A stretch of 64,000 bases of DNA from contig JAQGDQ010000457.1 of NCBI GenBank assembly GCA_030141605.1, positions 62,001 to 126,000 of the forward strand. Direction: 5' to 3'. Both the position numbers and the translations under genes were made by a program. Below, piece by piece: positions 1 to 64,000 of the stretch (positions are counted from its first letter, which is position 1; every line of letters starts with the position of its first letter). Under the pieces are notes generated by a model. The model did not search any database. It saw only the letters and a program-made list of their open reading frames with translations, and was not told the origin of the DNA. This stretch comes from Tubiluchus corallicola (taxonomy: Eukaryota > Animalia > Priapulida).

Positions 1-164
1 AAAATGACGTGGAAACAAAAAATTCACACAATTTAAGAGCAGAATTTCTTATTTCAAAGTTGATCACACAAAGGCATAGTTTATTTCAAATCATAGATCG
101 TTAATTCGTCAGTTTCAGTTACAGCTTGATATTATATCCTGTTTTTACATAATAATGTACATAC

Positions 165-28867
<28,703 letters not shown>

Positions 28868-28899
28868 TATTTAATTGAAACTAACAGATGCAAATCCAC

Positions 28900-29000
28900 T
28901 TGAAAAAACAAAAACACGGCAAGCCAAGCACGCTGCCATCATGTTTGAACATTTAGCCAATAGGGTATGAGTGATATCATTTTCATAAAAACGCACGGGT
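28900..29000 (-). promoter_or_regulatory. Probable MED23 core promoter / 5' UTR
   Basis: Just upstream of ATG 28867: YY1/Inr-like ATGATGGCAGCG (minus, about 28931-28942) and a CCAAT box at about 28957. Confidence 0.35.
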
Positions 29001-29699
29001 ATATCTCAGTGCCACCACCTACGTACCTTTCGATAACGAACCCAGTGGACGATAATTATTTTCCTAGTCACCACAGTACGTTGTTGCACGAAATTCTTCT
29101 GCTGGTTTCATTAATCAAAATCCAAATGATTTTTGAGAATAATAGCATTTCCATCTTAAACAAAACTTTACATCTTGTCAGTTTTGGTGAATCTCCCATT
29201 TTGCCTTGCTGAACTAGACCATGACTATGATAGTTAAACAACAAGAAGAAACAGTCACCTTACAAAAACTGCTTATCGTCAAAATTGACAAGTGCATTTT
29301 ACATGCATGAAATTCTAACACTTAAACAGTACATACAACAATAGGCAATTATAAAAAAAATAAAATCATAATACATGTATATAAAAATCAGTAGAAATCA
29401 ACGCAAATTAAAACCATAGGTCCATATTAATTTTTTGTTACACTTTGACCCAAAAGTTATCCCTAGTCCACTAAAATTAATGTCTAGTGCATTTGTCACT
29501 TGAATTCAGGTGTGGATCATCAAAATTTAAACAAAGCAGTTTTAGCTGGCAATGCAGCAGCTGAGCTTTTAGGAAGACTTCTAGGCTCTGGTAGCGGGCA
29601 ATGACCTCTCTGGAAGAATCAGTTATGGCATGTTATAGGATGACAAGTTAGAATAGTTTAACTAGTGCTGGTTGAACTTTATTTATCTAAATTTACTTC

Positions 29700-30190
29700 C
29701 CATTATAAAATGGTTGAAGATGCCCTGCAGGATAATAATGCTTAGATAACAATTAATTACATAAATTTTCTCCAGATTAGACTATTTCTCATGTATCGCC
29801 CTTGTTGTGCCTTGATGACCTATTTGAATTCCGGAACTTGAAGAAGTTTCCACAGTCAACTTTATTAATGCCCTTTATGAACTTGAAGATTTGAACTAAA
29901 TCTGCCATATTCTTCTAGTAATAAGCGTTTTTAATTTTAGTTGACATCAGTGTGATAGGGCTTGTATTCCAAACACCATCTGAGTGGCTCTTTTCTGGAC
30001 AGCCTCATTCAAACGAACATCTTTTACACAATGTGGGTTTCAAACTGCACTACCATATTCCAGGTTTAAGTGAACTTTGGATTTGTAAAGTGTAATCACA
30101 AGGCTTGCATACCTGTTACAGAACGTTCTCTGAATCATTCTTAGAGTGGCATTTCCTTTTTTAACTTTATTTGAAATATGCATTGCACGT
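29700..30190 (-). mobile_element. Decayed CR1-like LINE ORF2 fragment
   Basis: Broken translation resembling ANATLRMIQRTF...LYKS.V...LEYGSAVW.PH...EAVQKRAT. Confidence 0.6.
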
Positions 30191-30974
30191 TTCCATAATC
30201 CATAAATGGGGGGGGGGGGGTATTAGCACAAATGCTATTTGCACCTCCACTATACTGAATTAGCTAAGCTGAAATTTTAAATATAATTTCAAATCTGATG
30301 AAAATATTATGCCTAGATCTATTTCCTACTGAACCTCTGTCAGCATTGTGTTATGCAAGAAATGATCCTGTTACGGGCTTCAAAAATCTAATTGTAGCAA
30401 TTTACATTTACATTTTCATGAAAATTAGCATTTGCCATTTCAAATATGTAGCAGATCATAGACTACAGCAACCATAGTAGCCAGTACTTTATAAATTGGG
30501 TAAACCTAAAGTTATGGGTTATTGCAATGATGAGCAGACATGTGCAGAAGGGCTACGATCATTCAGTATCCTATCTAAATAGGAAGAGAATATACAGATC
30601 TATTGTAGATGTATCACTTTCTGCTTGGCATCGACAATTCCAGTAAAAATGTCTACTAATCTGTGATGAGAGGCTCTTACTATAGCTAGCTGAGGCTCCA
30701 TTGATAAATGTTTTTATGTCTGATTATTGCAGTGACAACAATAATGCAAGCGAGTTGTGTTAACATAGTAATTAAGATGTGTACCATACTGGAAGTAAAT
30801 ATAGTAATGGAAAACACAGAACAGTCTTATGCTGGTTATGTATTATAATTTAAATATTGTTTTTATTATTTAATTTTTTTCTGTTGTAGATTTATGAATT
30901 GAACTTAACCAATAATGTCCACGAAAGTGACCACATGATTGCTCGTACATCGCTTTGCAATTATACTTTTCATC

Positions 30975-31079
30975 ACTAGAGGACGCGCGCAAATTTACGT
31001 CTTCCGGTTTGGGCGCGGACATCAATCGGTGAATCAAAAAGTGGATCACTGGAAGATTAATTGAAAACTGTTTTCACAG
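30975..31079 (+). promoter_or_regulatory. Probable promoter and non-coding first exon of the myosin light chain gene
   Basis: Local CpG-rich patch (GACGCGCGC, ETS-like CTTCCGG, GGGCGCGG) followed by a CAG|GTACAT donor at 31079; acceptors at 32142 and 32183 precede the ATG. Confidence 0.5.
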
Positions 31080-32183
31080 GTACATTTAAGTCTACTAACT
31101 AACCTAAGTGCTTTTCTTTTCAGTATACAATAGATAATAATGAGACCGGAAAGTGGATTGCATTATCATCTTCTAGCGTATGATCGAAGCTGTCGACGAG
31201 AGTTGAAAGGGATTTCTGTTCGAGAAGTGGCAAAAGTGTGAACTGTATATCAATTTTTGAAGTTCTTTCTCATCCCAATGCATTTTTCACCTTTGTGGAG
31301 GTTTTTGGAGATAATTTTAATGATCAGTTTATTAAAAACTTCATGTCATTTGAATTAATGCCAATTTTTTTTCCATGCCTTTATTATTAAGACTTGTAAA
31401 TGTTGTACGTTCAGATGCCTCAAGCAAAGTGAACAAATGGCCAACGATTACCTGCATTGCACGTGCTGCTGCTGCTTGCTTATTGACAAAAATTGTACAT
31501 GGTGTGAAAAGATGAAACCTTACACAACAATTTAAACTTAATTTATTAATAGAGACTCTGGGACAAAAACTACTTCTAATGTGAGTCAATTACTAAGCTG
31601 CTATTCAGGGAATATCAAAAGACATTCCCGAACTGCATACAAGTGCTTCATTGTGTAGGTTCTACTTGTATGTGATTTGCATTATAAACACATATCCATA
31701 AACATAAACATTTTAATGCACCAGTTTATCAGGTATGCATTGCTACTGGTTGTGAAATTTCTGTAAAGGCAAGTACCAAACTCAAAAACTGACTTACTAA
31801 AGATTTTCAAAACGAAGTTTATACTAAATATGCATATAATATTAAGAACATTGCAGCCATTTAATACAATGTTTTAAAAACAAGTAAATTCTTTTTTATT
31901 TTTGTTTCTTATTTATTTTGTTAGGATTGAATAGATAATTGTTCAATCCTGTTTTGAAAGTGATGTAATCTTTGAATGTTTTTATTGCATATTATGCATA
32001 TATAGCAAAGATTTTGGAATGTCTGTGTGTCGTTGGTATCGCTATGTTGCACTTTTGTAATACTTTTTTATAAAAAGTATTATATCACCATGACTGATTA
32101 AAGATCATTAATTTTTATAATAACTAATGCTTGTTTTTTCAGGTAACTTTGTACTTATATCATTCTATTTGCCTTATTGCTAG

Positions 32184-36384
<4,201 letters not shown>

Positions 36385-37207
36385 TTGCATGGCTTTGCAG
36401 GAGACCAAAATGCACACTGCAATAATTATTTTTATTACGACAAACGAGTGGTGCATCAGAATAACTGTAATCCAAAATTGTATTTCGCTTATTTATCAAG
36501 TTTTATATTAAGTATCGTGAAGTATGAATAGGATTGGGATTTGTATATTTATATGGCGTTTTGGTATGTATTTATATTTGGGCTGGTACCGTTATCAAAA
36601 TCTTATTTGTGGTTAACCTTAGTGGTGGGACAGTGGTTGCGTTTTCGTAATTGATTGATCAGATGCAAAACTGATTGAATAATCCATTGTAATCGATTTA
36701 CAGGCAATGACATCTAGGGTTGTATGGATTTTTGCAAAGATAAGCGGAAAGTCGTATTGGTAATACGATCGATTTGAAGTGGAACATGAAAAAGTAATCG
36801 ATAAGCTGAAATAAAAGCCCTAATCGATTATAATTGATTAAGTCGACTAATCGGTCCCACCACTGGTAAGCACTAGAACTTTGCATTCCATTAATGAATT
36901 CCATTTTTTCCATTCAAGTTAGCAAGTGAGATTTTCATTTCGGTTATTTTATGGTACAAGTTCTGATAATTGGTGATAAAAACTGTGATTTCTACACAAA
37001 GATCATTCCAGTTACTGTTACTGTTGCTTAAGTTCATTGTTTTAAAATATTTGAAGTTGTACGAGCATGAGTTTTATTCGTTGTAGTACATGCTTCTGAT
37101 GTTCTTTATATCGCAATGTATTAAGTGACTTCGTATTTTCGTTTTTTATATCATTCGTACATTTAGACTATTGTATAAGCTGCTGCTGCCATGAACGTAA
37201 CCTTACT

Positions 37208-37277
37208 CAGGGCCTATTTCAGGGGGGGGGGAGTGGGGATACTTCCCCGGGCCTCGCTTAGGCTGAAATAGGCCCTG
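37208..37277. mobile_element. Minimal 70-bp hAT-type MITE
   Basis: TIR CAGGGCCTATTTCAG / CTGAAATAGGCCCTG; perfect 8-bp TSD ACCTTACT. Confidence 0.85.
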
Positions 37278-38299
37278 ACCTTACTAAATTCAGGGCAAAA
37301 CAAACACTCATTGTATTATGCTACGACAATGGTATTGTTTACTCATGTCAGCAGCAGCCTGGTTGAAGGCAGTTGCATCACTCTGACATACGTATATGAT
37401 AATGAATGTAGAGAATTGGCTTTTCTCGTGTTAGATTTTCTCTTGGTTCAAGCGGCGAGATCATTTAGTACCTTCATGTTTAGAGATACCTATAATGTCT
37501 TCTCTTGAAAATGAGCATTGAGAAAGCAACTGACAGTTGTAAAACTGGTAATTTTTAATCAGAATTCGCTTGACATTAACTACAAGTGACCTTACTTTGC
37601 CAAGTGTCCATCCACTCACTAAGACAGTGCAGTAATTAAAGTTATGAGGGAATTATGATTTCGTTATTATTTGTAACAATATAGTTGCTGAAATATTATA
37701 AAAAAATTTTTTTTACATTATCTTGAGACAGGAGATTTACAAAACTAACTTTGCCAAATAGTTGAAAATGTTGCATGTTTATGGAATAGCGTTTGATGTG
37801 AATGTATATCACAAACAAACTGGAGACATTGTACAGTTTTTTTTCTATATCCCACAACATAATTTGGCTGTTCTTAATGAACTTCATTAGATTTCTGTGA
37901 TATTAATTTTAGCAGACCGGTTAATACAGTAATTGATATTAAATAAGACGTTTCAAAATGTGTCTGTGTTTGCTAACACTTTATACGCTAGTTGAATAGA
38001 TTTTTGGGCAATTTTTCCTGCTTATTAAAGCCTAAGAGTAATTTTGAAATGAACAAAGAATATTGTAAAATAAAATCATGTAAAATATTTAATTTGAATA
38101 CATTGCCAATTTCAAAACAAATACATAGAATAAAATATACAATGTGTTTGTGTTTTTTATCACATTTTAAAAATGACTGGTTGCAATTGCGACTGTACTT
38201 TTTACTTACCTGCTGGTGAACATTTATATATAGTATGTAATAAACACATGACAAATTATTCCCTTGGGGACTTCTGTTTAAAATATCTGTATTTTTTAA

Positions 38300-38690
38300 A
38301 CTGCATCCGTTTCAAGATTTGACCATTCTATGTAATGCATATCAATATTCTAAACAAAATGTATCTCGTGTCTGGGTAGCGAAGTGCCTGCACAGTTGAA
38401 GAACTGCATCAAACGTCAGGCAAAATGCAGGTGTATATTAAGTCAGTAATAGGTTCTTGGCAAACATGTTTTATATGATGTTCTGCAAAAAGGCATATGT
38501 CAGACTGCGTAATAGCTGTTATATCATTTCTGAAGATTAGAAATAGCAGGGGCCCAAGAACAGAACCTTAAGGAACGTCTGCATATAACTGCTTTAGCTC
38601 AGAACATACTGCTTGAATTATAACAGTTTGTTTTCTTTCAGTTAGGTACGATTTTAACCATTTTATGAGGTTTCCTGCAGTATTATTTAT
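38300..38690 (-). mobile_element. Decayed CR1/L2 reverse transcriptase fragment, abutting the hAT MITE
   Basis: KWLKSYLTERKQTV...VP*GSVLGPLLFLIF.ND motif. Confidence 0.7.
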
Positions 38691-38698
38691 TACAGTAC

Positions 38699-39286
38699 CA
38701 GGGGCGGAACTAGGGGGCGTGCGCCCCCCTGCAAAATTGGACAAATAACTTTTTTGCAGTGAAAATTGCAGTTAGCATGTAATCATTTTCAATATGAATT
38801 AGAATTAGGTAAAAAAATGTTTGGTAGCTTCAGTGTGCGTGCAGACAAAACTCAGTGTGCATAGAGGTGCCTATCACAGTGTAGGCCTACAGAGACCACA
38901 CACAGTCACAGGCTTTACACACAGGCCAACTGTGCTGAAATTTGAGACTTTTTGAAAACTTTAGACTTTTTTGTCCAAGGAAGTATTGTTCCACATTTCA
39001 TTTTGACATTATTTCCTGCGTATTATTTTCTTGAAACTTGTGTGTGATAAATTTCTGTAAATAACAATTTAGTTACAGGCACATTAATAACGTTAGGTTA
39101 ACTGAGAGTTCATTTTCTCATTATTGCTCTGTCCGCTATGCCGTCCTACACACATGCTAATTATAGGCCTGCAGGCAGTATAAAAGGGGTTGAAAATTGG
39201 CTTAACCATTATTTAACCACTTCGGATACCTCGCCCTCACAGAAAATTTTTGCACCCCCTGCTTGCCACATCTAGTTCCGCCCCTG
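38699..39286. mobile_element. hAT-type MITE
   Basis: Perfect TIR CAGGGGCGGAACTAG and perfect 8-bp TSD TACAGTAC. Confidence 0.88.
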
Positions 39287-40291
39287 TACAGTACACGATT
39301 TTGTCATTTGGGCGCTTGTAAATACGATACGTATCTTAGCACCTGAGAATTGTTTCTTATGAGATAACTGATGTTTCTTATTGAGAATTTGAATTAAAAA
39401 TGCAATGAGTGTAACAATCTAAACAAATTTTATTTCCGAATTAACTAGAAAGCGATAACAACCATGTAGCAAAATACAAATTACAGCAGCGCATTACACA
39501 ACCACATAGTTAGAGAATACGTTAAGTTTTTTTACACATAATAATCCGTTGCTGGTTTTTTCGTGCAAAGAATAAGCATGCAAGGATTTAAAAAAACTAC
39601 GCTACAATCGTTATTAAAGTTGTCGACGATAAAATTTTGGCAATTTTCAACTGGTGACTACATACACGACTTTGAGGCCAAATAGTCAATGTACAGGGTA
39701 CAGTTGAATACATGAAAAGGATTCAGTATTAATTTATCAAAACTTCTGTTACTACAATAATTTAAAAAAAACTGCAGTGGTTCACGAATGTTCTTGTTTC
39801 CTTCTTTACAACTGTTAATGTGAATATGCATGCTGTAATAATTATGTAAATGTTTACTGACTTTCTACAGCCTGAAAAGCTGTTGAGTAGTGATTATTTA
39901 CTACGTTCCCCAATAAATTGCTCACAAGCGTAAGTTTATGTTCAGATATGGCAGTTTGAGGTTACTCGGTCACTCCTGATTATAATTGTAATCGGAATAA
40001 AACATTAAAAGTGAACTGGGCTCCAGTTCCGATAAATGTGACTTTGCAAAAATATGAGAATGAAGCGTGTTTAATATGAATATGAAAATCAAATGTGTCC
40101 TTAAAAATTGCATTTTCAAAATTCGACTATGCATGTGGGAAATGAAACTGAAATTCGGGTTACTTGTTTTTCAAAAAAGGCTGTCGAGCACAGCAAAATA
40201 TACTCTGCAAGAACATTTAAGGCCATGTTGTAATATGTGATAAAGTTGAACTTAAATATTGAAAAACATTTACACGTCCTTAGATCATAAA

Positions 40292-40599
40292 TATGCAGGC
40301 GCAGTCAATGCGGTTGCAGGAAATAGTTGCAGAGAGAAGGCTGAGATTGGCTGGACATATTCTCCGCCTACCAGAACAACGCCACGCCAAAATAGCGTTA
40401 TGTGGGGAACCATCTGGTGGAAAAAGGAAAAGAGGTCGGCCAAAAACAACGTGGCACAGATCTTTCAAAGAACAGACGTTGTTACCTTTCAAAGAACAGG
40501 GCTATGAACAGACGTTGAGAGAAGCCGCCGATAGAACCCAGTGGAAAATGCCGTCTGCCCAATGTGCATCCGTGCACGGGAAGGTCTAAGGTAAGGTAA
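40292..40599 (+). mobile_element. 5'-truncated RTE-clade LINE
   Basis: RRLRLAGHILR...GKRKRGRPKTTW...AADRTQWK; (TAAGG)n tail; TSD AGATCATAAA. Confidence 0.8.
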
Positions 40600-41351
40600 G
40601 ATCATAAAATTAGTTAGTATTTAGAACCGTCTAGATGTGAGCCAGCACAATTCGTACAGAAGCTGTGAAAGCCAAAAACTCTGATCGTTTAATAAAGCCA
40701 CTTTTCGAACTAATTGTAAGAAATACACAAGGAAAATTAATCAAAATCAAATTGCAAAAATGTTGTTCAAAAGCACAGTAGTTTGCAGCAAACCGTGCAA
40801 CTTTTACAGCAATGAAATTAAGTTGACACTGCACGTATATGTATAAGTCAGCCGTTAGTTCAATATAAAGATCAACAGTTCAGCACAATTATTATAAAAA
40901 ACATGCTGTTTTAACTAGTTTGAAAGCTTCTACATCTTTCACACCGAATTATACTATATAAGCAAATGAATAAACCACACTCATTGCAGTAAATCTGGTG
41001 TATCTTTTTGTTTAAATTTGTTCGTAATTCGAATAGAATTTGGCATCATCAATTTCTGTATCTGCATATTATAATTTTTGACTATATATTCTTGAAGATG
41101 ACTTAATGTGGAAATATAGACATTTATTTAAAAAAACATCAAATTTACTGCAACAAATGAGGTTTATTCGTCTATTTACATAATATAATTCAGCCTGTTG
41201 TTTGTTAAGACTGTATGATCTAAGTGTTCTAATAAGCAACAATAATCAACATCTCGGCATTTCCAAGCAGCAGAATTGGCTATTAAATCAACGCACATTG
41301 GTAATTGCGGATCTGCACGTAGTACAAATGTAAAACCAAAAGACGTGAGCT

Positions 41352-42863
41352 ATTCCTTGCAACGAAGTGTGGACTTTTAGCCAAAGATATCCACAGCGTG
41401 AGCACTCCAGATCTTAGTCCAAATAGTCCGAATTCCTTGTAACGAAGTGTGGACTTTTAGCCAAAGATAGCCACAGCGTAAGTGAGCACTCCAGATCTTA
41501 ATCCAAATAGCTCAAATTCCTTGCAATGAAGTGTGGACTGTTAGCCAAAGATATCCACAGCGTAAGTGACCACTCCAGTACTTAATCCAAATAGTCCGAA
41601 TTCCTTGCAACGAAGTGTGGACTTTTAGCCAAAGATATCCACAGCGTAAGTGAGCACTCCAGATCTTAATCCAAATAGTCCAAATTCCTTGCAACGAAGT
41701 GTGGACTTTTAGCCAAAGATATCCACAGCGTAAGTGACCACTCCAGTACTTAATCCAAATAGTCTGAATTCCTTGCAACGAAGTATGGACTTTTAGCCAA
41801 AGATATCCACAGCGTGAGTGAGCACTCCAGATCTTAATCCAAATAGTCTGAATTCCTTGCAACGAAGTGTGGACTTTTAGCCAAAGATATCCACAGCGTA
41901 AGTGACCACTCCAGTACTTAATCCAAATAGTCTGAATTCCTTGCAACGAAGTGTGGACTTTTAGCCAAAGATATCCACAGCGTAAGTGACCACTCCAGAT
42001 CTTAATCCAAATAGTCTGAATTCCTTGCAACGAAGTATGGACTTTTAGCCAAAGATATCCACAGCGTAAGTGACCACTCCAGTACTTAATCCAAATAGTC
42101 TGAATTCCTTGCAACGAAGTGTGGACTTTTAGCCAAAGATATCCACAGCGTAAGTGACCACTCCAGATCTTAATCCAAATAGTCTGAATTCCTTGCAACG
42201 AAGTATGGACTTTTAGCCAAAGATATCCACAGCGTAAGTGAGCACTCCAGATCTTAATCCAAATAGTCCAAATTCCTTGCAACGAAGTGTGGACTTTTAG
42301 CCAAAGATATCCACAACGTAAGTGACCACTCCAGATCTTAATCCAAATAGTCCAAATTCCTTGCAACGAAGTATGGACTTTTAGCCAAAGATATCCACAG
42401 CGTAAGTGAGCACTCCAGATCTTAGTCCAAATAGTCCGAATTCCTTGTAACGAAGTGTGGACTTTTAGCCAAAGATAGCCACAGCGTAAGTGAGCACTCC
42501 AGATCTTAATCCAAATAGCTCAAATTCCTTGCAATGAAGTGTGGACTTTTAGCCAAAGATATCCACAGCGTAAGTGAGCACTCCAGTACTTAATCCAAAT
42601 AGTCTGAATTCCTTGCAACGAAGTATGGACTTTTAGCCAAAGATATCCACAGCGTGAGTGAGCACTCCAGATCTTAGTCCAAATAGTCCGATTTCCTTGC
42701 AATGAAATGTGGACTTTTAGCCAAAGGTATCCACAGCGTAAGTGACCACTCCAGATCTTAGTCCAATTAGTCCGAATTCCTTGCAATGAAGTGTGGACTT
42801 TTAGCCAAAGAAATCCACAGCATAGCTGACCACTCCAAATCTTAATCCAATTAGTCCGAATTC
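41352..42863. repeat. 84-bp minisatellite, about 18 copies, downstream of the TCEA1 stop
   Basis: Unit ATTCCTTGCAACGAAGTGTGGACTTTTAGCCAAAGATATCCACAGCGTAAGTGA(C/G)CACTCCAG(AT/TA)CTTAATCCAAATAGTC..; period 84 (e.g. 41601 to 41685). Confidence 0.96.
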
Positions 42864-42973
42864 TAACAGGATACAAAATTTCAAGCATTGTTTGAGTCAT
42901 TGTTTGCCATTTTACACATAAACGTGGTCCCCATTCAAATAATAAATACATTTTAGTCCAGCTCATAAATGCA

Positions 42974-45900
42974 CTAACAGAATTTCCATCTATGACCACA
43001 TTCTAAACAGAGAACAAAGGTTGTCATGGGTTCATCTGCACTTCGAGTTTGCACCTGCAAATAAAAAAAACAAAATATACAAAAGAAAACATAAATACAA
43101 AGAAACTCAGCACAAACTACCACTGGCGTCATATGAAGTGTAAATCTGTTAAAATCTTAGCCCACGCTGTAGAGCAGAGGACGAAAGACGTCTTAACTCG
43201 TTCGAAACCAAATTGCTAAGGCACGTTCTCGGCATTAGCTATTCGGATCACATCATGAACGAGGTCTACAGGAGTGCGGGTCTCGTCGACACATTGGCAG
43301 ACCACATCAAACGTCGCCGTCTGGAATATCTGGGGCACGTCGCTCGAATGGCCCGCTCCCACTTACCATTCGTCTCCATGTTCGAGCCGCAACAACACGC
43401 TGCGGCACGTGGAAGCGAAGCAGAGGAGGTCAACAAAAGCATTTCTGGCATCAAATCAAGCGCGATATTGTGTCTCCTCTTGGGCTGGACCGCTACCACC
43501 AAGTTTCCGACGACCTCACAGAGCTGCCGTCGTACTGCATAGACCGGAACGAGTGGCGCGTGCCTCCACCTGGTGGGGGCAGCAAGTAAGTAAGTAGTGT
43601 AGAGCAACACAAGAACAAGGATTTCTGTATGATATAAATTGCACATTTTGTGCTTCAGACTTTACGAGAACAGCCTCTTTTACAAGATCATGAAAAACCT
43701 GGCCAAGATTCACATTCTCGCCACATTACTCTCAAATCCTGTGCTGAAGCCTTCGCTTAGATATACATTCACATTCTCCATTTAAAAGGGACTAGCAAAA
43801 ATGCTCAGCATTGTAATTTAAATACAGAAAAAGTGACGTCTCCAATAAAACAAATAAGAAAAGTCAACTGTACAGGTAAAAGATGCGTTCATCAAGGATT
43901 TACCTGAGTGTACGTGCACTTATTCTTCCTACAGCGACCACATCTAAAGAGATCGGTGGGCGTTCCTGATGTTACTGCCATCTGGTGGTCATTGATTGCC
44001 TCTTTTGTGAACTTTTGCCGTAAAGATTTTAACTCATCGCTTGCCATTTCCTGTTCAGAAAATGAAGACTTTCTAAATCACACGCAAATACCTGTAACAT
44101 AGTTGCTAATAGATACCCAACCTCCTACTTACTAAATTAGCTGCCACAGTGACTAGTTGACACAGCTGTCTAGCCCGTGTGAATTCCATACGACTAACAA
44201 TTTTTTTATACATTGTGCACCAGAATCCAGCATTCAATTGAAGGAATCTGGTGCCCTCAATTGACCTTCATTTGCCTTAATCGCCTTCAAATGACCCACA
44301 TCGGAGCGTGGGTCATTATAAAGGTTAACCCTTGGAGATGCAATATTTAACTTGTAAAGGTATCTTAACAATGTTCAGATAACAATGTAAACACCCAGAA
44401 TTAGCATGGCAAAATCCTGATCATTCACTGACCAGCCTTGGCATGGCTTAATTTTGCTTGTAAAATAAGGGAGCATGATTACTCGCCTATAAAAACCTCA
44501 CCTAAACAGTCAGAATGTCATAACTTCCCTAGTGACAAAATAAGGGAGCATGATTACTCAACTGTAAAAACCTCACCTAAACAGTCAGAATGCCATAACT
44601 TCCCTAGAAAGGGAAGCCAGGAAACTCACTACCACATAACTGGTAACAAATAGCATTAAATTTAGGAAAGAACAAATTTAGACAAATATGAACTTCATGT
44701 TGCTTCCCTTAAGTTCACGATTCCAACGTCTCAAAATTCTTAATGAGAATTTTCGAAAAGAAAAACATAATAGCCATAGAAATTAGAAAATATTAGAAAG
44801 TGTTTAAGCACAGTATTACTTAATGGCACACCTTGGATAACCAGAGCATCTTAAGGGAATACAGAACTATGGAATCAGAAAATTACAAAGTTAGTACCTC
44901 TGCAGTCATGGTGGAAAACCGCTGAGGCTCAATAACACCGTTTAATATATTTGTCTTCAGATTAGGATTTTTTGAATCTTTCAGATTAGCAACTCGACTT
45001 CGGATTCGTGCTCGATATTTCATGTCCGTGTTACGAAACTCTTGGTAGATAAAGTCCTCTATTTGTGCTGCAAGATCTTCATGTGAAGCCGCTAAACTTT
45101 CAGGCTGAGCTGCAAAATGGCAAATGCAAAAAAATTAATTACACCAATTTTCGTGTATTGGCACAAACGTTTTAAATGCCAGTCTTATTTCAAATGTCAG
45201 AGCATAAGGTGCACCTTTTTTTAAAGTTATTATCATTTTACCCAGGGGTGTATCAAGATTCCACGATGTCCAATGAGAAGAGAAAACAATTACTTGTGGT
45301 GTATTAGAACCACTATTGACCTAGTTTCCAGGTAGTCACTATTAATTACATGTATTTGCAGAGCGCTCATGTTGTGTAATACCTTGCTCCTGTTCGTTAT
45401 GTGGCACTTACATAAACTCTGTGATCAGTAACTGCCTGTTGTGTGTTATAAAATGCGTCCTTTACATGGATATGAAAATATACACATTTTCCGAGGAGAA
45501 TAAGAACTTTTTCTAAAATGTGATGCCCCTCAAAGTTTGGGCAATGGCCTATTTTGGCGTATTGGTTAATATGCCGCTGATTATACCCAGTAATTGCCTG
45601 TCAGATACATTAAAACCCACACAATAAAGTGTATGTTTATAATAAATAAAGCTGTAAACAACCCAAAGTAATGTAGCCAAGTGGTCTACTTTGCAGACTG
45701 CATATGTGTTCAAGAGTTACAGTTTTGTATTCCCACAACTGCCTAAGTCAAGGTACGTATCCTATAGGTGTAAATAACAAATAATCGTGCTAATGTAGTA
45801 TATTAATGAGTGTGTCAACATAGCGCAATCTATTATCTTTCTTCCTACCATTTCCACTAACACATCCTTCTACCCTCCCTGTGTGATCTAACCTTTCTCC

Positions 45901-48900
45901 CAGTTCTTTTTTTGTTCACTCATCCATTCTTTTTTTAACGGGTTCACATGACAGTGGGCTTATACAAGCCTTTGCTTCTCTAGCCCACTGCAGTACAATT
46001 ATTGTTTTATGATAACGATAGTGTATGAAACCTAACAATTTAATACAGTAGACGTAATAATTTTGATGTCACTGTGTGCTTAATGTCGTTATATTGTACT
46101 GAAAGTGATAATACTAATAAAAAAAAAATGTTGTTAATTGCAAAAAAAGTCGGACGAGGGTCACACATAAATCCCTATATCTCCAGCACAGTGAAATGTA
46201 CTGATGAAATGTTGAGCACATATATGTAAGTTCAGGTACAGACCTATTTTGAAGTATGCCGTTAAAGGAGGTTATATATACTACACATTAGTTATGTTTT
46301 TGCAGATATCAAAAACAAAACCCAAAAAAGAAAGAAAATCAAACAGAAACTTCTGAAATTCAAACTCTACAGCTATGAAGGTCTTGGTATTGCCGGAGCT
46401 GGGCACTCGGGGATGAGCTCCCAGTGACATACAAAGTGGCTCCAAAAGCTTGTGCAACTCTACCACCTCTGCCAGACAAACTCCTACACTTTGCCTCCGC
46501 GTGGTGACACTGGTTTTACTAAATGAGCTAAGTGTGAAAGCGAGCTATTGGTGTTACAACCGATAAAAATGCTTGCGGGATGCCCACACTGTATCTCGAC
46601 ACTAGACGGAGGAGCTGCACAAGCAGCCAACGGCTAGAGGGCGGAGGAGGTCAAGTGACCCAACGGTCATGTGTAGAGGAGTAAACCTTCCAAATCAGGA
46701 GTGGAGCTCCGAAAGCGGACCAGTGCAGCATACTCACTGACTCCGGCAGCTCCTGCAGTTATTTTGGTGCCAAACGTATTGTTCTGCTTTCCTTTGGACT
46801 ACACCTGGGAGGAAGAGAGGGGGTTCCTGATGTCTGGGCAACTCAGGATCTCCATATACCTTGCCCAGGTGTGCGCCTTGGAGAGGCCACTCCAGTGGTT
46901 CAAGGATCACACTGCTCAGTCACAGTCGACGCAGCAGCTCTATCAATTTGATCAATAACTGACTCTCTTGGCGCTCAATCCATTGTCTTTCGAGACAGAA
47001 GGATGCCAACAACAACAACAACAACAACAGCTACGAAAGCATACTTTCAAAATATCAAGTGATACCTACGTTCAGTTTTTAATGCATTTTCCAGCATCTC
47101 TCTGCATTTTAACCGCAGGGAATCTCCGGTTGATAACGACAAGCCTTCACTTAAACTAGCAGTTGTTGTCTGACCCGATTGTGGTGCATTCTGGGAAGTG
47201 TTTTGACTGCTGTCCCGACTGTCTCCGTCTTCGGCTTCTTTTGCCAACGAAACCAAAGAAGCGGTTGAAGCAGAATTTGGTAATGAGTAGTTTGCTGGTT
47301 GTTGTGCTGCATTTCCTACAATAGGCAAAAGCACCCTGGTTATTAGTACGTGCAGGCACTGGCTATGTAACAATGAAAAAAGCATTTGCTGACAAGAAAC
47401 AAGAAAGTACGGTATAAGTAAGGCAAACAAAACAACATTGTACTGACCCCAATGAGCTAGACATTAGACAGGAGTGACTAAGAAAAATGGCCGACAAGCA
47501 ATGGAACATGCATGGTACATCTTACCTGCTGAAAGTAATCTCTTCCACTGTTTAATGAGGGCTTTTGCTAACGTGCATACATCATCTTCTGAGCTTGCTT
47601 TCCTGACAGAATTCACTGCCATACCTATTCTTGTTTTCTGTAAAATTTAAAACACCAATACAAAGTTTCAGCTCAGCTTTAGGTTAATAACAAACAGTCA
47701 TAACTTATTCTTACATAACATGGGGCATAAGTTATATATACAGTGTTCCCTCACTTATCGCGGATGTTCCGTTCCAGGCCCACCCGCGATAAGTGAATTT
47801 CCACAAAGTAGGGACGCTATACATATTTTAGTAGTTATACATTATTTCAAGTCTTTATAAACCCTCCCCACACTCTTATACATAATCTTTTCCCATTCCT
47901 TTAATAACTTTTCCCATACTGTACACGTATCTTTTAAAAACTTTACTTAAATGTTCATAAAAATGTTTTAAACTCTTAAACATAGATACGTAATTTTAAA
48001 AACTTGATACGGTGCATCACATTTATGCAAAATTCATCAAACCGTACAATACGTACTACGCATGTGCAAAAATACTTTAGACGGACTACCGTAAAAACCC
48101 ACGAAACAGCGAAAATACCGCGATAAATATTTTACATTAATATTTTTGAAAACCCGTGAAACAGCGAGTCTACGATAAACGAACCATGAAGTAGTGAGAG
48201 AACACTGTATATGACTATATAATATATTGCACATGCACAGATTTAACCCACAGTGCACCTTACAGGTAGAAGTTATAATAGAATAATATCCAGGATCCAA
48301 GTATCACATGTAGCAACACATAGCCCTTCTTAACTAAAGTTTATATCTTTACGTAACTGTAAGCTTTAAAATATACTTCTTAGCTGCAACTGAAAGTGTC
48401 GTACAGTGATTTTAATGAATTCAAGGACTACTTTTTTACTTAGCTGCAATTGAAAGTGCCGTACAGTGGTTTTAATGAATTCAAGGACTACTTTTTTACT
48501 TGGCTGCAATTGAAAGTGCCGTACAGTGCTTCTAATGAATTCAAGGACTACTTTTTTATTTAGCTGCAATTGAAAGTGCCGTACAGTGGTTTTAATGAAT
48601 TCAAGGACTACTTTTTTACTTGGCTGCAATTGAAAGTGCCGTACAGTGCTCCTAATGAATTCAAGGACTACTTTTTTATTTAGCTGCAATTGAAAGTGCC
48701 GTACAGTGCTCCTAATGAATTCAAGGACTACTTTTTTAAAGAAGCAGATGCAACATTTTTGTCTCTAATTAAAAAAATACATTATAAGATTCACATTCGA
48801 GTACAATGATATGCCTGTTAAAATTTTTACGTTAAAATAGCCTTACAATTATGAAGTCAAATTTCGCACTTACTGTTTCAACTAAATAAGCAACCTTTCT

Positions 48901-50443
48901 GCAGCATTCGTAACTGATAAGACCTAACTGCCCATGTTAAACTGCCTTCGGACCTTCAGGCTGCAGGTATAGTTACTTCACAATAGCACTGCTAATTGCA
49001 AATAAAAAAATTGTCTAGCTACTTTATATGCAAAAGAAAAAACCTGTAGGATTTCTAGTGTAATTGGTAATCCTTGCAAAGCCTTCAGCAAATCCAAGGT
49101 GCCATCCTAAAAAACCCAGAACAACATTTCATCAAATTAGTCATCTAATATACAAATAGTATATAGGCCAAATTTACGCAAATTTATAATGTAGGTCCCA
49201 TTCTAGTTATAAAAGATAACTAACCAATTGTAAAAAAAGGGTTTTGTAGCCTTGTTGTACTTAATTAGGGTTACCATATTGTCTGAGTTGAAAAAGAGGA
49301 CACTTTTTCGCATACTTGTAAGTAGGCAAAAATGACCAGTCTAGGGTCTATTAAAACAATGTGTGCATCGCTTACTTTTGTTCAGTTAATATGTACACAA
49401 AGTTTTTACAAGGGTTGCATTTTGAGATGTTAGCAACATCTTGTACTGAAAATTAACGAGCTTTTCTTTGTCTCGTACTGTCGTACGCCTCTGCAGTTGG
49501 GAACGCCCGTACATACTTACCGATTGAGGCAAAACCCGGACAAACTGCCGGTTTTTTTGAAAACCCGTCCGGACAGAGGCCCAAAAAGAGGACGTGTCCG
49601 GGGAAACCCAGACGTATGGTAACCCTTTACTTAAACCAATAAGCCTCTTCTTTTGGTCAAATCTCAGCTTCAATAGAGAAGAAAAAAAGAGGAAAAAGGA
49701 AAGACTGACGTAGTTAGTAGACGACCAGTGCTGTCTAGCCTAGTGTTTCCAATAAATGTGATGTGCAATAAATAATAATTAAAGATGAACAAAAGTAAAC
49801 AGTACAGGCAAAGATGGAGAAGTTAAATTTTGAGGAATAATAGAATTCTAAGATTTGAGATCAATTTGGTCCAATCTTTCCCAAGTCGCCTTAGGTCGAC
49901 TTTCTCTGTAGCCTATTTACTAGCCTTTTCCATGTCACAAATCTACTTTGGATCAGAAGACGATCCAGGTCAACCAAAAAATGAACCTTTTCAAGTCGCC
50001 CAGTTGACTTTGGGCGATCGCAGGTGCTAAAACAATGCATTACCAAAATTTCAATAGACACATGATGCAGAAAAACACAAAAGAGTTAAATTTATTACTA
50101 AGTAATATACTCGTAAGTTAGTAATAACACCAAATGGTAGGCAAACTTGTTTGAGAAGTCTGAGGTCTAACCAATACTAGGCAATACATAGTCTTTGTGA
50201 GGGTCTCTCTTCATGTTTTTAAGCTGAAGTTTTTTTAGTTATTCTACTTTATCTAATCAAATCCCACAGATAAGCATAAACATTTCAGCAACATTCTTCT
50301 ATGCGTAAAGACTATTGCCATTCATTTCCATTTGAAAAATCACAGAAAATAACTTAAAAATATTCAATCCTTACAAAAGTTTTCCTTCCCACCATTTTGT
50401 CTAGTTTTTTGCCAATTCGCATAACATCATCTTCGCACCCCAT
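42974..50443 (-). CDS. TCEA1: Transcription elongation factor S-II (TFIIS)
   Basis: Exons 50375-50443 ([18 protein letters not shown]), 49044-49106, 47526-47637 (KTRIGMAVN...WKRLL), 47070-47315, 44898-45109 ([15 protein letters not shown]), 43904-44050 (EMAS...CGRC), 42974-43054 ([25 protein letters not shown]). The zinc ribbon and acidic DE hairpin are intact. Confidence 0.97.
43177..43595 (+). mobile_element. 5'-truncated RTE-clade LINE in the last TCEA1 intron
   Basis: [17 protein letters not shown]...[15 protein letters not shown]; (TAAG)n tail; TSD TGTAGAGCA. Confidence 0.75.
44462..44607. repeat. Two-copy tandem duplication (about 75 bp)
   Basis: AAAATAAGGGAGCATGATTACTC...CATAACTTCCCTAG occurs twice. 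Confidence 0.85.
46573..47029 (+). mobile_element. Same SINE body without the 5S head (possibly a different head at 46381-46572)
   Basis: Body from TTGCGGGATGCCCACACTG to GGATGCC(AAC)n matches the other copies; the sequence upstream is not 5S-like. Confidence 0.85.
47741..48207. mobile_element. Tigger/pogo-like MITE (partial sister copy at about 33208-33420)
   Basis: TIRs CAGTGTTCCCTCACTT / AGTAGTGAGAGAACACTG, TA flanks. Confidence 0.75.
48379..48737. repeat. 60-bp minisatellite x6 in a TCEA1 intron
   Basis: Unit TTAGCTGCAATTGAAAGTGCCGTACAGTGGTTTTAATGAATTCAAGGACTACTTTTTTAC. Confidence 0.95.
49266..49627. mobile_element. hAT-type MITE
   Basis: TIR TAGGGTTACCATA / TATGGTAACCCTT; 8-bp TSD TACTTAA(T/A). 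Confidence 0.78.
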
Positions 50444-50459
50444 TTAGCCAAATTTCAAT

Positions 50460-50760
50460 ACTAAGCAAATAAAAATAAATAATCACAAAAGAACAACTTT
50501 TTACAGCACTTATAATAAGCAAAGTGTGCTAAAATGGCGTAACAACAACTGAGACCAATGAACGTGCAGCTCGGTAGTTGGTGTCGCGGTGCGGGGCGAT
50601 ACATGTACTGTATTTCCCTGGCGGTGAATTTGTGAAAATTTTTCAATGTTTTTTCGTGAACTTGAATATAAGAATAATAAAAGTTCATGATAATTATTTT
50701 AATTATTCGCTGCGCTTAGGTAAACATACTAAGGCGTTGGAACGCCTTTGCAGGTTAGAT
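50460..50760. promoter_or_regulatory. Putative bidirectional promoter between TCEA1 and CCM2/ALPH
   Basis: CpG-rich patch immediately upstream of the TCEA1 ATG, with YY1-like AAAATGGCG (50531) and GC box GCGGGGCG (50591); divergent genes on either side. Confidence 0.5.
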
Positions 50761-51502
50761 AGTTTTTGGAAATTGTGCATAAAAAGTTAGGCTTAACCTG
50801 AGAAGTGTAGCGTGTTAGGTATACCTTGTGTTGGGCGCCGAGTAATCCACTAGCCGAAGTAGGACAATTGGCGTACATGGGCTAGCCCAAGTAGGACGTG
50901 TCGTACATGGGCTGCCCAAGTAGGGCACTAGAGACAGGTCGCGAATTGAGTTTTTAAGCTTACTGCACCGTCCGCTGCCCTTGTTTATGTAATAATAATA
51001 ACAATTAAAAACGTCATTACACGCTCAATAATTTATTATACACATCTGATAAAATAAAAGAATATAGATTTAGATATACACACCCAATATATATACACAT
51101 ACATATATACATATACTCATGCAGACGTGTATATATAACCACACACACTCATGCACATATACACATATGTACAAGAAGAAATTGTTTAATGCATCACATG
51201 TAGAAGATTGACAGCAGTGCAAATAATTGTACCTGTGTTTGTTGTTCTTCTGCCATTGCTGCTTTCTACTGCTAGTGAGCAATGCTTTATTGAATGATAA
51301 TCATAAATGGTAACGACTATCAATGAGAAAGAAAACAAGACAGTCAAGATGGTAGTTAGTAATTAAGAAAGAAGAAGAGATGATGAAAAGAAGAAAAAAG
51401 ATCTCAAGTTTATAAAGAAACAAATTTCTGGTAGCAGCTTCATTTTCATAGCTACTGTACTTTCTTGTTGGCCAAGTCATTTTTAAAGTTCATCTGTAAC
51501 TT

Positions 51503-51875
51503 TATTGTGTTTTGTTTCTCTCGGAAGGCTCGTAGAGAAAACCAGAAAACACGCCGTCAAATAAAACTAGTTTATTAAGCGAGAATTCTACAACACAAAA
51601 GTATGAAGGAATGCGAAATGAGTACAGTAAACGTGAAAATCTGGAAAACGTTTAAGTGTATTTGAAAATGTAAGTATACAAGAGAATGTGTAAGTATACG
51701 TCTGTGCGAGATCTGCGTGTTCCCTTGTTAGCGGCCTGCTTTGCCTTATATAGCGTACCCAAGAAGCTTCCAGAAGTTTTGTACTAGAACATTCCACACG
51801 GTAAGACGATCATTCCAACGGAACATTCTACAATGTTCTATGTAATTTTAATAGATGCCACCGATCTCCTCAACA
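51503..51875 (-). mobile_element. Solo LTR, second copy
   Basis: Homologous to 5545-5909; perfect 5-bp TSD AACTT. Confidence 0.82.
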
Positions 51876-52657
51876 AACTTCAGTGGGTAAAATCAGTAAC
51901 TTGCAAAGTCAGTCTGTTAGCAATGTTCTTTGTAGTTCTTGAGTTCAAGTTTTAAGTAGTCTTAAGGCTCAAAGGTATTTTTTAGGTCATTCACAACTCC
52001 AGTCTGAGTCTGAGTCCAGACTGATTTGAGTTGGATACTCTGCTTCCTAGTTTTTATCGCTTGATCTACTCTGAAGGGTTTTAAACCATAATTTGTTGGA
52101 TTTGGTTTTGCATTCCTATAAAGTACTAGCAGTTTAATAGAGCTGTGAAATGCTTCATTTAACCTACCGAGTTTGTTAATAATATGTCCAATGCTTGATC
52201 TACATGAGACTTGTTCCGCTCTTGTATTTTGCGTATATATTTATGTCTTTTGCAGCATGTTCATCTGTTCAATAATATGTTCATTGCTCACATTGCTTAG
52301 ATCTAAGTCAAACCCACCCACCCGCTTTGCTTTTTTTTGTAGATTTTTGCAGTGTGTTTTTCTGTTTGTTATTTCTTCGTTTAGTAAAATCCGGTATACT
52401 ACTGTACACATTACTTTATTTTTTCCATGTAAGTTTGTAGTTTGTATGGATTTGCATAGATTTGTATGTTTTAAAGTTCACGTAAGGTTTTGTAAAACAG
52501 CAAATGAATGTGGAGAAAAATCTTTTTATTTTGATTTTGTAGGTTATGTTTCACCATCCTTGCAAAGACTCCCCAAACTACCGTATACAATGATTTTGAG
52601 GACTTTTAAATCATAAAATCAATACAGAAACCGATGGGATAAATCAGAACACAAAAC

Positions 52658-55600
52658 ATGCAACAACTTGGAATGGAACGGAAGCATTTGCGCTCGTTTG
52701 ATCTAACGCCACCGGATTACCGGATTAATCCTCAAGCATTAACAGACGGATGTGTCGAAACAGAAATTCAGGTGTTACGTTGTGCTTTTAATTATGTAGT
52801 GCAGGGCCTTTCTCCTTTTAGGAACTTCTGTAAATAAGATTTCTGTATTCTTCAACAGTGAATTAACGATTTACTTGGCTTTGCAGCTATGTCACTGGTT
52901 TTGGCTGGGCTCTTGTCTTTCTTTTTTAGAAAGTCTGTGCCGTCACTTTCTAGTTCATTTTCGACAAAATCTGGCCTAGTACCACCACCACCAGTTTCGC
53001 ATGCAGTGGTGCCCGATCATGTGGTTACCAAGAAGAAATTGTTTGTCATCGGTGATGTCCATGGCTGCTTCGACGAGCTGAAAGAGCTGCTGCAAAAAAG
53101 TGGGGTGGAAAACAATACTTCCGTTGTTGTCATATTTGTGGGAGATTTGATTAATAAGGGACCAAAAAATCTAGACGTTGTGCAGTTCGTGATGAGCTTA
53201 GGGAAAGGTGCTTTAGCTGTGCGGGGCAATCACGACGAAGAGTCATTGCGCGAGTGGATGAAAATGACAAAAGATCCATCCTATGAGCTCCCCGAGCGTT
53301 ACCGATGGGTTGAAGAGTTGGGGCCTGATGAAGCCAACTTCTTGCTTAGCTTACCTTACACGTTACGAATTCCAGCTGCCGGAATCAGCGTAGTTCATGC
53401 TGGCTTAGTTCCAGGAAAATCAATAACTGAGAATAAACCATCTCACATAATGACCATGAGGAACTTGCTAGTGGGTGATTACTTTGGATATGATTATACG
53501 CCAACAAAGTCCATAACTGAAGGGTTGCCATGGGCGTCTTTATGGAGGGGACCAGAACACGTTTATTTTGGACATGATGCTAGAAGACGATTGCAGTTGT
53601 ATGAATTTGCTACTGGCTTAGATACCGGATGTGTCTATGGAGGAGAACTAACAGGAATTTTGCTAGACGAAAATGAAAAAACATTTTTTAGTGTCAAGTC
53701 CTTTAAAGAATATAAAGCTCCAAAACCACATAAGCAAGCATAATTTCAGTTTGTTGTTTTTTCTAATTTGCTTTTTTCTATGGGAGATGAAGCAAGCTAA
53801 CTAGTAAGTGTAGATTAGACTTCAAATGTAATGGTATTAAATGGTGTCAGCTTCTATGTCTTATCTGACCTTTTGATAGACTGTTTAGGGCTAGAAAACA
53901 CAAGCATAAAAAGATGTACATTCTTATTGTAGTTTCCTATTAAGTAATTGGTGCGATGCAGAGAATTATAAGATATAATCCGTAAGAAGTTCCTAGTAAC
54001 ATAAAAAGAACATTTTGCCAACTGTAAATAACAAACCTAAATTACATAACAGAGAATATTATTACCCCACTTTTACCCTACTCACCTAGTAGGGCAACAG
54101 CAGGTACCATTTTTAAAGTCTTAGTATGACTCAGACCTCAAAGGTGGAAAGGTCTGGTGTGAAAGTTTTTGGAAATCAGTTATTACTCAGCTTATGTAAA
54201 GCTGCCTTCACATTGTCTGTTGGCATCATGGCATGATAGCAAATATTGAAAAATGAAAACATTGAATTTCAGAAAGTTTTAGTATTTGTATTTTTCACAA
54301 AACGTGGACTGTAGTATTTGACATTTGTCATTTCATTTCCATATGTTTCACGACATTGAAAAATTATTTTTGTGCATAACAGCACAAAATGGAAGAAGGT
54401 GTGTTTTTGATGCAGTTTCTTGATGTATTTGAACTTTTCTTTGAGTTATAACATTCGTCTGGCATCTATAACACTCAAACAACAGGAAAAAATGATTCTT
54501 AAATCAATAAATTTTGCTTTAATTGACTTGTGGATGCAGATCTTTGGAACATTTTTGAATGAGAACCATGGACATTTTTTCTTACTTGTTTGATAGGTTA
54601 TGAGACAAACCTTAAGAAAAAAATTATGTTCTTTAATAATGTTGCATATTTTTGAATTTGCGTTTTGTCATACAATTTTGGTGCTTTTTGACATACTGTG
54701 GTTTTTTCAGAAGTACAGTAGACACAGATGTCTCTTATTATTTATATTGTTAATGTGTAAAATTGTCACATGTTGCATTTGATATACGATCTTAGCTTTA
54801 TGTAATTCAGCCGTGTAACACAAAGTTTAATCTTGTTTCAGTTTGCAGGCATTGTTCCAAATATTGCTATGCACTTAGATCCTACCAACAGAACAGACAT
54901 TCTAAAGTTTATTGACAAAGCAAAGGTATATTTCTATTGTAATGTAGTTTTGCTGTAAATTAACTGCTTAATCAAGCAGACAGTTTAATTGCCTAACAAG
55001 AGCCATCCAAATATAATACTTTTGCAATGTCGCTTACAAAGAAGAAGGATTGATTAGCTTTTTGCTTGCTTTACTACTTGATTCACTTAATTGCTGTCTT
55101 TAAGGTGACCTGAGGTGACCTTATCGTGGGTGACCTCGATAAGAGGGTGGCTGACCTCGATAACTTATAGTTCTTTCGCCACCCTTTCACCACTAATCAA
55201 TAATTACTTTTGCACTTTGTAATATTATTGTATGTTGTACAGATTTACAAATCTCTTAGTTATGTATTTTGCTATTTTAAAAATGGTGATAAATTAATAA
55301 ACTTACTTACTTACTTACTTACCTTAAAGAGAAATTTTTAATAAACTGATTTTTTAACTTAAAGACTGATGTTCTTGTTTTTTTTGTTGTAGAAGCAAAC
55401 TTTCTTGCCATATGAAACAACGTCGGAGCATCGAGCAGTTCTTAGCCTGAGCGCTTACAGTCTCATAATTTTGCGACGAAATCCGGCTGAGGTGACATCA
55501 TATGAATAAAATTTGTTTAAAGGAAAAGTTGTCGCTTTTACTTGAGCTAATTTAAACAAATGATAAAAATACTAGCGGCATCTCGTGGTTACTTACCGTT

Positions 55601-58600
55601 ATTATATTATCTACTGTACTTTGACCATAGCATAAATTCGACCGGCCACCATACTGGCCACCAATGTAACGATGAGCGGATGGTGCTGATACGCCGGTTG
55701 TCGCATAGTTGAGAGGAAAACATAAAAAACAGTAGTAAGAGCAAAATGACTGAATTCAGTAACATGCCAGACGTCTAGCCCATCGTGCTCCATGAGAGTT
55801 GTCATTGCGGAACAGGTGCTGAGATGGAAGACGCACCTGCCCGTCAGCCCACTGAACCAACGAGGCCATTCCATACCAGCTACTTATAGCTGCTATGCAA
55901 CGCTGATATGCAATGGCTTCGTAATGGATGAAACCATCACAATGTAGAGGGGGGAGGGTCGAAAATAAAGTGCATTTCGCCTTCGTAACAATATTTAGCT
56001 CTGTTATTATAGTATGGGGTGAGAGCAAAAGATGTGTGATCATCATGTGCACTTAGAGATTGAAGTTAGCGATGCTAAGCCTGGCTAGTAAATAAATGGG
56101 CAATTACAGAGTTACAAGCTCACTTCGCACGCTTTCTTGTTGAGGCTTGTGTTCCCCTCTGAATGTTACTGAGGTGCCTTTCCAGTTCAGTGTTTCATCT
56201 TGTACGATTACCTTGGTAATGAGCAAGGTTTTGGTCTTGCCACAACCATCCACATTAAGTTATGTGGTGGATCTCAGCTTACAGGTGCCACACTGTACGA
56301 TAAAATACTAATTTGTGTATCTATTTATGAGATTGTTAGTAAACATGGTTACCTAAACAGGCTCTTGATTAATTTTGCCGTAAGGTCTACATGCTGTGGT
56401 TTAGCTGCAAACTTTCATTTCGTTAGTTAAGCACTATCAACTCCTGGAGTAACTGTGTTGTTAACAGTGGTTAACAAAATGAAAAATCTTCTGTTAAGCC
56501 TTCTATACCTATCCACGTAAAACGCCCTAGATCTGTGAATGCATCTTTCTTTGTCTCGGGGGATACAATCCTTTCTTGGCAGTTTGGTGAAATGCCTTTT
56601 ATAACAATCACTTTTATTAAGCTGTTTAGAAGCCAGTTATCCAGGAGAAATGTATCTTATTAACCTTAAATAATAGTAAGAATGCGCACAAATATACTGC
56701 TAAAAACCAAAATTGCAAACTAAGAAAACTTTTACTTTGGAATTCTCTACCATTACAGGTTAAACAAATCAAGTCCCTATCAGCATTTAAAACAAAATTG
56801 AAATCACTAATATCAACCAGATATGAAATACCATCACACCAGTATGACAACATACACACTAATTCAGAATTCATATATCCACGGCCATATTAATTAAATC
56901 ATAGTTTTTTTTCATTTTTTTGTGCATAATTGTAAATATGTTTGATTTTATTCGTCGTTACTTTCCATTACTGCACAGTAGTTTAGATTGCACTGACGCA
57001 TTTGCCTTCAGCAGTGTAAGTTTTTATTAACTAACACTGATTGATCATCTCTGTAAAGTTTTTATCAGTGATTATAAATGTATTTTAATGGCAAATAAAG
57101 ATTATTATATATATATATATATATATAACTGAACTCTGGTGAATTCATGCCAGTTAGACATTTGTATAAAAACATTCATTCATTTTGCTCCAGCAATTGA
57201 TATTGGTTGTTGCAATTCATGAAGTAGCTGCAGTTTGCTACATAAGGGACGATGGCAACCATTTACTTGTACTGAAGATTGGTGATCCAGAGAATAACAA
57301 AGAAACATGTACGCTGGCTGTAATTTACTTAGAATCAAAGGTGAGCAGATTAGTCGTATCACTTTTGCTGCATTTCTTGTCTTGTTGTGTAAAAATGGCG
57401 GAATAGTTGTTGTCTCACCTCATCAATTATAACAGGTTTTGTCGTGAAAACTGACATTCTTCTTTGGTGAATGGTCAAGAAGTCCATTAGGTCAAGAAGG
57501 TCTGGCCAACTATCCAGCGAGGACTTGCCAAAATTTCTAAAAGAAAGGAAAAGCTGTGCTTCACTCATCTTTCCAAAACATTCCTGTTCCCATTTTTCAA
57601 TATAACAAAATGGAATATCTTAATTTTTTATCTGACGAAAATGTTGAGCTGTTAGATGTATGTAAGTATTTTGAACTTGCATTCATTGTTGTACTTGCTT
57701 TTGGGTGGGGGGGAGGTTTAATAACAGACATTGAAAGGTACCAGACTGAATTGTGCCCCTCATCCAGTGTTCATCCAGATTTGACAATGCTGACATGCTT
57801 AGTAGTTGCAGTTTTGGTTTGAGATCAGCTGCTTGGGTATATACCCTAACCCTTTACATGTTATTTGTTATTTGTTTGTTGCATATTTACCTGTCCTGTG
57901 CTGTTGGTACAATTCTGTGTATGAATTGTATTAACACATTATAAGCATATCAATTTAATGTCATTCATAACAATTAAATCTTTATTACAAGCAGTACTAA
58001 CTCTAATACAGTACTAACACTAATACATTGTAGCACAGCGCTTATAAAAATGTTCACCACTAACCAAAGGGCAGCTGACTAGATCACCAATTGGTCTTTC
58101 GCTGCCTTTTCTTCACATTTTTGTTTCGAAATTTATTGTATTATAACTGTGCGTGTGTTGCAAGATAAATAAAAAAGATTATTATTGTTGTTGTATGTGG
58201 AAGTTAGTGTTAATTTGTCTTTATAAAATTAGTTTTACAAAACACCAACTAATTGTGAAATGAGATTCACAGCCTCATGTTAAATTAGCCATTTGCATCT
58301 TCTTTTTTCATTGTAGTCGGCTGCTGAAGAGTTATGTGCATTAGTGAGGCAGTGTTTTGAATTAGTCTACACAGAAGCTGCTAGAACGTTTTTCGAAGAA
58401 AAGATCAAACAGGAAGGACGGGATGATACATCATTTGCTGCTAGTGGTGCCATCTATTATTATATTATCAATCTTTATAATATCAATCTATTATATTATT
58501 ATCTTATCAATCAATATTATATTATCAATCTTACATTTATCACATATTGTTTTCGTAGTTTTTAGTTCGCTTGTGATTTTTTTAGTTTGGAGATTTTGCA

Positions 58601-59159
58601 AGCAAGTAATAATTTTATATTTTTTTTATAATTTATAATTCATTGGGTGAAAGTACATTAACAAAATTATACGGTCGTTAACCACAAAGTACCAGAGAAA
58701 ACAAATATAAGTACAAGATGGTACCCAGCACATTACCAAACAAAAAACAAAACCAACATCAAACACTAATGTATGTCATAAATACAACTTCACACACACA
58801 TTCAACACACTAAAATTGATAACCAAGTTAACAATCCAGTTTTATAAATACAAAATTCTATAGTTTCCTCTTATTTACCTCTATATTACAAACATTTATT
58901 TATTGGGTTGCAAACAACTGTTAGTATTTCTAGATGTTTGCTCCCTATAAAAAACAAACATTTGTCAACATTGTTCGTATTAGTAAAACCGAGACATGCT
59001 TGAGATTTTAGTGAAGGAATTCTTTCTGTCAATTTTATATTTGTCGCAGTTCATTTAAAAATGTTGCTCATTTCTGTATCTGATCTTATGCATATATATA
59101 TATGCATAAGATCAGATACTGAATATATATATACATTTCTAACTAGATTTAGGTACCTA

Positions 59160-59206
<47 letters not shown>

Positions 59207-62200
59207 ATACTCGTTGAATAACAGAATGCTGTTAAGTTTATGTTGCCTTCCTGTTTCAATAGTTAAGGTATGTGAACTAATCTGGAATTTTGCAAAAGCT
59301 GTTTTAGCCCTTCTTGGAATTTTCTGCGCTATTAAATAATTTTCAAGCTCAAACTCAAATTCAATAAAGTGGCAGTGTTTTTGGCTTTTTTTTATTTGGA
59401 CCAATGAAGAAACTATAATTTATTTGATCTTTTAATGGTTCCATTTTTCTTGCAGAAGACTCTGTGTCTACCTCACATTCAAGAGCTTTGGGATTAGGTC
59501 CTTCCTTGTAAGTTTTCATGATTTTAGTTTACTGCTACTAAGCTTTCTTTAGTCATAGATATTCTGCGCAACAGATTCTGTGCGCGAAGTTTGACAAACA
59601 ATTTACACGATTTTGTCTCTCTAAACTAGTCACACTTTATATATATTTTTTACTTATTTTGAAGTTTATTTCAGCACACACACTAACGTTATATAAAAGG
59701 AGCAAATTACACTAAAATTTAAAAACACTATATGTCATGCACTATTAAAAGAACTACTAATATATACAAAAAAAATGATTTAAAATTTCATGGTGTAAGC
59801 TAAAAAGCTGCTGTTACTACATCAATAAGCTTGACCATCTCCTAAATATTCTGCTATATATAATGAAATTTGCACACTTGGTGATTCGTTGTCTTAAACT
59901 GAGTGATGCAGTAGTATTTAGAATGTTGTATGCTGTTTTGTGCACGTATTGTAGCATAACATTACATAACATAACATAAGCATAACATGTAGAAAACTTG
60001 TGAAGAGTAGTGTTGTAAGTGGTGCGGATCTTGGTTAAACTGCGTGCTTTGAAATTGTTTTATGTTAAACTACCATCTTATTTTTTTGTGTTTTTTTATT
60101 CTGCTATCGTGATATTTTGATATCGTGACCGATTCTAGCTGCATTGTTTGGTGCCATTGATTTAATTACAACCTATCTCTTAGATTCCAAAAATTTTCGT
60201 TCAGAGACTTCAACATTTTTCGGGTTGTTGTGGATCTGTGTGCTTAAGTTTGGTTTATTTAGCCGTTTTTGTATTTTCAGTATTACTGGCTCACAAGAAA
60301 ACATAAATCGTGTCAGTTTAGCTAGCCCTAGAGGACGTCGTGGTAGCAAAAGTGAAAGTGAATTAAGTGGCGGCGGTAACGAGGTTATCCATGATTACAT
60401 GAAACAGGTTTGCTCATATGTAATACTATATTTACTCTTATTTGTTTTTTGTTACTATAAATAAGATGAATGATACTGAAGCAGCATGGTTCTCAGATGG
60501 AAAATGAAAACCGCTTGTTAGAATTTCACACGTGTTCTAACGTTCTGATTATCTAAGTTTTATATCCGCTTGTAACTTATGCATGTTAACTTGTAAGTTA
60601 TGCATCTTCTTCCCAGCTTTTCCCTATTCGGGGTCGCCGTTGTGAATGAGTCTTCTCCACGCATTCCTGTTGTTGACCATCTCTTCAATTATGTCTTCAA
60701 TTTCCACATGATCTTCACCGACTCTTCTTTTCAGGTGTCCATACCATCGCAATCTTGCGAGGCGTCCACTACTTTTACTGTTCCTCTGATATTATTATCT
60801 AATTTTATCTCTTCTTGTTATTCCCACCATTCATCTCAACATCCTCATCTCCACCACACCCATTTTCTTCTCTTCGGTCTTCTTTAGAGAAGCTGCTTCC
60901 AGCCCATAGATTAGAGCGGGTCTGACCACTTCTTTGTGGACTTTCCCTTTAAGTCTCACCGACTCATTCATAGAAGGTTTTGGCGCAGTTTTTAAAGGCG
61001 GAGGCCCTTCCTGACCCTAACCCTCCCTATTTATCCGGGCTTGGGACCGGTACTGAGTTGGGCTGGCTTGCCCCCCCCCCCCCCAGTGGCTAGGTTTTAT
61101 GCATGTTAAATTATGGGTGTTTTATCATTTGTTGTCTACATTACAGAATTACATTTTATAATATTGCTTAATAAATAAGTCGATACCCTCACAAGTAAGT
61201 CATAGAACGTCTTTTGAATTCATCGTATTTGTGTTCCACCAAACAGAGGAATCTTGTCAAAACATCTTTGATATTGTATCTCATAAAGGCTTTTTAAACA
61301 GATTTTTTCTTTAGTTTGTCATTTTTCACTTGTGTTGTGTTTTGTTTCTCTCGGAAGGCTTGTAGAGAAAACCAGAAAACCCGCCGTCAAATTAAACTAG
61401 TTTATTAAGCGAGAATTCTAAACACAAAAGTATGAGGAACAAATTACTAAAGTGAATCTGGAAAACGTTTAGGTATTAAAATGTAAGTATACAGAGAATG
61501 TGTAGTGGCGTCCGTGTGAATCCGTGTGTCCTTCTCAGCGGCCTGCTTCGCCTTATATAGCGTGCTGAAGAAACTTCCAGAAGTTTTGTTCCAGAACATT
61601 CCAGACGGTAAGACGATCATTCCAACGGAACATTCTACAATGTTCTATGTAATTCTAATAGATGCCAGCAATCTCCACAACAACATGTGTTTATTTTAGT
61701 GAGCTTAATGGTTTATTAATTTTGTGATTTCTGTTTGCAGTTACATGCCAGAATGACCGGTCAAGAGTTGAGGCAGTTTGCAATCCTACTAAGGAGGTGG
61801 CATACGGACCTACCATTTGGTGAATTTCTGCAGAAAGTGTTCGAGTTGTACGGGCCAGATAGGAAATACTTGTTGCCAGGTACCTAGATCTAGTTAGAAA
61901 TGTCAATTATTTATACGGCATAAAATAAAATCACGACTGTAAGAGAGTAAGGACCAAAAGTGTGGATGTCTTTCTAAAGCAGTACTGCAAATATCAACTT
62001 GAAATGATTGTTAACTTGGGATAGAGGAGAGGGCAAATATATTTGTTTTGTGATTCAGCATTTGGGCTCCAGTGTCTTACAGATCTATTGTCACTGCTGA
62101 GAATGTTTAATTAGCAATGTACCACCCTTTTGCTGCAGTGCATTCACAGTTCATCCTATGACCAAGGCCCGAAAACTTGGTCAGCAGCATCAATAAAGGA

Positions 62201-63481
62201 AGGGTTCACTTGATGGACATCCTTGTATCATATCTTTGTGCTTAATATAGATTCTTAGCAAGGGTTCCCAAGTAACAAAAATGTGCATTTTCCTAGCAAA
62301 ATTTATTGTTTTATATGCTAATGTCATTAAGTGTTTATGTCATTAAGTAACTTTCCCTTGTTTGATTATTTTTATTTTACATCCTACAGCGAGTGAAGAA
62401 GTACAATTATTTACAATATGTTCAGAAACAAACATATTTCGTATGTTATTGAAAAATGCATTGAGGTCTTCGAGTTCAAGAATAACGTTGTTTATTTTTA
62501 CCTGTATTTGTTTTTCAATGTACTATGACAGGGGTGTGCAAACTGCAGCCCGCGGGCCACTTGCGGCCCGCCGAGAGAATTTGTGCGGCGCGCGAAGAGA
62601 TTTGTCAACCTAATGAAAGTGCGGCCCGAGCGATTAATTGAGTGTATCCAGCTGAAGTCCGTGCTACGATCCCAAAGATAGTGCGGGTAGTTTTTTCTAC
62701 TAGATCGGATGCCATTAACCCTTACAAGATGGTTGTAGCTTAATGTCACTGTACTACACAGATTGTGTGATACACATTACTAATATGCATTGTAATGAAA
62801 GTACCACTATCTGTCCTGAAAGTAGAAATATATGGTTTGTAATATAAATTTTAATAACTTCTAAAATAGTTTCTTGAGTGTAGTAGTAATGATGTACGCA
62901 GATCAGACGCAAAAAATCGTTATTAGGCCTTTCTGTACTTGGCTGCTTTATCAAACTGCATGTGGCCTGCAGGAATTGCGAGAAAGTTTAATGTGGCCCA
63001 GCTAGTCAGATAATTTGCACAACCCTGGACTATGATGTCTATTCAGTGAAGTATTATGTCTGAATATTGAACATCATTTGACATACAGTAGTAGACATCT
63101 GAGCAAGCAGTTAATAACGATATATGCACATTTTTTGTTATACATAATATTCTAAGATTATGATTTTTTGTTGTTAATTTCTCTGATAACTACATTCAGT
63201 GACGTGTGCCCGAATGTGAAGATTATCTTACTTTACCATGTTTTCACACGTATTACAGGCAGTTGGTATTGCGCAGACAGCCAGGAGGTCTATAACTCTT
63301 TCTGTATTCTGTTCTGTATTTAGCTTTTTATTTTGCAGAAATGCGACCCTTTATACCAGACAAGGATTGCCCTTACTTTGAGAATTTCTTGGAACGCATT
63401 GGTATTCGCAACAGTGACAGCAGTGGGTACCCTGTATACATTAAGCATGGTTCTCCTTCTAGGTACAGCGGTTCTGCATGA
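52658..63481 (+). CDS. CCM2: Cerebral cavernous malformations 2 protein (malcavernin) homolog; PTB domain plus harmonin-homology domain
   Basis: Exons 52658-52771, 54842-54925 ([17 protein letters not shown]), 55393-55491 (AVLSLSAY), 57194-57340 ([13 protein letters not shown]...LESK), 58317-58446 (AAEELC...VYTE), 59456-59507, 60281-60407 (SESELS...DYM), 61741-61879, 63339-63481 (MRPFIPDKD...FENFLE.IG). Collinear with vertebrate CCM2. The exact N-terminus is uncertain, and so is whether a further exon follows the possible donor at 63463. Confidence 0.93.
52889..53743 (+). CDS. ApaH-like phosphatase (ALPH) / bis(5'-nucleosyl)-tetraphosphatase-like calcineurin-type metallophosphoesterase; intronless CDS nested in a CCM2 intron
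   Basis: Uninterrupted 284-aa ORF with the full motif set [36 protein letters not shown]. The N-terminal extension is hydrophobic, then Ser/Lys-rich. Confidence 0.93.
   Translation: MSLVLAGLLSFFFRKSVPSLSSSFSTKSGLVPPPPVSHAVVPDHVVTKKKLFVIGDVHGCFDELKELLQKSGVENNTSVVVIFVGDLINKGPKNLDVVQFVMSLGKGALAVRGNHDEESLREWMKMTKDPSYELPERYRWVEELGPDEANFLLSLPYTLRIPAAGISVVHAGLVPGKSITENKPSHIMTMRNLLVGDYFGYDYTPTKSITEGLPWASLWRGPEHVYFGHDARRRLQLYEFATGLDTGCVYGGELTGILLDENEKTFFSVKSFKEYKAPKPHKQA
54014..54135 (-). mobile_element. tRNA SINE internal fragment
   Basis: ACTGTAAATAACAA...CAGGTACCATTTTTAAAGTC matches the body of the two full copies. Confidence 0.65.
58870..59355 (-). mobile_element. Decayed LINE ORF2 C-terminal remnant interrupted by (TA)n and a palindrome
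   Basis: [16 protein letters not shown] and NEQHF*MNCDKY..DR (zinc-knuckle region) motifs. Confidence 0.6.
60606..61096 (-). mobile_element. Second copy of the bipartite RTE element
   Basis: Reverse complement of 1549-2050 with the same internal junction; TSD TTATGCAT. Confidence 0.88.
61333..61682 (-). mobile_element. Solo LTR, third copy
   Basis: Homologous to the other two; TSD ACTTG/ACATG. Confidence 0.8.
62529..63027. mobile_element. hAT-Charlie-like MITE, second copy
   Basis: Reverse complement of 16977-17475; TSD (T/G)ACTATGA. Confidence 0.83.
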
Positions 63482-64000
63482 GCTACTAACACTTACTTAC
63501 TCACTTTTCTTTTACAACCAACTTATTCGGAGGTTTTAATTTTCGGTTATCTAACACTGAATCTTAAAAAAAATAGTAATTTAATAAAAAGAAGCAAAAC
63601 GCTTTTTGTTGCACAGTCAAATAAGAAAGTACTTTTGAGTTTACCGTTTATATGATTTAAGTTTTTGGATAGTTATATATGTTTAGCAAGTATGTTTGCA
63701 TTACAAGCATTCTAAATTACATTTTAACTTTTAGTAGTATCTTCAGTATTAGTGGCTGTTAGGTACTGTAAGTGGCTTAAAAAAGTCTCTCGTTAATTAC
63801 GATAATTTGCGTAGCGAGATAAATTGACAACCTGAGAATCCAGTGATTCATATAATCATTTGTTTATTAATAAATTAATAATCAAAATAAATACGCCTGT
63901 AGCACCATCGAGACCTTTTGTTTGATGTATAGATCGCTGCTAATGGTGCCGTCGTCAGAGCTGTAGCCTTGAATCTTTTATATATATACATAAATATAAA

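What the first reader, a model, noticed from the sequence alone, without database searches (positions are those of the whole stretch)
52772..54841. Intronless ApaH-like phosphatase nested on the same strand inside the first coding intron of CCM2
Seen: the CCM2 exon ends at 52771 (CAG|GT) and CCM2 resumes at 54842. A complete 284-aa metallophosphoesterase ORF starts only 117 nt into this intron, on the same strand, directly after a good acceptor (TTACTTGGCTTTGCAG|CT-ATG, AG at 52885-52886). Splicing the phase-0 CCM2 exon to this acceptor is out of frame and stops quickly, so it is not a CCM2 domain. There is little room for a separate promoter. Established: nested genes are usually antisense to their host. 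Inference: one transcription unit yields two unrelated proteins by choosing between terminal exon/polyadenylation here and onward splicing to CCM2 (or by trans-splicing), perhaps after a retrocopy captured the CCM2 promoter.
Basis: partly seen in the sequence, partly recalled or inferred. Interest (0 to 1): 0.85.

Follow-up and report, generated by a model that had tools for sequence, protein, structure and literature searches.

The report
Phosphatase gene hidden inside CCM2 intron
In a marine invertebrate, an intact single-exon gene for an ApaH-like phosphatase sits 117 bases inside the first coding intron of the unrelated scaffold gene CCM2, on the same strand, and is likely made from the CCM2 transcript as an alternative last exon, a layout already known from other genes such as the cholinergic locus.

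Summary
The nesting is real. A close relative's spliced CCM2 protein joins 52771 to 54842 (333 of 338 residues match the model). A DNA contig bridges the donor and the phosphatase start. The 284-aa frame has all six ALPH motifs, lies in a spliced RNA run of a relative, and is under purifying selection (pN/pS about 0.29).

No read crossed the key junction, so the mechanism is inferred. Most likely (0.55) ALPH is an alternative terminal exon of the CCM2 unit, probably fed by an upstream non-coding exon; its own promoter is the main rival (0.25).

An ATG at 52750 would run in frame into ALPH. A retrocopy is not needed, because 3 of 3 animal-like genomic ALPH loci are intronless too, and none has CCM2 nearby.

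Same-strand single-exon nested genes are common, and ChAT/VAChT and Su(var)3-9/eIF2gamma are close precedents. New member of a known kind.

The parts
50375..50443 (-). First coding exon of TCEA1/TFIIS, head to head with CCM2 (2215 nt between start codons); likely a shared promoter region
   Evidence: sequence; Pfam TFIIS_M on a later exon; highest CpG o/e of the unique non-coding sequence at 50444-50720 (1.37)
52385..52428 (+). Candidate non-coding upstream exon ending at donor CAT|GTAAGT (52429); unverified
   Evidence: donor score 8.2; acceptor-like AGs at 52342, 52352, 52384; no RNA cover
52543..52771 (+). CCM2 exon with 5' UTR, three short upstream ORFs, start ATG 52658 and an off-frame ATG at 52750
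   Evidence: acceptor score 11.6; X2 RNA contig 52595-52771 stops being laid at the donor; P0121 residues 1-38
52772..52886 (+). 115-nt T-rich gap with three acceptor-like AGs (52799, 52821, 52886) and a branch-point-like TTAAC at 52863-52867
52889..53743 (+). Intronless ApaH-like phosphatase (ALPH) reading frame, 284 aa
   Evidence: Pfam Metallophos E 5.6e-16; animal homologues 41-53% identical; motifs; RNA contigs of a relative; pN/pS 0.29
53836..53841 (+). Candidate poly(A) signal ATTAAA with two UGUA motifs upstream
   Evidence: not tested
54506..54511 (+). Second candidate poly(A) signal AATAAA
   Evidence: not tested
54018..54122 (+). High-copy interspersed repeat fragment in the intron behind ALPH
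   Evidence: X1 depth in the thousands, loose ends on both sides
54842..54925 (+). Next CCM2 coding exon
   Evidence: P0121 residues 39-66
55393..63462 (+). Seven further CCM2 exons (55393-55491, 57194-57340, 58317-58446, 59456-59507, 60281-60407, 61741-61879, 63339-63462); the gene goes on beyond the window
   Evidence: model against P0121; three GT..AG joints in run X2

Best explanation
An intact, single-coding-exon ApaH-like phosphatase gene lies inside the first coding intron of CCM2 on the same strand, and is likely expressed as an alternative terminal exon of the CCM2 transcription unit. Polymerase starting at the CCM2 promoter would either splice past the phosphatase to 54842 (CCM2 mRNA), or splice into an acceptor in the 115-nt gap and polyadenylate near 53836 or 54506 (ALPH mRNA). 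I favour a non-coding upstream exon joined straight to 52887, skipping exon 52543-52771 (about 0.35 of the 0.55), because that mRNA has no upstream ATG. The other route keeps that exon (about 0.2) and needs leaky scanning to ATG 52750 or reinitiation. The protein keeps its own start and a hydrophobic, Ser/Thr-rich, acid-free N-terminus, so it is predicted to be imported into an organelle, probably mitochondria, and to cleave pyrophosphate bonds (dinucleoside polyphosphates or polyphosphate). The frame mismatch with CCM2 would keep that targeting signal at the N-terminus. The gene probably moved into an old CCM2 intron in this lineage and rides on a housekeeping promoter. Shown: nesting, intact frame, presence in a relative's RNA run, selection. 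Inferred: shared promoter, the splice, the poly(A) site, location, substrate.
For: Intron confirmed by P0121 and adjacency by an X1 contig. The acceptor 2 nt before the ATG scores like true acceptors, with a branch-point-like TTAAC 20 nt upstream and no AG between. The gap holds 3 acceptor-like sites against 0 or 1 in each of 62 tiles from the other seven CCM2 introns (criterion chosen after the fact). Exon 52543-52771 has a strong acceptor of its own (11.6), so an upstream exon is expected; candidate exon 52385-52428 joined to 52887 carries no upstream ATG. ATG 52889 aligns with the first Met of most of 22 homologues. ALPH and CCM2 contigs occur in the same spliced run X2. 11 synonymous against 12 non-synonymous changes over about 43 and 164 sites, binomial p 0.003. 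Human IVS2 precedes Y69 (PMC3960060, one passage), the column where this intron falls in alignment A2, so the host intron is old. Precedents.
Against: No contig or read crosses 52887 or shows an ALPH 5' or 3' end, and the upstream exon is a candidate only. About 2% of intronic AGs score as well, so an acceptor-like AG near an ATG can be chance. Both short introns in my models (114 nt, 52429-52542; 115 nt, 52772-52886) are shorter than the shortest of the 14 introns modelled here (210 nt). Through exon 52543-52771 the CCM2 frame overlaps the ALPH ATG by 91 nt, and ATG 52750 has a weak context. X2 is one study of a relative about 90% identical; it does not show that ALPH is nested there. No functional link between CCM2 and ALPH is known to me.
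Confidence: 0.55

Rival explanations
1. Ordinary nested gene with its own promoter inside the CCM2 exon, the gap or the intron upstream; the AG before the ATG is chance or ends ALPH's own 5' UTR intron.
For: No junction seen. Same-strand single-exon nested genes are common (PMC3814207). The coding part of exon 52543-52771 has CpG o/e 1.4 (8 CpG in 114 nt).
Against: The gap is T-rich like intron 3' ends and acceptor-rich rather than CpG-rich (o/e 0.56). A promoter would have to overlap a constrained CCM2 exon.
Confidence: 0.25
2. Operon-like unit: ALPH is cut out of the CCM2 pre-mRNA by spliced-leader trans-splicing at 52887.
For: An acceptor directly before the ATG is what trans-spliced genes show. 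It would remove the upstream-ATG problem. TCEA1 has a moderate acceptor-like AG 17 nt before its ATG (score 4.3).
Against: No leader-like loose end among those listed (both tables were cut). My searches showed no report of spliced leaders in priapulids: one search listed 3 papers, on other taxa by title, none read; PMC7986045 has no mention of 'priapul'. Cis donors are available upstream.
Confidence: 0.07
3. In-frame fusion: donor 52771 is spliced to the AG at 52932-52933, giving CCM2 residues 1-38 joined to ALPH from residue 16 on, without the hydrophobic N-terminus.
For: The join is in frame. The site follows a long pyrimidine run and scores 3.7, inside the range of true acceptors (2.1-16.3).
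Against: A better AG lies 4 nt upstream (5.6) and is out of frame; 74 of 879 intronic AGs score as high. ALPH's own first Met is conserved. None of 165 proteins from the ALPH searches has a CCM2-like piece (these were mostly 156-497 aa).
Confidence: 0.05
4. Misassembly, contamination or a dead copy.
For: The stretch 53825-54841 is not bridged by any listed X1 contig (table cut). X1 may be the window's own source.
Against: One contig bridges the CCM2 donor and the ALPH ATG. All motifs are intact, selection is purifying, and the gene is in a relative's spliced run. GC3 matches CCM2 (0.40 and 0.38). All named proteins among the best 120 hits are from animals.
Confidence: 0.03

Closest known systems
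Cholinergic locus, ChAT/VAChT (mammals, Drosophila, C. elegans); PMC3469465, passages read; its cited primary papers not read
   Same: A second gene lies in an early intron of the host on the same strand; in the precedent the two share a first exon.
   Different: There the shared exon is shown and the two proteins work in one pathway. Here the shared exon is inferred, the proteins are unrelated, and the layout was absent from the three other animal-like loci seen.
Su(var)3-9/eIF2gamma fusion of insects; PMC1435931, abstract and sections 3 and 8 read
   Same: [quoted passage not shown]
   Different: Su(var)3-9 shares 80 in-frame residues with its host. Here the main acceptor is out of frame with CCM2 and ALPH keeps its own ATG. 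Su(var)3-9 is ascribed to retrotransposition, which is not needed here.
Eukaryotic ALPH family (yeast Ppn2, trypanosome ALPH1/ALPH2, holozoan ALPHs); PMC8220851, section 5 and passages read; nearest PDB sequence 2qjc (E 1.3e-39)
   Same: All six motifs, catalytic domain only, short N-terminus like the holozoan members (13 of 18 predicted mitochondrial in that paper).
   Different: Nothing unusual in the protein; only its genomic place differs. Activity and location are untested.
Same-strand nested genes of Drosophila; PMC3814207, passages read
   Same: Same strand, single exon, unrelated to the host.
   Different: Those are treated as separate transcription units; here only 117 nt separate the host exon from the start codon.

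Membership tests
ALPH (ApaH-like phosphatase) | PPP motifs 1, 3 and 4 (GDxHG, GNH[ED], H[AG]G) | tested here: met
   GDVHG at 55, GNHD at 113, HAG at 170; definitions from PMC8220851
ALPH (ApaH-like phosphatase) | Motif 2 with the second Asp replaced by a neutral residue and Arg by Lys | tested here: met
   GDLINKG at 85
ALPH (ApaH-like phosphatase) | C-terminal motifs 5 and 6, typically 19 residues apart | tested here: met
   VYFGH at 225 and LDTG at 244, 19 apart start to start
ALPH (ApaH-like phosphatase) | Pyrophosphatase, polyphosphatase or decapping activity; non-cytoplasmic location in animals | not testable with these tools
   N-terminus hydrophobic, 3 basic and 0 acidic residues in the first 35; no targeting predictor was run
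Bacterial ApaH / PrpE equivalogs | Score above the NCBIfam cut-off | tested here: not met
   97.8 against 176, 66 against 222.85, 65.8 against 340 bits
Cholinergic-locus-type shared-first-exon gene pair | Second gene wholly inside an early intron of the host, same strand | tested here: met
Cholinergic-locus-type shared-first-exon gene pair | Both mRNAs carry a common first exon | tested here: inconclusive
   no contig crosses 52887 in the two runs laid
Cholinergic-locus-type shared-first-exon gene pair | Nested mRNA ends at a poly(A) site inside the host intron | not testable with these tools
   only candidate signals at 53836 and 54506
Su(var)3-9/eIF2gamma-type fusion | Nested exon joined in frame to the host's N-terminal coding exons | tested here: not met
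   out of frame at 52887; the in-frame AG at 52858 gives an immediate stop; only the weak AG at 52933 would fuse
Retrocopy | Introns lost relative to orthologues | tested here: not met
   3 of 3 animal-like genomic loci (L001-L003) also have an unbroken frame; L002 is from a compact genome and says little
Retrocopy | Poly(A) remnant or target-site duplication | tested here: not met
   longest A run behind the stop is 7 nt; no flanking direct repeat; an old event would have lost both
Spliced-leader operon | Leader joined at the acceptor; SL RNA genes in the genome | not testable with these tools
   no genome held; only contigs were available

The most novel reading that the evidence does not exclude
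Splice choice at one CCM2 donor switches the enzyme's address: besides the organelle-targeted ALPH, a join to the in-frame AG at 52933 replaces the targeting peptide with CCM2's first 38 residues and yields a cytosolic ALPH able to cleave mRNA caps, in an animal.
Probability: 0.05. Interest if true: 0.7.

Novelty: new member of a known kind. Interest (0 to 1): 0.35.

Why it matters
If confirmed, it adds a case of two unrelated proteins made from one promoter by a choice of last exon, in an animal group with little transcript data. It would show how a gene can settle into a host intron while keeping its own N-terminal targeting signal, because it stays out of frame. It also warns annotators, who may merge or miss such genes. 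It changes no general rule, and the enzyme is an ordinary animal ALPH.

Tried and rejected
No whole genome is held, so paralogues, a parent copy and SL RNA genes could not be searched. The run search listed no holder on record as RNA; X2 came in by species label and proved spliced when laid. X2 has no cover over 52772-53117, over 54842-54925 or upstream of 52595, which shows nothing either way. Its contig over the CCM2 exon has 4 unlaid letters after the donor that the tool did not print.

A search of cluster representatives with the ALPH N-terminus (75 aa) found no close fragment or fused form (38 hits, none under 1e-10). The exact ALPH sequence is not in the protein collection. The CCM2 search returned 49 proteins and no named priapulid, so nesting in Priapulus could not be checked by scaffold length. 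Five CCM2 proteins gave no tblastn hit (E up to 0.01) in 80 metagenome loci, of which only 3 are animal-like.

I suspected that the exon's 5' UTR is decayed CCM2 coding sequence; a shuffle test did not support it (p 0.28). Rfam gave only sub-threshold microRNA matches on a dinucleotide repeat. Both trees were quick searches: the window groups with Priapulus and P0001 at support 78, not shown and not rejected. The splice matrices had a misplaced acceptor and a misplaced donor; acceptor scores come from the corrected, donor scores. The ESM Atlas added nothing beyond the family. No structure was predicted.

Full report
Observation. The coordinates are right. A CCM2 exon ends at 52771, a 284-aa frame runs 52889-53743, and CCM2 resumes at 54842. 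A search with a later CCM2 exon returned P0121, a 407-aa protein from a 1386-nt Logan contig. It starts at the ATG matching 52658 and joins 52771 to 54842; a nine-exon model matches it at 333 of 338 residues. So the phosphatase lies in a real intron. DNA run X1 has a contig over 52645-52930 with one other letter (286 of 305 letters laid), bridging donor and ATG, and another over 53476-53824. The rest of the intron is not bridged in the listed pieces, and X1 may be the window's own source.

The protein. It matches Pfam Metallophos and falls below the NCBIfam cut-offs for bacterial ApaH and PrpE. All six ALPH motifs defined in PMC8220851 are present, including the diagnostic motif 2 and the 19-residue spacing of motifs 5 and 6. 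The best hits are P0001 (unnamed, 53%) and Priapulus caudatus (47%); all named proteins among the best 120 are from animals. Quick trees put it nearest those two without firm support. Its first Met aligns with that of most of 22 homologues. The N-terminus is hydrophobic, Ser/Thr-rich and acid-free; 13 of 18 holozoan ALPHs are predicted mitochondrial in PMC8220851. Location and substrate are inferred.

Expression and selection. Run X2, labelled RNA by guess, shows three GT..AG joints at CCM2 introns, so it is spliced RNA. It comes from a relative about 90% identical in exons. It holds contigs over CCM2 52595-52771 and over ALPH 53118-53298 and 53374-53525. Of the 38 differences in the two ALPH contigs, 23 were listed (those away from contig ends): 11 synonymous and 12 non-synonymous over about 43 and 164 sites, pN/pS 0.29, p 0.003. 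The five listed changes in the CCM2 coding part are all synonymous. This is one study, DNA carry-over cannot be excluded for an intronless frame, and no contig crosses 52887.

Splice anatomy. On a matrix from 14 introns of CCM2 and TCEA1, the AG at 52886 scores 6.9 (true median 6.5; 18 of 879 intronic AGs reach it), with TTAAC 20 nt upstream. The 115-nt gap has two more such sites (52799, 52821); 62 tiles of the other CCM2 introns have at most one each, by a criterion chosen afterwards. The exon before the gap begins at a strong acceptor (52542, score 11.6), and a good donor lies at 52429, so at least one upstream exon is likely. If exon 52543-52771 is joined to 52887, five out-of-frame ATGs precede ALPH, the CCM2 frame overlaps its ATG by 91 nt, and only a weak ATG at 52750 is in frame (292 aa). 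If the candidate exon 52385-52428 is joined to 52887, no ATG precedes it. I therefore favour an upstream non-coding exon that feeds either path. Against this, both short introns (114 and 115 nt) are shorter than any of the 14 modelled here (minimum 210 nt). Candidate poly(A) signals lie at 53836 and 54506. A weak in-frame AG at 52933 would fuse CCM2 1-38 to ALPH from residue 16; a better out-of-frame AG lies 4 nt before it.

Origin. The host intron is old: human IVS2 precedes Y69 (PMC3960060, one passage), which aligns with this junction. A metagenome scan (4 of 64 parts read) gave 80 loci. Three are animal-like by tree (L001-L003), all with an unbroken ALPH frame, and none of the 80 has a CCM2 match. 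L001 has only 0.24 kb upstream, and L002 is from a compact genome. So an intronless frame looks usual for animal ALPH, and the nesting is probably lineage-specific. There is no poly(A) remnant or flanking repeat. How the gene moved is unknown; a retrocopy is not required.

Comparison with what is known. ChAT and VAChT share a first exon, with VAChT in the first ChAT intron, in mammals, flies and worms (PMC3469465, passage). From recall, not read: the Drosophila shared exon also carries upstream start codons. Su(var)3-9 is one large exon in a conserved eIF2gamma intron, used by 3' alternative splicing, but in frame (PMC1435931). In Drosophila 71% of nested genes are antisense, and 73% of same-strand ones are single-exon (PMC3814207); PMC4394429 gives two-thirds antisense (passage). 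One search for CCM2, nested, intron, invertebrate and phosphatase together found 0 papers; one search listed 3 unrelated titles. The library lacks most subscription journals.

Earlier notes. None covers this place or sequence. An unchecked note reports an intronless CEP290 on the same strand inside a PLPBP intron of this genome, and others call the animal priapulid-like. The latter agrees with my ALPH hits, though CCM2's best named hits are nemerteans and no named priapulid CCM2 was returned.

Verdict. A real, selected, ordinary ALPH in an unusual but precedented place. Shared transcription unit 0.55, own promoter 0.25, trans-splicing 0.07, in-frame fusion 0.05, artefact 0.03; the remaining 0.05 is unassigned. 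Interest 0.35.

Noticed in passing
window 52634-52642: A two-codon upstream ORF ends 15 nt before the CCM2 start. The listed differences in the relative X2 leave its start and stop intact and change its second codon synonymously, so it may be a kept regulatory uORF.
   Followed up: partly
window 52658: CCM2 here and P0121 start later than most homologues, lacking up to about 30 N-terminal residues; an in-frame stop at 52640 lies upstream.
   Followed up: partly
window 63339-63481: The last CCM2 exon in the window has several possible ends: P0121 leaves it at 63462, an X2 contig leaves it near 63420, and read-through reaches a stop at about 63481. Possible alternative C-termini.
   Followed up: no
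window 50444-50620 (-): The TCEA1 5' region has Inr-like and YY1-like motifs (labels recalled) and an acceptor-like AG 17 nt before the ATG with no clear donor.
   Followed up: partly
window 51500-51860 and 61330-61660: Two copies of a high-copy interspersed element about 350 nt long, one between TCEA1 and CCM2, one in a CCM2 intron.
   Followed up: no
window 48380-48760 and 41500-43000: Tandem arrays: about six 60-nt units in a TCEA1 intron, each with an acceptor-like AG, and a longer array behind TCEA1.
   Followed up: no
window 1-34500: Exons that look like Mediator subunit MED23 (minus strand) and a myosin regulatory light chain (34221, plus strand); names recalled from the translations.
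   Followed up: no
P0143 (Capitella CCM2 model): A 72-residue insertion sits exactly at the host-intron position; it has no BLAST match to ALPH proteins and is probably a gene-model error at the same intron.
   Followed up: partly
PMC8220851 section 7 passage: Two animal ALPH models are fused to unrelated domains (Pomacea, Leptotrombidium); these may be other cases of ALPH lying in or against a neighbouring gene.
   Followed up: no
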